IMG/VR virus record: IMGVR_UViG_3300000976_000008
Location: 344,350 to 408,349 of that record
Length of the DNA stretch: 64,000 bases
Source of the DNA: a virus
Lineage: Duplodnaviria > Heunggongvirae > Uroviricota > Caudoviricetes
Strand: one strand, 5' to 3'
Shown: in pieces, positions 1 through 64,000 of the stretch
Layout: each line of letters starts with the position of its first letter
How positions within the stretch are numbered: position 1 is the first letter of the stretch
Notes under the pieces: generated by a model
Told to the model about the DNA's origin: nothing
Databases searched by the model: none
What the model saw: the letters and a program-made list of their open reading frames with translations, nothing else
Position numbers and translations under genes: made by a program

Positions 1-3000
1 GTTCACGATAGCCCCAAGCTTCGGTACCACCTCCTTCAATGCGATAACCTGCGTGAACTCTATCACCTGCGGATAAAACTAGAACATCTGTAACAAACTT
101 GTCCTGATCCGCAGAACTCGCATCAAACGCAAGATCATGAATGTTGAAAACTTTGTGGATAACTCCATTAACAAAGATTGCTGCCAGTGGGCGATCGTCG
201 GTTTCGACAGTAGAATCCAAAGCAGACGGTACCGCGATCTTTGCTTCGTACTTACCGTCGTTGGGCACAACCATCGACGAGGTAGCATTCGTAGCAGTTG
301 GGTTTTGTGACGCAGCATTGTTATCCACAAAGCCAGCGACCGTAGCAACCATCCCGCCGTCCATAATTGTCACTTCGTTGAACGGATAGACACCGACACC
401 ACCTGTTGAAGTGGCCATTGTAATGTCTTCAATGTCCGCAGCGATCCCTTGGTTATTGTTCAGCTCCATACGACCATGAGCAAGGTCAATTACAGGAACA
501 TCGTCAGGAGTGACAAATTCCTTAGTCGGAAGTTGTTCAATAAGCAAAGAACTTTGAAAAGTTGCACTTGAAGCTTGATTTTCACTTTGATCTGAACCAA
601 TACCCACTTCAATTGGGGAGGTCACATCGAAGATAGCTTCAATTGATCCATGGCTATTTGACCCTCCGATTTGTGCCGTGAATGGCCCCAACTTCACCCC
701 ATTCGTAAAGTCGTAAGCCGTCAACCCCACACTACCGCCCGTAGCAGCAAGTGCCATGTAAGCAGATGCTTTATACCGACCGGGAGGAAGCAAGACAGTG
801 TTGTTAGCGAATGTCCAAGGGTTGTTCGTAGACTGTGCGTGCAGTGCATCAAACTCAGTTTGGAACGCACCATTTACCGACGACGTAGCATTCGGCCCGA
901 TCGTGTCCTTAATCTGCATGTAATGCAACGCTGATGCGGTAAGCGGTGAATCTGAGATCGAAGATTCTGTAAGCAACCATGCTTCGATAAGTCCTTCCAC
1001 GTCGCTACAGACTCTTGCTGTAAGAATGCTGCCTGCTTGAAGCCTCTGGTTGTTGTTTGAAGCTACTGATCGAATATCAAAATCAAACGCTGTGTTGGCT
1101 GGAATGGTCACTTTGGCGGGCGTTTGAATTGTGCCTTGACCGAACACGCCTGACGTACCAGAAACCGTACCAACAGGATCACCGTTGAGAACATCGCGGA
1201 AATGGTACAACCGGTCAATGGTATTACCAGTTCCTGCTGTTTTGAAGTCCGCAACCAGTTCTACCGAGTGGTTTGGTGTTGTTCCCGAGATTCGCCCTGT
1301 TGTATTGTCATAGGCGAATCCAAAATCGTAGATCTGGGCTTGTAACTGGTTTTCGATGTCGAACAGACTATTACCAGAACCTTGCCCACCTACGTTGTCG
1401 GCAAAAGCAGTCACGGTGAACACGTCAACACATGGGGTTTCCGGTTCAGTCAGACCAAAGATGAAATTAAACTGCTCTTGAGATATTGTGATTGCCGACC
1501 CCGTATTGGTCATGTCGTTCCAAGTATGGGCAGGAAAATCGGCGACTGGCGTGGTTGTCGGAAGAAATTGGCCAACGCCAATTGTAGCATAAGTGAGTAC
1601 TCCATTTGTGTTTGTCACTTCAATCTGCACACCCAGAATGAAGTTATTTTGCACGTCTCGTTGATAGCCGACACCCATCAAGTAAAGCGTTTTGGTTTTG
1701 CCGTTTTCAAACTGAACTGATTCGAGTGCAGTTGCACTATCAGCAGTGTCGGTCAATTTGAAGAACGGATCATTAATTTGCAGGGCGTTGGCCGTCCAAT
1801 TAAAGACTTGTAAGGTCGAAGGATTGACGCCAGTTTGTTGAGTGATTAGGAACCGGTCGGTATCTTGCAGTTCCAACGGAACATAGTTCAGGTCGATCTC
1901 TCGTACCGTTAACGTGCCCGTAGCACCGTTGTTTGAACTCAGTGAACCTGTCAGCCCATAATCTGCGTAGATTTGTCGTAATGTAGCTGTGAAACCATTC
2001 AGCAGCTTGATAATTGTTGTTACTTGGTTGCCAACCCGAACATTTGAGACAACCTCAACACGTGCTGCGTTACCAGTCACGGCGGTACCTAATGACGGTT
2101 CAAGAATAACATCCGCCACGCCTCCATTAACCACATATCGCATCGCAGAAGTATGAACTGCAGAAGGATCAATATCCCAAATCAATTTCCATTGATTACC
2201 CGCTTCAACAGGAGCGTCAATATCCGTTTCCAGATATGACCAGTCACCTGCGGGGCCGTCGAGCGTTACGAACGGCCCGTGGGCGTCTATACCTTTAACA
2301 ATACCGAGTGAACCTTGATGTGTAAACTCGTCAATCTGTAAATGGATATCTGCTGTTTCTAAAGGTACTATTCTACGCACTTCAACAGACAGTAAGTCAA
2401 ACTTGTCCGTTGTTGCACCATCAATTCCGATAAGAAAGCTAGTGAAGTTTGCATTTGCCGGTACTCGCCATTCAACAGTAGCGACATCGTCATCAACACT
2501 TTGCGATAGAATGACCGGCAAAGGTGCACTCCCAGCTCTCGAAGCTGTGGCAGTGCCCGTATCTATGTCTAAATTAATATCGGACACATTGGACGGCCAC
2601 GCAGTGCGGAAAGTGATCGTGCCTGTGTCTGCAGGATCAATCACCCACTTCGCTTTGTAGATTTTATCTTCTGCAACTGCTATGTCTGATAAGTCAGTAG
2701 TCCGCCTTTGCGGGAATGAACCGGTGCCATCATATGTGATGCGAGTGATCGGAATTCCCTGTCTGTCTTCCTCCAAGGTTTCAACTGTAGTGTTGTTATT
2801 GGTGTCATCCCAAGTAGAGATAGCTTGCGTCAAAAACGTCGAAGGTTCTACTGACTGATTTAGTGCGGCAACCGATCTAATCCTTGCTATCGGATTTACA
2901 ACGGTCGATCCCCCACCAGCACCAAGACGAACATGCACAGCCCCGGCATCAATATGGGCTTGAGTGATTTCGAAAATATGCGACTTGCTCAAGGCTGTGG

Positions 3001-6000
3001 GCGAGATACGGTCGGCAACGACCTGTACTGGGAGGATATCAACACCACCCACTGTCGTACCAATTGAGATAAATCCGCTTGGCGTAGTGCTACCCGTCAC
3101 GTCGTCAGCCGACAAATCCGCTACATAAAAACCCGGCACATCAAAAGTGATTGTGTAATCGTACGGAGTAGCGTTTGGCACACTTATTTGTGGATCGGCA
3201 GTCTCATCAAGTAGCGATATAGCCCAATTTGTGGTGGCAGACTCTACTTGGTGAAGCGGAATAATATCAACTTCGCCGTTAGATCCAGAAATTTTCCACA
3301 ATCGACCTCTTTCCAAGGCCACTTGAGTTCCACCAGTTCCAGCAATATCAAACGCTTCTGTTCCATCAACATTCCACATTTGCTTATTGTTGTAAAATGC
3401 TACTGTAATTCGAGCATCATCAACTGTTGGATAAACAAAAAATGTTCTATCGCCGAGAGTTGATCCAACAAATGTAATTGCATTGGCTGGTGTTGCATTA
3501 CCATGAACCAAAATTTTACCAGCATCAGCCACAGTTGCAGAATAACCACCGGCTGGAATAATATCTTGGCCATTTGAAGGGAAAGTGTCTAAGAAAGTAA
3601 TATCCAAGCTTTCTTCTTCTTGAATCTTTCTAAAATCAGCATCAACATAAGCACCAGATGTTCCAGTGCCCAAATAACGATATAGAACCCAACCAGAATC
3701 GACAGTCGAATCAGCAGTTCCATCGGCGACAAAAATTTTATCGCCCAATGTCAAATCAGTTAAAAGATTTCTATCGGCATTATTCGCAACATCATGTTCT
3801 GCTGTTCCAAGGCTGTTGATTTTTTCATTTAAAAGTCTACCTTGATTGGCAGACAATGCAGATGCAGTATCAGTACTTGTAAGAGAGTCAATAACTCCCA
3901 CACCCAATGGAACTAACGTATCATCGTTGTCTACTTGATACGTGGTGTTCCCAATGCGAACAGCACAAACACCAGTTTGAAGTTCCAACATATAAGGATC
4001 AAGCAACAATCCTGTTGGTTCTAAAATAAATGCATAAAGACCAACTTGATAAGTTGTGCCACTAGAACTTCCAGCACCAGCTGTGGTGTTCCAGAAGTAC
4101 ATGTTCGCGTTTGCATTATTATTCAACGCTGGTTCAGCAGCAGTAAAATCAATTTCCCCACCGTCAACTTTTACAATCGATGGATTGTCGTAGTATGGAA
4201 CATTGCTATTACCAAACCAACCATCTGATGCTCGACGTTGACGCGGCATACCCACGTCACCATTGATCGAATGTTTAGAGTTACCTTCGTATGCTTGCAA
4301 TATGCCATCAGAACTAACTTGAAGACCTGTTTGTTCAACTTGCGTAGTTCCATCAATAGCGTAACCATAAGCAGTTACATCGAATTGATCATCACCATAA
4401 ATGAATTCATATGTATCTGAGCCTACACTATTTTGTTTAATAAATCGATGCTCATCGAAGCTTCCTGTAGCAAACGTGTGAGTACGTGGGCCATCTGATT
4501 GTAGATCAGCTGACATGATGTTAGGTGGTACAGCACTGGCGTTACTTTCTTTGGTTACTCGCCATCCGTTTGTAGGAGCATCATCAATGAAAGCATTGCC
4601 CGTAAATGGTGCAGCTCCACCACCACCAGCCCATGTGAGAATATCAAGTATTGCTGTAGTCTGAGTAGTTTGATTACGAACATAGATAGGATCAACATTA
4701 ACCGGTGTTCCACCACCGCCAATTTCATCACCCCAAGTACCGAAGTTCGTTCCGTCTGTGCTCCATTCAAGGGCACCAAAAGCGTTAGTGAATCCAACAC
4801 CACCGCCTGCCCTGACTAACTCCAAATCACCAGCCGCAATTACCCACGCTGCTGTTTCATCACCAACAATAGTTAAAACTGGAACAACTACTTGAGCAAT
4901 TGCAGTTAATTGATCTCCCGCTTGGCATTGAGAAATATCAAGATCACCAACAATCGGATCAGATGATGTTATAACACCACCGTTAGTTGGATCAACAACG
5001 TTAAGATACACAACCTTGTCTTGAGTATATGTTCCAAGATCATAATTCGCAACCGCAACAGATGCATCAAGATCAATCGTGGACGATGTAACAGTATTCG
5101 TTGTGTAAGCGATTGCAATACTTCCGCCTACATGCGAGACATAACCTTGCACGCCTCCCGGTATTGCGTACGGCGATAAATTACCACCAGTAGCATCACC
5201 ATTGATGATAGCACCAAAACCACCGGCTACAGCAGTCGTTAATGACGCACCAGCTTGATCTACTTGGAAATGGTAAGCAACATTCTCAGGGAAATTTGTA
5301 AGCAGAGCATCTAAGTCAACAGTGCCAGCAAAGAACGTACGATTTGCTGATGAAGCACCCAGCGGTTTACCATTGAGTTTCCAATCTCCTCGCAAGCAAC
5401 CACCGACGCCGATATCGTTCTCGATCGATGAGCCGGTTGCACCAACGACGCCGATTTCAAGCTCTGACGGACGAAAGCCCTGTGCTGTGTCAGCAACAGG
5501 TGTTTGCCATCGCAAATGCGTAAATGCAGTTTCAGTATCGAGGCACGGTGTGATAGTCTCCAACGGTGGCGTCGTCGCATCACCTGTCTGCGTGACCGGG
5601 ATCGTACCAGTAATGTCTACGAAATTCGTGCCGTCCGTCGAACCAAGGATGCGGAACGCAGCAGAAGCATTCGTACGTGCTTCCGACAACTTCGAGTACA
5701 TGCGGAATTCTTTGAGCCTCACCGGAGCTGGGAGGTTGTACGTGAAGAATCCATTGGTGTTTGCGACAAAGTAACTGTTCGACCCGAAACTACTCCGGTC
5801 GCCATCAACCATCGCACCAGCACCTCCAGGCAGGAAACTGTTCCCACCCGCAATCGTCGACCGGTTACCAACTGAAATTGCGTTTGTATAGTCCTCGTCA
5901 CCATCAATGGTCGGAACCGCATCGTCGTTAAGTACGAAGCTAGTCGCTGACCCAGTGTCATAGACATGAAGCGGAATAATATCGACTTCGCCATTGCTAC

Positions 6001-7924
6001 CAGCAATTTTCCACAAGCGTCCAGCTTCAAGAGTAACTTGAGTACCACCAGTGCCAGCTATATCTAATGTCGCTGTGCCATCAACAGCCCACATTCTTTT
6101 GTGATCATAAAAGGCAACTGTAATTCTAGCATCATCAACTGTTGGATAAACAAAGAATGCCCTATCGCCGAGATTAGATCCTACAAAAGTGATCGCATTA
6201 GTTGATGTAGCATTTCCATGGACTAAGATTTTACCCGCATCAGCAGCTGTTACAGAATAACCACCAGCTGGTATTATCTCTTGACGGTTCGAAGGATAAG
6301 AATCCAATGCAGCCGCAAACTCTGCTTCACCTTGAGCGTTCAGGAGAGTAAGCACATCTCCAGCATTTGCATTGCCTAATTTGACACCTCTGGACTTCAA
6401 GAAAATCTGAGCTTCACCAAGAGAACTTGGTTCGCCAGAATTGTCAATAGTGAAACCAACTTTACCTGAAGCTGAACTAGTGTCACCAGTTAATGATGCT
6501 TCATTGCCATCAATACGCATCTCTCCAGCAACACCGTTTGGATTACCATTGTTGGCTGAGGCAACAACACTACCCAAACCAACATTCAAGTCACCTTCAG
6601 CACCTGGGATGAATGAACTGGTGACGTTAATATCAACATTTCCACCAGTAACATTGATGTCTAACGGACCAACATCATTCCACGTCTGACCGAATCCAGC
6701 GAAGTCTTGAGTGTGGTTCGCATCAGCTGTTGTATCGGCTGTTGTGATACCACTAGGAGGAACAGGAGCATTTTCTTTTGCATACCATGATCCATCAAAA
6801 TATGTGAAGTCCGTCTTTTGGTTTGGTTCAATAGTGACATCAGCACCAGCAAGTCCGGTGACGTCGTACGCAGCGGCACCAGTGTTCACAATAGAAATTA
6901 TCTCTTGAGATCCAGCATAGTCAGCAGAGATATCATAATTTGAGTTGAAATGTTCGACGATTTCAACTTCTGGATCGATTACGACTGCACCAACTTCACC
7001 ATTAACTGATAATACTAAATCAGTATTATCATACTTGATGAAATCAGAACCATCATCGTTGCTACTAGTAACGCCATTGGTAACGACTAGTTTATCATTA
7101 GTGTGAACAGTGATTGGGTTCGTAGTACCAATAGCTGTTCCGTCGGGGTGTGCATTAACAATTAACCATGACTTACCAGTAGCTTCTCCTGTCGGGAGTG
7201 TGAAAGTAGCCGCTCCACCAACATCGAGATTCAATGGTACTTGAATACCTGTTGGCACTGAGCTTATTGTTGAATCAACGTAAGCCTTAACAGATTGTTG
7301 AGTAGGGATTCTTTGATCAGAATCCGATGCCATATTATCTTCATCAATCACACTAGCGGAACTGATGACTTTATTGGCTGTGCTCGATGTGATATCTGCT
7401 GGTTGGGCGACCGGAGTTTGGTGCAATCCATCCGATCCAGCAATTGTTGCATTATTAGGGTCGGAACTTGGTGCTTGTGCTGCGTGCTTGTGATCTGTGT
7501 GAGCTGCCACCCCTGAAGAACCACCAGCACCAATTGCATCATCAGAAGCTGTCGTGGCCGCACCAAAACTAGTCGGTGCTGGAAGAGGAGCTTCTGAGAG
7601 GGCGTTGCCAGTCGCATCATATATTACGGCATATCCAGGTGTGCCTGGGACTGGTGCTCCAGTTCCTGTGGATGGACCACCGCTGCCAGTGCCAGTACCA
7701 CCAATATCAACTAGACTTGGATCACTAAAGCGTGGGTCCAATCTAACTACTGAAGAATTTACATTAGCTCTAGAGTTAAAGAATACTTTAAGAGCATCAT
7801 GTTGCTCAGCAGTCATATCACTGATGATTTCAAGCTTATCATCAATCAACAATTCAACAACTGAATTATCATCAAAGGTTACTGTTGCACCAGCACCTTT
7901 TTGAATGTATCCGGTTACTTCCAT
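1..7924 (-). CDS. Giant tail fibre / adhesin-like virion protein, >2,641 aa, 3' end beyond the left edge of the window
   Basis: Manual translation from ATG 7924 (MEVTGYIQKGAGATVTFDDNS...) gave an open frame to the window edge (...GGGTEAWGYRE), with no stop seen. It contains the fibre motif VIDSLTSTDTASALSANQGRLLNEKI, a discoidin/F5-8-like segment (YNLPAPVRLKEFRMY...FRILGSTDGTNF), C1q/BclA-like segments near the edge (VVPNDGKYEAKI...LVLSAGDRV) and an internal ~114-aa repeat. It is missing from the ORF track because it has no stop in the window. Confidence 0.88.
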   Translation of the reverse strand, partial: MEVTGYIQKGAGATVTFDDNSVVELLIDDKLEIISDMTAEQHDALKVFFNSRANVNSSVVRLDPRFSDPSLVDIGGTGTGSGGPSTGTGAPVPGTPGYAVIYDATGNALSEAPLPAPTSFGAATTASDDAIGAGGSSGVAAHTDHKHAAQAPSSDPNNATIAGSDGLHQTPVAQPADITSSTANKVISSASVIDEDNMASDSDQRIPTQQSVKAYVDSTISSVPTGIQVPLNLDVGGAATFTLPTGEATGKSWLIVNAHPDGTAIGTTNPITVHTNDKLVVTNGVTSSNDDGSDFIKYDNTDLVLSVNGEVGAVVIDPEVEIVEHFNSNYDISADYAGSQEIISIVNTGAAAYDVTGLAGADVTIEPNQKTDFTYFDGSWYAKENAPVPPSGITTADTTADANHTQDFAGFGQTWNDVGPLDINVTGGNVDINVTSSFIPGAEGDLNVGLGSVVASANNGNPNGVAGEMRIDGNEASLTGDTSSASGKVGFTIDNSGEPSSLGEAQIFLKSRGVKLGNANAGDVLTLLNAQGEAEFAAALDSYPSNRQEIIPAGGYSVTAADAGKILVHGNATSTNAITFVGSNLGDRAFFVYPTVDDARITVAFYDHKRMWAVDGTATLDIAGTGGTQVTLEAGRLWKIAGSNGEVDIIPLHVYDTGSATSFVLNDDAVPTIDGDEDYTNAISVGNRSTIAGGNSFLPGGAGAMVDGDRSSFGSNSYFVANTNGFFTYNLPAPVRLKEFRMYSKLSEARTNASAAFRILGSTDGTNFVDITGTIPVTQTGDATTPPLETITPCLDTETAFTHLRWQTPVADTAQGFRPSELEIGVVGATGSSIENDIGVGGCLRGDWKLNGKPLGASSANRTFFAGTVDLDALLTNFPENVAYHFQVDQAGASLTTAVAGGFGAIINGDATGGNLSPYAIPGGVQGYVSHVGGSIAIAYTTNTVTSSTIDLDASVAVANYDLGTYTQDKVVYLNVVDPTNGGVITSSDPIVGDLDISQCQAGDQLTAIAQVVVPVLTIVGDETAAWVIAAGDLELVRAGGGVGFTNAFGALEWSTDGTNFGTWGDEIGGGGTPVNVDPIYVRNQTTQTTAILDILTWAGGGGAAPFTGNAFIDDAPTNGWRVTKESNASAVPPNIMSADLQSDGPRTHTFATGSFDEHRFIKQNSVGSDTYEFIYGDDQFDVTAYGYAIDGTTQVEQTGLQVSSDGILQAYEGNSKHSINGDVGMPRQRRASDGWFGNSNVPYYDNPSIVKVDGGEIDFTAAEPALNNNANANMYFWNTTAGAGSSSGTTYQVGLYAFILEPTGLLLDPYMLELQTGVCAVRIGNTTYQVDNDDTLVPLGVGVIDSLTSTDTASALSANQGRLLNEKINSLGTAEHDVANNADRNLLTDLTLGDKIFVADGTADSTVDSGWVLYRYLGTGTSGAYVDADFRKIQEEESLDITFLDTFPSNGQDIIPAGGYSATVADAGKILVHGNATPANAITFVGSTLGDRTFFVYPTVDDARITVAFYNNKQMWNVDGTEAFDIAGTGGTQVALERGRLWKISGSNGEVDIIPLHQVESATTNWAISLLDETADPQISVPNATPYDYTITFDVPGFYVADLSADDVTGSTTPSGFISIGTTVGGVDILPVQVVADRISPTALSKSHIFEITQAHIDAGAVHVRLGAGGGSTVVNPIARIRSVAALNQSVEPSTFLTQAISTWDDTNNNTTVETLEEDRQGIPITRITYDGTGSFPQRRTTDLSDIAVAEDKIYKAKWVIDPADTGTITFRTAWPSNVSDINLDIDTGTATASRAGSAPLPVILSQSVDDDVATVEWRVPANANFTSFLIGIDGATTDKFDLLSVEVRRIVPLETADIHLQIDEFTHQGSLGIVKGIDAHGPFVTLDGPAGDWSYLETDIDAPVEAGNQWKLIWDIDPSAVHTSAMRYVVNGGVADVILEPSLGTAVTGNAARVEVVSNVRVGNQVTTIIKLLNGFTATLRQIYADYGLTGSLSSNNGATGTLTVREIDLNYVPLELQDTDRFLITQQTGVNPSTLQVFNWTANALQINDPFFKLTDTADSATALESVQFENGKTKTLYLMGVGYQRDVQNNFILGVQIEVTNTNGVLTYATIGVGQFLPTTTPVADFPAHTWNDMTNTGSAITISQEQFNFIFGLTEPETPCVDVFTVTAFADNVGGQGSGNSLFDIENQLQAQIYDFGFAYDNTTGRISGTTPNHSVELVADFKTAGTGNTIDRLYHFRDVLNGDPVGTVSGTSGVFGQGTIQTPAKVTIPANTAFDFDIRSVASNNNQRLQAGSILTARVCSDVEGLIEAWLLTESSISDSPLTASALHYMQIKDTIGPNATSSVNGAFQTEFDALHAQSTNNPWTFANNTVLLPPGRYKASAYMALAATGGSVGLTAYDFTNGVKLGPFTAQIGGSNSHGSIEAIFDVTSPIEVGIGSDQSENQASSATFQSSLLIEQLPTKEFVTPDDVPVIDLAHGRMELNNNQGIAADIEDITMATSTGGVGVYPFNEVTIMDGGMVATVAGFVDNNAASQNPTATNATSSMVVPNDGKYEAKIAVPSALDSTVETDDRPLAAIFVNGVIHKVFNIHDLAFDASSADQDKFVTDVLVLSAGDRVHAGYRIEGGGTEAWGYRE
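3251..3593 (-). repeat. Internal repeat copy 2 in giant fibre (DTFPSNGQDIIPAGGYS...GEVDIIPLH)
   Basis: Closely similar protein and DNA to 5966-6308. Confidence 0.9.
5966..6308 (-). repeat. Internal repeat copy 1 in giant fibre (DSYPSNRQEIIPAGGYS...GEVDIIPLH)
   Basis: Closely similar protein and DNA to 3251-3593. Confidence 0.9.
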
Positions 7925-8007
7925 TTTTATACCGCCCAAAGAATTTACGCAAAGATAGCACAAATTAATTTTGAAGAAAATTTGTGCTCATCATAGAGGC
8001 AATCAAC

Positions 8008-8613
8008 ATGGCAAAAACCATCACCGACACTACTATGAGGGGCAGTGGGATGACCTTTGCCTTTGATGATGGGTCCGTCTCTGAAGTTATCTTCCAATGG
8101 GATAATGATAAGAAGCAATTTGTAATATTAGGAGCAAGAGACGATGAAGAATTAAATTGTATCAAGGCATTTCTAAGAGAAGAGAATATCAACCTTCATG
8201 TTATAGAAGGAATTGATCTTGAGAATAATAGCACTGGTGGAACAGGGTCTGGAAATATAGGAGATCTGAACAATCTCACTACGACTGACAAAACTAGTGC
8301 TGTCAATGCCATAAATGAGGTTAATGGGAATATTGGCAATCTAGCCAATTTAACGACTACAGATAAGTCGAATCTTGTCAATGCTCTCAATGAAGTGAAA
8401 GCAATTGCCGAAGCAGCCACTTCCAATTTTCAGTTTACACAATCAACACCAATATCACCTTGGAATGTTAACCATAATCTAGGTTATAGACCAACTGTCG
8501 CTATTTATAATCCTGGCGGTAAAGAAGTGATGGCAGAAGTTTTGCACATTTCAGCTAATCAAACAATGATTTATTTTGATCTTCCTTTTTCTGGTTTCGC
8601 AACATTCACTTGA
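8008..8613 (+). CDS. Short fibre/decoration protein
   Basis: Start refined to ATG 8008 (AGAGG upstream). Two 25-aa GNIGxLxNLTTTDKxxxVNAxNEV repeats typical of phage fibres, and a C-terminal WNVNHNLG domain. Confidence 0.75.
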   Translation: MAKTITDTTMRGSGMTFAFDDGSVSEVIFQWDNDKKQFVILGARDDEELNCIKAFLREENINLHVIEGIDLENNSTGGTGSGNIGDLNNLTTTDKTSAVNAINEVNGNIGNLANLTTTDKSNLVNALNEVKAIAEAATSNFQFTQSTPISPWNVNHNLGYRPTVAIYNPGGKEVMAEVLHISANQTMIYFDLPFSGFATFT

Positions 8614-8703
8614 TGAAACCGAAGAGTTAAGAATTCAAAAATATTAATCAAACTTTAATTTAAGCCAGTCTTTATTCATTAACCTACAAAGGGAACCTCG
8701 GAT

Positions 8704-9492
8704 ATGTTAGATGTCCAAAGAACGCTTGATTTTGGCAACTCGCGGAGGATTGTGAATCTTCCCGATGGTATCGATGGCCAGCATCCGGCAACAGTGGCTC
8801 AGCTTAACGCTGCTGTTGAAGGAATTGGTTGGAAGGATTCAGTTGTTGCAGCAACCGTTTCCAATATCGACATCAGCACACCTGGTGCCACAATCGACGG
8901 AATCACAATGGCTTCTGGTGACAGAGTCCTAGTGAAAGATCAAACGACGACGAGTGAAAACGGAATCTACATCTGGAATGGTGCTGCGGCAGCCATGACC
9001 AGAGCTGATGATGGAAGCACATCGGACGAACTCGAAGCAGCAATTATTTCTGTCGAAGAAGGAACCAATGGTGGTTCTAACTTCCGTCAGACGCAAGTGA
9101 ACTTTGTACTGGACACTGATCCAGTAATCTTCACAACATTCGCTGCAGCAGTTCCACCAGCAACAGAAACAACTGCCGGTATCGCAGAAATCGCGACACA
9201 GGTCGAAACTGACGCTGGAACAGATGACGTAACAATCGTTACTCCTCTGAAACTCGCAGAATCACCTTGGGCCAAACGACAAGTTACCCAAGCGATTGGC
9301 GACGGTTCAGCTACTTCTTACGCTGTGACCCACAACTTGGATACTCGCGATGTTTCAGTCGTGTGTTATCGAAACAGTGGTAATTTCGATGACGTACTAG
9401 TTGAAGTTCAAAGAACTAGCGTCAACGTAGTAACTATTTTGTTCGATGATCCACCAGCATCAAATGCATTCCAAGTAGTTGTGCGAGCATAA
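8704..9492 (+). CDS. Virion structural (head/tail decoration) protein
   Basis: WKDSVVAAT, GDRVLVKDQTTTSENGIY, ATETTAGIAEIAT and THNL motifs common in phage structural proteins. Confidence 0.75.
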   Translation: MLDVQRTLDFGNSRRIVNLPDGIDGQHPATVAQLNAAVEGIGWKDSVVAATVSNIDISTPGATIDGITMASGDRVLVKDQTTTSENGIYIWNGAAAAMTRADDGSTSDELEAAIISVEEGTNGGSNFRQTQVNFVLDTDPVIFTTFAAAVPPATETTAGIAEIATQVETDAGTDDVTIVTPLKLAESPWAKRQVTQAIGDGSATSYAVTHNLDTRDVSVVCYRNSGNFDDVLVEVQRTSVNVVTILFDDPPASNAFQVVVRA

Positions 9493-10064
9493 TGGTAATT
9501 GAGAGCCACAGGCAGATAGTCCGTGCCAAGGATGGCAATAAGGCATTCAATGACCTCGTTTATCCTGTATCTGGCCAATGGGCCTTGCAGAATAACGAGG
9601 TCAATGGATGGGGCCTGTTGGGTCCGTACGACAATACCAATAGTCAAGACTTAGGTAATTATACCAATTACCTAAGTCTTAACCCCCAACAACTAGGAGG
9701 GTTTAGATTTCCCTTTGATGTCGATTTTATTGAACTCGACATCATATACCGAATCAACAACAATAATACCCAAGATTGGAAATGGTTAATCTACACTCAA
9801 GAGAAAACCATTGCCTCAACAACTCGCAGCACAGAATTAATATACGATGGGCCTCTAGGAATTATTGCGACACCAACACAATACCAACAAACAACAATCA
9901 CTGCAGCTGACCTCACGTTAGCTTATCTCCCAGCGGGTCAATTCTTCTGCTTAGCAGCCGGAACACCGTCACAAGTCGCCAATAGAAATATTCAAATCTA
10001 TGGCGGAAGCATAGTATTTAGGAAAAACGAGGAAGGTCCACCACCTCCCGTCTTCCCGATTTAG
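9492..10064 (+). CDS. Hypothetical protein, likely structural
   Basis: Translationally coupled to the upstream structural gene; beta-rich sequence. Confidence 0.55.
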   Translation: MVIESHRQIVRAKDGNKAFNDLVYPVSGQWALQNNEVNGWGLLGPYDNTNSQDLGNYTNYLSLNPQQLGGFRFPFDVDFIELDIIYRINNNNTQDWKWLIYTQEKTIASTTRSTELIYDGPLGIIATPTQYQQTTITAADLTLAYLPAGQFFCLAAGTPSQVANRNIQIYGGSIVFRKNEEGPPPPVFPI

Positions 10065-10072
10065 GATTCATC

Positions 10073-10882
10073 ATGGCCAAATCAATCTCACTAGCTGAAA
10101 AACTAAATAACGTTCTCAAAGCAGATCCAGTTGTTGAAGAAATAGAATCACTCCTTGAGACAACAGAATCTTTAGGAATGTTCAACAGCAGTCATGATTT
10201 GAAGTCATACGTTACTGAAGGTGCACTACTCAACATCGGTAAAATTAGTGCTCAAGCATTATCACTACCTCATGGAGAGTACATGGTAATGGCTACAGAT
10301 GCTGGTCATACAATGCTTCTCCCAATTGGTTCCTCAGAACCTTCTACGGAAGTGTTCGAATCACTCGAAAACGAATTCGAAGTCCTCACTCCAAGCCTAA
10401 TCCAAGGTTGGCAGAACATCGAAAAAGTGCTTGCTGAAAGAGCAATGCAACCACAATCAGATGTTGAAGGAGAAGAAAACGGAGGAGAGGAATCTGACGG
10501 AGATCAGCCAGGCACCTTCCAAACAAGAATCCAAGCTGGAAGCGTTGACAGAAGCCCGATGCACCGATCAATGGAGCAACAAGGGCATACAGTTACTTCA
10601 CTCGCCCAAGCTACGGGAGTGCAGCCGCCAGCCATTTCAAGACTCCTTCGAACACCAAAAGATCGTCAAGGCGATCCAGGTGGTAGGAATCCAAGCATCG
10701 GACTCGCTAGTAGAGTTGCCAATGCACTTCGAATGGATGTAGAATCATTATTCCCCGACATTTTCGCTGCACCTAAGAGTCAAGTCGGTGCAAAAGAAGT
10801 TAAGGGAAATAGAGGAAGTGGTACTGGAACCACTGGTCGAAAAGGTAAAGCCACTGATAAGTGGACTCAAGGTGCAAATTGA
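10073..10882 (+). CDS. XRE/Cro-C1 HTH domain protein with acidic N-terminal region
   Basis: GHTVTSLAQATGVQPPAISRLL...RNPSIGLASRVANALRMDVESLF matches the XRE HTH pattern. Confidence 0.75.
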   Translation: MAKSISLAEKLNNVLKADPVVEEIESLLETTESLGMFNSSHDLKSYVTEGALLNIGKISAQALSLPHGEYMVMATDAGHTMLLPIGSSEPSTEVFESLENEFEVLTPSLIQGWQNIEKVLAERAMQPQSDVEGEENGGEESDGDQPGTFQTRIQAGSVDRSPMHRSMEQQGHTVTSLAQATGVQPPAISRLLRTPKDRQGDPGGRNPSIGLASRVANALRMDVESLFPDIFAAPKSQVGAKEVKGNRGSGTGTTGRKGKATDKWTQGAN

Positions 10883-11280
10883 GAATTATAGTTGAAGACA
10901 TCGCTCAGTTTCTTACTGAAGATCCTGATATCTTCTTGGAGATGGACGCTCCAATTGATTCACCCATCGATGGCCCACCTAAAATGCCGGAGCCTGCCGA
11001 TGCATTATCTAACGCAGATATAGAGAAATCTGCGGATGAGATGGCTGGATCTACGAAACCAACGGATACTAGGGGCATTGCTGACGATCTAGAGACTTCC
11101 CAAGAACTCGAAGATACTCTTCGCCAGCAACAACGAGATGAATTGGCTCCTCAGTTGGATCAAGCGGATGAGTTGTCTCAAGGACTTGGTGATTCTTTAG
11201 CACAAGTGCAGCAACAAACCAATCCACTCAATACCCAACTGAACGCTCTACAGAGCCTCTTACGTGGTTTGGGGACTTAG
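10879..11280 (+). CDS. Hypothetical acidic coiled-coil protein (putative internal head protein)
   Basis: Likely TTG start overlapping the previous stop (TTGA), giving MRIIVEDIAQFLTED. Confidence 0.6.
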   Translation: MRIIVEDIAQFLTEDPDIFLEMDAPIDSPIDGPPKMPEPADALSNADIEKSADEMAGSTKPTDTRGIADDLETSQELEDTLRQQQRDELAPQLDQADELSQGLGDSLAQVQQQTNPLNTQLNALQSLLRGLGT

Positions 11281-11508
11281 TCTAATTCTATAGACTTGAT
11301 GCTTGTCAATAAATAATTGTAGTCCGTCACACGTATCGCCGACGTTCATAATTATTTCTCTACCACAACCGAATACTTCTGTCATTTGAATAACAGTCGG
11401 TTGCCCATACCTCTTGACGAAATTCCTTATATCTCGTTCAAGTTCTGACCATCTCCCAGCTTCTTGAAGCTGCTTCTTCAGTTCATCGTCGATCATAGCA
11501 TCATCCAA
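11260..11508 (-). CDS. Hypothetical protein
   Basis: ORF overlapping the sigma gene stop. Confidence 0.55.
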   Translation of the reverse strand: MDDAMIDDELKKQLQEAGRWSELERDIRNFVKRYGQPTVIQMTEVFGCGREIIMNVGDTCDGLQLFIDKHQVYRIRLSPQTT

Positions 11509-12373
11509 TCGGTTCTTTGAGTACCTTCTCGAAGCCGACTAAGGTTTCGAGAATATTGGTGGAAGTCGCCCCACCTTTTCCGGACAAATTCCTTTTTGCT
11601 TTCTTCTTCGCTTCAAATTCAATTTGGCGTATCCGTTCCCTGGATACGCCGAAATCATTTCCTATTTGTTCTAATGTTTCTCCATCAAATCGACGTTGCA
11701 AAATTTCCGATGATCTCTCATTGAGACCAAACCAAGCAATTCTCTTCATCTCGTCAAAAAGTAAATTCGCACCATGATCTTGGTGATATCCCTTTTCAGG
11801 AATCCATACTTTATTATTCCTACCTGTCATAAATAATGACTTAGAAGTACACTTGATCGCGTGCAATGTCGAGATTGGGATATCTAAATCTTCAGCCCAT
11901 TCCTTCTCAGTAGGGGGCCTACTATATTCATGGGAGATCTTAGCATACGATCGCCGTGCTTTCTCTTGAAGAAGAGAAATCGAAACAGATCCGAATTCGT
12001 TATCTGTTTCGAGGCAATACCTACGCATTCTTCTCTTAATGGCAACATAAGAATATGTCGAAAACTTATAGCCATAAGAGGAATCGTAATAAGCGATAGC
12101 AGACATTAGTCCAAGGAATCCTTCTTGGAGGCAGTCTTCAGAATCATTTCGTCGCTTGCAGAAATTATACCTTGTCCAGATATGGACAACTAACCCTACA
12201 TGTCTTTTGACGAGTTCATTCCTGATCCTATACCAATCATTGGTTGGGGTCTTGTCTTCGGTTTCATCCGCAGGTTCTTCTAGGGACATGAACTCAAAAA
12301 GCTCAATATCATCCCATCCAAGATACCGGGGGGATGGTCGAAGAAAATCAAAATTGCTCAGTATAGAATCCAT
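11501..12373 (-). CDS. Sigma-70 family RNA polymerase sigma factor
   Basis: Region 2 (EDCLQEGFLGLMSAIAYYDSSYGYKFSTYS), region 3 (RPPTEKEWAEDLDIP) and region 4 (ETLEQIGNDFGVSRERIRQIE). Confidence 0.93.
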   Translation of the reverse strand: MDSILSNFDFLRPSPRYLGWDDIELFEFMSLEEPADETEDKTPTNDWYRIRNELVKRHVGLVVHIWTRYNFCKRRNDSEDCLQEGFLGLMSAIAYYDSSYGYKFSTYSYVAIKRRMRRYCLETDNEFGSVSISLLQEKARRSYAKISHEYSRPPTEKEWAEDLDIPISTLHAIKCTSKSLFMTGRNNKVWIPEKGYHQDHGANLLFDEMKRIAWFGLNERSSEILQRRFDGETLEQIGNDFGVSRERIRQIEFEAKKKAKRNLSGKGGATSTNILETLVGFEKVLKEPIG

Positions 12374-12391
12374 TCACGTCTTTCTACATTT

Positions 12392-12640
12392 CTAAGTCCA
12401 TCTTAGAGAACGCAGAACCTTGCTCAATAGATCATCGGGATCATCGCAATCAATTTTCACCATCTTATCAGACCTTCTGAAACAGATCTGGACATGTCGA
12501 TTATGATCAGAGATTTTTCCAACAATAGTTGCGGAGGCAATTGCTCTGCATCTAATGCCGGAATATACTTTCCCGTCGACTTCAATAATTAGAAATCTAC
12601 GGAAACCCCTGCGAACGACCTTGGCAGAACTTGCAATCAT
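12392..12640 (-). CDS. Hypothetical protein
   Basis: ORF in a - strand operon. Confidence 0.55.
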   Translation of the reverse strand: MIASSAKVVRRGFRRFLIIEVDGKVYSGIRCRAIASATIVGKISDHNRHVQICFRRSDKMVKIDCDDPDDLLSKVLRSLRWT

Positions 12641-12816
12641 TTTTGTTCCTTTTCACCACCAAATACTTTATTTTTAGTTTGTTGGTTGGTGATTAACCAT
12701 ACAAGGTCTTTGAGTGGCTTACCCTCCCCTATTCCTAAAAGTATGGTACCCGTCGCCCATGCATTGAATTCGCGAAAATCCATGTCGATTGCGAGTTTGG
12801 TAGTAGGATCGCTCAT
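12637..12816 (-). CDS. Small hypothetical protein (59 aa, MSDPTTKLAIDMDFREFNAW...), not in the ORF track
   Basis: AGGAGA SD before ATG 12816; its stop overlaps the next start (ATGA). Confidence 0.65.
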   Translation of the reverse strand: MSDPTTKLAIDMDFREFNAWATGTILLGIGEGKPLKDLVWLITNQQTKNKVFGGEKEQK

Positions 12817-12867
12817 ACATATCTCCTAGATTCTTCTTTGGCTTCCCTCGGCCTTGAAGATGGAGAC

Positions 12868-13461
12868 TTAAGGGTTGCCGGGCAATTTGGCAAGAAGCTC
12901 TTCAAGGTCATTCTTGACGCCTTTGAGGTCAAATTCCCCCAATGGGCTAGTGACGATCTCAGGTGCCGGGCCATCATGATTGAAAGTACGAAGGGCACCA
13001 TAAATATCCTCAATTACCTGGTGGGCATGCATTCGACCACCAGCGAGACGCATGAATTGGATAGTAATTCCAAACATCGCCATAGGATGCAGATCAGCCA
13101 TAGGACCATGCACACGACCCTGCTCTTGAGCCTGCTTGATTGTTGCTTCGATGTTGTAAACGGCTTGACCAGTGCCATCCAACTTATCGAGAACATCGCG
13201 GATATCATTACGATCGTCAGTCACTCCATCTTTGGGGAATCCGGGTGGTTTTCCCACAGGTGGATTTGGTGGCTGATTTGCTGGTGGATTTCCAGCAAAT
13301 ACAATATCCAACCCCTTATTCTTGATGCGTGTCACTTGAGCATTCAAGATTCCATCACTCAAACCGAGTTCTTGCTTGATAGAATCTCTGGATTTACCAG
13401 AGGTAGCAAGATCCCAGATTGATCGTTGAGCCGGGCTTAAAGATGATGCTATAGAATTCAT
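12868..13461 (-). CDS. LuxR-type HTH N-terminal domain protein
   Basis: LSPAQRSIWDLATSGKSRDSIKQELGLSDGILNAQVTRIKNK. Confidence 0.65.
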   Translation of the reverse strand: MNSIASSLSPAQRSIWDLATSGKSRDSIKQELGLSDGILNAQVTRIKNKGLDIVFAGNPPANQPPNPPVGKPPGFPKDGVTDDRNDIRDVLDKLDGTGQAVYNIEATIKQAQEQGRVHGPMADLHPMAMFGITIQFMRLAGGRMHAHQVIEDIYGALRTFNHDGPAPEIVTSPLGEFDLKGVKNDLEELLAKLPGNP

Positions 13462-13503
13462 TGGTTCACCGTGTTTGTTAGATCGATTATTAGGATCGAT
13501 TGA

Positions 13504-14667
13504 TTATTTTGAGTCTGTTTCAGCCTTCACTTCTTCAACTGCTTCCTTAATGAAGTGGCCTTTGAAGCTATCGAATTCGTCACAAGATCCTTCGAGATCA
13601 TATTCGCCGTTGAGCATGCTCCCGACCCAAGCTTGCAATTTGCGAGCATTGTAAGTGGTCAAGTTGTGTGTTGACATTTCGGTTGCGAAATTCATCATGT
13701 CATAGACACGACATTGAACCGGCAACGCAGTCTGTCGCTTGTCACTGAGGACATTTGGATCACGCTGGTAAAGTTCGAATGGATTTCCGGTCATTCCCTC
13801 ATATTGCTTCATGAGGATTTGGCCAGCGGAAGCATTTCCCCCACCGAGTTTCTGGTTAAGCTTCTTATCACCTTGGACACCAAGAAGCAATTTGTAAAGT
13901 TGTTGTTGTTCCCGGAGACTCGCCCAAGATTTTGCACCAGATTCGAATCGTTCACGAAGAACAGCATACCCCTCATCGTTGTTGAACGAATCAAGAGTAC
14001 GGCCAAGGGTGAAATCGATATTGTCACCGCCAGCACCAAGAGCCAAGGTAGTTCTGAAACTTCTGGCGTAACCAACCATACCGTTAGAACAGATCTGACG
14101 AAGCAAAGAGAGGTAGACATTTGGTTGGCCGAAGCCATCGATCGGCGTATGCATCTCGAATTGGTTCTGGAACGTATCTCCGGCCAACTCGAATTTCGAT
14201 TTCCCAATTCGCGGTTGGTGCGTCGAAGTCACAACTCCATCGGCATATTTAATGCCCTCTTGGACATTGAATTTGTGCAGAAGTTCCATCAGATCGTCGT
14301 AAACAACCACTGGTTTGTTCAAACCAGTTGCAGCAAGCAGTTTCTTATCACCTGTTGATTTTCGCTCGATGCAAATTCGCACCATACCAGTAGGATCGAC
14401 TTCCGCAACCCGTTGGAAAACTTCTTCGTACTCGAAGAATTTGAAGAAAGCTTTGTTGAGACCAAATCTGGAATAAAGAGATGTCCAGAATCGTCCCGTT
14501 GGCTTGATCGATTCGCCGTCGATCACAATTCCACGCACTTTGCCGCCGTGGACGATGTAATCGGAACCTTGAGCAACTCCGCGAGCTTCTTTCGCATCCA
14601 CTGAGACCAGGTCGAGTTCGATCTTCCCAATGGGGACATTCTTGTATTCAAAAGTTGTATCAGACAT
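13504..14667 (-). CDS. DUF932-like protein
   Basis: DGFG...LLRQICSNGMV motif resembles DUF932. Confidence 0.6.
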   Translation of the reverse strand: MSDTTFEYKNVPIGKIELDLVSVDAKEARGVAQGSDYIVHGGKVRGIVIDGESIKPTGRFWTSLYSRFGLNKAFFKFFEYEEVFQRVAEVDPTGMVRICIERKSTGDKKLLAATGLNKPVVVYDDLMELLHKFNVQEGIKYADGVVTSTHQPRIGKSKFELAGDTFQNQFEMHTPIDGFGQPNVYLSLLRQICSNGMVGYARSFRTTLALGAGGDNIDFTLGRTLDSFNNDEGYAVLRERFESGAKSWASLREQQQLYKLLLGVQGDKKLNQKLGGGNASAGQILMKQYEGMTGNPFELYQRDPNVLSDKRQTALPVQCRVYDMMNFATEMSTHNLTTYNARKLQAWVGSMLNGEYDLEGSCDEFDSFKGHFIKEAVEEVKAETDSK

Positions 14668-14809
14668 CTGTTCACTTTCTCTGGGAGGTTGTTCTTGATT
14701 ATATGTTGCAAGCTTGAAATGTTCGTTAAATCAAGCCTATATCCCCGGTATTATCTACCATCCCGGATACTTCTAATGACTATCAAATACATCAAGTCAA
14801 CCATTGAGA

Positions 14810-15187
14810 TTACACTTTTACAGCTTTGCCAGTCGTAGAGTCGAGGATATATCTAGATTCATCCTTGATTGAGAAGAATTTTGGCCGCAGATCATACTTA
14901 TCAAGCCATCCAGACATAAGCATTTGTACAGCATTGTCTAACTCGTCTCTTTGTTTCCTGGTAGAATTATCCCAAGAATCAGCGTGGTCTCCACAATATT
15001 CATCTTGAGTGGAGACTAATTCTAGCCAATCATCGATATCCCAATAAGCTTCTGGTTGAGTAGGTGGCACACATTCACCAACCCAGAAAGAGGAATAACC
15101 CTCTTCTTCACCTTTGGAAATGGCCTCATCTATAGTATGGAATGAGCCAAAGTATTTAGTAGCGTCTTCAGAAATGGCAAATGGCAT
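14810..15187 (-). CDS. Hypothetical phage protein
   Basis: Acidic ORF with GAGG SD. Confidence 0.6.
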   Translation of the reverse strand: MPFAISEDATKYFGSFHTIDEAISKGEEEGYSSFWVGECVPPTQPEAYWDIDDWLELVSTQDEYCGDHADSWDNSTRKQRDELDNAVQMLMSGWLDKYDLRPKFFSIKDESRYILDSTTGKAVKV

Positions 15188-15239
15188 TGATTTCCCTCGT
15201 TTTGCTCTATTAATACGTCAAGCAAAACGAATGTTAATC

Positions 15240-16997
15240 TTAACCCTGCCAAGTAGATCCATTGAAGAACATCAAACGAGTTCCATTGAACCAGAAATCA
15301 CCAAATTGAGGATTTCTACCCATTAAAGCTCTCATCCGAGGTAGGATCTCATCATCATAAAATGTTGAAGAATTCCCGACACTGGTCGAGTCAACCACAA
15401 GTTTAATCATCTTATGACCCAAAGCACCAGAGTATCCAAATCGATCAATCGAAGCATTTGGAGAAATCCCAATAACTGCTTCCAAATCGATCTGATTACC
15501 CAGACCTTGGTCAGCTTCAGTAACATATCTATTATTGAAACCTGGATTAATTGGCGTGTCTAGCCTAGATGTGCTACCCAGCAAAGCGTGAGATTGACCA
15601 ACAGTAGGAGTATACTTAGGAACTCTACTCAAACCAAAAGAACTAATCCGTGTCGAAGAAATACTGAAAGGAGTATCAGCAGGATCTTCAGCGATCGTAT
15701 CAAATTCAGCAAAGAAATCTGCCACAGCACTAGTATTCTTATCCCATAGGGTCGATAAAACAACGTGGCCGCGACCAAAATGTTGTTCGAAATCAGAAGC
15801 GTCACTACCAGTTTGGAGCAACAAATTCTCAGTTGGGACAATATCAACAATTTCTCCAGATGTGTAACTCAAAAGGAGATCTAAAGTAGCAAATTCAACA
15901 GGAACAGTGGATGGGGCACCCCCTGAACTTGAATCAGTAATATTGTAAGTCGCAAAATGCAACCTCAATTGAGTCGAACTGGTACCAATTCTTTCGACTC
16001 TTGAAACAAATACTGGGTAGTACAAGCCGCTCGAATCACCCGTAGGTTGATCACCAGCAGGAGCAGTCATATTGAATTCTCTGAACAATGCCGGAGGAAT
16101 CACAATATTGTCAGAAGAAGTTCTATTTGCATCAGCACAGAATGGGTAGTTGACAGATGTCAACCAAGATTGAATATCACTATCCAATTGAGGAATAGCA
16201 ACCCATGAACTATCAGTCAGAAGACCAGTACCATGAGAGAAAACAACCGAAGCATAATCATCAGTAACTGCTGGACCACCCGCTACTGTGTCCGCAATTT
16301 CGTAAAGTGCTGGATTATCGTAAAATCCATCACTATTTGCATCTGATAGATCACTAGGCGGCTCTACAACGTCTAGAAAATCTCGAACACTATCCAAAGT
16401 CGTGTCAAGAGTTCGAAATGTGATGAAGCCAGAAACTGTTTCCGATTCACCAGAAGAAATTACTGTTGATTCTTCAGGCGAAGTAGCTACAACCAATCTT
16501 GAAGGTTGATAGGTTAAATCACTATCAATTTCGTAATCGGCGGTAAAGATTGCGACTTCCGTGGTAGAATTTTCAATGTTCGCCGTGAAAGTAAGTCGAA
16601 GCCAGCCATCATAACCAGCAGTTGGATCATTAAAGCCAGCAATTCTACGAATTTTGGCAAGTCTAAGATTTTCCCATCTTTTCGGGAGAGCTGCCTGCAT
16701 ATCCCAAATCCATTTGAGAGGCACATCGGCTACTCCAGTCCCAGAGGTAACTTGTGGCTGAATAAGATATGGATACATTGCAGCATGGCCAAGGCTCAAT
16801 TGCACCCCATCGAGTGCTTTGGCCAATACTAATTGCCGTACTACTATGTCTGCCATTGGGCGGTTCAGTGTTTCAAAGAACACTGGGTCCGTCATCACAA
16901 GCCATCTGATATTGAGAGTTGTATCTCCTCCTACAAAACTGGAGAATATACTCCCAGGTGCTTTAGAAGGAATGCTTGATGGTGATATAGTAGGGAT
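15240..16997 (-). CDS. Virion structural (baseplate/tail-associated) protein, probable non-canonical ATC start
   Basis: The frame is open 33 codons upstream of the called GTG (16898) to ATC at 16997, with GGAGG 8 nt upstream. LNRP...RQL motif resembles tail/baseplate protein N-termini. Confidence 0.7.
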   Translation of the reverse strand: MPTISPSSIPSKAPGSIFSSFVGGDTTLNIRWLVMTDPVFFETLNRPMADIVVRQLVLAKALDGVQLSLGHAAMYPYLIQPQVTSGTGVADVPLKWIWDMQAALPKRWENLRLAKIRRIAGFNDPTAGYDGWLRLTFTANIENSTTEVAIFTADYEIDSDLTYQPSRLVVATSPEESTVISSGESETVSGFITFRTLDTTLDSVRDFLDVVEPPSDLSDANSDGFYDNPALYEIADTVAGGPAVTDDYASVVFSHGTGLLTDSSWVAIPQLDSDIQSWLTSVNYPFCADANRTSSDNIVIPPALFREFNMTAPAGDQPTGDSSGLYYPVFVSRVERIGTSSTQLRLHFATYNITDSSSGGAPSTVPVEFATLDLLLSYTSGEIVDIVPTENLLLQTGSDASDFEQHFGRGHVVLSTLWDKNTSAVADFFAEFDTIAEDPADTPFSISSTRISSFGLSRVPKYTPTVGQSHALLGSTSRLDTPINPGFNNRYVTEADQGLGNQIDLEAVIGISPNASIDRFGYSGALGHKMIKLVVDSTSVGNSSTFYDDEILPRMRALMGRNPQFGDFWFNGTRLMFFNGSTWQG

Positions 16998-17091
16998 GAG
17001 TCAATCCTCCGAAGCTTACAATCTATTCTACATGTTTAATTTTGCTTATATACCATTTTCCCAATTGGTGGGTAACTGATGCGGAAAGTAT

Positions 17092-17481
17092 TTGACAGAA
17101 ATGGCCATCAATGCTAGAAAGCAGGAATTTGTATTTTCACATGATCCTGAATCATATGAAATATTTCTGAAGAAGCATTTCACACGGTATAAACCAACTT
17201 ACTACTCAGTAGTATCTAAGGAAACAGTCGATACTGAAGATGGGGAGATGTACAGGCTAGAGATAGTCAAAACTATTGAAGACCCCAGCTATGAGATAAT
17301 TGCTGAATGCAGAATCAATAACCAGATGGTATATCTCTGGAATGATCATTGTTGGACATTGGCAACAGCAAATGGAAAGCTTTTGATATCTAAAACGGTA
17401 TCGATACCACATGTAGGTTCCAAAAAACCACTATCCGCGAAAATCGTCATTTATAGAGTAGGAATCGATAAAGTCGAATGA
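17092..17481 (+). CDS. Hypothetical protein
   Basis: ORF coupled to clpS. Confidence 0.55.
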   Translation: MTEMAINARKQEFVFSHDPESYEIFLKKHFTRYKPTYYSVVSKETVDTEDGEMYRLEIVKTIEDPSYEIIAECRINNQMVYLWNDHCWTLATANGKLLISKTVSIPHVGSKKPLSAKIVIYRVGIDKVE

Positions 17482-17807
17482 GCACAATAACTCTCGAACC
17501 ACCTGAAGCAGTAACAGAGAAGCCCAAGAATAAAACTCAAAAGCCTTGGGCCGTCATTATTTCCGACGATGACGAGCATACATATCAGTACGTCATAGAA
17601 GTGCTGAGGAAGGTATTTGGTTACGACGAAACCAAAAGCTTCAAGTATGCAGAAGAGATCGACACCAAAGGAAGAGCTATCGTCTGGTCCGGCACACGAG
17701 AAGTGGCAGAGCTAAAGAGGGACCAGGTTAAAGGTGGAGGAAAAGACTTCTACGCTGGCAAGCCAGTAGAATACCCACTGGCTTGCCACATCGAAGAGAT
17801 GCCTTAG
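17478..17807 (+). CDS. clpS: ATP-dependent Clp protease adaptor ClpS
   Basis: WAVIISDDDEHTYQYVIEVLRKVFG...AEEIDTKGRAIV...AELK matches the ClpS core. Confidence 0.9.
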   Translation: MSTITLEPPEAVTEKPKNKTQKPWAVIISDDDEHTYQYVIEVLRKVFGYDETKSFKYAEEIDTKGRAIVWSGTREVAELKRDQVKGGGKDFYAGKPVEYPLACHIEEMP

Positions 17808-18769
17808 AGCAGATCGAAGTCCTGAATTCCCTTGCCGTTCAATGTCACTTGGCTCAAGTTGGTGATATCGTTAATCACTACCTGGTGACCACCTGGCTTC
17901 ACTGGCGGAAGTGGCTTAGGGTCTACTGGTGGTGGTGTCGGGTTAGCTTTCGGCGGACCGTAGAGTCGTTGGATTCTGGTCACATCGTCCGTATAAACCG
18001 GTTTCGGAACGCCTGGTGAGTAGAACGGAGCCATCAAGGCTCGGTTCTGTCTCGAATGGTCAAGACCAAGAAGGTGACCAAATTCGTGACACGCAACGTT
18101 CAAGAACAACGTTCCACGATTTCGTGAGTCAGCAACCCAAGTCTCATCGAGGTCAAACCTCGTTAACAACTGGCCTCTAAAGTTCGGATTTGGTGGCAAG
18201 AATGCCCAAGCCAAAGTTCCCGAAGGTCCATCAAAGTTGTCTGCTCTACCTTGACCAGTAGAGATTATGAAATTCGCACTACTCTTGCTAGTGGTTCTTC
18301 TAATATCTAAACCACAATGCACTTCCCATTGCTGGAATGCAAGATCGATCAGATCATCCATATCTGATTTAGGGATTGCACTTCTAACGTACTTTTCAAC
18401 ATAGTACGTAAGATTCATTATCCCCCATTTGTTAGCATTACTCGCCTTCTCAGGAGTAGATGCCAACATAAAGTCTGGGCCACCCTTAGAGTTAGGTTTC
18501 TCTTTTGTGACCAACATGAAGTCGGGACAGCCGCATCGTGGCGTCAGCATCGCTCTTCTTGTTCGACCATCCAACTTACCGTTAGCTGTTAATCCAAAAC
18601 TCTTTTGGAATTTCTTAGTATGAGTCTCGATATCTTTCTTAGAAAGAACCTTCTTCTTGTTAGGTTCGTAGTAGTAATGTAGATAATTCAGTGCGAACTT
18701 TGCGTCAGCATGAACAAGACCCATCGAATCAGCGATTGATCGTACTAATTTTGGTGTGATACCAGCCAT
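17804..18769 (-). CDS. Matrixin (M10A) zinc metalloprotease with PG-binding-like prodomain and cysteine switch
   Basis: FQKSFGLTANGKLD, PRCGCPD, FDGPSGTLAWAF, HEFGHLLGLDH and the Met-turn ALMAP. Confidence 0.93.
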   Translation of the reverse strand: MAGITPKLVRSIADSMGLVHADAKFALNYLHYYYEPNKKKVLSKKDIETHTKKFQKSFGLTANGKLDGRTRRAMLTPRCGCPDFMLVTKEKPNSKGGPDFMLASTPEKASNANKWGIMNLTYYVEKYVRSAIPKSDMDDLIDLAFQQWEVHCGLDIRRTTSKSSANFIISTGQGRADNFDGPSGTLAWAFLPPNPNFRGQLLTRFDLDETWVADSRNRGTLFLNVACHEFGHLLGLDHSRQNRALMAPFYSPGVPKPVYTDDVTRIQRLYGPPKANPTPPPVDPKPLPPVKPGGHQVVINDITNLSQVTLNGKGIQDFDLL

Positions 18770-18797
18770 TTTTGGATTCTCCTTTAAGATCTACTTC

Positions 18798-19097
18798 ATG
18801 TTTGACGACACATTACCTGTTCTAAATTGTGATAATTGTGGTGTATGTTGCAGCGAAATAGGTGTGCCTCCATTCGTACGCCATGAAATATTCGATCTAC
18901 CAGAAGAATTAAGAAATGAAGTATTCGCTTACGAGGAGAGCGAACCAAATAGAGAAAATAGCAAGAAACCATGCTATTGGTGGGATTCCACCACTAAGAA
19001 ATGTACTCAATATGAAAACAGACCACAAACCTGCCAAGATTTCGAGCCAGGATGTGTCTCATGCCTATCTTATAGAGATTACCACAATATAGATTAG
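18798..19097 (+). CDS. YkgJ-family (CxxCxxCC) cysteine-cluster protein
   Basis: CDNCGVCC...PCYW...CTQYENRPQTCQDF. Confidence 0.85.
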   Translation: MFDDTLPVLNCDNCGVCCSEIGVPPFVRHEIFDLPEELRNEVFAYEESEPNRENSKKPCYWWDSTTKKCTQYENRPQTCQDFEPGCVSCLSYRDYHNID

Positions 19098-19666
19098 CGA
19101 TGATGTGGGTGGGAATTATGTCCATTCCCAAGATTTACAAATCCATTTGGTTCGACTGTCAAAGAATAGTCGATCATACCATTATAAGTTCTCTGTTGCT
19201 GGATATTCATAATTCTTTGATATCCAGCATCTTTAATTTGAGCAGGAGCACCCGAATACTGAGGCATATTCTGTTTGAAAGAGAATCTTTTGAACAAATC
19301 AGCTTTCGATGGTGATGGAGGAATAGGAATCGCTGATGTGACTAGTTGCCATTGCTGTTGAAATGCTGCGTTATTCGCAAGTTGTATAGCTTGTTGGTCT
19401 CTACGAGCTTGCAGAGCAGCTTGCGTACTCTGAGGAGTCAACCTGAGACTTCTAAACTTCACTTCAGTCTTCTTATTGAAGTATACAATCGGTTCTGTTT
19501 GTTGAATGTATACTGGAGGCTGTGGTATAGCGTTGTGGACCATCACAGATGGTTGATGGACGACATTCTGAATCACTCGTCTAGGCTGAGAATTAACAAA
19601 GCTTCTATACTTGTCAGATGCGTATAGCGAAGAAGAGCAGGCAAGCAGAACAATTAGGTATCTCAT
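19094..19666 (-). CDS. Signal-peptide-bearing Gln-rich hypothetical protein
   Basis: MRYLIVLLACSSSLYA N-terminus. Confidence 0.6.
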   Translation of the reverse strand: MRYLIVLLACSSSLYASDKYRSFVNSQPRRVIQNVVHQPSVMVHNAIPQPPVYIQQTEPIVYFNKKTEVKFRSLRLTPQSTQAALQARRDQQAIQLANNAAFQQQWQLVTSAIPIPPSPSKADLFKRFSFKQNMPQYSGAPAQIKDAGYQRIMNIQQQRTYNGMIDYSLTVEPNGFVNLGNGHNSHPHHR

Positions 19667-19681
19667 AATTTCACAATCTGA

Positions 19682-20725
19682 TTAATTAAAGATGATACGC
19701 CATCTGCAAACAATTTCGAAATCCTCTGATTTCTTCACAGGAGATTTTAGAATTCTATGACTGAAAATCCTAAACCCGTCTCTGAGGACACCAATATCAC
19801 CAGTCAATGGGTTATTATCGATATCAACAGGAGTTCGATCCAAAGTAATATCTCGACCACCTAAAGCTTTATTGATGACGAGATAATAAGGATTTAGCTG
19901 GTTTATGATATTATCAGCTTCAACCGTAGATCCTGGTGCAACAATCTTGATCTGATCACCTTCCTTGATATGATCAATATCTGTTTCAGAAGGATCTAAT
20001 GAAATTGTCGCGGTACCTGAAGAATTCGCAAGGAATGAAGTAACCCCAGAGCCAGTTAAGAAGATATCTCTCGGATCACATTCACAAGCACCAACTGAAT
20101 TGACTTCTCTAGCTGCAACCAAGGCAACCTCAGTTATTGTGAAGAAGTCACTTGCCGTGACACCTAGACCATTATACTCTTCTTTACGCAGAGTCGTCTC
20201 AAGCACTAGAACATTATTAAGTGCTCGAACATCATGAGATAATAGAGGAGTACCAGCAGGTTGGTATGACGGCTCAAAAAAGACTCTTTCGATTCTTTTC
20301 AAAGGTCTCGATGGTTCAGAAATAGGAATAGGATTAATTAATCCACCATCATATTCTGCACCAGCACCTAGCGTAATTGGTATGAAGCCACCAACAACAG
20401 TATCTTCAGTATAGAACCTGGCGTCAGCAGTGTTTAGAGGCGTACCTTCATCATCGAAAGAAGCACCGAACATAATGTACTTCGGAGAAAATTCTTCGAT
20501 ATCGATATTATGTGTAACCCAATCGCCAACACCACTACCAGCATTTGGGTCCCATAATTTAGAGTGCATCATCCTATGGGATAGAATCTCTTTAGCTTCA
20601 ATCTTGATGATATTAGGTTGAACTATACGGTTCAACGTCCTACCGTGGCGATCTCGAACGATAAATTCTATTTCACCTTGGTATTCCTTATAATTTTTCA
20701 TATCAGAAACGCTGAACTCACTCAT
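19682..20725 (-). CDS. Baseplate / tail-collar-like structural protein
   Basis: GEIEFIVRD...NII, EYNG...ITEVAL and FSHRILKSPVKKSEDFEIVCRWRIIF are typical of myophage baseplate-collar proteins. Confidence 0.7.
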   Translation of the reverse strand: MSEFSVSDMKNYKEYQGEIEFIVRDRHGRTLNRIVQPNIIKIEAKEILSHRMMHSKLWDPNAGSGVGDWVTHNIDIEEFSPKYIMFGASFDDEGTPLNTADARFYTEDTVVGGFIPITLGAGAEYDGGLINPIPISEPSRPLKRIERVFFEPSYQPAGTPLLSHDVRALNNVLVLETTLRKEEYNGLGVTASDFFTITEVALVAAREVNSVGACECDPRDIFLTGSGVTSFLANSSGTATISLDPSETDIDHIKEGDQIKIVAPGSTVEADNIINQLNPYYLVINKALGGRDITLDRTPVDIDNNPLTGDIGVLRDGFRIFSHRILKSPVKKSEDFEIVCRWRIIFN

Positions 20726-21057
20726 CTGACTTCACTTTCTATTAGATGGACCTCATAGCCATCTTTCCGTTTCTGTATATCATCTACAATAAATGATCCA
20801 CATGACATCGGTAGACTGATGGAATTTGTATCCAGAGATTTGACTAGAATTACTCGTATCCCATCTTCATCAGGTTCGATATCTTTAGCGTCGTCGATCT
20901 GTTTGCGAAGCATGTCGAATGTTGCAAATTGAATAGAACTAGGCTCTACCGGCATTGGTGCTGGTGGAGCCACTTGCTCTTTTACAGCTACTGGGATGGA
21001 CTTGGTTTCTAATCCACTAGCCTTAAGAGCACTATTCAATCGATCTTGCAATCTCAT
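20722..21057 (-). CDS. Hypothetical protein
   Basis: Coupled ORF in a structural operon. Confidence 0.6.
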   Translation of the reverse strand: MRLQDRLNSALKASGLETKSIPVAVKEQVAPPAPMPVEPSSIQFATFDMLRKQIDDAKDIEPDEDGIRVILVKSLDTNSISLPMSCGSFIVDDIQKRKDGYEVHLIESEVR

Positions 21058-21506
21058 TATTCGCCGCTTTCTTGACCCTCAGTTTTCTTAGATAGAGATT
21101 CCTGCTCTTCCAAGTCTTTCCAAGAATCTAAGAGATCACCAAGAACAATTTTTCCATCATTCACTGACATATTGTAAACGCCAATTGTGTACCGTTCAGG
21201 CACAAGTGGTTCTTCATCATCTTCGGATACGAAAACGTCAGGATGATTAACACTAAGGAATTGAAGGAATGCCTTGGAATCATTTAGAACATCGTTGAAC
21301 ATTTCAGGGGCAGAATCCAACACTGCCTGCATCTGTTCTTTTGTTAATGCTCTATCACCATGTGTGAGAGGGGATTGCCAGAATCTGTCGAAACTGGCTT
21401 TCCATAACGTGACCATAGCGGTTCTACTCTGATCAACGTCTTTGATGCGAGCATTCGCTGCAGCAACTTGATCAAAACCACTTTCAACTTGTGTGTATTT
21501 ACCCAT
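21057..21506 (-). CDS. Hypothetical protein (possible fibre chaperone)
   Basis: Coupled ORF downstream of a fibre gene. Confidence 0.55.
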   Translation of the reverse strand: MGKYTQVESGFDQVAAANARIKDVDQSRTAMVTLWKASFDRFWQSPLTHGDRALTKEQMQAVLDSAPEMFNDVLNDSKAFLQFLSVNHPDVFVSEDDEEPLVPERYTIGVYNMSVNDGKIVLGDLLDSWKDLEEQESLSKKTEGQESGE

Positions 21507-21687
21507 CGCCTTTTGCCTGTTTCTCTTTCATCGCTTTCAAGAGTTTGGTCCTGAGAGGCCAGAATTGAGCTGCTGCTGCCATAGAATCTTGACTCTTCTT
21601 AACAGCGACATCAGCAGCAGATAAAATTAGTTCAATTTCGACACCTGAGAGTGGAATTTCAAAAACATCAGCAGTTGGTTCAACCAT
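21499..21687 (-). CDS. Small hypothetical protein (possible fibre chaperone)
   Basis: AGAGG SD; follows the fibre gene. Confidence 0.55.
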   Translation of the reverse strand: MVEPTADVFEIPLSGVEIELILSAADVAVKKSQDSMAAAAQFWPLRTKLLKAMKEKQAKGDG

Positions 21688-21720
21688 ATCACGCCTCTAA
21701 CTCAATAATAAACGTGATAT

Positions 21721-24588
21721 CTACGCAAAAGTGATAGAAGACAACGTCCCACCATCATTAACCCACAGTTTAATAGTTCCAGATGTTGTATTCTTCCAGA
21801 TAGTTCCGAAGCCGTCGTCAATTTGGGCAGGTACAGGATCTGCAGCATCTGAGTACATTTGCAATTCTAAGGTTGAAGCAGAAGATAGCTTAGTCTTATA
21901 AGCACCTAAGTCAGCATCCCAATCGTGAAGTTCAAGAGCACCACCAGTAGAGTGCTGAATCTTGTACCCATTGACGTTCGACCAAATCCTAGCATTCTCA
22001 TATAAAGAGTAAGAATTAGCTGACGATGTGCGAAGACGGAAAATGTTCGTAACACCAGTTCCCATCACATCTGGTTCTAATGTGAATGTAGTACCAGCAT
22101 GTGATAAGAGCAATCTCTCATAATTTGTCTCATCAGTATACGCTGAATAGAGAGAGAAATCAGGAGTTACAGTTCCTTGTAATCGTAATGGGCCTTGCAT
22201 CCGAACTCTGTCATTTGCAGCATCAACAAACAAAGCATGTGTCAGATTATTAGTTTCAACTCTGAAGCTAGCACCACTAAAACCGCTATCATTAATAACG
22301 CATTGAGTATTCCAAGCTAACCTGTGGTGAATTGTACCGTTTCTAGTGAAGAACCATTGATTGAAAGTCTGTTCAAGACGAGCTTTCACAGTAACAAATT
22401 CTGGATCATCAGTAGTATTCAAACTCTGATCAAACGGATTAGTACCATCAAGTAGATTGTGATCTGTTCCAGCATCATCCGTAAAGTAAAGAATATTGGG
22501 ACTATCACTCTTAAGCCAGAGATATCCCATACCAGCAGCAGGAACTGATGAATGATCAGCAGATTCTGCGAAAATCAAATCCTTAGTTAAATTAAGGCTA
22601 CCAGCAGAATCAACATTTAACAAAATGTTCCTATTTGTAGGGTCATCATAAACTCTAAATAGATCAGCAGTTTGCCCCACAGCTCCAATTGCACCAAGAG
22701 GACAACGAGTAACAGAACTATTTGAGAAAGCAGATTCAGTACCGTATAAAATTTTCAATTGGGTCGCAGATACTGGGCCAACTCCAAAGTATCTGTCTTT
22801 ATCGGTGCTAAACCAATCAGCATCCAAAGGATGTGAATAAGAGAAACCACCATCCGCTTTCAATTGAAGTTGGTAATTTGAGGAACCAGCTTTAATAGTT
22901 AGATCTCTTTCAACACCAGTTCCTACAGATTCACCAACAATCATATGATCATCGCCGGTCTGAGTGAAAAATCTCAACCTCTCATAATTCGTTGCATCAG
23001 TATAAAAATTATACACAGCAAAAGATTGAGGATTTGAACCATCTCTAGATGCCATAGAACCTGCAGCATCTCGATAAAGCTTAATATCAGGTGTGCCAGT
23101 AGCAGAAGCAGTTGATGACCAACCCATCCAACTAGTAGCACGCTGGGCTAGTCCGCCAAGACCCAAGCTCAAGTATTCATAGTCATCCCAATTACCAATA
23201 CCAATTCCAGCATGGGCCGTTATACCATACCCATTTCCACGGAACATAGCATGTTGTCCAGTGGTAGAACTAAGAAATCTCACTTCGCCAGGCACTGATC
23301 CTTCAGCACCAACATGTGCAGCGTCAAACACAACCTCATCTGTCTTATTAAGATCTTGGTCAAAAACAGGTGAAAAAGCACCTCTAGACCCGTCAGCTAA
23401 AGCATACTGTGTGTGATCATCATCCAATAGACCTGTCAGAGCACCATGATCTGTAACGCCGCCAGCAGATCTCTGCTCCCATTGTGGTGTTCCATCATCT
23501 ACAAAGAGATAATCGGAATCAGTGCTATCATCATAAGTCACCCAGCCCTCTGAAGGAGTGACACCAACCCATGATGCACCGTCATATTCAACTATCTGAT
23601 TATTTGATGCACTGTCCCAAGCAGCGTTTACGGGAATTTCAGTGCCCAAAATGTATCTGTCACCATCCACCTCTGTTGGAGGAATAGCAGATGCATCAAC
23701 AACAGCTAAAACAGCAGCTCTTCTACTAATACCACTTTCTATAGCACCAATTCGAGAATTAATCGCAAGGACATCTAGATCAAGAACGTCAATTCGAGAA
23801 TTGATCGCAGTTAGATCGATGTCGGCAAACTCTAGATCTTCTCCATTAGCAGAGAATTTAAAGAATTTATCAGCTCTTGAAGCAGCATTATCTGTCGGAA
23901 TATCAACTAAATCAGAGCCAACCATCAATTTGTCAGCTATTGAATTTCCTAGAGAAGGTGTATTATCAAAATCACCCGAACCGCCTCTTCTGATCAAAAC
24001 CGTATAAGAATCTGCGGTATTGAAAGTGGTATTAGATAAAATGATAGCTGTCGGAGCATCAGCAGAATTCAGAGAGACATCATCAGGGTCTAACAAAGAT
24101 CCATTCTTGTAGACGAAGACTTTCGAATCTGAATGGACTAGGCCCCGAGATTCTGTAGGTATTGGTATCGATGTCTCGTTATCAGTGGTGAACAAACCAC
24201 TGAAACAAATCTCAGGAGATATAGAAGCTAATGTTTCAGTTACTTCATCATACCAGTCAGAAAGAGAAAATATTTCTCCCTCTGACGATTCTTGAAGAGC
24301 AATTGTGTCTGCAAGACCAATGAAACCAGAATTAACCCTAATCTTAGATTGAAAAGAATTAAGATCGAACCAAGGAGTTCCAACTCTATATTGGGTGGGT
24401 TCGCAAAAACTGGCTTGTTGTGATAACAATCCTGTCAGGTACAACCGCATATGGTCGTATCTGGCCTGACTACCAGGCATTGCAAAATCATCATGATCTT
24501 GACTAGCGATTCCCACATCATTAGCAAAGTCGATCCTTGCAGATGGGAATCGGATTCTATTATCTGGCAATATAGATGCTGTGCTCAT
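21721..24588 (-). CDS. Tail fibre protein with DUF2793-like segment
   Basis: PPTEVDGDRYILG...WVGVTPSEGWV, DHGALTGLLDDDHTQY, repeated (F/Y)TDxTNYERL and FDQxLNxTD motifs. Confidence 0.8.
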   Translation of the reverse strand: MSTASILPDNRIRFPSARIDFANDVGIASQDHDDFAMPGSQARYDHMRLYLTGLLSQQASFCEPTQYRVGTPWFDLNSFQSKIRVNSGFIGLADTIALQESSEGEIFSLSDWYDEVTETLASISPEICFSGLFTTDNETSIPIPTESRGLVHSDSKVFVYKNGSLLDPDDVSLNSADAPTAIILSNTTFNTADSYTVLIRRGGSGDFDNTPSLGNSIADKLMVGSDLVDIPTDNAASRADKFFKFSANGEDLEFADIDLTAINSRIDVLDLDVLAINSRIGAIESGISRRAAVLAVVDASAIPPTEVDGDRYILGTEIPVNAAWDSASNNQIVEYDGASWVGVTPSEGWVTYDDSTDSDYLFVDDGTPQWEQRSAGGVTDHGALTGLLDDDHTQYALADGSRGAFSPVFDQDLNKTDEVVFDAAHVGAEGSVPGEVRFLSSTTGQHAMFRGNGYGITAHAGIGIGNWDDYEYLSLGLGGLAQRATSWMGWSSTASATGTPDIKLYRDAAGSMASRDGSNPQSFAVYNFYTDATNYERLRFFTQTGDDHMIVGESVGTGVERDLTIKAGSSNYQLQLKADGGFSYSHPLDADWFSTDKDRYFGVGPVSATQLKILYGTESAFSNSSVTRCPLGAIGAVGQTADLFRVYDDPTNRNILLNVDSAGSLNLTKDLIFAESADHSSVPAAGMGYLWLKSDSPNILYFTDDAGTDHNLLDGTNPFDQSLNTTDDPEFVTVKARLEQTFNQWFFTRNGTIHHRLAWNTQCVINDSGFSGASFRVETNNLTHALFVDAANDRVRMQGPLRLQGTVTPDFSLYSAYTDETNYERLLLSHAGTTFTLEPDVMGTGVTNIFRLRTSSANSYSLYENARIWSNVNGYKIQHSTGGALELHDWDADLGAYKTKLSSASTLELQMYSDAADPVPAQIDDGFGTIWKNTTSGTIKLWVNDGGTLSSITFA

Positions 24589-24614
24589 AACTGCTCCTAG
24601 ATCTGTTCAAACTA

Positions 24615-25748
24615 TTATACTAAGCCAGATCTGGTTCTCCGACCTGCTGAGAGAGTTTTGGGAGACGCAGCGGCAGCAGCAGCTTGTTCTGGAGGTGCTG
24701 GAGGAGGTGCAACTGGTGCAGCGGCAGGAGCAGCAGGTGTCGGTGTTGGAACAGCCCCAGGAACTTGTGGGCCATTCATCTGCTTAGCAACTTCACTCTC
24801 CTGATTCTCAGGAGAGATTGCCTGAGCAATATCTCTAATCGCACCTTCTTGTTCCTTCATCTCCGCCTGTTTTTGCCGCAGTGAACCTGGTGCTTCGCCC
24901 TTCGCGAAGTCTAGCATGTTCGTGAGCTGATCTTCAAAATCGCGTGGATTAGCGAGAGTTTCAGCCGTAACACGAGCAATCGGTTGCGGAGCACCTGTTG
25001 TGGCGTTATCAATATACAAAATAATAGCAAGACCATCATCAGATTTCTTCCACTGAATTCCTTGCTGCTTCAACTGTTCTTGAAGGGGACCAATACCCAT
25101 TTGTTGTCCAAGAACTTGCAAGGCTCTAGCAAACTGATTGAAAAGATCACCTGGCTGAGAATTGTCTGGAGTAGCCATACCACTCAATGTTTCAGACAAG
25201 ACTCGATCGAATGAGTTTTCTTGTTCTTCGGTGGGCAATTCGAATGCTAGCTTTATCCTGCTTTCAAATCGCAAAGGGAGGCGTTTTTTGACCTCTCTCG
25301 TGACTTTCTCGGCCACTACTTTTTTAGATTTTGGTTTCTTCTCAGATTCAACTATTTCTTTAGCCAATTCTGTGAAGCTTGGACGACTCTTTGGTAAGGC
25401 GAGAGGAACCTGAGAAAATGCATCGTTGATGCGGTCTTTGAATGGCATCTTAATTTCTTCCTCTCCAGCTTCAGCTAGAATTTGTTTGATCTCTGACTCG
25501 GTTATTGCTTTTAGTGAAACTGCTAGAATATTGCCGCCACGAACTTTTCTCATCTCAAGGTGAATATTTCCAGCACTTGTCATTGGTCTCAGATGTTCAA
25601 CGAGACCATTTAGTGCAGACCTATTCTTCTTAAAGAGCATAAATCCTTGGATATCTGATTCATCACATACAAGATCATACTTGACGTTGTTCTGTTCACA
25701 CCACGAATCTATCGCGAAACAGACTTCCCTGAGTTGAGGATTTATCAT
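24615..25748 (-). CDS. Hypothetical protein (putative internal head protein)
   Basis: Multiple I/L/V-X-E motifs and a Pro/Ala-rich tail. Confidence 0.6.
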   Translation of the reverse strand: MINPQLREVCFAIDSWCEQNNVKYDLVCDESDIQGFMLFKKNRSALNGLVEHLRPMTSAGNIHLEMRKVRGGNILAVSLKAITESEIKQILAEAGEEEIKMPFKDRINDAFSQVPLALPKSRPSFTELAKEIVESEKKPKSKKVVAEKVTREVKKRLPLRFESRIKLAFELPTEEQENSFDRVLSETLSGMATPDNSQPGDLFNQFARALQVLGQQMGIGPLQEQLKQQGIQWKKSDDGLAIILYIDNATTGAPQPIARVTAETLANPRDFEDQLTNMLDFAKGEAPGSLRQKQAEMKEQEGAIRDIAQAISPENQESEVAKQMNGPQVPGAVPTPTPAAPAAAPVAPPPAPPEQAAAAAASPKTLSAGRRTRSGLV

Positions 25749-26305
25749 TGCGTCATCCTTCTAGCAGCTCTTGAAGGCAATCTAGGAGTGTTATCATATT
25801 TCCAGTTAGCCAAACCAACCAGATTTGATCGCTTTCCTTCAACCATGATAACACCAGTGCCACATAAATCCTCGCCGAGTGTTTTGAAATGATTGGTAAA
25901 ATGCAAAACAATCGAACTTATGAAATCTTCTAAATTCGGGTTTAAAAGAGTATGTGTGGCATATTTATTATTAAACTGCCTCAAAAATCTCTCATGCGGT
26001 GAAGTAATTTTCCAAACGCCCTTATGAATGTCAGGCGATATTATAAATTTTTTGGTTTTGTAACCAACCTTACAACCATCTCTACTTATACCAACATTCA
26101 GAGATGGTCGTTCTCTCCTAATTCCTAAAGCCAAATCGCCATTCATTCTTTGAGTGACTATTTTCAATTGGCTTTCTAGATTAGAAACTTCTTGTCTTGC
26201 GGCATTCAATTGTATACGAATAGCCCTGGCTTTCTCCACAGGACTCATCCCACGGGGGTCCGATTCCTCGAAGAGGACATCTAGACTAGTGTGGAACGTT
26301 GGCAT
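25745..26305 (-). CDS. Hypothetical protein
   Basis: GGAG SD; coupled ORF. Confidence 0.6.
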   Translation of the reverse strand: MPTFHTSLDVLFEESDPRGMSPVEKARAIRIQLNAARQEVSNLESQLKIVTQRMNGDLALGIRRERPSLNVGISRDGCKVGYKTKKFIISPDIHKGVWKITSPHERFLRQFNNKYATHTLLNPNLEDFISSIVLHFTNHFKTLGEDLCGTGVIMVEGKRSNLVGLANWKYDNTPRLPSRAARRMTQ

Positions 26306-26458
26306 ATCTTCTCCGCATGAATACTCAATTTATGTTTGAGCTGTAGAGAATGTAGAAGCAGCTCAGTTATGATTCTGTATTTACAACCTGTATGCAAACA
26401 GCCATGCCCATATTGAGCATGGCTGTTGAGAGCATTCACCCCACAGTGCATCAAGGTA

Positions 26459-26833
26459 TTAAGCTTGACCAAACGCTTGAGACATTCCCATGGCCATACC
26501 ACCAGTTGGGAGATCCATTTGGTCAGGAATCATGTCTGCCATATTTGAGATAACATCACTATCGGTTACTTCAAGAACTTCTTGAACATCTTGAATTTTA
26601 CCAATGAGATCTCTAGCTCTATCCGCTCCGCCAGCTCGTACAACTAATTCCTGAGCTAATGATAATAGCTCAGGGTCTGGTGGGCATTCACCCTCATCAA
26701 CATACGCACCATCAGGAGGGCCTTCGTCCCCAGGCATCATGAGCATACCAGCATCAGCATGGATGCTTGGTTCAGATGCCATAGTGGATGCAGGCACATC
26801 CTCCATGATAGCAAGTATTCTAGCGATTGACAT
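26459..26833 (-). CDS. Hypothetical acidic protein
   Basis: Coupled ORF; MSIARILAIME leader. Confidence 0.6.
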   Translation of the reverse strand: MSIARILAIMEDVPASTMASEPSIHADAGMLMMPGDEGPPDGAYVDEGECPPDPELLSLAQELVVRAGGADRARDLIGKIQDVQEVLEVTDSDVISNMADMIPDQMDLPTGGMAMGMSQAFGQA

Positions 26834-27087
26834 TAGGCTACTTTAACAATATAACCAAACTCTTCAGCAAGTCTCATGACTTGAAGAGTCTTCTTTGGAA
26901 GTTCAACTTGATCGTTAACATCTTCCATAATGGCCGAAGCAATTGCTGAAACTGATTCGACTTGAACACGAGATTCAAGAGGGTCAGTATTATGAGAACC
27001 AACGATTCTCAGGCCGAAATCTTTGATGCTCTCAGCAAAGACGTTAACGTCGCCCTTAGCAAGAACACGCAATGTAGAAAGTGTCAT
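26833..27087 (-). CDS. Hypothetical protein
   Basis: GAGGAG SD. Confidence 0.6.
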   Translation of the reverse strand: MTLSTLRVLAKGDVNVFAESIKDFGLRIVGSHNTDPLESRVQVESVSAIASAIMEDVNDQVELPKKTLQVMRLAEEFGYIVKVA

Positions 27088-27127
27088 AGTGGTCTCCTCA
27101 TGATGGTATCTTTGACCACCTAATTAC

Positions 27128-28126
27128 TTACTTTGCCGATGCTTCCAAGCCAATCGCAATATCTATCCATGCTCTTTGGAACTGATCCATAGATTTGATA
27201 GTATTATTGCCATATGCCATTGAAAGATGGCTAGACAATTGTTTGAACCAATCTAACCATGCATCTCTGTTCGAGACCGCAGTATCGTTGGAAACTTTCG
27301 TGTTTTTCAAGATAGTGGGAACATCCATATACTCACCAGAATTAATCTTGGAAGCAATCAACCTAAACGAAGCAGCAAGTCTTACCGCATCTTCTTGAAC
27401 TTGAGAAGACCCATAAGATGGTGACAGTTTCACCGCCTTAACCCACGAATAAGACTTTTGCTGCAATCCACTTAGGCTTACGTCGCCGCCACCGCCACCA
27501 TCACCACCATTCCAATCAGTTCCGCCACCTCCGTTATCATTCCAATCGGTCCCACCGCCACCATTACCGCCGCCGTCTTTACCACCAACAACTTGAACAG
27601 CTTTAACTTGGGTCTTTGTTCTTTGTTCAATTCCTACTACTTTTCCTTCTTCATCTGGTTTTGTGAAGACATAGGATGCTGTTAGAACAACAACATAAGT
27701 AGTATTCTCAGATCCTGTGCCAAAGATCACTCGACTACTATCCGGCCAAATGATAATCTTCTTAGCAGGCAGCACAGTCCAAGAGTATTGGACGGAGTAC
27801 AAATTATCTGGTTTAGCACTAGGTTTAATCCACAATTGGATTATATCACCAACGTTGAATGGCTTATCAGCACCCATTATTTCAGGTGTAGGAACTTCAA
27901 AACCATCATCAACAACAGCTAATGGTGGTGCTGGAGGAGTATCCTCTGCATCTGAAAGGACAAATTCAGATTCTTGGACTTCGCCAGTATATTCCTGAAT
28001 CGAAGAATCAACAGCAGGAATCCTAGCTGTTTGTAAACTCTCCTTGTTAAATTGCTGAAATGCAACGCCCGCAATAGTGAGTATTGCAATAACAAGCAAT
28101 TTGTTCGATTTTAAAAAGTTTCGCAT
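27128..28126 (-). CDS. Membrane-anchored protein with Gly-rich linker
   Basis: N-terminal TM/signal LLVIAILTIAGVAF; GGGGTDWN repeat x2. Confidence 0.65.
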   Translation of the reverse strand: MRNFLKSNKLLVIAILTIAGVAFQQFNKESLQTARIPAVDSSIQEYTGEVQESEFVLSDAEDTPPAPPLAVVDDGFEVPTPEIMGADKPFNVGDIIQLWIKPSAKPDNLYSVQYSWTVLPAKKIIIWPDSSRVIFGTGSENTTYVVVLTASYVFTKPDEEGKVVGIEQRTKTQVKAVQVVGGKDGGGNGGGGTDWNDNGGGGTDWNGGDGGGGGDVSLSGLQQKSYSWVKAVKLSPSYGSSQVQEDAVRLAASFRLIASKINSGEYMDVPTILKNTKVSNDTAVSNRDAWLDWFKQLSSHLSMAYGNNTIKSMDQFQRAWIDIAIGLEASAK

Positions 28127-28196
28127 TGTATCTTATCCAGGATCGGTATCTATCGAATCAAACAAGGAGAGTTGTCAGCCTAATCTTAAGGTTGGC

Positions 28197-28580
28197 TTAC
28201 AGATCGAATTGAAGATCTTTACTTTCGCCACCTTCTTCATCGTCTTTGCCCTTACCAAAGAGATTTCCAAGACCTTTCTTCGCAAGGTTGAAAGCACCTT
28301 CAATAGCACCAGGCAAAATACTATTTCTCAGCAATGGGTCAGCAACCCAATCTGGACCTGGTAGATCCAAAGGAACAACGTGTTCATCGTAGAGACGAGC
28401 ACCAGCATCCTTCATCAATCTCAAGTCTTCATCAGTAAGATCTTTCATCGCAACGAGCTGTACGGCATTACCCACAGCCATGATGAAGACCCAAACTTCA
28501 GACATTGAGACCTTACCGTCATCAAATGCATCCAAAGAAGCAACGATCACCTCTTTGAATTTGTCATAGTATGGATTCAC
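28197..28580 (-). CDS. Hypothetical protein (holin-like candidate)
   Basis: GGAGG SD, one hydrophobic helix and a charged C-terminus. Confidence 0.45.
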   Translation of the reverse strand: MNPYYDKFKEVIVASLDAFDDGKVSMSEVWVFIMAVGNAVQLVAMKDLTDEDLRLMKDAGARLYDEHVVPLDLPGPDWVADPLLRNSILPGAIEGAFNLAKKGLGNLFGKGKDDEEGGESKDLQFDL

Positions 28581-28665
28581 TTCGCACCTCCGGACAGATT
28601 GATCTAAGATTCATCATTTTAGATTTGCTGGAGATCGATAGCTTATCATTAAAGGTAGATATCGC

Positions 28666-29394
28666 ATGTCAGAAACAGAAAATGATATACCATTAGTCTC
28701 AGCTATAACATTAACCGGTAGGAATAATTTATCGGATTTGTTAAACTGTATCGAATGTTTTAAGGCACAAACATATCCATATAAGGAATTAATTATAATC
28801 AACAATGCTAGAAATCAACTAGCAGCTAGTGAATTGAATATCAAGGCGGAGAAGGATATATTCCTAATAGATACGCCAAATGAATTGACTACTGGTATGG
28901 CCAGAGCACATGGTATGGCAGCGGCAAACGGTCGAATAATAGCACAATTCGACGTTGATTATTGGCATGCACCAAATAGATTAGAAACCCAAATAGTAAA
29001 TCTTGGGCGGCAAAGTGCACACATATCAGTATTATCAAGATGCTTAGGATACAGTTTCGTTTCAGGTAGAGCCAGATACCATGAAAACGAAAAGAGAGCA
29101 ATCTTAGGAACAATGGTGCATATTAGACAGGCAGAAATAAATTATCAACCTGATCGAGATAAAAACGAAGAATTAGGATTCCTCGAAGATCTTACCAAAA
29201 AAGGTTATCAACCAATATCAATTGATTCTCCCGAACTATGTTGTAAACTAAACCTCACATCAGAAGGTAGAATCACAACACCAATAAATTCAGGGCTAAG
29301 TAAAGCTCACTTCAAAACGGTACAGGAAATGCTGACAAATCATCATTCTCCAAAGAATGCAGCACCAGAGATTCCAACAACTGCAGAGAATTAG
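28666..29394 (+). CDS. Glycosyltransferase family 2
   Basis: PLVSAIT...CIECFKAQTYPYKELIIINN...G.AR..G...ANGRIIAQFDVD. Confidence 0.88.
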   Translation: MSETENDIPLVSAITLTGRNNLSDLLNCIECFKAQTYPYKELIIINNARNQLAASELNIKAEKDIFLIDTPNELTTGMARAHGMAAANGRIIAQFDVDYWHAPNRLETQIVNLGRQSAHISVLSRCLGYSFVSGRARYHENEKRAILGTMVHIRQAEINYQPDRDKNEELGFLEDLTKKGYQPISIDSPELCCKLNLTSEGRITTPINSGLSKAHFKTVQEMLTNHHSPKNAAPEIPTTAEN

Positions 29395-29701
29395 GATCAG
29401 AAAGATCAACACTAATCTGTTTTTCGCCGTAACTGAACGACATTTTAGTAGGACCCTCTTTATTTTCAAAAAGAATCGTCGGATATCCTTGATTCATCAC
29501 CGACATGATAGATTGATTGATTAAATTACTTTTCTCTCTTTCAGTTAATTGCTCGAATTTGTCATCGGCTTTCTTTTGAGCCTCAACCAAGGCATCATAT
29601 TGAATACCTTTCGCAATAATTAATCCAAAACCCAAAGGATAATAGCCAACATTTCTATCCCTAAGAAATGTTCCGAGATGTTCTAGAACAGCCTCATTCA
29701 T
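29312..29701 (-). CDS. Hypothetical protein
   Basis: Start refined to MNEAVLEH to avoid overlap with the divergent gene. Confidence 0.5.
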   Translation of the reverse strand: MNEAVLEHLGTFLRDRNVGYYPLGFGLIIAKGIQYDALVEAQKKADDKFEQLTEREKSNLINQSIMSVMNQGYPTILFENKEGPTKMSFSYGEKQISVDLSDPNSLQLLESLVLHSLENDDLSAFPVPF

Positions 29702-29747
29702 AGATATATTGTTCAAAAATATGAATAGATAAACGAAAGAGGAACTC

Positions 29748-31667
29748 ATGCCTTCAATACTTGACAAGCTAAACAAAAAATTATCTCCTCTAACAGAATC
29801 AGAGGATATGGGATCATGGAAAGATCCCCACTCAGGTGCATACGACCGGCAAAGAGCCGAAGATGCATTATATCATACAATTGGCCCATTAACCGACTCA
29901 CCTACATGGGATACCAAAGATTGGTCGAGTAAAAGCGAACCAGTCGATGGATTCAGACCTGGAGCACCAGCTCCACAATGGACTCCTGAAGAATTAGTGT
30001 TCGCCTTCGCTGGCGATCCAAGTTTGTTATTCAAAGCAAGTGGTAATCCAAAAAGCCCCGGCTACGGTGATATGGGCGGTGCCCCTCTCTATCGTCTAGC
30101 TAGAAGAGTCGCAAACACATATGGTCGCGGCACAGATAAGTCATTCGTAGCAGATCTCTATAGCAATGGTTTCATCCCACTAACTCAGATGATGCAACCT
30201 GGCTACGATGAAAAACGTGGACCATTCATTTCGTACATCATGAGAACAGTTCAAAGTGCTATGGAACACGGAACTGGTGGTAGTACAACAGGTGATATGG
30301 CACAAGGCCACCAAAGTCAATTCTTCACAGATCCAGACGGTAACATGAGGAAAAGAAAGCCTGGAGATGCTGGAGAAGAAGGATGGACTGAACATTCTGC
30401 AATTGGAATCAAAGGTCTCCTCAAATTAACAGATCCACAGGCTGTAAGGCAGGCAGCACAAGTCGTCCAAGGAAAATATCAAACCGAAAAGCACCACGAT
30501 AAGCACCCAGGTAATCCATTTGGCGGCTTCTCTCCTCAATATTTCGGTCTCGCTAACCAATATGCTGATGCTCTTGAAGCTGGAAATCCAGAAGCCGTCG
30601 AAGCATCTCAAAATCAACTTCGACAGCTTCTAACAGATGTTGAAGATATGAATGCAAGCATTGGCGGAGCTTCAACAGGTCTCGGTCAAGCAGTTTCTAC
30701 ACCAAACAGAGGAAAATGTGCACTCTGCAAAGGTCAAGGAGCCATCAAAGATCCACGAGATCCAGAAGGTGGTCTCATAAAATGTGAAAAATGTGGTGGA
30801 GATGGTGTCGATGGTGTCGGTGTTCAAAGCATGGATGTTCCAGCCGATGATGGAAAAACAATGGCCGGAAACGTCCTCGGGGGAGATGACGGTGAAGATG
30901 GCACAGTTGATCCAGAGTCAATCGAGTACATCTTAGACCTAGCAATCAACCACGACCTTAGCAAGATCCTCGCAACCAGCGAAAAGTATAACGAACTTGC
31001 TACAATGTCTGGTGCGAAAGTTGATAAGAAGACTGGAAGAGCCAAACTTGGTGGCCCGATGACCGCTAACGAAATGAGATATCTCATTCGTTCGCTCGGA
31101 CCACTTGGTAGCAACTATCCCGGCAGAGGACGAGCCAGAGCAAACACCAAGATTCCTAGAGATGGTAAGAAATGGTGGCAACCTGGTGAAGACCCAGAAA
31201 TTGAACCACTAGCAGAAGGTGGAATGTGGCACTCTCTTTGGAGCAGAAACAACTACCCAACAATGGGTCCAACTGAAATAGCGGCTGAGATGACCAAAGA
31301 GGTCTTAGAATTCGAAAAAGTTGGAGTTGCTTCAGCAAGAGCAGCAAAAGTAGCTCAAAGCGGAACAGCCGTCTCAAAAGTGGCTATCTCGAACACTACA
31401 AAAGCTGGTCGAATTAAACTCATGATTATCGCAGATATTCATAGAGACCAGATTGGTGTAAGGGCAGAAGGGAAAAAATCATACCAAATTCCTCTGATGG
31501 AAGACTTGGACCCGATCGATTGTCATATGATTGCCACAGTCTGCGAATCGATGATTAGAAGAATTGACAGATCATTGCACAGCAACAAAATAGTTGCGTC
31601 ATGGAAGCCAAGGACTGGCGGAAATGTAACTAAGCTAATGACAGTGAATTCTTTGGAAATCAAATGA
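29748..31667 (+). CDS. Divergent sigma-70-like protein with DnaJ-type zinc finger insertion
   Basis: Region 2-like ADLYSNGFIPL...YDEKRGPFISYIMRTVQSAM; CALCKGQG and CEKCGGDG; region 3.2-like SMDVPADDGKTM; region 4-like TEIAAEM...VSKVAISNTTKAGRIKL. Confidence 0.55.
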   Translation: MPSILDKLNKKLSPLTESEDMGSWKDPHSGAYDRQRAEDALYHTIGPLTDSPTWDTKDWSSKSEPVDGFRPGAPAPQWTPEELVFAFAGDPSLLFKASGNPKSPGYGDMGGAPLYRLARRVANTYGRGTDKSFVADLYSNGFIPLTQMMQPGYDEKRGPFISYIMRTVQSAMEHGTGGSTTGDMAQGHQSQFFTDPDGNMRKRKPGDAGEEGWTEHSAIGIKGLLKLTDPQAVRQAAQVVQGKYQTEKHHDKHPGNPFGGFSPQYFGLANQYADALEAGNPEAVEASQNQLRQLLTDVEDMNASIGGASTGLGQAVSTPNRGKCALCKGQGAIKDPRDPEGGLIKCEKCGGDGVDGVGVQSMDVPADDGKTMAGNVLGGDDGEDGTVDPESIEYILDLAINHDLSKILATSEKYNELATMSGAKVDKKTGRAKLGGPMTANEMRYLIRSLGPLGSNYPGRGRARANTKIPRDGKKWWQPGEDPEIEPLAEGGMWHSLWSRNNYPTMGPTEIAAEMTKEVLEFEKVGVASARAAKVAQSGTAVSKVAISNTTKAGRIKLMIIADIHRDQIGVRAEGKKSYQIPLMEDLDPIDCHMIATVCESMIRRIDRSLHSNKIVASWKPRTGGNVTKLMTVNSLEIK

Positions 31668-32581
31668 AATTAGCTGATGCTACAAATCTCTCGCTCTATG
31701 AAGCAAGCATCGCCTGCGATTCTATTGTAATACTCGAAGATGGCGAAGGCCCAAGATGGAAATTCGCATACGACAACTGGCATCACGATCCTAATCCAGA
31801 TATCCTTCTATTAGGCTCTTGGCGACATCCGAGTACCCAGAACAATCTCGTAGGCGGAATCAATCTACATTATCTCAATGATAAGCAGCGAGATAGTTTA
31901 GCTAGAATACTACCGAAGATCATGGGAGGTGGGAATCTCAAAGATCGATATTGGATCGGTAGAGAAGCACTCCCAGATGTCTTCAATAACTTCTACAGAA
32001 CATATAACGCCAATTTCATACGTGGTGTCAGAAAAGACGTTATGTTCCCGAAATTTGGATTCATGAAGACTGCCCAAAACTGGATTAAGAAAAAGTTAGG
32101 AGGCATCTTAAAAAGCAAAGAACAAAGAGCTAAAGAAGCTGAACCTAAATATCCAGAAGATCTTGGTAGGATGCAAGATAAACTAGACCAAGTAGTTCTT
32201 CAGTTGCAGGCAAAAGACGCAACCGATGCCGAGCCAGAAATTGAAGATACACCAGAAATGCAAGCCGCGAGATCCGCATTCCAAGATTATCAACGTGAAA
32301 AAACAATGGCTGGAATCCAACAAAAGGAAAACCAACCATTACAAGCTGCACAACAGGATATTAAACAACAAGATGTTGTAGACCAATTACAACAGCAACA
32401 ACAACAGCAAAACGAAGTCGATTTAGCCGCTGAAAGAAGGCAAAATCAAGAAGAATTGTTAAATCCTAACAACGAAATAGATCTGAGCAGCGACGAAATT
32501 GACCTTTCAGAGGCAATAAGATACTACTCGCCAACTCTTGGTAGATATGTCATCGAAGAAGACAATACAGTCTTAAGCTAA
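31664..32581 (+). CDS. T4 gp2-like DNA end protector protein
   Basis: GGINLHYL and FYRTY motifs. Confidence 0.7.
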   Translation: MKLADATNLSLYEASIACDSIVILEDGEGPRWKFAYDNWHHDPNPDILLLGSWRHPSTQNNLVGGINLHYLNDKQRDSLARILPKIMGGGNLKDRYWIGREALPDVFNNFYRTYNANFIRGVRKDVMFPKFGFMKTAQNWIKKKLGGILKSKEQRAKEAEPKYPEDLGRMQDKLDQVVLQLQAKDATDAEPEIEDTPEMQAARSAFQDYQREKTMAGIQQKENQPLQAAQQDIKQQDVVDQLQQQQQQQNEVDLAAERRQNQEELLNPNNEIDLSSDEIDLSEAIRYYSPTLGRYVIEEDNTVLS

Positions 32582-32591
32582 TTGCTCCTAA

Positions 32592-34250
32592 ATGAGCGAG
32601 TATCATAGAGAAATAGAAGAATATAGGATCAAATTCGCAGCAGTCGATAGAAAAGATCCTAAATCTCTGCGAAGATTCTTTGACAGATACCCACATCTGC
32701 GAACAACAGATATGGCTCTAATTGTCGAAAGAGACACAAACTATGTCCGAAGTCTGAGAATACTCGCAGGACTTGGAAAGCCACCAGTAAAGCATAGGCC
32801 GACCAATCCCAATAGAAAAATCATAAACATAAAAGTCCCCGAAAATTGGGATAATGAAAAATGGTTAAGGAGAGCAGCCGCTCTCTATTCAACTTTAGCC
32901 ATATCAAAGGCCATAGGAGTAAGCAGAAGGACTATTCTGCGGCGATTCGAAAAATACGGAATCAAAGCCCAGAGTTATGAAGAGTCCATGAGACCAAACA
33001 ACCCATGCTGCAACAAAGCTTGGGTCCACAAGCATTACGTAGAAGACAGATTATCTCAAACTGAATGTGCCAGACTAGCCGGAATCACCAGAGCAGGATT
33101 TACAAAATGGCTAGTAAGATTCAAAATAGCTGTTAGAACTCCAAAAGAAACGTACGCAAAAAGAAAAACTGTAACAATATGGCCCAGAGAGTTACTGCAC
33201 AAATTAAACGATCAACCAATAGTTAGAAAATGCTACGTCAGAGATGACCATATACATGTAAGATTCATGAATTACTTTTGGGAAACTTACTACCTCAATA
33301 AACCAGCCACAAATAAAGCAAACGCTAGAATTCCAAGATCATACGGAATCACCAGAAAAGAAGCAAAACTGGAAAGTGTCCCACCAGTAATACAACAATA
33401 TGAATCTGATTTCGATAGATCTTACCCAGCCCACATAGTAATCCCAAGAGATAAATGGGATGCAGCGAGTTTCATAGAACAAAGACTAGCAGTACATGAA
33501 TTCGCCAGACAAATGACTCAAAGAGGTTGGATAGACCCAAATTATCCTCAGCACATCATAGATGCTGAATGGGACAAGCTCAAAAACATCAATTCAGCAA
33601 GATATCTCAGAAAGAGTACATTTACCGCATTTCCGTGTATAGGAACTCAAGCACCACCAGGAAGAAGATTAGTTGAAAATTACTTCGATTTCAATGAATT
33701 ATGGGATGTGATCAGAAGTCCAAGATGGACTATGAACACTCTAAATAGTCTAACCAGCAAGAAGCTTCAAATTGACACACACAATTTCTACCGAACAATG
33801 ATGGCAGAAATACGAAAACCAATGCCCAGAATGGTGGATCCAGGTCTCTATATAGTATTATTCAAGAGGTTAGGAATAACTGGTAAAATATTAGATCTAA
33901 CTCCTAACCATGGAAGCAGAGCAGTCGCAAGTGCCATCAATGGCATCACATATTGCACTCTGCCAAATGAAAAGGTACAAAAAGCGATCAACAAAGGATT
34001 ATGCGAGCAAACAGGTCTAAATTACGAAGAGTACGATGATGGTAAAGTAGACCTCGTCATGATAGATAATGACCTCAGAGAATGCGATATTGAATTAGCA
34101 ATGGAATATGCTTCGAAAGCCAAACGAATCATGGCCTTCGTACCCCGAAACAAAAAGTCAATAATCGCATCGAAGTACAAACCAAGCTCGATTATCCAAA
34201 TCAAAGCCCGATTCTTCAGAAAAACTCCAGATTTCCTCTTCATCTGGTGA
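32592..34250 (+). CDS. Multi-HTH protein with degenerate SAM-methyltransferase-like C-terminus
   Basis: STLAISKAIGVSRRTILRRF and LSQTECARLAGITRAGFTKWL HTHs; ILDLTPNHGSR and VDLVMID as degenerate MTase motifs. Confidence 0.6.
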   Translation: MSEYHREIEEYRIKFAAVDRKDPKSLRRFFDRYPHLRTTDMALIVERDTNYVRSLRILAGLGKPPVKHRPTNPNRKIINIKVPENWDNEKWLRRAAALYSTLAISKAIGVSRRTILRRFEKYGIKAQSYEESMRPNNPCCNKAWVHKHYVEDRLSQTECARLAGITRAGFTKWLVRFKIAVRTPKETYAKRKTVTIWPRELLHKLNDQPIVRKCYVRDDHIHVRFMNYFWETYYLNKPATNKANARIPRSYGITRKEAKLESVPPVIQQYESDFDRSYPAHIVIPRDKWDAASFIEQRLAVHEFARQMTQRGWIDPNYPQHIIDAEWDKLKNINSARYLRKSTFTAFPCIGTQAPPGRRLVENYFDFNELWDVIRSPRWTMNTLNSLTSKKLQIDTHNFYRTMMAEIRKPMPRMVDPGLYIVLFKRLGITGKILDLTPNHGSRAVASAINGITYCTLPNEKVQKAINKGLCEQTGLNYEEYDDGKVDLVMIDNDLRECDIELAMEYASKAKRIMAFVPRNKKSIIASKYKPSSIIQIKARFFRKTPDFLFIW

Positions 34251-34349
34251 CAGAATAAAATATAAGGCGTTGAGAGTAGAAATCACCTATACGAATATAG
34301 TCGCACCAAAAATACCGTAAATATTGCGACCATCTGGAGCAGCAGTAAA

Positions 34350-36803
34350 ATGGCATTAGACCAAATCCCTCCCCACTCATCACTCACTGATGGGCAATTT
34401 GTGCAGGTATCTGGCCCTGACGGAATCACAACAGGGTACCATTATGACCAGCAACAAAGGGCTTTGTACTTCAAAGAGTCGCAAGTCTTATTCCCAAGTT
34501 TCCACGGTCAAAGCCACATAGCTGAAGACCCAATTCCGAACGCCACTTGCGACACTCCAGGTTTATTGTCAGATGACGATAAATGCAAACTGGACGCAAT
34601 GCTTCAAACAAGACTAGGAGTCCTCGGGTTCCAAGGAGCAGGATTCCCAGATGATGGCGGTTGGATGCAAGGAGATATTATCCTTGCAGCCGGTACAGAA
34701 TTCATCAGTCTAGAAAGAATCGGAAACGTAATCCGATTCACTGTGGATAGCCCAATTCCTCTGAATTGTGCATGTGAAGAATGCCAACAAATATTCTGGG
34801 TCCAAGACGAAACAGACACAGCAGCTATCAGACCACCAACATGCGGTGGTAAATTACCAGGAGTTAATTCTTACGGAGAGATGAAGATTTATCTCTTCCC
34901 AGAATCGACTATTGCAGATCCTAGCAATACTGCGGCAACACTGAATAATAAGGGTACACATCCAGCCTTTATCTTCAAACGATTTGACGATACAATCGTG
35001 CCTGGTGCTGCAGAACACGAAATGGTTTTGGTTCGCGATCCGAATAATACTCTACAGACACAAGTGGGATGGGCATTCACACCTGGTGCTGCTGGTGTTG
35101 CTGAGATGGTTTGGTTCATGGGTAAAGATGACGAAGGCGGACAGCTTCGTTTCGATCTTGAACCAGAAAGTACCCCAGGATTGCTTGGATCACTCTTGTT
35201 CAATGGTCACTTGTTGACTAAGAAAATGGGTGTAGTAGTTGATTACACATCAACTATTCTAAGCACTAACCAATATACAGTCAGAGAATGGAATGTCGAT
35301 TCAGCAACAGCTATCGGTGATCCTTTCACTGCAACAAACGCCTGGATGTATCAAAATCCAGAAAATCCAAGATCAGGTACTAATCCACAAACTCTCGTTT
35401 CTGATTCAACGGTTGATCTCCTTCCAATAGGTAGTCTCGTAAACCTATGGGCATTCAAGGTCGGTGAAGTCTCAGGTGAATCAATCCTGAGATACTATTT
35501 CAGAGAGAAGCCTAGATTCAATCCTAACCATGCTTGGACTTGGCTTGGTAAGACGCAATTCGGAGATGTTGTCACAGCCCGTGCAGAACTAATGCCTAGT
35601 GCTGGAGATGACGATAAATCATCTGCTGAATTGGTTTCAGCCGCAAGAGGATTTGAAACCAGTATGTGGGGTCTGACAGGATTAGATGACCCTCTTCTAA
35701 GCTTCGATATGGCGGTTGCATCTGGCACTGAAAATTCTGAAGTTAACATTCAACACAGAGCAGCCATTGATACCAATCTTCCAGGATTGACGGTAGTGGC
35801 TAGTGACATAGTCCCAGATGACTTTAGCGAACGTCCAGTCTTACTTTGGAACAGACATAATGTTTGCAATGCTATCGTGAGGGCAGATGTTGGTCGACCA
35901 ACCAGTTCAGAATTTGTCCCATACGACATAATTCTAAGAGGCGAGATTGATCAACACACAACAAAGTACATGCAAGTTGTTGGTAAGGGAGAATTTAACG
36001 GCTTGAATTATGTTCAAGTCACTGGCGTCCACTTCCATGATCTTCCTCAATTTGGAGCAGTTAGAGTTCTGGCTCCTTCAAATAACCACAATAGCGTCTT
36101 CAATTACAGTAGAAAGCTAGTTTTCCCAACTTCCACTGGAACTAATCCAACCAGCCCAAGTGCTATCGACTTGGATACAGTCGTCCTTGCTGGCGGAGAT
36201 GCTTACCCTGGTGATATTGGTGACATAGTTGAGCTTCTTCACCAAGAATATTCGTCTCCAGTGGTTCGCGTCGAATTCTCAACAGCGGCTACTGGATTGG
36301 TCGAAGTGCAATTCAAGGTAGGCACACTTGATATGAGCCTTCCTTATGAAGAGGATGTTCTGGCTGATGACGCAGATGATTATGTTCGTGGTTTAGCACC
36401 TGGCTACTCTGTAAGTGCAATCTACTCACAATCAGGAACATTTACCGGAATTGGCACTCAACCAAGTGCATCTCCAGACGGCTTTATTTGCTATGATGGA
36501 GGAGCTGTTGTTGGTGCAACTGAGCCTGAATTCTGGAATCGCTTAGAGGTAATGATTAGGGATAATCAAGTTTGGATTTGGTGGAATGAGTTGTTGATAC
36601 CACCAAATTCTACTTTGAGTGCTAATCTTGCCACACCGGTTGAAGTAGAGACTCCTTACTTCTCAATCGCAACCGACGCGACACGTGACAGTGGTAAAAT
36701 GGGGATGAGACTCTGGCCTGGTGCTAAGGTTCGAAGATTCGATGTTCGAACTCAATTGACTCTCTTCAACGAGTTCACATACGGTCAACTTGAAGTAGTA
36801 TAA
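34350..36803 (+). CDS. Large virion structural protein
   Basis: FHGQSHIAEDPIPNATCDTPGLLSDDDKCKLD fibre motif; N-terminus related to 47256-52135 proteins. Confidence 0.7.
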   Translation: MALDQIPPHSSLTDGQFVQVSGPDGITTGYHYDQQQRALYFKESQVLFPSFHGQSHIAEDPIPNATCDTPGLLSDDDKCKLDAMLQTRLGVLGFQGAGFPDDGGWMQGDIILAAGTEFISLERIGNVIRFTVDSPIPLNCACEECQQIFWVQDETDTAAIRPPTCGGKLPGVNSYGEMKIYLFPESTIADPSNTAATLNNKGTHPAFIFKRFDDTIVPGAAEHEMVLVRDPNNTLQTQVGWAFTPGAAGVAEMVWFMGKDDEGGQLRFDLEPESTPGLLGSLLFNGHLLTKKMGVVVDYTSTILSTNQYTVREWNVDSATAIGDPFTATNAWMYQNPENPRSGTNPQTLVSDSTVDLLPIGSLVNLWAFKVGEVSGESILRYYFREKPRFNPNHAWTWLGKTQFGDVVTARAELMPSAGDDDKSSAELVSAARGFETSMWGLTGLDDPLLSFDMAVASGTENSEVNIQHRAAIDTNLPGLTVVASDIVPDDFSERPVLLWNRHNVCNAIVRADVGRPTSSEFVPYDIILRGEIDQHTTKYMQVVGKGEFNGLNYVQVTGVHFHDLPQFGAVRVLAPSNNHNSVFNYSRKLVFPTSTGTNPTSPSAIDLDTVVLAGGDAYPGDIGDIVELLHQEYSSPVVRVEFSTAATGLVEVQFKVGTLDMSLPYEEDVLADDADDYVRGLAPGYSVSAIYSQSGTFTGIGTQPSASPDGFICYDGGAVVGATEPEFWNRLEVMIRDNQVWIWWNELLIPPNSTLSANLATPVEVETPYFSIATDATRDSGKMGMRLWPGAKVRRFDVRTQLTLFNEFTYGQLEVV

Positions 36804-37135
36804 TGAAACCGCCGACGTTTGCACCAACTTACGTTGCATTATATCCCATACTTTCTGAGATAGCTCAATCATTTGGGTACGCTCTAGCTATCCATGGCAG
36901 TGTTTCTAGAGATTTCGATTTGGTCGCAATACCTTGGATCGAAGATGCTGGAGATCCTGAACAATTAATTCGAGACATAGCCGCAGCTATGTCTTATACG
37001 ATGGACACCACAATAACGATAGATAGGTTGTTCAAAGCACCATATACTGAGGAGAAACCCCATGGTAGGAGATCATGGGCAATCCCTCTTGAAGGTGGTG
37101 CTGTTTTAGATATTTCTATAATGCCTAGAATATGA
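36803..37135 (+). CDS. Conserved phage protein, nucleotidyltransferase-like motif
   Basis: GYALAIHGSVSRDFDLVAIPW...KPHGR. Confidence 0.6.
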   Translation: MKPPTFAPTYVALYPILSEIAQSFGYALAIHGSVSRDFDLVAIPWIEDAGDPEQLIRDIAAAMSYTMDTTITIDRLFKAPYTEEKPHGRRSWAIPLEGGAVLDISIMPRI

Positions 37136-37536
37136 TATTAGCTTCATTTGTATTTGAAAATAACGACGACATCAAGAGTGGAAAATTCATTCTCCACCAA
37201 GAATCAAAAGATGATGTCCACGTCAAAATCGATAGAAAGCTCAGAAGAGAGCCTCTATTAGGAATGAAGCAACCCACGCCTCCTGGGGCAATGCTCGGAT
37301 GGGAAGCAAGCCTTTCAGTAATGTATAAAGGCCAAATTGCTGATGGATATCCCTTCGAGCTTCACGAAAAATTTGGAGAAGCTCAAAAAGGGCTAACAGA
37401 CGCAAATGGCGTCGCATCTCTTGATATCGAATTTCCCGAAATCAGGAGATCTGAATTCACTTTACACATTAACGAAAAAGAAGTGATTGCAACAGATGGA
37501 TGTGATAAAGAAAGCAATCAAACAGATAATCTTTGA
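37132..37536 (+). CDS. Hypothetical protein
   Basis: Coupled ORF. Confidence 0.55.
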   Translation: MILASFVFENNDDIKSGKFILHQESKDDVHVKIDRKLRREPLLGMKQPTPPGAMLGWEASLSVMYKGQIADGYPFELHEKFGEAQKGLTDANGVASLDIEFPEIRRSEFTLHINEKEVIATDGCDKESNQTDNL

Positions 37537-37888
37537 AAGATTGAAAAAGAAGTATCGCTGCTTCCTGAATCCAGACTACAAAGATTGCACCTATCTGGAT
37601 TATTCAAACTCAATTGGAATCGAGCTAGGCGGAAACCATGGTTACTTGATGATCATGTTCCGTACTGAAGAAAGCAAAAGCGACGATTACGGGATCAGAA
37701 TAATCTGGTCCGAAGGCAAAAGCACGATGGGTTATGAGACGCTTCTGCTAGTTCCGGAGTATGACATCGCAGAACCAAATCTCGAAACTCTTCTCACAAT
37801 GATAGAAGGCACTCTTGTAGAGTTCTACAAGAGACGATTACACTGGACAGCTTATCTCCATCTCCACCCATCTCCAACTAAAACTTAG
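37487..37888 (+). CDS. Hypothetical protein
   Basis: ORF; start may be 37496. Confidence 0.5.
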   Translation: MQQMDVIKKAIKQIIFERLKKKYRCFLNPDYKDCTYLDYSNSIGIELGGNHGYLMIMFRTEESKSDDYGIRIIWSEGKSTMGYETLLLVPEYDIAEPNLETLLTMIEGTLVEFYKRRLHWTAYLHLHPSPTKT

Positions 37889-38354
37889 TAGAGATAACTG
37901 TCGCGAGATTGGATAATAATTGGGCTTTACCTTCCAATGGTTGCCCATCGGATGCTTTGATAACATCCCTCAGGAGGCTGTCGAAAAGGCCGTCCGGATT
38001 CGCTTTCCCTCGCTGCGTAGCTCCAGCATCTAGCCAGCCAGAAGGGGCTTGGAAACCCCAAAGAGAAGCTTTCGCAGCATCTCCCGCAAGCAATTCGGCA
38101 GCAGCTTCTTTCACTCTAATCTGTACGGCATTTCTAAGAGTGTTGAAAGCAGCACCAATGCCACTATCTCCAATAGGCTGCTTCACGGAGTGTTTTTGAC
38201 CACTCCCCTGCAACAATCCCATTGGTTCTAAGATATTTCTGAGTTTCGACAGAGTCGTTACTACAAGATTCTTAGATGCCTGATTTCGGGCTACATCATC
38301 AGCGTGTCCCATACCGAGACCACGCCTACCCTCTGCTATCATTCGAAGTTTCAT
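37878..38354 (-). CDS. Hypothetical protein with MKLRMIAE leader (putative internal head protein)
   Basis: Start refined to ATG 38354. Confidence 0.6.
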   Translation of the reverse strand: MKLRMIAEGRRGLGMGHADDVARNQASKNLVVTTLSKLRNILEPMGLLQGSGQKHSVKQPIGDSGIGAAFNTLRNAVQIRVKEAAAELLAGDAAKASLWGFQAPSGWLDAGATQRGKANPDGLFDSLLRDVIKASDGQPLEGKAQLLSNLATVISTKF

Positions 38355-38425
38355 GAGGTATATTTGTCTCAAAAAACCTATGGTTGATGAAAATATAAAA
38401 TTTTCAATTCTAAGTTGGAATCAAC

Positions 38426-39211
38426 ATGTCATATGTCTTGAAATTGTCATCATTAACGTCCTATACAAATGGTAATATCAAATCATGGTTAGCTATTGAT
38501 GATTTGAAAGGAGACCCTTGTTTTGAAGATGCAAATGCATATAATGATAGTATTCCAGATTTCTCTGAATTATTTACAGATATAAATTCTGGTATCAATA
38601 TTCCCAACATTGCAGGATCTGGATTAGAAGTTAAAAGAGCTATTCCGGAGATTTCTTGTATCTATACAGTAGATGAGAAGAGCTTTGAATTTTCTGCCTT
38701 AAGAGATAACGACAATTTCTTGATTTTAACAGGAAATGGGTCTTGGGAACATTTCGCACAATATTACGCTTCTGACGCAATTTCTTTTATCAACAAAATT
38801 TGGGCAGGTGCATCAACAGTCCCTGAAACTTTCAACATTTCAGGAATCATTCCAGGAGATTCAACAGATGTCTTCGATTGGAACACAAGTTCAACTAACG
38901 ATATCGTTAGGTCTGCATTCAAAATAACAGAAGATTCTGCAATTTCTGTTCCATCAGCAGAAATAGAATTTATTAACGGAGTCCCAAAAATAATATATGT
39001 CATAGGACCATTAGGTTTAGGGACAAATACTGGCGGTGCAGAAGTTGAAGTACTCAATACTGATGGAGTATTATCTTATACTCTATTGAGCCAGAAATTT
39101 ATTAATTCAGTCAACTATTTAGATCTATCTTGGAATGATTTAACTTCATCCAATACTAATGTTGGTTCTTTCACCCAAGCGATGGGCGATTTTATTTTTA
39201 TGCTTCCTTAG
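38426..39211 (+). CDS. Hypothetical AT-rich protein
   Basis: 261-aa ORF. Confidence 0.6.
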   Translation: MSYVLKLSSLTSYTNGNIKSWLAIDDLKGDPCFEDANAYNDSIPDFSELFTDINSGINIPNIAGSGLEVKRAIPEISCIYTVDEKSFEFSALRDNDNFLILTGNGSWEHFAQYYASDAISFINKIWAGASTVPETFNISGIIPGDSTDVFDWNTSSTNDIVRSAFKITEDSAISVPSAEIEFINGVPKIIYVIGPLGLGTNTGGAEVEVLNTDGVLSYTLLSQKFINSVNYLDLSWNDLTSSNTNVGSFTQAMGDFIFMLP

Positions 39212-39656
39212 ATAATTTCCGTTTCATCAAACGGATTCTTCTCCTATTTCTCTTGGCTTTCTTCCTCACATGCGATAATAGATAGCCACCGATAGGTTGT
39301 TCCAGACACGTCAATCTATCAATCTTCCAAGTCTGGAAAGACATATCTGCAGGAGTATCAGCAAAGAATATGGGGTAGATCTTATGATCTCGAAAGAAAC
39401 TACCCAGCGATAAACCGCCAAGATGGTGGGCCAATACTAATCTATCATTAGCCGCTACACATCCCATCAAGACAGCACGATGATAGGAATCAGTATCAAC
39501 GATCCAAGTCTTTCGTTCATAAATGCCAAGCACTCTGATAGAGTAATCGACAATAAACTTATCCTTGAACCTTGAAGCCCAAACTACTACAAATCTATCT
39601 TGTAGTGATTTTTGTTTAAGTTTAGGCTTAGGGACATCGGCGGGAATCGAACCCAT
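39198..39656 (-). CDS. Hypothetical protein
   Basis: ORF in a - strand operon. Confidence 0.55.
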   Translation of the reverse strand: MGSIPADVPKPKLKQKSLQDRFVVVWASRFKDKFIVDYSIRVLGIYERKTWIVDTDSYHRAVLMGCVAANDRLVLAHHLGGLSLGSFFRDHKIYPIFFADTPADMSFQTWKIDRLTCLEQPIGGYLLSHVRKKAKRNRRRIRLMKRKLSKEA

Positions 39657-39824
39657 ATCTCGCTTCCAAAACGCTCATCTAGAATTGCGACATTTTCGGC
39701 TTTTGATAGATTACACTTTACACTTCTCTTGCAGCTTGCATGGCCACAATCGTAGGAGGGAGTTTGCTATCTTCGATCTTGGTTAAAACCAAGCTGTGTG
39801 CCAACACAGTTCCAACATCCATAA

Positions 39825-40118
39825 TTACTTGTTCAGACTTTGGAGTTCTGTCCAAGTGTACTTTTTGTACTTCTCGAAAGCTTTTGCGACTTTGTGATTA
39901 TACTTATGCAGTATGTCACCTGGTTCTGGGCTTTCTCTTCTCATCATTGAAGGGGTCTTTTGGAACACTTCAAGATTCCAACTTGAATCTGGACCAACTA
40001 CTACTAGTTCCAATAGTATCATTGGTTTTGGATTGGGTTGTTCGTTATACTCTCCAATTAATGTAACTGAACAATTCTCAGGACATTCAATTGGTACGTC
40101 TTCTGAAACCCAAATCAT
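39825..40118 (-). CDS. Hypothetical protein
   Basis: Coupled ORF. Confidence 0.55.
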   Translation of the reverse strand: MIWVSEDVPIECPENCSVTLIGEYNEQPNPKPMILLELVVVGPDSSWNLEVFQKTPSMMRRESPEPGDILHKYNHKVAKAFEKYKKYTWTELQSLNK

Positions 40119-40441
40119 TTCTTCTTTGACCTATTGTTCTGAGTTCTCAAAATGATATTATGAGATTCTACCATGTGGGACGTGACTTCTTCAAATTTGT
40201 CAGTCGCATCGAACATTGCGTCTAACAATTGCCCAGAACCTTCGATTGGAACTATCTTAGGTAAGATTGTTCCGCCTCGTGTTGTATTTACGCAATCTCT
40301 GGCGATCTGATCGGCCTCATTTACTGTTTCACCCATTCCGCCATAAAATACACCGGCAAGTGAAATTCCAGTATTTTTATCAGTAACTATTTTAGCGTAA
40401 GCAACAACATACTTCTTCGCAGTCATGAGATTTTCCTTCAA
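40115..40441 (-). CDS. Hypothetical protein
   Basis: Coupled ORF. Confidence 0.6.
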   Translation of the reverse strand: MKENLMTAKKYVVAYAKIVTDKNTGISLAGVFYGGMGETVNEADQIARDCVNTTRGGTILPKIVPIEGSGQLLDAMFDATDKFEEVTSHMVESHNIILRTQNNRSKKK

Positions 40442-40481
40442 GTAATCAGCGTTAATCCTTTACATCACTCTACTAAAAATC

Positions 40482-41585
40482 TCATTTTCCGGATGATCCG
40501 AAGCCAGCCAGTCCTCTCTGATCATAACCAGGACTAAATTCATCAATCACAGAAATATCACAGTGTGTAATTTTGTTGACAATCATTTGAGCAATTCTAT
40601 CTCCTACATCAATTTTGTATTCTTTATCAGAAGTATTCATCAGAACGACTACTAAAGGTCCTGTATAAGTGGCGTCAATGATTCCTCTGAAAGGAAGAAT
40701 CCCTTTCATCCACAGACTAGACCTACCATCGATAGTGTAATAAAATCCCGGAGGCGTGGAAACTGCGATACCAGTATCAATTGTTTTAATTTCACCAGGA
40801 GGGATCACAACATTGATAACACTGCTGAGATCATATCCGGCATCAGTAGATCGTGATCTAGTAGGGACAACAGCATCATTATTCAATAGTTTACATTCCA
40901 ATCTAACAGGATGTTCCAGTATATCACATCCCATCTGCAAAAGAAAATCTTTGAATTCATCTTCTTTAGATGTATTTTTAGCCCAATTCATGGCCTTAGT
41001 GGACCAAACAACATTATTTTGGAGATATCCCGCAGTTGGGTCTCTTCTCTCCAATGAAGCAGAATATATTGAGTTCATCCCAAACGTCATAGGTAATTTA
41101 GAGTAGAAGCACAAACCTTCTTGTTCTTCCCATTGAGATTCTAAAAATTCATGATCCAAATCGAAAGGAATACCATGTTTTTTAGATTCACTCTTTTTCC
41201 TGGCACATTGCCATTTAATCCATCCTTCTAATGTTTTCCTTTTCTCTGCAAGTTTGGTTCTTCTCTTAGAAGAACTTGGAGTTCTGTTAGAGCAAGTTTT
41301 GCAGTATGATGACAAATTGTCGACACGTGCAGCATTAGAAGAAAAAAGGTCATATGCCAAATAATGATCGCACCCACTACACCATTTAACTTTTAAACCA
41401 TCTCGGATGCTATGTGTAGAGCATGAATGTTTCTGATGTCTCAGTCTCCATTCTCTATTAAATTGTTCACCACATTTATCACATTCTGCGATCACCTTCT
41501 TATGTGAGCCAGAAGATAAGGTGCTACAATCGATGTTGTATAATTCAAATGTTTTGTCAAACAAGATGTTAATAGATCCACGCAA
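40482..41585 (-). CDS. dut: Zinc-ribbon/HNH-type endonuclease fused to trimeric dUTPase
   Basis: C-terminus has dUTPase motifs AGYDL, GRSS, GIIDATYTG, RIAQ and RGLAGFGSSG. N-terminus has CxxC pairs and QEGLCFYS...SLERRDPTAGYLQNNVVW...N.AK. Confidence 0.9.
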   Translation of the reverse strand: MRGSINILFDKTFELYNIDCSTLSSGSHKKVIAECDKCGEQFNREWRLRHQKHSCSTHSIRDGLKVKWCSGCDHYLAYDLFSSNAARVDNLSSYCKTCSNRTPSSSKRRTKLAEKRKTLEGWIKWQCARKKSESKKHGIPFDLDHEFLESQWEEQEGLCFYSKLPMTFGMNSIYSASLERRDPTAGYLQNNVVWSTKAMNWAKNTSKEDEFKDFLLQMGCDILEHPVRLECKLLNNDAVVPTRSRSTDAGYDLSSVINVVIPPGEIKTIDTGIAVSTPPGFYYTIDGRSSLWMKGILPFRGIIDATYTGPLVVVLMNTSDKEYKIDVGDRIAQMIVNKITHCDISVIDEFSPGYDQRGLAGFGSSGK

Positions 41586-41599
41586 GAAAGCGGCTCCTA

Positions 41600-41917
41600 A
41601 TGTGGAATTTTAAAGCTTACGATATCAACAAACAAATGATCGAAGGAAAGATGGAAGCAGAAACATTCCATGAGTTAGCTTTAAAACTTCGGCAGCAAGG
41701 TCTACAAGTAGTAGATGCCACTAGAAGTTTAAGAGGTACCCCAAAGAAAGGTCACTTAGAATCTAATCCTGCAGAAAGAGAATTAGCAGAAGAACGATTA
41801 GAACAAATGCGGAGAAGAATGAATCCGCCTATAAGTGAACAGCCTCCCAAGATCCCGCGAACCTCCTTAATACGTTGGGCATTAGCTCTTTTAAAATCGG
41901 CATTACGACGAAAGTAG
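41600..41917 (+). CDS. Stand-alone PilC/GspF N-terminal-like domain protein
   Basis: FKAYDINKQMIEGKMEAETFHELALKLRQQGLQVV matches the F.Y.A.D..G....G..EA.....A...LR..GL pattern. Confidence 0.65.
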   Translation: MWNFKAYDINKQMIEGKMEAETFHELALKLRQQGLQVVDATRSLRGTPKKGHLESNPAERELAEERLEQMRRRMNPPISEQPPKIPRTSLIRWALALLKSALRRK

Positions 41918-42637
41918 CGGTGCCTTTTTCTCAACGACCTTCTCAAAATCTTGGACAATCTCTTCAACAACCCTATCTAATGGTTGTGAGGCATCAACAT
42001 AAATGACATTGTCGATGGGAACTGACCTACTGACAGAAATAGTCCGTTCATGTGGTCCAGTAATCAGATTGTCATATGTATCAATGATTTTAGAGAAGAA
42101 CTCATCAGACTGTTTGTCATAATGGTCCTCTCCTAGTTTCCTATCTTTCATTATTCGCTTCTTGGCTATTGACCAAGGACACGATAGGATATATAAACGA
42201 TCTGCCTTCGGTGGCTCATAAAGGGCAAAGAGCTTATTGACATCAGTCAAGCTCATCCCATCGGCACCAGCATACGCTATGGCACTTATGAAGGATGATC
42301 TATCAGCAAAGACAAATTCATTTCTAGCCAGTGCTGGTTCTAGAATATTCTTTCCAAAACTGATCGTATCAGCCATATACAGCAATTGTCTCGATAATGG
42401 ATCAATTACTATGTCTTCATCTATCTTCTGAGGAGTCTTGACTAATTTCCTAAGATGAGCACCAAGAGGAGTGCTCCCAGGGTGATGTGTTAAGTGCAAT
42501 TTACTATCAAATCGCTTTACTAAATGATCAACTGATTCTGCGACAGCTTTTGTGATCGTCGATTTTCCAACTCCATCTGAGCCTTCAAAAATTGCGTAAA
42601 CTCCACCCATCATTTCCTCGGATTCTTCGGTATACAC
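41903..42637 (-). CDS. tmk: Thymidylate kinase
   Basis: FEGSDGVGKST P-loop, HPGSTPLG, LLY.AD and FADRSSFIS..AY. Confidence 0.92.
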   Translation of the reverse strand: MYTEESEEMMGGVYAIFEGSDGVGKSTITKAVAESVDHLVKRFDSKLHLTHHPGSTPLGAHLRKLVKTPQKIDEDIVIDPLSRQLLYMADTISFGKNILEPALARNEFVFADRSSFISAIAYAGADGMSLTDVNKLFALYEPPKADRLYILSCPWSIAKKRIMKDRKLGEDHYDKQSDEFFSKIIDTYDNLITGPHERTISVSRSVPIDNVIYVDASQPLDRVVEEIVQDFEKVVEKKAPLLSS

Positions 42638-43083
42638 TTAAGGTGATGGTTTTCCCACTCTGTTTCGAGAAAACAATCTTGACCTTTTGCTTTTTCTAAG
42701 TTGTTTCTAAGTTTTCTTGAAGCACCAGCAGATTTCCAGACCGCACTCTCATATTCTACAAAACTCCCCTTTTTTGGTCTGACACCTTCTCTGAATAGTG
42801 CTTGGGCTTCAAGTGGAGTACATGAGTTTTCATCAGCAATTATTTCATATGTTACCTTTCTCAAATCTCCAGCAAGCTTCCATAAGTCACGTTCCAATAC
42901 CTTGGCTTTTTCTACTGCATCCCCGCTGGTGACGAAATAATCAGCAGGATTAATAAATTCCACATCTTTCAGACCAAAATCCTTAGGATCTGCGAAATTT
43001 ACATGATCATCAAGAACTAATTCAAAAACAGATGGTTTGTCATCATCTTCGAATTTATCGCCAATTTTCGCGTACTTAGGCAT
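42610..43083 (-). CDS. Hypothetical protein
   Basis: ORF in a - strand operon. Confidence 0.6.
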   Translation of the reverse strand: MPKYAKIGDKFEDDDKPSVFELVLDDHVNFADPKDFGLKDVEFINPADYFVTSGDAVEKAKVLERDLWKLAGDLRKVTYEIIADENSCTPLEAQALFREGVRPKKGSFVEYESAVWKSAGASRKLRNNLEKAKGQDCFLETEWENHHLKCIPKNPRK

Positions 43084-43155
43084 TGCATCACCAGTATAGT
43101 ATAAGATTCCACTCTACATACTGGTAAATTTGTGGTAATGATTACAATCTTTCTT

Positions 43156-43467
43156 TCACTTTGACAATGCAGATACTTCATCTAAATAAGCGGTAACATC
43201 ACTCCAAGATCCACTAGTAGGCAAGACAGTGATTCCATCAGCACTCACACAGATTTCAAAGGATTTAGCCATCCTATCGATTCTAAGCTGTCCTTTTGCA
43301 GTGCCAGTCCCAAAGTCGATATAAATAGCATGATCGAGGTTTTGGACTTCTCCGACCACGTACTGGTATTCTTCAATCTTAGAGCAGATATGTTCTATTG
43401 CCACATCGCTTACACGGAATTGTATATTGAATAATTCCGCAGATATGATATTAGGCAGTGCAGCCAT
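43156..43467 (-). CDS. Hypothetical protein
   Basis: ORF. Confidence 0.55.
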   Translation of the reverse strand: MAALPNIISAELFNIQFRVSDVAIEHICSKIEEYQYVVGEVQNLDHAIYIDFGTGTAKGQLRIDRMAKSFEICVSADGITVLPTSGSWSDVTAYLDEVSALSK

Positions 43468-43583
43468 CTTGCTGTTTCTTTTAGTTCGAAAAAGCTCGGT
43501 CTAAAGAACAGACTTCGTGTCGCCCAGAGAAAGAAAGACCAAGGAAGATATATCGGAGAAGCTTGGAGATGTGCTTCAGGGTT

Positions 43584-43802
43584 TCAAATACAAGAAGTGA
43601 TCTTAAACCCAGTAGTTTCAAGGTCGTGCACTAATTGCACTACATGATAATTATTAGATTCTATCTCAACCTTGAAAGCATCATGTTTTCTGCATGCACT
43701 AATAATTTGTGCACTATTCATAAGTTCCATCTCGGGATGGTTATAAAGCTTAATCTTTATAGTCCCATCAGCCAGAGATAAATTAGCGATTGGATATCTC
43801 AT
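43584..43802 (-). CDS. Hypothetical protein
   Basis: ORF. Confidence 0.5.
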   Translation of the reverse strand: MRYPIANLSLADGTIKIKLYNHPEMELMNSAQIISACRKHDAFKVEIESNNYHVVQLVHDLETTGFKITSCI

Positions 43803-43811
43803 ATGTATACA

Positions 43812-43845
43812 ATAGAGGCCGCTCTGTTTCCAAAACGGCCTCTAT
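43812..43845 (-). terminator. Stem-loop / probable intrinsic terminator
   Basis: ATAGAGGCCG...CGGCCTCTAT 10-bp stem downstream of the 43878 stop. Confidence 0.6.
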
Positions 43846-43877
43846 CGGTCCGTGGCCAGTGCGTGTCGTGCGTGCCG

Positions 43878-44927
43878 CTAAGCAGTCACTGGCGTTCGTC
43901 GTGCTTCCGTCATCGTAGGCTTGACTGATTTAGCCATCGAAGCCCATTTTCTTGATTCAGTCATGACCTTCACAGCTCGACCCCAACTATGAGATCCAAC
44001 CTTGCAGGTGTAACCTTCAGCAACCAAGTTATCAGCGTAACTTTCAGCAATATTCGAGAACCTGAACAATGCCATGTCACCACTCACAAGTGGTCCACGT
44101 GATTTCACAGGAACCATTGGAATGTCATACTTGCGAAGACATTGATCATTCTTGCCGAAATAACTCTCAAGAACAACTTGGTCAGCAGGATAGACCTGAA
44201 GCAATTCCTCAGCATCAGCCAGAGCTTCAGCAAGAGCAATTCTCGGACTTGTTCGATTCAATTTACCATTATTCTCTTGAACGAGAATTGTAAATTGAAT
44301 GTCATACTTACCGTTCAGACCAGTTGAACCTTCAGTGATGCTACTCTTCACCAGTCGGGAAAGTTTAGCAACGTTTTCCTTCACAGTTTGAGAATTCCCA
44401 GTTCCAGTCATCCCCTTCTCAGTACCCTTCATAATAGGTGTCTCTTCTGGAGACTTCTGAGTTTTGTGGGATCGAGGCCAAGCTTCACCTTCGTCAGTAG
44501 TGTCGCTTTCACTCTCTGGAAGAAAAGAAGATTTGTTATTCGCACTCCCGCCACCACCGATAGCTGAGCCATCAGCACTATCCATCGCTTCGTTTTCAAC
44601 CAGAGGTTGGAAACCAGGGAATCCTTCCATGAGACTGATCAAACTTTTCCTAACCTTAGTAGGGCAAGTTCTAGGATCAAGACCACCTGTGTAGTAATCC
44701 CATGAATGATTCAGAGCTTCAGCTACTGAGTTCTTACCAGCACGCTTATTGTTGCCGATAATGCTTCTTGCTGATTTCATAAATTCAACAAGTGCAGATT
44801 GGTTCTTTGGGCTGTAAACAGATTCGAATGACATCGCAGCCGATGGCTGTTTAGGCTGTGGCTTACGTCTCATAGGTTTCTTCGGACCAGCACCCATCGG
44901 ACCAGCACCCATCGGACCAGCACCCAT
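43878..44927 (-). CDS. C-terminal part of putative head core/scaffold-like protein (frameshifted from 44870-46729)
   Basis: Begins within MGAGP repeats; dense L/V/I-X-E motifs. Confidence 0.65.
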   Translation of the reverse strand: MGAGPMGAGPMGAGPKKPMRRKPQPKQPSAAMSFESVYSPKNQSALVEFMKSARSIIGNNKRAGKNSVAEALNHSWDYYTGGLDPRTCPTKVRKSLISLMEGFPGFQPLVENEAMDSADGSAIGGGGSANNKSSFLPESESDTTDEGEAWPRSHKTQKSPEETPIMKGTEKGMTGTGNSQTVKENVAKLSRLVKSSITEGSTGLNGKYDIQFTILVQENNGKLNRTSPRIALAEALADAEELLQVYPADQVVLESYFGKNDQCLRKYDIPMVPVKSRGPLVSGDMALFRFSNIAESYADNLVAEGYTCKVGSHSWGRAVKVMTESRKWASMAKSVKPTMTEARRTPVTA

Positions 44928-46729
44928 CGGATATCATCGCCCATGTCCATTAGGTCGCCTTCCATGCCACCCATGCCCATATCATCCATTTCTCCCATGC
45001 CGCTGCCGACACCGAGGTCCATTGGATCTTCCATACCCATATCAGGTAATCCGCCAGCACCCAGAGCACCTTTACTCTTACGAGGGTCTCTAACGTTCAT
45101 ATGCTTCCCAGCCAATTCGTTAATTGGCTGGAAAAAAGGGCGGCGAGAATTTCCCTCCTCTACCGTATCCTTTTCCCAAGGCTTTCCAGAACCGCCAGAG
45201 TCCGAGTCTGAATCGTCACAGTCTGAATCGCAATCTGAATCGTCGCTTGAATCAGAACCAGATTCCCAAGGCTTACCAGAACCGCCATCAGAGTCTGAAT
45301 CTGAATCATCTGAATCCGAACCATCAGAGTCATCGCTTCCGAAAGGAGCTGCAGCACCCGGAAATGGCTTACCATCTTCATTAATGGCATTAGGGACCCA
45401 GTATGGTCCATGAGCATCTGTGCCTTCATAGAACATGAATTGCTTATTGACCTTCATAAGGTCAAGCATGAGTTGCTGGTCTACCTGGACATCAGAACCA
45501 TTGGCTCTAGCCAGCATCTGGAAATCTTCCATGCAAACAGCTTCTCGACCAGATGCTGCGTATGCATCAAACAGATCCTGAAGGTTAATCTCACCTTCCA
45601 TCAATGTCGAGAACAGATCTGGAGTCCAACTTTCTTGAACTTCACCATATTGTGGACCACTTGTGCCAGTAATAGTGCCAGAACTTGGCATCCCAGGTCC
45701 ACCAGCCTTGAAGTGTTCTTCATCAGCACCTGAACCATCCTTCAAAGTACCACCATCACTCCAACGTTCGCCTTCGAATGGTTCTGCAACACCTGAGCCA
45801 TCATTCTTAGGCTCATCTGGCCAGTTGTGGCTTACTGCAGTTTGGTGACCATCTGAAGCTTCAGCATGAGTCGATTCGTGGTGACCCTGAGGGCTTCCAT
45901 CGACACCATTATTATCAACACTTGACATCGCAAGGTTGTTACTGAATTTACGAGGCCATTCTTTGCCCGATTCAGAAGTTTCGGTATCGAATTTACCAAC
46001 CTTATCCTTAGTTGGCTTTCTTTCGGCGACACCATCGCCCTTCGGACTAGGCATTTGGTAGTCACCAGGGGAGTAGTCTCCGCCACCGGCAAATTTTGGC
46101 TCCCACTCATTTAGGACTTTAGATGCTTTTGTCATTAGGCTCTCCGAAGTTTCAATGTCTTCGTTATCTTCATCGTCAGATTTTAAGACGTCGTAGGGGC
46201 CAATTGCTATTGCAGCAGTCCCTGTAAATGATTCATCATAGGTAGCACTATGGGTAATACCATCACTACGTCTACCTGCAATATATTTGTTTCGAGGCCC
46301 TATACCTCTAGTTGTCCTCGTTCCAATTCTTGATTTTACTCTGGAACGTTCTGGGCCATCTGCTTGTTGTTCGGTTGAAGAAGTAAGATTATTTGGAGAT
46401 TCTCCAGCAGTTACTGTTTCTTCCGCGTCACTCCTAGTTAGTAACTGGCCATTATCCGCCATCCCTTGTGGAGTAATGTTATTTACGTTTCTCTGGTATC
46501 CTTGCTGCTCTGGTGACATCGCAGGTGCTGGACCACCAAATGCAATACTCTCATTTGCCAAAGCGATCAAATTATCCGCTAATTCATTTAGCGTCTCTTC
46601 GTCGGATTTACCTTTTTTCTTCACAACTAATTCCCTATGTCCTCCAGGATTTAGTCTATAATGAGCATCATGGCGATCGATTTCTCCCTCGCCCGCCTCA
46701 ACCTCTGGCATTTCAGGTAAGTCACTCAT
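44870..46729 (-). CDS. N-terminal part of putative head core/scaffold-like protein
   Basis: Acidic, low-complexity (DSDSD...GKPWE x2); ends in out-of-frame RWVLV repeats. Confidence 0.65.
   Translation of the reverse strand: MSDLPEMPEVEAGEGEIDRHDAHYRLNPGGHRELVVKKKGKSDEETLNELADNLIALANESIAFGGPAPAMSPEQQGYQRNVNNITPQGMADNGQLLTRSDAEETVTAGESPNNLTSSTEQQADGPERSRVKSRIGTRTTRGIGPRNKYIAGRRSDGITHSATYDESFTGTAAIAIGPYDVLKSDDEDNEDIETSESLMTKASKVLNEWEPKFAGGGDYSPGDYQMPSPKGDGVAERKPTKDKVGKFDTETSESGKEWPRKFSNNLAMSSVDNNGVDGSPQGHHESTHAEASDGHQTAVSHNWPDEPKNDGSGVAEPFEGERWSDGGTLKDGSGADEEHFKAGGPGMPSSGTITGTSGPQYGEVQESWTPDLFSTLMEGEINLQDLFDAYAASGREAVCMEDFQMLARANGSDVQVDQQLMLDLMKVNKQFMFYEGTDAHGPYWVPNAINEDGKPFPGAAAPFGSDDSDGSDSDDSDSDSDGGSGKPWESGSDSSDDSDCDSDCDDSDSDSGGSGKPWEKDTVEEGNSRRPFFQPINELAGKHMNVRDPRKSKGALGAGGLPDMGMEDPMDLGVGSGMGEMDDMGMGGMEGDLMDMGDDIRWVLVRWVLVRWVLVRRNL
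44882..44930. repeat. 15-bp tandem repeat x3 (CCGATGGGTGCTGGT on - strand)
   Basis: Units at 44886-44900, 44901-44915 and 44916-44930. Confidence 0.95.
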
Positions 46730-47256
46730 AGATTATTTTTGTTGCGATATGCCGCAATTTGCCAATTCTTAAGCGGTATCGAATCTTTCAGATAAGAATC
46801 AGACTTAGTTAAGTACTCTACATATGCCTTGTCACCTAAGAATAATTTATCGTGAGCTATTTTATCCAATAGGAATTCATTAACTCTTTTCCTCAATTCT
46901 CTAGCTTCACCAGAGAAAATTATTCTCCTAGGATACGTTACTATATCAGGAGTATACGAACTGAAAACATCATCAGAATTCAAGGATTCATGTCTATTTT
47001 GAGTATTGGTCCGAAAATTATTAACAATCATTTGGGGGTAATTCTTACCCAAAAAATCATATAATTTCTCAGCTCCTCCGAGACTGGAGACCTTATCCAA
47101 AACATCAAGCATTATGCGATTATTTGAACTGCAACCTTTTGATTTTCTCATATCCTGAATGAACTCAGAATACAATTTCTCATCAAAATGATAGAGCCAA
47201 GACTGCCACGAAGGAGAGGTAGCAAGATTGCAGAATTTTTCAGTCCGAATTTTCAT
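46726..47256 (-). CDS. Hypothetical protein
   Basis: Coupled ORF. Confidence 0.6.
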   Translation of the reverse strand: MKIRTEKFCNLATSPSWQSWLYHFDEKLYSEFIQDMRKSKGCSSNNRIMLDVLDKVSSLGGAEKLYDFLGKNYPQMIVNNFRTNTQNRHESLNSDDVFSSYTPDIVTYPRRIIFSGEARELRKRVNEFLLDKIAHDKLFLGDKAYVEYLTKSDSYLKDSIPLKNWQIAAYRNKNNL

Positions 47257-50200
47257 TAAGCTAATGGGAAAAGGACTGTTGCTATTTGATACGATAAGTG
47301 TCTAACACCATCTGGATTACCTTTTGGACTTGTAAACTCAGAATTAACTAATTTTTGAGAAACCAAACTATTCAAATTAGCATCATATTTAAATGAGACA
47401 GAATCAACTTCTGGAATCGGAGCAAAATTCACACCATCAAAAGTAGGCCAAGCAAATGATGGATGACCATGGCTGTCACTAAACTTAGCGATACAAGGTG
47501 TTCCCAAACTTTCACCGCCGCCACAAGATGTATCACTACCTATCGATCTCTTAATTACTATGTAATCTTGACCTCCAATATCCATCACAAAGCCACAGCA
47601 ATTTCCAGACAACCAACCTTGTTCATACCAACGTAGATGGTTGGTGCTCATAGAACAAGCCGAATCATCAACAGCATTAATCGCTCGTTGAGGTTGGGTT
47701 GATGTGCGTTTTTTCTTTCTTGTAGAAATTCTCTCTATTTTATCTGATTTCTTAAGTATGTCAATCTGGACTTCACCAGATGATCTCTGCAACGGCATTG
47801 TCGGGAAATAGAAAGAAACCACACCACCCTCATGTGAGAATGGCAATGTCAATCCTTCATAAGCATTTCTACCATCTTCCAGAGAGTAAAATTCGCCTTT
47901 ATCCAAGAACGTTGCACTCTTTTTTTGACCATTATCCGTAAATTGAACTCTAACATTAGCCCTATATGAACCATTTATAGATGCGGTAGTGCCGGTGATA
48001 ATAGCGACAAATTCACCAGCAGGCAAATTCAAAGAAGCACCATTAACAGCAGATCCAGCATTGATCAAAGGATCAACAGCTAATTGAGCTTGATACGACG
48101 GATCGTACTTCGAAAACTCAGAAGTAGATTGAGCAGTAGCTTTTGCAGCAGAAGCTGAAAAAATGAAAGGGGTGCCGCACATACCAAGAGCTTCAATAAT
48201 AGCATCAGATGCAGCAAAAGGACTAACATCTAAAGCTCTATTAGTGGAAGCTGTCACAAATTTTCCACCTGTTGTCTCAGCATATTCTTTCAAACTATCA
48301 GCAGCTTCAGGAATGAAGGTGTTGTCTAAAGTTGGAACATGGATAGAACTAATTATGATATTATTGTCTTTTGCTTTATTAGCAACAGCAGTTACCTCTT
48401 CCGGTGTTCCTTTTATTTTGTTATTATCAAGTTGATCAGTATATTCCGGAACCTCATCTGTGATCACAATGATCACTTTTCTATGATTCTCAAATGGATC
48501 ATTACCAAACACAGGTAAGAGTCGTTCAATTGCAGTATCTACAGCTACTGTATGTCTAGGGAAGAATGGTATATCAACTCGGGATCTTTCATCAGGAAGA
48601 TTTTTAATATCTTCTAGGTGTTCCCCAGCCCTATAGAAATGGATTCTCTTAACGATTTCAGGAGCAGAGAATCGGCCAAAACCATAGATCCCAATCGAAT
48701 ATTCAGTTGGACTGATGCTAAGAATATGGTTATAGTACATGTTCACTTGATTGACAAGCAATTCGAGGAAAGGATTCATCGACTCAGTATTGTCGACAAC
48801 CAATTGCAATGCTAATGGGTTACAATTGATTGTTTCTTCTTCTCCTCCGCCGCCGCCGCCACCGCCGCCACCATCACCACAAACATCTAAAGCTTCTGAA
48901 ATAGCTGTTTCGGCATTTTCACTTTCAGATCTGACATAAATCCCGCCTGTTTCATTAGTGTAATGCCGAAGACTGACTTCTGCTGCATCAACGAAATTGT
49001 TAGCAAAAGGAGTTTGAATTGCACTAATCGTTATACCATTTGCCGCAGCGGATTGTGCAACTCTCAAAGCTTCTTCATCACCAGCACCTGGCACTTGGTC
49101 AGTTACCACGATGATGATGTTGGCTCTATCAGTTCTCCAAGCTCCTGCAACACCATTAATAGTGTCTTCAGTAGCTTCCACATGTGCTTCTGGATTATCT
49201 CCACCACCACTAGCACTCAATTTCGCTGATTCTTGAATAAATTGTAAACGATTCGAAGTAGACATACCAAGTCGTAAAGTAACGTCATCCTTAAACGTTA
49301 CCAATCCTAGCCTGTAATCACCACCGCTGAATCTAACAATTTCATCGACATAAGCATTTACTTGGTCAACCATGACTCTAAGAAATCTACCCATACTCCC
49401 TGTATCGTCAATAACAAAGACAACATCCATGCCTCTGCTGCAATCGACTGGCGGCTCAGTAGGCGGTTCAGTAGGCGGTTCAGTGGGTGGCTCGAAAGTT
49501 CCTCCACCACATTCTGGATCTTCTTCAAAACCAGGAGTATAGCATGTAGAGTCCTTTAGAACAGTTGTGCTCGGAATACTTGAAGCTTCACCGCTTTCAG
49601 GACCATTGATAGTGATCTGAGCATCAGGAAGAGCAGCTGCAGCAACAGATTCCATATGTTGTCGTAATTGCGTGCTCTTAGACCTAGACAAGCAGCATTC
49701 TAAAGCACAGCACAAAGCAGCTTTTTGTTCGTCAAACAGATCAGACATAGTCTGAATCCAAAAAGCGACTATATCCTCATATCCCTTTTTGAGTCTGCTT
49801 ACCTCATTGAGGTACTTGCTATGCACAGCAGCAATCAAAGGCTCTATGTCTAAATAGTAAATCTCCTGAGGAGCACCAGCAATATTAGCAGCAGCAAGAA
49901 TCCAATAGCTGTTTTGCTGCCTAACAATAAATTGATCCGCTACAGCATCTGGAGAACCAACAGATTGGCGATCGAACTCAATCGCATATTTTGAATCATC
50001 ATTCGGAGCAGATGGGCTAGGTATTACCCGTGCTTCAACCAATGCTTTATTCAAATCAGGGCGTGATTCAACTTGGATAGGCTCATTCTCAAGTGTCAAC
50101 AAGCACTCAGGGGCATCTCCTTGTTCGCCTTGCTCGCCAGCAGGACCAGCAAGTATATCATCAACACCAGGTTCACCATCAATACCCTTATCACCTGCAA

Positions 50201-50669
50201 CCCCAGTGCTCCCGCGATAATCTAATTGACCTCTTCTTTGAAGCTCTGCGACTAATTTGGGCACATCTAGATTAAAATCATACCCATAAGTATGTTGATG
50301 AATCTGGAAAGGATGTTCTTCTGAAATATGTTGACCGAATTCATCAACATTCTGAATAGAAACATCGCCATCTACATTCACAAAGCTATCGGCACCAAAT
50401 AAACCAATAGCACCAGCAGTAAAAGGAGCCACACAATCATTACCAACAATTGTCGACTGTGGTGGCGGAATAACCAATCTATTGAGCTTCTTTAAATCAG
50501 ATGAACGCATAGCCCCATCTGATCTATTATCAACTAAAGGCAAAACAAGATTGCCTGATGCTAATTTAACCCAAGATTTCAAACTCCCGTCATATTCAAA
50601 CAACAAGCCTCTTCTAAGCTCAAAAATCTCACCATCTGCAGGGTTGGCTGGAAAAAGAGTTTCATTCAT
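47256..50669 (-). CDS. Virion protein with collagen-like segment and two vWA domains
   Basis: GxxGxx run (GSTGVAGDKGIDGEPG...), vWA MIDAS DVVFVIDDTGSM...GGGDNPE...VTD, a second vWA LVVDNTESM...ITDE, and PPTE and poly-G linkers. Confidence 0.85.
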   Translation of the reverse strand: MNETLFPANPADGEIFELRRGLLFEYDGSLKSWVKLASGNLVLPLVDNRSDGAMRSSDLKKLNRLVIPPPQSTIVGNDCVAPFTAGAIGLFGADSFVNVDGDVSIQNVDEFGQHISEEHPFQIHQHTYGYDFNLDVPKLVAELQRRGQLDYRGSTGVAGDKGIDGEPGVDDILAGPAGEQGEQGDAPECLLTLENEPIQVESRPDLNKALVEARVIPSPSAPNDDSKYAIEFDRQSVGSPDAVADQFIVRQQNSYWILAAANIAGAPQEIYYLDIEPLIAAVHSKYLNEVSRLKKGYEDIVAFWIQTMSDLFDEQKAALCCALECCLSRSKSTQLRQHMESVAAAALPDAQITINGPESGEASSIPSTTVLKDSTCYTPGFEEDPECGGGTFEPPTEPPTEPPTEPPVDCSRGMDVVFVIDDTGSMGRFLRVMVDQVNAYVDEIVRFSGGDYRLGLVTFKDDVTLRLGMSTSNRLQFIQESAKLSASGGGDNPEAHVEATEDTINGVAGAWRTDRANIIIVVTDQVPGAGDEEALRVAQSAAANGITISAIQTPFANNFVDAAEVSLRHYTNETGGIYVRSESENAETAISEALDVCGDGGGGGGGGGGEEETINCNPLALQLVVDNTESMNPFLELLVNQVNMYYNHILSISPTEYSIGIYGFGRFSAPEIVKRIHFYRAGEHLEDIKNLPDERSRVDIPFFPRHTVAVDTAIERLLPVFGNDPFENHRKVIIVITDEVPEYTDQLDNNKIKGTPEEVTAVANKAKDNNIIISSIHVPTLDNTFIPEAADSLKEYAETTGGKFVTASTNRALDVSPFAASDAIIEALGMCGTPFIFSASAAKATAQSTSEFSKYDPSYQAQLAVDPLINAGSAVNGASLNLPAGEFVAIITGTTASINGSYRANVRVQFTDNGQKKSATFLDKGEFYSLEDGRNAYEGLTLPFSHEGGVVSFYFPTMPLQRSSGEVQIDILKKSDKIERISTRKKKRTSTQPQRAINAVDDSACSMSTNHLRWYEQGWLSGNCCGFVMDIGGQDYIVIKRSIGSDTSCGGGESLGTPCIAKFSDSHGHPSFAWPTFDGVNFAPIPEVDSVSFKYDANLNSLVSQKLVNSEFTSPKGNPDGVRHLSYQIATVLFPLA

Positions 50670-52135
50670 TTCTTAACTTTCCACCGCCTATTGCCGACTT
50701 GCAAAGCATTTGCCTTGACGACTGTAAATTCTGGTGGATTACCACTACTGCCGCCGCCACCATCCGTAGTAGCACCACCAGAAGTTTCCTCACTTCCCCC
50801 ACCACCTCCCGGTGGAGGCACTGTGGGAGGCACTGTGGGAGGCACTGTCGGTGGCGTAGGTGGAGGAAAGACCGGACTACTTGGAGGCGGAGTCGGTGGA
50901 GGAGTAGGCGGTGGCACTGGTGGAGGAGGTGGCGGAACTGGTGGAGGTGCTGGAGGTGGAACAGGAGGTTCAGTACCTCCACCGCCGCCACATTCGTTAA
51001 ATGTAATGCAATATTCAACAGCAGGCATATTAAATTCACATTGAGCTAATTGATCTGCCAAACTAGAAAGAATAGATCTAGCATTGCCATCAATTTGCTC
51101 AATATACTCTTTTACCTGTTTCCCCCAATCAGCATCAATCTTCACTAATCTAGACTGAAATGCTTGAGCAATATCTCCGATGAATTCATTTAGATCCATC
51201 GTCCCATTGAAACCAACTGGTTCATTATCTCTATCATTGGAGCCTTTTGGAAGTCTCAACAATTGCATATTAACAGGTGTAGTATCACCTGGTGGTTGAG
51301 ATAAAGTAAAATCGGCTAGTCTAGAAATATCGCAACCTGTTGCTGGATCTCCGCCATATACAACAGAACGTGTCAAAGAAGTAGTAATTATCTTTTCAGC
51401 TGGTTCATCTTCGGGAACTTTGATCTTAGCTTTAGTCACTACAAGTTTGCAGCCGTGCCCATTGTCATCTGTTAATTCCAGATCAACAATTGCTTCATCC
51501 GTAAATCCAGGAATATCTCTGTAGACAACTTCAGTTAATTCGCATAATTCCTCTATGCTATCTCCCTTATCACCATCAACTCCTTTTGGACCATCTCCGA
51601 AACCATGATCACCTTGGTCACCTTGGTCACCATCATCTCCTTTTTTACCCTTAGGCCCCTTGATATCAACTATCAAAGTGTCAAGGAATTTATTACTCAG
51701 TTTGAATGATAAGCCAGGAGATGATCCACTTGGGGATGCACATTCCAATTCTGGAGGATTCGCACATTCTAATTTGGCACCATCGGGATCAACACAAGAG
51801 ATATCAAGACTGTCACTCTTGAGTTGAATATCTCCTTGAATAACTCCATCAGGATTTGTTGGATTCTGAAGTAATAATTTGGCATCAACTACTAAGCCAA
51901 AACCCCCGCCATTGGATGGGACTCTATCAATCATCCTCTTATGTGCCGAGGACATAAATCCTTTGATATTCGTGTCGGCTAAAGGAACTGTGTCTGCGGT
52001 ACCAGCACGTTCCCAAACATCCAATTTTGAATTATAGCACCAACGTACAAATTCACTATCAACAAACACCTGCCCATCTGTAGGCGTTTGAGGTAGAAAT
52101 GAAACTTTATCACTTGAAAGTATCGTCGATTCCAT
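50666..52135 (-). CDS. Collagen-like, Pro-rich virion protein (paralog of downstream gene N-terminus)
   Basis: GPKGKKGDDGDQGDQG..., long poly-Pro tract, PxxPxDGQxF N-terminus. Confidence 0.8.
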   Translation of the reverse strand: MESTILSSDKVSFLPQTPTDGQVFVDSEFVRWCYNSKLDVWERAGTADTVPLADTNIKGFMSSAHKRMIDRVPSNGGGFGLVVDAKLLLQNPTNPDGVIQGDIQLKSDSLDISCVDPDGAKLECANPPELECASPSGSSPGLSFKLSNKFLDTLIVDIKGPKGKKGDDGDQGDQGDHGFGDGPKGVDGDKGDSIEELCELTEVVYRDIPGFTDEAIVDLELTDDNGHGCKLVVTKAKIKVPEDEPAEKIITTSLTRSVVYGGDPATGCDISRLADFTLSQPPGDTTPVNMQLLRLPKGSNDRDNEPVGFNGTMDLNEFIGDIAQAFQSRLVKIDADWGKQVKEYIEQIDGNARSILSSLADQLAQCEFNMPAVEYCITFNECGGGGGTEPPVPPPAPPPVPPPPPPVPPPTPPPTPPPSSPVFPPPTPPTVPPTVPPTVPPPGGGGGSEETSGGATTDGGGGSSGNPPEFTVVKANALQVGNRRWKVKK

Positions 52136-52228
52136 CGATATTATCTATTCGGACTAATAAACCGATACTATTTATAGATTTGTCGCAAACCTAACGTACA
52201 TTCCTACCAACTATAATGAAGTTCTACC

Positions 52229-53710
52229 ATGTTGAAATCACTAAAAATCAAAGAGTCACATGAAGGATCTTTGTTGAAAAAGCAGAATGTGATTGGTACG
52301 GCAATTGGTGAAAAATGGAAAAATGGTGCAACCACCGGAAAAGAGGCTGTACTAGTTTTTGTAGAAGAGAAAATGGCTAAAGAGAAAGTAGCCAAAAAAT
52401 TCTCATCTTCAGATCTCGTCCCAAGTGACATCGAAGGAATTCCAACCGATGTGATCGAAGTTGGAGTAATAAAAAAGCACAACACCTCAAAAGTGAGACC
52501 AATTAGACCCGGTTTCAGCATCAGCCACAGAAAAATCACTGCTGGGACACTAGGAGGATTCTTCATCGATAAAGATGGAGATCCAGTATTACTCAGTAAC
52601 AATCATGTCATAGCCAATGAAAATTCAGCAAGAGCTGGTGATATTATCTACCAACCAGGAACAATGGATGCAAGAGGCAGTCTAATGTTCAAAGGATGGT
52701 CAGAGCCAATAGAAAAATTGCCATATATTGCTATGTTGAAAAAATTCGTCAGAATCAAGAGGAATGGTAATAATCAAGACTCCGCAATCGCCAAACTACA
52801 TCCAAGTATTGTCAGATTAGTAAATGACACATACCCCACGATAAACCAAAAATTATCTGGATTCGGCATTGCAAGAATTGGAACACAAGTCCAAAAAGAA
52901 GGAAGAACCACTGGCCATACTACCGGTAGAGTGATTGGTACGAATGCAACATTCACAGTTGGCTATGATTTTGGACCAGCACAATTTAGAAATTGTGTAG
53001 TAACAACAGCAATCAGTAAAGGAGGAGATTCCGGTAGTATAATATTCGATATGAATATGAAGGCTGTAGGATTATTATTCGCCGGTTCGCCAACAGTAAC
53101 AATTGCGAATCCAATGAACGTAGTACAAAGCCATTATGGTCTTAGACCATGGTCTCCAGATTCAATAAGAGTCCCAGATCCAATAGCAATGTTTGGACTT
53201 AGCTGGGAGAAAATGAAATCAGCATCTTCTAAATTAGAAAAGGTAGATGATATAATTACTATGGAGTCCGGAGCCAATCAATACTGTTATTACGAATCCG
53301 CGTTGCAAAAACCAATAAAATCAGTATCATGCACTATTAATACTGGTTCAGATGTAGGGGCAACTTGGGGACCAGGATTAGTAGTTGGATGGCCCAATGG
53401 AATGCTGAAAGTCAACTTAAGGAAAGAGACTTTTGGTGGATATTATAACAGCAATTATAATATCAGTGTTGGTGAAACGAAACCAAACACAAATTATCCA
53501 GTCAGAATTCGGAGATCACGCACCACATGGGTTGGCGAAGTGATGGATTCCAACAAGTGGTACACAGTAATAGAGGTACCGCTGAGCACTTTTCCAAATA
53601 ATCCAATTGTCGTTAGAGTTGGGAAAACAGCTCTACTCGGCGGTAACATCGATCACAATCCAATAGGTGATGTGGGAAGATGCACTATAAGCGATTTCAA
53701 GATTTCCTAA
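52229..53710 (+). CDS. Trypsin-like (S1/Nal1-type) serine protease with C-terminal beta domain
   Basis: GIPTDVIE, GTLG, SNNHV (His), DSAIA (Asp), GRTTG.T.G and GDSGS (Ser). Confidence 0.9.
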   Translation: MLKSLKIKESHEGSLLKKQNVIGTAIGEKWKNGATTGKEAVLVFVEEKMAKEKVAKKFSSSDLVPSDIEGIPTDVIEVGVIKKHNTSKVRPIRPGFSISHRKITAGTLGGFFIDKDGDPVLLSNNHVIANENSARAGDIIYQPGTMDARGSLMFKGWSEPIEKLPYIAMLKKFVRIKRNGNNQDSAIAKLHPSIVRLVNDTYPTINQKLSGFGIARIGTQVQKEGRTTGHTTGRVIGTNATFTVGYDFGPAQFRNCVVTTAISKGGDSGSIIFDMNMKAVGLLFAGSPTVTIANPMNVVQSHYGLRPWSPDSIRVPDPIAMFGLSWEKMKSASSKLEKVDDIITMESGANQYCYYESALQKPIKSVSCTINTGSDVGATWGPGLVVGWPNGMLKVNLRKETFGGYYNSNYNISVGETKPNTNYPVRIRRSRTTWVGEVMDSNKWYTVIEVPLSTFPNNPIVVRVGKTALLGGNIDHNPIGDVGRCTISDFKIS

Positions 53711-53898
53711 TCAGAATTCTTGAGATTCTTAAGTTGATGGCCAATAGCAAGAATAGCAGTATTTTTCGTATCGGTTTCGAGAATTAACTCACCGATTTGA
53801 ATTGCTAACAATTTGTCGACACGCAACAATAACCGCGTATCTAGTTCAAAGGCAGGCGGATCTTTCCGTGTGTCCTTCTTATCTTGAGGATTGTCCAT
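53707..53898 (-). CDS. Small hypothetical protein
   Basis: AGGG SD, 63 aa. Confidence 0.55.
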   Translation of the reverse strand: MDNPQDKKDTRKDPPAFELDTRLLLRVDKLLAIQIGELILETDTKNTAILAIGHQLKNLKNSD

Positions 53899-54004
53899 TG
53901 TTTCCCTACAAATCTATTTATTAAAACGATGGTCTAGTTTACACCATCATTGGTTTAAAAAAGATTTGCTGGTAAATCCCGCAGATACCCCGTTTTAACT
54001 AATT

Positions 54005-55363
54005 TTACGTTACGGGTTCAGGAATCCAAGACTCATCGATCCATTTATGAGTAACAAATTCCAATGGTTCTTGCCCAGGTCTACTCCTCAACTGAAGTAT
54101 ATGTGAGTTTTCCTCACCTATCACATCGAGCAAGTCATTTAAGTGAGGAGTAGGACCATGAGTCATACCATATCCAGTATCACTCTCTATTCCTATTGCG
54201 TAAACAGTATCTGGTCTGTTTTCTCCTTCTGTTCGCGGCTCTCCATCTCTAGCCCAAGAAGCGAGATATGTCTTATTGATTGCATAGGCATATCCGGTGT
54301 TGCCAGCTCTCAATTCTGGTGGGACATGAACAGATTCATTATTACGAACATCATCCATTGCTGCATCAATAGCATAGTATGCCGCTTTATTCCTTTCACT
54401 CATAGCCATCTCAACAGTTGCTTGAGCCATTGGGATACGACATTCTGGCATCCCTGTTCTCTCAGTAGCAAAACAAGCAGCCATTGCTGTAGTCATCGCA
54501 TATGGATTACCTGAGCAGTCCTCAAAGGCAGTAATCAACATACGCCTACAAATATATGCAGGATCTTCACCAGAGAGAATCCATTTCGCTAACCAATATA
54601 TCGCACCATCAACATCTGAATTCTGTATCGCTTCTTGGTAGCAATGAGCTAAATCAAAGTGATCATTTCCTTTAGAATCGAATACTATATGCTTATCAGG
54701 AATAGCAACCTCTATATGCTCCCTAGATATAGTATCATCATCTATCAGAACTTTTATGCAAGTCTCCAGAACAGTAATTGCTTTTCGAGCGTCACCACTA
54801 CAACGAGTTGCAAGCAATAGAGCAGCATCTTTACTTATAGTCAGATTTCTCCCATTCGCTTTATAATGAGATTTCACCCTCATTATCAATTTCAACATAT
54901 CCTCTTTCTTCAACGGTTCTGCTTCCATAACCAAGCAGCGAGAAAGAATTGTTGAATTTACAGCGAAACCAGGATTCTCAGTTGTGGCACCAAATAGAGT
55001 AACAGTACCCATTTCAACAGCGGGTAACATTATATCTTGTTGTGATTTACTCCACCGATGAACTTCATCAACAAACAAGATTGTTCGATGTTCTGATTTC
55101 TCAGCAGCAGTTATTGTGGCTCTCAGGTCTTTAACTGTAGCCTTAGTCGCATTCAATTGGCGAAAATTAGAATCTGTTTCGTTGGCTAAACATCGAACTA
55201 TTGAGGTCTTGCCTATACCAGGAGGTCCCCAGATTATCGTACTTTGATATTCTTTCGTCTCTACCATCCTTCTCAGCAATTTTCCCTTACCAAGAAGGTG
55301 TGATTGCCCTATTATATCATCTAAAACGTTGGGGCGAAGGGCGGCTGCTAATGGCAAACTCAA
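54005..55363 (-). CDS. rarA: Replication-associated recombination protein A (RarA/MgsA AAA+ ATPase)
   Basis: PLAAALRP...IGQSHL, WGPPGIGKTS, LFVDEVHR, GATTENP, GDAR, GEDP and GMPE. Confidence 0.95.
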   Translation of the reverse strand: MSLPLAAALRPNVLDDIIGQSHLLGKGKLLRRMVETKEYQSTIIWGPPGIGKTSIVRCLANETDSNFRQLNATKATVKDLRATITAAEKSEHRTILFVDEVHRWSKSQQDIMLPAVEMGTVTLFGATTENPGFAVNSTILSRCLVMEAEPLKKEDMLKLIMRVKSHYKANGRNLTISKDAALLLATRCSGDARKAITVLETCIKVLIDDDTISREHIEVAIPDKHIVFDSKGNDHFDLAHCYQEAIQNSDVDGAIYWLAKWILSGEDPAYICRRMLITAFEDCSGNPYAMTTAMAACFATERTGMPECRIPMAQATVEMAMSERNKAAYYAIDAAMDDVRNNESVHVPPELRAGNTGYAYAINKTYLASWARDGEPRTEGENRPDTVYAIGIESDTGYGMTHGPTPHLNDLLDVIGEENSHILQLRSRPGQEPLEFVTHKWIDESWIPEPVT

Positions 55364-56019
55364 AACGGAACGTCCTGATTTTTCTTAGTTAAAGTTGCTA
55401 TCCCTTTAAGCACGGATTCAAAGCCTTGTTGGGAAATCTTCTGTTCTTCGAATATCTTACCAGCATTTGTATCGGTAATATCGTAAGCTTCATTCCAAAT
55501 CGGTTTTGCGAGTTTATCGATTTGTGCTACATCTGCTTCGCCAACAACGAAACTTACATCTGTCCAGCTTGAGTCAGTAAAGTTTCTTCCTCCAGTGACA
55601 CCAATCACACCACTAGAATATTCAAATATTGCTGATTTCAGATGCAACTCAGTCGTCATTTTCCAATTGAATTCAGGAAAGAATTCAGCATGGTTGACGT
55701 GTCTGAGAAGCGTGCGAACATACTTCTTTTCGCAATCGAGACAAGCCGTTCTATCTCCACAACTCCTATAATTGGCGACTCCTACCAATATATTGACATC
55801 TGGGAGTTTTCTCATCGACTCTACAATATCACGAGTCGCAAGTCTATAATCATCTCCCCATTCAGTAGTATCTCTACCATCGTAGGTAATTCCAAGATAA
55901 GTCCCAAAAGTTGAGATGAAGACTCTTTTTGGCTTTTTAGCTACACACTTTTGCAAAAATTTGTTGTGTTGCTTGATATCTAGGAACATTTTCATCTTAG
56001 ATCCCTCCACCATTCTCAA
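55360..56019 (-). CDS. Phospholipase D/nuclease superfamily protein (single HxK motif)
   Basis: LHLKSAIFE...VTGGRNFT; start probably MKMFLDIK. Confidence 0.7.
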   Translation of the reverse strand: MRMVEGSKMKMFLDIKQHNKFLQKCVAKKPKRVFISTFGTYLGITYDGRDTTEWGDDYRLATRDIVESMRKLPDVNILVGVANYRSCGDRTACLDCEKKYVRTLLRHVNHAEFFPEFNWKMTTELHLKSAIFEYSSGVIGVTGGRNFTDSSWTDVSFVVGEADVAQIDKLAKPIWNEAYDITDTNAGKIFEEQKISQQGFESVLKGIATLTKKNQDVPF

Positions 56020-56272
56020 AGAGATCAGGAATTGGAGTTAGAACTAAATCAATAGAGAAATGATCGGCCAAATGTTCAAGCACATCATAAATGGAAGAAT
56101 GATAATTTTTGTAAATTGAATTAGGAGAGGGATCTGCTGGCCCACGTCGATTTTTGAGCACCCTAAATTTACCAAAACTATTCACAACTGCTCTATAATC
56201 AGAGTCAAATTTCAATCTTGCATTTGCATTAGCTTTACTCTCATCTAGCACAACTACAACTAAGCTCATCAT
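55997..56272 (-). CDS. Hypothetical protein
   Basis: Starts 11 nt downstream of the rRNA-mimic element. Confidence 0.55.
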   Translation of the reverse strand: MMSLVVVVLDESKANANARLKFDSDYRAVVNSFGKFRVLKNRRGPADPSPNSIYKNYHSSIYDVLEHLADHFSIDLVLTPIPDLFENGGGI

Positions 56273-56282
56273 AATCCTAAAA

Positions 56283-56592
56283 AATGGTGTGCTGTTACGC
56301 CAAAGGGCACGCGGTCAATTCCGCTGGCTACTAGATCATCCCTCAAAATCATGAAGTCACTAGTACGTTGATTAGCCTGAATGATACAGAGGTCACATCG
56401 AAGATCTTTGTCACAGGTTGATCTCACAAACCCGGCCAAAAACCAATACAACAAGAGCATTGGCAGTGTCAGAACTAACTCTGTTCTGAAATTACAATGG
56501 TGGGGTTACGATTGACGTTACGATACTAACACACTCTGTATCCTAATCGCCCACTCTTTAAATGATGGCTGCTCCTAAGCCCACATCCCATT
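56283..56592 (-). ncRNA. Structured RNA: split mimic of the 23S rRNA GTPase-associated centre (H43/H44, uL11 site) with 252-nt insert
   Basis: 5' half AAUGG-GAUGUGGGCUUAGGAGCAGCCAUCAUUUAAAGAGU (56592-56553) and 3' half GCGUAACAGCACA-CCAUU (56300-56283) join to 58 nt. 42/48 positions match E. coli 23S 1056-1103 as recalled, with a fully compensated closing helix. Confidence 0.8.
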
Positions 56593-56596
56593 AGAA

Positions 56597-56780
56597 AGGT
56601 GTCTGGTTGGGCTAAAGCCACAATTTCCCAACCAGACGAGAAATGATCTACCTAACGTCTAATCGGTAGAAGAGACACCCGATCAATTCACCATACCAAC
56701 AGCTAACGCAAGGTGGCGGTAATAGTGAATCTATTGCAAACCATCGTGACTAGATCGCAAGAAATGTATGTCGCCACCCG
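56597..56780 (-). other. Highly structured non-coding leader upstream of the rRNA mimic
   Basis: Stems GGUGGCG/CGCCACC, AUUCACUAU/AUGGUGAAU, UCUACC/GGUAGA, GUCUGGUUGGG/CCCAACCAGAC and GGUGUCU/AGACACC. Confidence 0.55.
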
Positions 56781-56800
56781 TCCCATCCCTCAAATACAGA

Positions 56801-56833
56801 GAACGCCTCCGAGCCGGAATCTCGGAGGCGTTC
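56801..56833 (-). terminator. Intrinsic terminator-like hairpin
   Basis: Perfect 13-bp stem GAACGCCTCCGAG/CTCGGAGGCGTTC, followed on - by TCTGTATTT. Confidence 0.7.
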
Positions 56834-56912
56834 AATATGCAACTCGGTTCATCTCAAAACCGAAGCACCAGGTCCGTCTGATATTTAAATACGTCCGTAT
56901 TACCAATCAGAA

Positions 56913-57374
56913 TTACACGAGCATAAAATCGTGGTTTTCTGCAATTGCAACACTCACTTGGTGTGGATCACCAAGACGTACATCATCCAGTGCTGCGAAT
57001 CCCATTTCTCTAGCCTGATCCCAAGTAATTCTCTGACGCTTCTTGCGAGCAGACATCTTGGCACGACGTGCCATAGTTCGAGCCAGACCCCTACGGTATC
57101 CTCGATCCTGATCGCCCTTCTTACTATCATCGTATCTCTGAGTGACGTATTGGACAGCTTGTTGTCCATCATCAGGATCGAAGCAAGAAATAAGGGTTGG
57201 GAGAAGCTCAATCAGTACAGTGACAATGCTGCCAGCATTCAGACCCATCATCTTCTCATTGCTCTCAAGACGTTGAGCAATCATGTGTGCACGAGCTTCT
57301 GTTTGCACACCTACGGGCTTAGCGTACTTCATGGAACTCATCTTCATGGATTCCATCAGTTTTTCTTCATCCAT
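56913..57374 (-). CDS. Hypothetical protein
   Basis: GGAG SD; hydrophobic IVTVLIELLPTLISC segment. Confidence 0.65.
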   Translation of the reverse strand: MDEEKLMESMKMSSMKYAKPVGVQTEARAHMIAQRLESNEKMMGLNAGSIVTVLIELLPTLISCFDPDDGQQAVQYVTQRYDDSKKGDQDRGYRRGLARTMARRAKMSARKKRQRITWDQAREMGFAALDDVRLGDPHQVSVAIAENHDFMLV

Positions 57375-57408
57375 TGTGACTCTCCAAAGTTTACGGACTT
57401 CGGATTAT

Positions 57409-57831
57409 CTACTTTGATAAGGCACTTTCACTTAGATGAAGGGTTCGCTCTACTTGACGCTTTTCAGTGCAATACTGTTTCCTCAAGCCTGCCAACCGTT
57501 CTACAGTTGGCATTGCAAATTTATCTGAGACTTTACTCAAACTCATAACGAAGAACGCTTGCTCGATATATTCACCATCATTCGGTAAAAGTTTCATGAC
57601 TCCAAAGACTTGAAGAACTCTGCTTACATCATTCAAATAGAATGATTTAATCCCAACAGCATTGATTTCTTCAAGTGCACCAACAATCAGGTCATAAAAT
57701 TCAACACCATGAGGAGTCACAGGATTCATTTCCAATGTTGCCTCTTGAAAAATAGAACGCACTTCTTTGCGTTTTTTCTCATTATAACCGCCAGAAATGA
57801 CGTGCAAGTAATTTTCGTGTGTTGAAGCCAT
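57409..57831 (-). CDS. Hypothetical protein
   Basis: ORF in the thyX operon. Confidence 0.6.
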   Translation of the reverse strand: MASTHENYLHVISGGYNEKKRKEVRSIFQEATLEMNPVTPHGVEFYDLIVGALEEINAVGIKSFYLNDVSRVLQVFGVMKLLPNDGEYIEQAFFVMSLSKVSDKFAMPTVERLAGLRKQYCTEKRQVERTLHLSESALSK

Positions 57832-57846
57832 TTTGTTCTTTCAAGA

Positions 57847-58194
57847 TCAAAGAGAGGAGATGCCTTCGATGACAACAAGACTTTCATTCTTAGGAACAAA
57901 TTTCGGGATTCTATAAAAATTATTATTAGCCATCGAAAAAGTTCCAACGTAATCGCCATCATCATAAGTGAATTCAGATTCAACCATTACATTGCCATAA
58001 GAATCATGGGTGGTTTTATCACTTATTGGACTAGTATATCTAGCTATGAGAATATTCGTTTCATTCGGATTCTCTAAGCCGTTTGTGTCCATCCAGATCC
58101 TAGTAGAAGGCCGACAATAACAATATGCACTCGTTGTGAGAGTTTTGATATCAACGTCGGTCACAGCTAATACTCTGAAAGACCTAAATTTCAT
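57847..58194 (-). CDS. Hypothetical protein
   Basis: Coupled to thyX. Confidence 0.55.
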   Translation of the reverse strand: MKFRSFRVLAVTDVDIKTLTTSAYCYCRPSTRIWMDTNGLENPNETNILIARYTSPISDKTTHDSYGNVMVESEFTYDDGDYVGTFSMANNNFYRIPKFVPKNESLVVIEGISSL

Positions 58195-59081
58195 AAAATC
58201 CCAAGATCCATTAGTTTAGAACGACATTCATCTCGTTCTCTACAACGTTTCAAATTCTTCCAAGACGAATCTTGAGCTTTGAGGAAAGCTTCCTCATCAA
58301 AAGGTGCTCCAGATTCCATCAAACGAGCAATGACACCCTTATCCAACCGGGTAAGGAACATAGAACCCATTCTATAATCTTCGAAAGCTTCCCAAACGAC
58401 CGGGAACAGAGGCTTAATTATCTCATTACCAATAGTTGTGGCATACTCTCGTATTTCAGTTTGAGCATGAGAATCCATTCTCAAGCTCAGGAAATGACAC
58501 AAATTATGTAAGTCTACTTTCCAATACGCTTCCGTATATGTCGAAAGTGGTAAGTCTTTACGTGCCTGCTCCCTAGCGATCCCCTTATTGATACGGCTAT
58601 CATAGACAGACTTAATCTTCGATTGAAGCTCCATCTCTTCAATTGATAAAGATTCTCCATCCTCTATAGATAAGAATCCATCACTACCTTGTCTATTCGA
58701 TGAAGCTTGTTTCCTCCACATTCCTGGAGGAGTTTTTTGAGCAGCATCAATAGCTAATGAATACCTAGTGCTATATTCATTAATATTGGCAGTTCTATGT
58801 CTTGCCCATTGTCTCCAACAATCCATTGGAACTCTTACAAGAATCTTAACTTCTGCCATTTCAAATGGAGTAGTATGGCGATGGCGAAGCAAATACCTGA
58901 TGAGGGTTCGGTCATCAGAAACTTTTTTGGTTCCTTGCCCATAACTGACGCGAGCAGCTTGGACGATAGAACTGTCATCGCCCATTACGTCAACTAAGCA
59001 AACAAAGCCATCATCAAGAACTTGGAACTTCTTCCAACGTAATTCTTCTAGCATTCTTCCTCGCTCCAAGTATAAATCCAT
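58191..59081 (-). CDS. thyX: FAD-dependent thymidylate synthase
   Basis: AARVSY, HTTPFE, RQWARHRTANINEYSTRY, REQARKDLP and LRMDSHAQTEIR; start may be the second Met (59054). Confidence 0.97.
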   Translation of the reverse strand: MDLYLERGRMLEELRWKKFQVLDDGFVCLVDVMGDDSSIVQAARVSYGQGTKKVSDDRTLIRYLLRHRHTTPFEMAEVKILVRVPMDCWRQWARHRTANINEYSTRYSLAIDAAQKTPPGMWRKQASSNRQGSDGFLSIEDGESLSIEEMELQSKIKSVYDSRINKGIAREQARKDLPLSTYTEAYWKVDLHNLCHFLSLRMDSHAQTEIREYATTIGNEIIKPLFPVVWEAFEDYRMGSMFLTRLDKGVIARLMESGAPFDEEAFLKAQDSSWKNLKRCRERDECRSKLMDLGIL

Positions 59082-59086
59082 TTACT

Positions 59087-59127
59087 TTTAGATCGTAGGC
59101 CATCTGATTGACAGCCTACGATCTAAA
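59087..59127. promoter_or_regulatory. 14-bp stem-loop upstream of thyX
   Basis: TTTAGATCGTAGGC / GCCTACGATCTAAA. Confidence 0.55.
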
Positions 59128-59150
59128 TGTTAATCAACTTCTCAGCAATA

Positions 59151-59966
59151 CTACTTGCAAGGAAGATTCAATTTGACAAAAGCAGTGTGGTCTTTGACCA
59201 AAGAGAACCCCGTCCTAGTGTCTTCGTGGCCCGAAGATTTAACGCTTGGTGCGGGTGGACCCAGTAGCTTTCTAACTGGCTCGACGGGCAACCCGATAGA
59301 AGGGACGGCCTGAGGATAGGCAGTAGTAGATGCTCCGTTGATGACACTAACAACAGGTGCCTGAATTGGCTTCGCCACAACTGGAACTTGGTTCACAACA
59401 ACTGGTGCAGGGCTAGTAAATTGTTGACCATGAACAATAGGAGCAACATTCACCGCCTGAGAAAATTGCTGCCCACCATATCCAGCATTGAAAGCCTGAA
59501 TTGGTTGTTGGATAAATTGCTGGTTGCAAGGAGCATTGAAAGCCTGAACCTGCTGCTTCACGAACTGTGGCTGAAGAGCGAACTGTGGCTGAACGGCGAA
59601 TTGCTTGATTTGTTGGACTTGCTGAACACACTGAAATTGTTGTTGCCTGACTAATTGTTGTTGAACACAGCCGAATTGCTGTTGGACACAACCGAGTTGC
59701 TGCTGGGCACAACCGAATTGCTGCTGGGCACAACCGAATTGCTGCTGGGCACAACCACCAAACAACGCTTGGCGTCTCTGAACTCGAAGCGGTACTCGAA
59801 TCGCTCGTGCTCGACGAAGACGAAATCTCTGAGCACGAAGACCTTGGAAACCGCAAGCATTATTGAAAGCGAAATTTCCTAGAAATCCTCTTCGACCAGC
59901 ATCAGCAACATTACACGGCAACAGCAACAGTGTGGTAAGAATTCCTACCAATAGCTTCTTAAACAT
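59151..59966 (-). CDS. Secreted Gln-rich protein with GC(A/V)QQQ(F/L) repeats
   Basis: Signal peptide MFKKLLVGILTTLLLLPCNVADA; five 21-bp repeats at ~59652-59756. Confidence 0.75.
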   Translation of the reverse strand: MFKKLLVGILTTLLLLPCNVADAGRRGFLGNFAFNNACGFQGLRAQRFRLRRARAIRVPLRVQRRQALFGGCAQQQFGCAQQQFGCAQQQLGCVQQQFGCVQQQLVRQQQFQCVQQVQQIKQFAVQPQFALQPQFVKQQVQAFNAPCNQQFIQQPIQAFNAGYGGQQFSQAVNVAPIVHGQQFTSPAPVVVNQVPVVAKPIQAPVVSVINGASTTAYPQAVPSIGLPVEPVRKLLGPPAPSVKSSGHEDTRTGFSLVKDHTAFVKLNLPCK

Positions 59967-60068
59967 GGATGGTTCCTTTGGGGGTACTAGATTCTCCTTT
60001 AAATACGCTTGAAGCCTGGCTGCTGAACAACCAGGCTTCAAAAAATTCAACAGCCAACAAAAGAAGGT

Positions 60069-60582
60069 CTATCGTCGACTACGTCCTCGACCGCCACCAA
60101 ACAATTGCTGCCGCTGCCGGAATCTCTGATCTAGCAGACGTGATTGCAATCTGAAGTTCACAACATCTCCAACAATTCCAAGCAATCCTCGACCAGCACT
60201 TTGTCTCTGCGGTTGGACTACTCGCTGAATCACTGGCTGCTGCACAACACGCTGAATAACTGGACGTTGAACCACACGCTGAACAACTGGTTGAACTCGA
60301 TGTTGTACGACTCGCTGAACTACCGGACGCTGCACAACTTTCTGTTGTACGATGTTGTACGACTCTCTGGACCACCGGTCTCTGCACAACACGTTGTTGT
60401 ACTACTTTCTGGACCACTGGACGCTGTACGAATTGCTGCACTCTCTGAACGTGCTGCTGAACTTGCTGCACTCTCTGAACGTGCTGCACCTGTTGAACCT
60501 GCTGGACTTGCTCGACGAAGCAATGATCCCCAGCATTAGCGGCTCCAGTAGCAACTAGTGCTACCAAAACAAAATTCTTCAT
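60069..60582 (-). pseudogene. Secreted Val/Gln-repeat protein interrupted by a frameshift
   Basis: Signal peptide plus VQQ/VVQR repeats that continue in another frame after TCGTACAACA x2 (60343-60362). Confidence 0.7.
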
Positions 60583-60671
60583 GGATAGTCTCCTTGGACA
60601 TGATCAATGCGTATGGTATCTTTTGAAGGAGACAACTATCATTCAAATCAGAATATGGACAAATAGTAACA

Positions 60672-61196
60672 TTAGGAATCTAATATATCAATAGTAGAAT
60701 ATATTAATTCCACCTGTTCATCCGAGAATTTCCATTTTGAACCAACATTCTTATCTGCCCAGCCCTTAGCACTACCATTGTTCTCACCCAATTCTTGAGC
60801 CATCGCAGCCCAATCACACACCATCTCGATAATATCAACTTCTGACATATCAGAAGGATCAGAATGTGCTTCAGGATGATGAGGGTTAGTAGTAATATGG
60901 TGTTTAGTAGCAGCTCTGACTCTTTCTTCTACTCCCTCAGGATATTCGAAATCTATCCCATCATTCTTACATCTATGAAATTCCGTCAGCCAGATGTAAG
61001 GGACTCTTTCTTCTTCTCCATATTTCGAGTCATCATGAGTCGAAGCACGGTGCAGAAGATCGTCATCATAATCTGTATATGAATGGACTTTCCTCAAATT
61101 CTTAGCGACGCGATCAATATGTTTTCTAGTTCTCTTTTCATAGGACTTAATCATCTCGTCGGTCATATCAGATTCTAAGATCATAATTAATCTCAT
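60672..61196 (-). CDS. HD-superfamily / DUF5662-like protein
   Basis: HIDRV...HDDSKY...HHITTNPHHPE...IIEMVCDW. Confidence 0.75.
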   Translation of the reverse strand: MRLIMILESDMTDEMIKSYEKRTRKHIDRVAKNLRKVHSYTDYDDDLLHRASTHDDSKYGEEERVPYIWLTEFHRCKNDGIDFEYPEGVEERVRAATKHHITTNPHHPEAHSDPSDMSEVDIIEMVCDWAAMAQELGENNGSAKGWADKNVGSKWKFSDEQVELIYSTIDILDS

Positions 61197-61483
61197 GGGA
61201 TAGGCTCATGAAACGGAAGGTAGAACAATGGAGTTGCTTTGCGATTCCGATCATCTAGCAATAACAATACAAAATGCGAATCTCTAGAGATAACTACTTG
61301 AGATCTAATATGAAAAGTATTTGGCATTGGTAAAGAATATTGATGCCAAGCTATGAAAACTGATTTAGGAGCAGTTTCGAACCATTCAGGATGGTACTCA
61401 CAACCAAATGATTCTGGAATTATTGACGGTTGCGAATATGGTGAAAATTGAAGCAGAAAGAACACAATAGGTATCAAATTCAT
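61193..61483 (-). CDS. Hypothetical protein with hydrophobic N-terminus
   Basis: GGAGG SD before ATG 61483. Confidence 0.5.
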   Translation of the reverse strand: MNLIPIVFFLLQFSPYSQPSIIPESFGCEYHPEWFETAPKSVFIAWHQYSLPMPNTFHIRSQVVISRDSHFVLLLLDDRNRKATPLFYLPFHEPIP

Positions 61484-61513
61484 ATCAAATCCTCCATAAT
61501 AGATTTGATACAA

Positions 61514-61541
61514 AGAAGGCCCGGTTTTTGCCGGACCTTCT
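61514..61541 (-). terminator. Intrinsic terminator
   Basis: AGAAGGTCCGG-CAAAAA-CCGGGCCTTCT followed by TTG, downstream of the 61566 stop. Confidence 0.65.
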
Positions 61542-61565
61542 ACTTCTCTTCAAGCAATCGAGTAA

Positions 61566-62348
61566 TTACTCGCCGCCAGCGTCACCACCAGCATCTCCAC
61601 CGCCAGCATCTGAGCCACCGGCATCAACAGGATCAGGTGTTGGTGCTGGCTCAACTGGTGTCTCGCCACCGCCGCCTTCGACGGTTGGTGTTTCTCCACC
61701 GGTTTCGCCTTCTCCGCCGCCTTCACCTTCTCCGCCGCCTTCACCTTCTCCGCCGCCTTCGCCTTCTCCGCCGCCTTCCATCTCACCATCATCGCCCCCG
61801 TCGCCCTCATCGCCGTCGTCACCTTCATCGAAGGATTCGCCAATGAGTGTAATGCCGAGAACACCTGGTTGTGGTGGTGCAACAGTATCCGTCAAAACAG
61901 CAGTAGCTGTACTTGCGGCTGATCGGTTTCCACCATCGTCGATGTCAACAAGTGACACGTCAACAGAGGCACCTTGATCGCCTTCGAGACCATCAACTTC
62001 CATAGCGTCTCCGTCAAGTGTACGAACACTTGGGGTTCCGCCGCCGATTGTGACAGTCAACTCACGTTGGGCAACGTCAGGTGCCGACTTTGCTGGCAAA
62101 CTGACCTTAAATTGGATCTTGTCCATTCCCGACTCACTCCTTCTCTCACCAGTGATAACAATTGTTACAGGTCCTGGTCCACTTCTCAGAAGTAGATCAT
62201 TTAACGTACTTTCAATACGGTCGAATTTATCGAAAAGAATTTTCTGGTTTCGAGAGAGTATCGATTGATTATCAATCAACTTCTTCTGATTATCCAGAAC
62301 TTGCTCTAACAATTTCTCGACAGGATTCTTCTTTTTATTCCACCACAT
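61566..62348 (-). CDS. Ig/Fn3-like domain protein with coiled-coil N-terminus and G/E-rich tail
   Basis: VDIDDGGNRSAAS...TDTVAPPQP resembles an Fn3 C-terminal motif; GGGEGE repeats; internal SD and ATG at 62126. Confidence 0.7.
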   Translation of the reverse strand: MWWNKKKNPVEKLLEQVLDNQKKLIDNQSILSRNQKILFDKFDRIESTLNDLLLRSGPGPVTIVITGERRSESGMDKIQFKVSLPAKSAPDVAQRELTVTIGGGTPSVRTLDGDAMEVDGLEGDQGASVDVSLVDIDDGGNRSAASTATAVLTDTVAPPQPGVLGITLIGESFDEGDDGDEGDGGDDGEMEGGGEGEGGGEGEGGGEGEGGGEGETGGETPTVEGGGGETPVEPAPTPDPVDAGGSDAGGGDAGGDAGGE

Positions 62349-62380
62349 GATGATCTCTTAAATGAGTTGGGAGGAGAAAG

Positions 62381-63106
62381 TCATACTTTATGTTTATCTC
62401 CGAAAGCTTTCGCCATATAAACAGGTACTCCGTTACCAATAGCCCTATACAATTCATAATTCCATTTTGCATCCGAACCTTCAAAAATGTCAGGTTTGAC
62501 GTGCCATCCTAATGGTACTTGGAATCCTTGATGGTAAGCACACTCATCAATAGTTAATTTCCTACCATAGAATCTTGAAGCTCTGCGAGTATCAGTAGCA
62601 CATCCCTTATATTCTGTAGCAGTAATTGTGGGACAGATCTTGCCATACGATCTAGCGTAAGGGCGGAAGGTATCCGGGTGATTATATCTACCACCAATAA
62701 CTCTATTACGGCATTGTATTGGCTGCGGAGTAAATTGAGCAGCATTCCAAAGAACACCCCAATCATCTTTCCCTTTCCCTTGAACTGAAACATTCTCAAC
62801 CCAGAGGGTAGGATTAATAATCGAAGTCATACACCAATTTAGGTAATCATTAGCGTATTGACCAGAAGCTTCACCAGATGTTCTAGCCGAAGACCTCTTC
62901 TGGCAAGGCGGTGAACACCAAACAGCATCATATGGTGTTAAATCGAAAGTAGTAGCATCAGCTAGAATACAATTACCAGAACCAACCATCAATGATAAAT
63001 GATGAGCTATAGGATTCAATTCAACGCCAACACATTCATGACCAGCCTGTTCCAAGCCAAGTCTAGATAGACCAGCACCATCAAACAAAACAGCTATCTT
63101 CATCAA
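62381..63106 (-). CDS. C5 cytosine DNA methyltransferase
   Basis: LFDGAG, SPPCQ, VENV, Q.RNR, R.LT..E..QGF and IGNGV. Confidence 0.92.
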   Translation of the reverse strand: MMKIAVLFDGAGLSRLGLEQAGHECVGVELNPIAHHLSLMVGSGNCILADATTFDLTPYDAVWCSPPCQKRSSARTSGEASGQYANDYLNWCMTSIINPTLWVENVSVQGKGKDDWGVLWNAAQFTPQPIQCRNRVIGGRYNHPDTFRPYARSYGKICPTITATEYKGCATDTRRASRFYGRKLTIDECAYHQGFQVPLGWHVKPDIFEGSDAKWNYELYRAIGNGVPVYMAKAFGDKHKV

Positions 63107-63462
63107 CCACTCCAGATGTGTGTATGCCTTGGTAAACGATAATTCTTCCTACCAGAAACTTTCGTAAAACCAAGCCGTCTATAGAATCTCATCAACGGAG
63201 CTTTTTTGCGTCTATCGGGTTCAGCAAACAAAATAACTGGTTTGTCAACATTCAAAGCATATTGTTGAACAGCAGTTATTACTTCAGTGCCTATCCCATT
63301 ATCCTGATTATCTGGTGGAATGCGAATATTGTCAATAGAAACGTAAAGCTCACCTTCTGATAAATGCAATACCTCTAAATCGTATTCAGATATAAGTGCA
63401 ATCTTCAATTCATCAATTGATTGAAATCTAGATTCAGATTCTGTTATCTGACGTAATCTCAT
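63103..63462 (-). CDS. GNAT acetyltransferase with MRLRQITE leader
   Basis: IPPDNQDNGIGT...LMRFYRRLGF. Confidence 0.8.
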   Translation of the reverse strand: MRLRQITESESRFQSIDELKIALISEYDLEVLHLSEGELYVSIDNIRIPPDNQDNGIGTEVITAVQQYALNVDKPVILFAEPDRRKKAPLMRFYRRLGFTKVSGRKNYRLPRHTHIWSG

Positions 63463-63615
63463 ATCTTATATTCGCTCAGAATCCACAATGCAATAATTAT
63501 ATACATCAGAAGGAAAAAGAAAGATACTTCTGGGATTACAATGGAATAGTCAAAAATACAATATCGTGGGTTCATTGTGAACCCATTCCACAACGCAACG
63601 CAGAGGTAGAGAAAA

Positions 63616-64000
63616 ATGGATAAGATTCAATTCAAAGTGAATCTTCCGGCGAAGGCAGCACCAGATGTTGTTTCTCGGGAACTCACAGTCAAAGTAGGCA
63701 CAGACGAAAAGGTAGTAGTGCTTGCTGCTGATGCAGAAGAAACAGAAGTTCTTGAAGGTGATCAAGACGCTACTGTCGAATTGTCACTCGTTGACATCGA
63801 CGATGGCGGAAACCGATCAGCTGCAAGCACAGCCACTGCTGTTTTGACTGACACAGTAGCACCGCCACAACCAGGCGAAATGGGCGTTATGCTAACTGGC
63901 GAAACGCACGAAACACCTGCTGAAGAAGATCCGGTCGAAGAAGATCCGGTCGAAGAGGCTCCTGCTGAAGAAGAGGCTCCTGCTGAAGAAGAGGCTCCTG
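63616..64000 (+). CDS. Ig/Fn3-like protein, paralog of 61566-62126, partial (runs off the right edge)
   Basis: MDKIQFKVNLPAKAAPDV...SLVDIDDGGNRSAASTATAVLTDTVAPPQPG then EEDPV/EEEAPA repeats; not in the ORF track. Confidence 0.85.
   Translation, partial: MDKIQFKVNLPAKAAPDVVSRELTVKVGTDEKVVVLAADAEETEVLEGDQDATVELSLVDIDDGGNRSAASTATAVLTDTVAPPQPGEMGVMLTGETHETPAEEDPVEEDPVEEAPAEEEAPAEEEAP

Follow-up and report, generated by a model that had tools for sequence, protein, structure and literature searches.

The closest described counterpart of the RNA analysed here is the GTPase-associated centre (GAC) of 23S rRNA, which comprises the top of H42 together with H43 and H44 (nucleotides 1051–1108). As work from the Draper laboratory established, the isolated 58-nt rRNA fragment folds autonomously, binds L11 tightly and also binds thiostrepton. 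Crystal structures were reportedly obtained by Wimberly and by Conn, both in 1999, and Conn, Gutell and Draper are said to have noted in 1998 that the 1072/1092–1099 base triple covaries in rRNA. Munishkin and Wool reportedly found in 1997 that EF-G binds oligoribonucleotides of the sarcin–ricin loop (SRL) and of the GAC.

Ribosomal-protein leaders (the L10 leader, RF00557, and those of L1, L20 and S15) likewise copy a protein-binding site of rRNA, and the copy described here likewise lies just upstream of an ORF. However, those leaders are cis-regulators of cellular ribosomal-protein operons and reproduce only local features, whereas the phage RNA is a near-complete rRNA domain, lies mostly between tRNA genes rather than beside ribosomal-protein genes and has no Rfam match. 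Stable non-tRNA RNAs encoded in phage tRNA clusters are exemplified by the T4 species 1 and 2 RNAs. These, together with GOLLD and ROOL, resemble the phage mimic in being phage-encoded, structured and often tRNA-adjacent, but they have no sequence or Rfam relationship to it and, to our knowledge, none of them copies an rRNA domain. RNA decoys offer a further parallel. ToxI-like pseudo-antitoxin RNAs are one example (PMC3475682); these, tRNA-like structures and 6S RNA as a promoter mimic follow the same principle of diversion, but the molecule imitated is a different one. Finally, the T6SS toxin Tre23 of Photorhabdus ADP-ribosylates H44 at nucleotides 1095–1098, which indicates that proteins recognising the GAC as a substrate exist; the hairpin loop that it targets is displayed by the phage RNA as well, at 56300–56291 (PMC8661411).

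The element described here lies on the − strand of a virus record of 408,349 bp that is rated complete, within its final 64 kb; this 64,000-nt stretch, the whole of the DNA analysed, is referred to as the window, and positions are numbered within it. The element has the same joined length, the same H43 and H44 pairs and the same junction sequence as the GAC of 23S rRNA. It differs in not being part of an rRNA, in being closed on itself by a stem of unconserved sequence, in having H44 interrupted after 1090 by an arm and a UUUR linker, and in being encoded by phages only. The initial annotation of this DNA expected that no dedicated family would cover it, and our searches agree: Rfam 15 contains no model for it, gave nothing at the gathering score in the 64-kb window and, in the 1.3 kb around the element, returned no relevant match at E ≤ 10. 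No description of a phage rRNA-domain mimic or decoy was found in the searchable literature, the coverage of which excludes most subscription journals. The family is thus apparently undescribed, although an earlier description is possible. Our main reading, to which we assign a probability of roughly 55%, is that this region gives rise to a non-coding RNA of ∼310 nt, which acts in trans and imitates the uL11/factor-docking site off the ribosome.

Core and arm of the window copy

The element consists of two rRNA-like segments separated by an arm and a linker, listed here in the 5′ to 3′ order of the RNA with the hairpin nearest the arm base given separately:

56553–56592, − strand: 5′ half of the mimic (= 23S rRNA 1051–1090), reading AAUGGGAUGUGGGCUUAGGAGCAGCCAUCAUUUAAAGAGU from 56592 to 56553; AAUGG stem strand, entire H43-like hairpin with its loop, and UUUAAAGAGU junction (UUUAAAG, then the 5′ strand of H44 ending in G1089–U1090); assigned from the sequence, from identity to E. 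coli and from family conservation
56305–56552, − strand: inserted arm, 248 nt; basal helix GGGC (56552–56549)/GCCC (56308–56305), covarying family-wide; interior as in the MFE fold, with a predicted long helix (56548–56534 with 56391–56370), a multi-hairpin domain and then two more hairpins
56309–56326, − strand: hairpin GCGG-AAUUGA-CCGC beside the basal helix; stem 56324–56321/56314–56311, loop 56320–56315
56301–56304, − strand: linker, UUUG in the window copy, joining the arm to G1091; constant within the family as UUUG or UUUA, and rarely as UUCG or UUGG
56283–56300, − strand: 3′ half of the mimic (= 1091–1108), reading GCGUAACAGCACACCAUU from 56300 to 56283; H44 hairpin GCGUAACAGC, then ACAC, then CCAUU; contains A1101, which pairs with U1090, followed by C1102, A1103 and the closing-stem strand CCAUU

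On direct reading, the two halves join into 58 nt that correspond to 23S rRNA 1051–1108; the sequence given by the initial annotation is correct to the base, as is its assignment of A1067 to 56576 and of A1095 to 56296; the window copy retains both adenines. Its figure of 42 identities over the 48 positions 1056–1103 was reproduced against the actual E. coli rrlH (L090), with which the joined core shares 45 of its 58 bases overall. Against two Firmicute 23S rRNAs, both contaminants in the phage database, the core scores 48/58 and 50/58, the latter with Staphylococcus. Three bases of the window copy, G1089, U1090 and A1101, form the core signature of the phage family described below. G1089 and U1090 are shared with the two Firmicute rRNAs, whereas at 1101 the compared rRNAs (E. 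coli and the two Firmicutes) have U in place of the A that forms the U1090–A1101 pair of the phage family. G1069 is found elsewhere in the family only in the copy of the Vibrio phage.

All of the H43 pairs (1057–1059/1079–1081 and 1062–1065/1073–1076) are formed in the window copy, and the H44 pairs G1091–C1100, C1092–G1099, 1090–1101 (as U–A) and G1087–C1102 are present. With C1072/C1092/G1099 and G1071/G1091/C1100, the sequence also keeps the partners of the predicted base triples, as previously proposed. The closing stem consists of 5 bp, a 4 × 4 pyrimidine internal loop and another 3 bp, compared with a family median of 9 bp. In a thermodynamic fold of the complete element the GAC does not appear (z = −0.67), as is expected when a fold depends on tertiary contacts.

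A bacterial LSU rRNA gene (RF02541) was considered and rejected. No LSU rRNA reaches the Rfam gathering score in the 64-kb window and the element is flanked by phage genes, in agreement with the claim that flanking rRNA sequence is missing. The initial annotation had also expected Rfam to return two short LSU_rRNA hits; this expectation failed, as the hits are absent from the local 1.3 kb even at E ≤ 10.

Between 1090 and 1091 lie 252 nt (56552–56301, − strand), which the initial annotation treated as one insert. The length stands, and the segment is better viewed as a helix-closed arm of 248 nt plus a conserved 4-nt UUUG linker. The proposal that the insert closes on itself through GGGC/GCCC, GAUUAG/CUAAUC and GAUACAGAG/CUCUGUAUC is consistent with the MFE fold, where all three helices are predicted. 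The z-score of this fold is modest (−2.1), with 4 of 200 shuffles folding equally well. Relatives of the arm interior were found in none of IMG/VR, the JGI metagenomes, the related phages and the cultured-phage set. Local alignment of the insert and of the 208-nt tract upstream of the element with E. coli 16S, 23S and 5S rRNA gave nothing above shuffles, and the SRL motif was not found in the window insert.

The phage family and selection on its structure

The phage-database search suggested by the initial annotation showed the split design to recur, with at least 112 distinct phage contigs carrying it; six cultured phages can be added. A pattern for the 5′ half located at least 80 loci in IMG/VR, and all of the readable ones are split identically, in the order ...AAAGAGU, insert, YUUUR, GCGUNNNAGCACAC; further pattern scans were pooled to give 112 unique members. 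Among cultured phages, blastn identified Xanthomonas jumbo phage XaC1 and Aeromonas phage 4_4572, and a shorter blastn query added Cronobacter phage GAP32, Yersinia phages fHe-Yen9-03 and fHe-Yen9-04 and Vibrio phage 2.275.O. The contigs of the members are mostly 40–440 kb in length. In ∼186,000 bacterial and archaeal species genomes there were 11 matches, seven of them true 23S rRNAs of divergent lineages and the other four tRNA-rich, phage-like contigs inside MAGs, one of which matches the IMG/VR locus L045 in its flank, its insert ends and its insert length. Because the matches in cellular genomes are either true 23S rRNA or phage-like, we consider the family to be essentially phage-restricted.

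The split design consists of a covarying H42-like closing stem, H43, and an H44 that is interrupted after U1090 by a helix-closed arm and a UUUR linker. Within H44, the insert forms the additional arm of a three-way junction. Its position and the linker are family constants, and its content is variable; insert lengths range from 45 to 357 nt among the 112 members, so that the 252 nt of the window copy are ordinary.

The apparent invariance of the core is largely imposed by the search patterns, and covariation was counted only at positions that the patterns left free. The pair 1058:1080 is formed in 53 of 53 members, as GC (20), UA (19), AU (10) or CG (4). From 1055:1104 outward, the closing stem is 77–100% paired over nine positions with at least four pair types at each, compared with 20–45% after a one-position shift of the partner. 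The 4-bp basal helix of the arm is paired in 53, 53, 48 and 40 of 53 members at its successive positions, and only in register with the 4-nt linker, which reads UUUG in 43 members, UUUA in 7, UUCG in 2 and UUGG in 1. In a formal test on a 17-member alignment, 94.4% of the cells were paired versus 73.6% in shuffles, and the covariation score was 0.569 versus 0.157, a value reached by none of 500 shuffles; slid controls gave 0.09–0.15.

Covariation extends to the tertiary structure. The base triple 1072/1092/1099 is C/C/G in 75 of the 112 members, U/U/A in 29, U/U/G in 7 and C/U/A in 1; it is thus concordant in 111 of 112, with 1092–1099 being U–A or U–G in 37. When members were picked for U1072, a choice made on the 5′ half alone, U1092 was present in all 20 with a readable 3′ half, accompanied by A (17) or G (3) at 1099. 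The triple of the 23S GAC has the same C/C–G or U/U–A alternatives, and we take the alternation within the phage family to be the one described for the real rRNA triple. Given the relatedness of the sequences, the counts cannot be read as independent events; their direction, however, is unambiguous.

The loop adenines are less constrained. Position 1067, in the part of the H43 loop left free by the patterns, is A in 95 of 112 members, G in 15 and U in 2 (85% A, 13% G), and A1095 is present in 102 (91%) with another base in 10; positions 1096–1097 vary freely. By comparison, A1101 is present in 110 of 112. The lower conservation of A1067 and A1095 relative to the fold weakens any reading that needs an intact factor/thiostrepton face in all members. 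Judged from the sequences, what is kept would be the three-dimensional fold of the GAC, more strongly than the adenines that contact factors and thiopeptides.

These data bear directly on what kind of object the element is. Compensatory change in the closing helix and in the 1090–1101 pair, which the initial annotation had noted by comparison with E. coli, is matched by covariation throughout the family, the tertiary triple included, and the same covariation favours its view of a selected, structured rRNA-mimic RNA over host rRNA. An assembly artefact that joined host rRNA to the phage, or a functionless rRNA fragment decaying after capture, would account for the similarity to rRNA, which is the one observation in its favour. 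The family data refute it and leave its probability close to nil: the A1101 signature differs from the compared 23S rRNAs, the design is common to independent metagenomes and cultured phage genomes, the changes are compensatory, and flanking rRNA is missing.

Family-wide covariation also supports the proposal that the two halves would assemble without splicing. Alternatively, the 252 nt could be a group I-like self-splicing intron, the removal of which would leave a contiguous 58-mer, and U does precede the 5′ junction and G the 3′ junction in the window copy and in most members. However, inserts are as short as 45 and 62 nt, compared with a group I size of at least ∼200 nt, and 7 of 53 unique members have A at the 3′ junction, at odds with an invariant terminal G. 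Insert content is non-homologous between members, and neither Intron_gpI (RF00028) nor any other Rfam model matches at E ≤ 10. We therefore rejected group I and other self-splicing introns as highly improbable.

Genomic setting

Most members are associated with tRNA genes. In 35 of 53, a same-strand tRNA gene lies within 500 nt, and in the tRNA-adjacent members the closing stem ends a median of ∼5 nt from the end of the tRNA. Placement flush between tRNA genes implies that RNase P and the enzymes that process tRNA 3′ ends would cut the element free as a discrete, stable RNA. Stand-alone copies away from tRNAs occur in the window phage, GAP32, the Yersinia phage, the Vibrio phage and XaC1. A built-in intrinsic terminator is not a family feature, as a U-tract after the closing stem is not enriched in stand-alone relative to tRNA-flanked copies. 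Across the family, no protein gene is conserved beside the element. A uL11 gene was found in 0 of 37 carrier records, and bL12 scored over the cut-off in 1 of the 37.

The surroundings of the window copy contain the following features:

56801–56833, − strand: intrinsic-terminator-like hairpin of 13 bp, ending the upstream gene (56913–57374)
56593–56800, − strand: non-coding tract of 208 nt from the upstream terminator to the element, with a strong 11-bp hairpin (56637–56627/56611–56601)
56273–56282, − strand: 3′ flank UUUUAGGAUU; four U opposite four pyrimidines (56596–56593), then AGG (56278–56276), which can pair with CCU (56599–56597)
55997–56272, − strand: 91-aa ORF, the start of which lies 10 nt beyond the element; matches neither Pfam nor PHROG families

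The element is single-copy in the window phage genome, and a search for further divergent copies, with a relaxed scan included, found none. ARAGORN identified no tRNA genes in the window; the genome has 23, all on the strand of the element, and the nearest is >100 kb away. No promoter was identified in the 208-nt upstream tract, the overall structure of which is not significant (z = −1.55). The 91-aa ORF has no homologues in any of the fetched loci.

Comparison with related phages indicates that the locus is variable. The element is missing throughout the records of phages related via the neighbouring RarA/MgsA-like ATPase (48–70% identity), one of which is 98% complete, and is therefore dispensable for this lineage. 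In the relative L086, a similar hairpin follows the homologous gene and marks the upstream border of a variable cassette. In the closest relative, two unrelated ORFs occupy the space that separates the conserved terminator from the homologue of a 219-aa gene, which argues that the element and the small ORF together form such a cassette. The window copy is thus atypical of the family: it lacks a nearby tRNA, its closing stem has only 5 bp, no relatives of its arm were found, and it sits in a variable cassette. Its expression would probably be driven from a small cassette of its own, ahead of the 91-aa ORF, and not from a tRNA array. The copy indicates that the element also moves outside tRNA arrays, as a cassette that stands alone.

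This arrangement raises the question of local regulation. The AGGA of the 3′ flank is the Shine–Dalgarno sequence of the ORF starting at 56272, and the outer CCU/AGG pairing that would cover it is predicted in the MFE fold. Together with the short closing stem, this pairing leaves some slight chance of local control in cis, in which the element would regulate translation of the 91-aa ORF, for example through uL11-stabilised pairing over the Shine–Dalgarno sequence. An ORF begins 10–30 nt past the element not only in the window but also in GAP32, fHe-Yen9-03 and XaC1. However, the ORFs that follow stand-alone copies are mutually unrelated, most members are flanked by tRNA genes rather than ORFs, and the pairing over the Shine–Dalgarno sequence amounts to 3 bp, so that we regard a cis-acting leader as distinctly improbable. 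A ribosomal-protein leader in the strict sense (RF00557) was rejected, there being no Rfam match and the downstream ORF belonging to no known family.

Proposed imitation of the docking site and the variable arm

A trans-acting imitation of the GAC could work as follows. The RNA would rebuild the top of H42, H43 and H44 as a free-standing, self-closed domain, with a family-specific extra arm leaving H44 between U1090 and G1091, and in most members it would be released from a tRNA array by tRNA-processing enzymes as a stable RNA. Because the 58-nt rRNA fragment folds by itself and binds uL11, the phage RNA should, by analogy, fold alike and capture uL11. The captured protein would be that of the host, since the carrier phages encode none. 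Imitation off the ribosome could then divert uL11, RelA or a translational GTPase, or else a toxin or defence effector directed at the GAC, and the variable arm would add lineage-specific modules, such as the SRL in some members, which is not present in the window copy. By this analogy with the rRNA fragment, we infer that the element functions as an off-ribosome decoy of the uL11/factor-docking site. Its concrete versions would rank with a uL11 sponge first, a decoy for toxins or defence effectors second and a factor trap third. That large phages produce stand-alone versions of the factor-docking platform, with the GAC in every case and the SRL added in some lineages, and that these, once loaded with host uL11, serve against host toxins or defence, or as traps in the stringent response or for GTPases, and so constitute a new principle of anti-defence or host takeover, is a tentative proposal.

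The activation of RelA depends on uL11. A uL11 sponge would titrate the host protein, leaving L11-poor ribosomes that fail to activate RelA and thereby blunting the stringent response. The strictly conserved and covarying positions form the binding site of the uL11 C-terminal domain, whereas A1067 and A1095 are free to vary, and the phages concerned have no uL11 of their own (0/37 records). On the other hand, the SRL copies found in some arms would go unexplained, as uL11 does not bind the SRL, and it is uncertain whether uL11 could be stripped stoichiometrically from pre-existing ribosomes. Taken singly, this version is rather unlikely.

A second version of the decoy, also doubtful when taken by itself, is that of a substrate: an abundant, free GAC, in some members with an SRL, would absorb toxins or defence effectors directed at the ribosome, which during infection might otherwise cleave or modify the corresponding ribosomal sites. 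We know of no anti-phage system that targets the GAC, which counts against it. Its merit lies in the choice of what is copied, namely exactly the GAC and the SRL, and in the usual site of the element among phage tRNA genes, where it would parallel the tRNA arrays by which phages counter tRNA-directed nucleases. The sporadic, accessory-like distribution, including the variable cassette of the window, is compatible with such a role, and variability at 1095–1097 and 1067 would suit an arms race. Recognition and ADP-ribosylation of H44 nucleotides 1095–1098 by Tre23 provides a concrete example of such an activity, but that enzyme is an interbacterial T6SS toxin (PMC8661411). A further difficulty is that the decoy would have to compete with tens of thousands of ribosomes.

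If imitation off the ribosome is correct, these phages produce a whole rRNA domain, folded, as a free RNA in solution; such mimicry would be of a new class among viruses, and its target would be the most conserved functional site in the large subunit. The element would then be the rRNA counterpart of phage tRNA arrays, giving a function to a common unannotated gene of phage tRNA regions and drawing attention to defence toxins or host factors whose point of action is the uL11 stalk base. Since carriers are in culture (Cronobacter, Yersinia, Vibrio, Xanthomonas and Aeromonas phages), the family is directly testable. It would also supply natural, evolution-tested variants of the 58-nt GAC that serves as a model of RNA folding and antibiotic binding.

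The arms are modular. A CACCCC-hairpin-GGUAAGG module is present in 19 members, and 21 arms, including those of GAP32-like phages, end in ...CCCUUAGAG. A copy of the SRL, AGUACGAGAGGA with ≤2 substitutions, occurs in 9 of 112 arms versus 0.1 expected; the arms that bear it are all 310–357 nt long and carry it on stems of differing sequence. One additional arm has an SRL variant with a GGGA loop. The SRL copies in 9 of 112 arms tie the family to the factor-binding site, and some lineages would appear to copy both RNA halves of the binding site for translation factors.

The length, modularity and lineage specificity of the arms, with their recurring modules, together with the rigidly fixed position and linker, might also mean that the arm is the functional part and the GAC its handle, a scaffold that would stabilise or deliver the arm, either by bringing in abundant uL11 or by offering a compact fold resistant to nucleases. 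Arms of only 45–62 nt occur, however, conservation resides in the core and not in the arm, and the window arm is without any relatives, all of which make this reading improbable.

An arm that emerges from H44 might hinder the access of some natural ligands. Hairpins with an AAUUGA or AAAUGA loop recur in ∼15 arms, including that of the window (56326–56309), a weak enrichment over the 4.4 found in shuffles; in L045, L055, L065, L048 and L078 the same AAUUGA-type loop is carried on stems of differing sequence.

Sarcin-ricin loop copies and cultured carriers

The arms of nine members of the phage split-GAC RNA family (L110, L120, L138, L140, L142, L144, L149, L174 and L181) contain a near-exact copy of the sarcin-ricin loop (SRL), AGUACGAGAGGA, at insert positions ∼197–217, and the arm of a further locus, L022, has an SRL variant with a GGGA loop at insert position 223. 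The SRL copies are borne on stems of unlike sequence in arms of 310–357 nt. These members thus reproduce the factor-binding site in both of its RNA components.

Unannotated copies of the split-GAC RNA, flanked by hypothetical genes, are present in cultured Rak2/GAP32-like enterobacterial jumbo phages, making these carriers handy systems for experiments:

L107 ∼896–1140, copy in Yersinia phage fHe-Yen9-03
L105 ∼896–1150, copy in GAP32

The Yersinia copy has the U1072/U1092–A1099 version of the base triple, together with C1065, A1068 and G1069.

23S rRNA matches are found in several short (2–7 kb) GenBank 'phage' records (Staphylococcus, Listeria, Escherichia, Salmonella, Klebsiella and Dickeya), and the record of Paenibacillus phage Pd_22F (L003) has such a match at its end. 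Rfam confirms 23S rRNA in Pd_22F and in Staphylococcus SA 1306 Kay (L004), which points to host contamination of these two records.

Surroundings of the element in the window

The hairpins and protein genes neighboring the element are as follows:

56801–56833, terminator-like hairpin of 13 bp, 3′ of a 153-aa gene
56601–56637, − strand, strong hairpin of 11 bp with a 15-nt loop, directly 5′ of the element
58191–59081, ThyX thymidylate synthase
54005–55363, RarA/MgsA-like AAA+ ATPase
52229–53710, opposite strand, 493-aa trypsin-like peptidase with an NAL1_N-like N-terminus
47256–50669, 1137-aa protein with vWA domains

No U-tract follows the 11-bp hairpin. A hairpin similar to the 13-bp one occurs at ∼980–1013 in L086, a related phage lacking the element. 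Downstream of this hairpin the window carries the non-coding RNA and a 91-aa ORF, whereas L086 has a 191-aa and a 116-aa ORF there. With its differing cargo, the slot 3′ of the terminator-like hairpin looks like a cassette-exchange hot spot.

Ends and tRNA genes of the virus record

Short tandem repeats occupy both termini of the whole virus record (G000), at 1–60 and 408290–408349 (window end, ∼63940–64000), and would translate into an E/A/P-rich repeat of GAAGAGGAAGCACCTGCT-like units. The break in the assembly probably falls within a repetitive gene. The record may not be truly linear but a circularly permuted form.

Outside the window, ARAGORN labels two neighboring tRNAs with UCA anticodons as SeC (G000 287439–287650, on the strand of the element); with this anticodon, they are opal-suppressor-like. 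Near this pair, ARAGORN also reports two tRNA-Trp(CCA) genes at G000 294209–294367.
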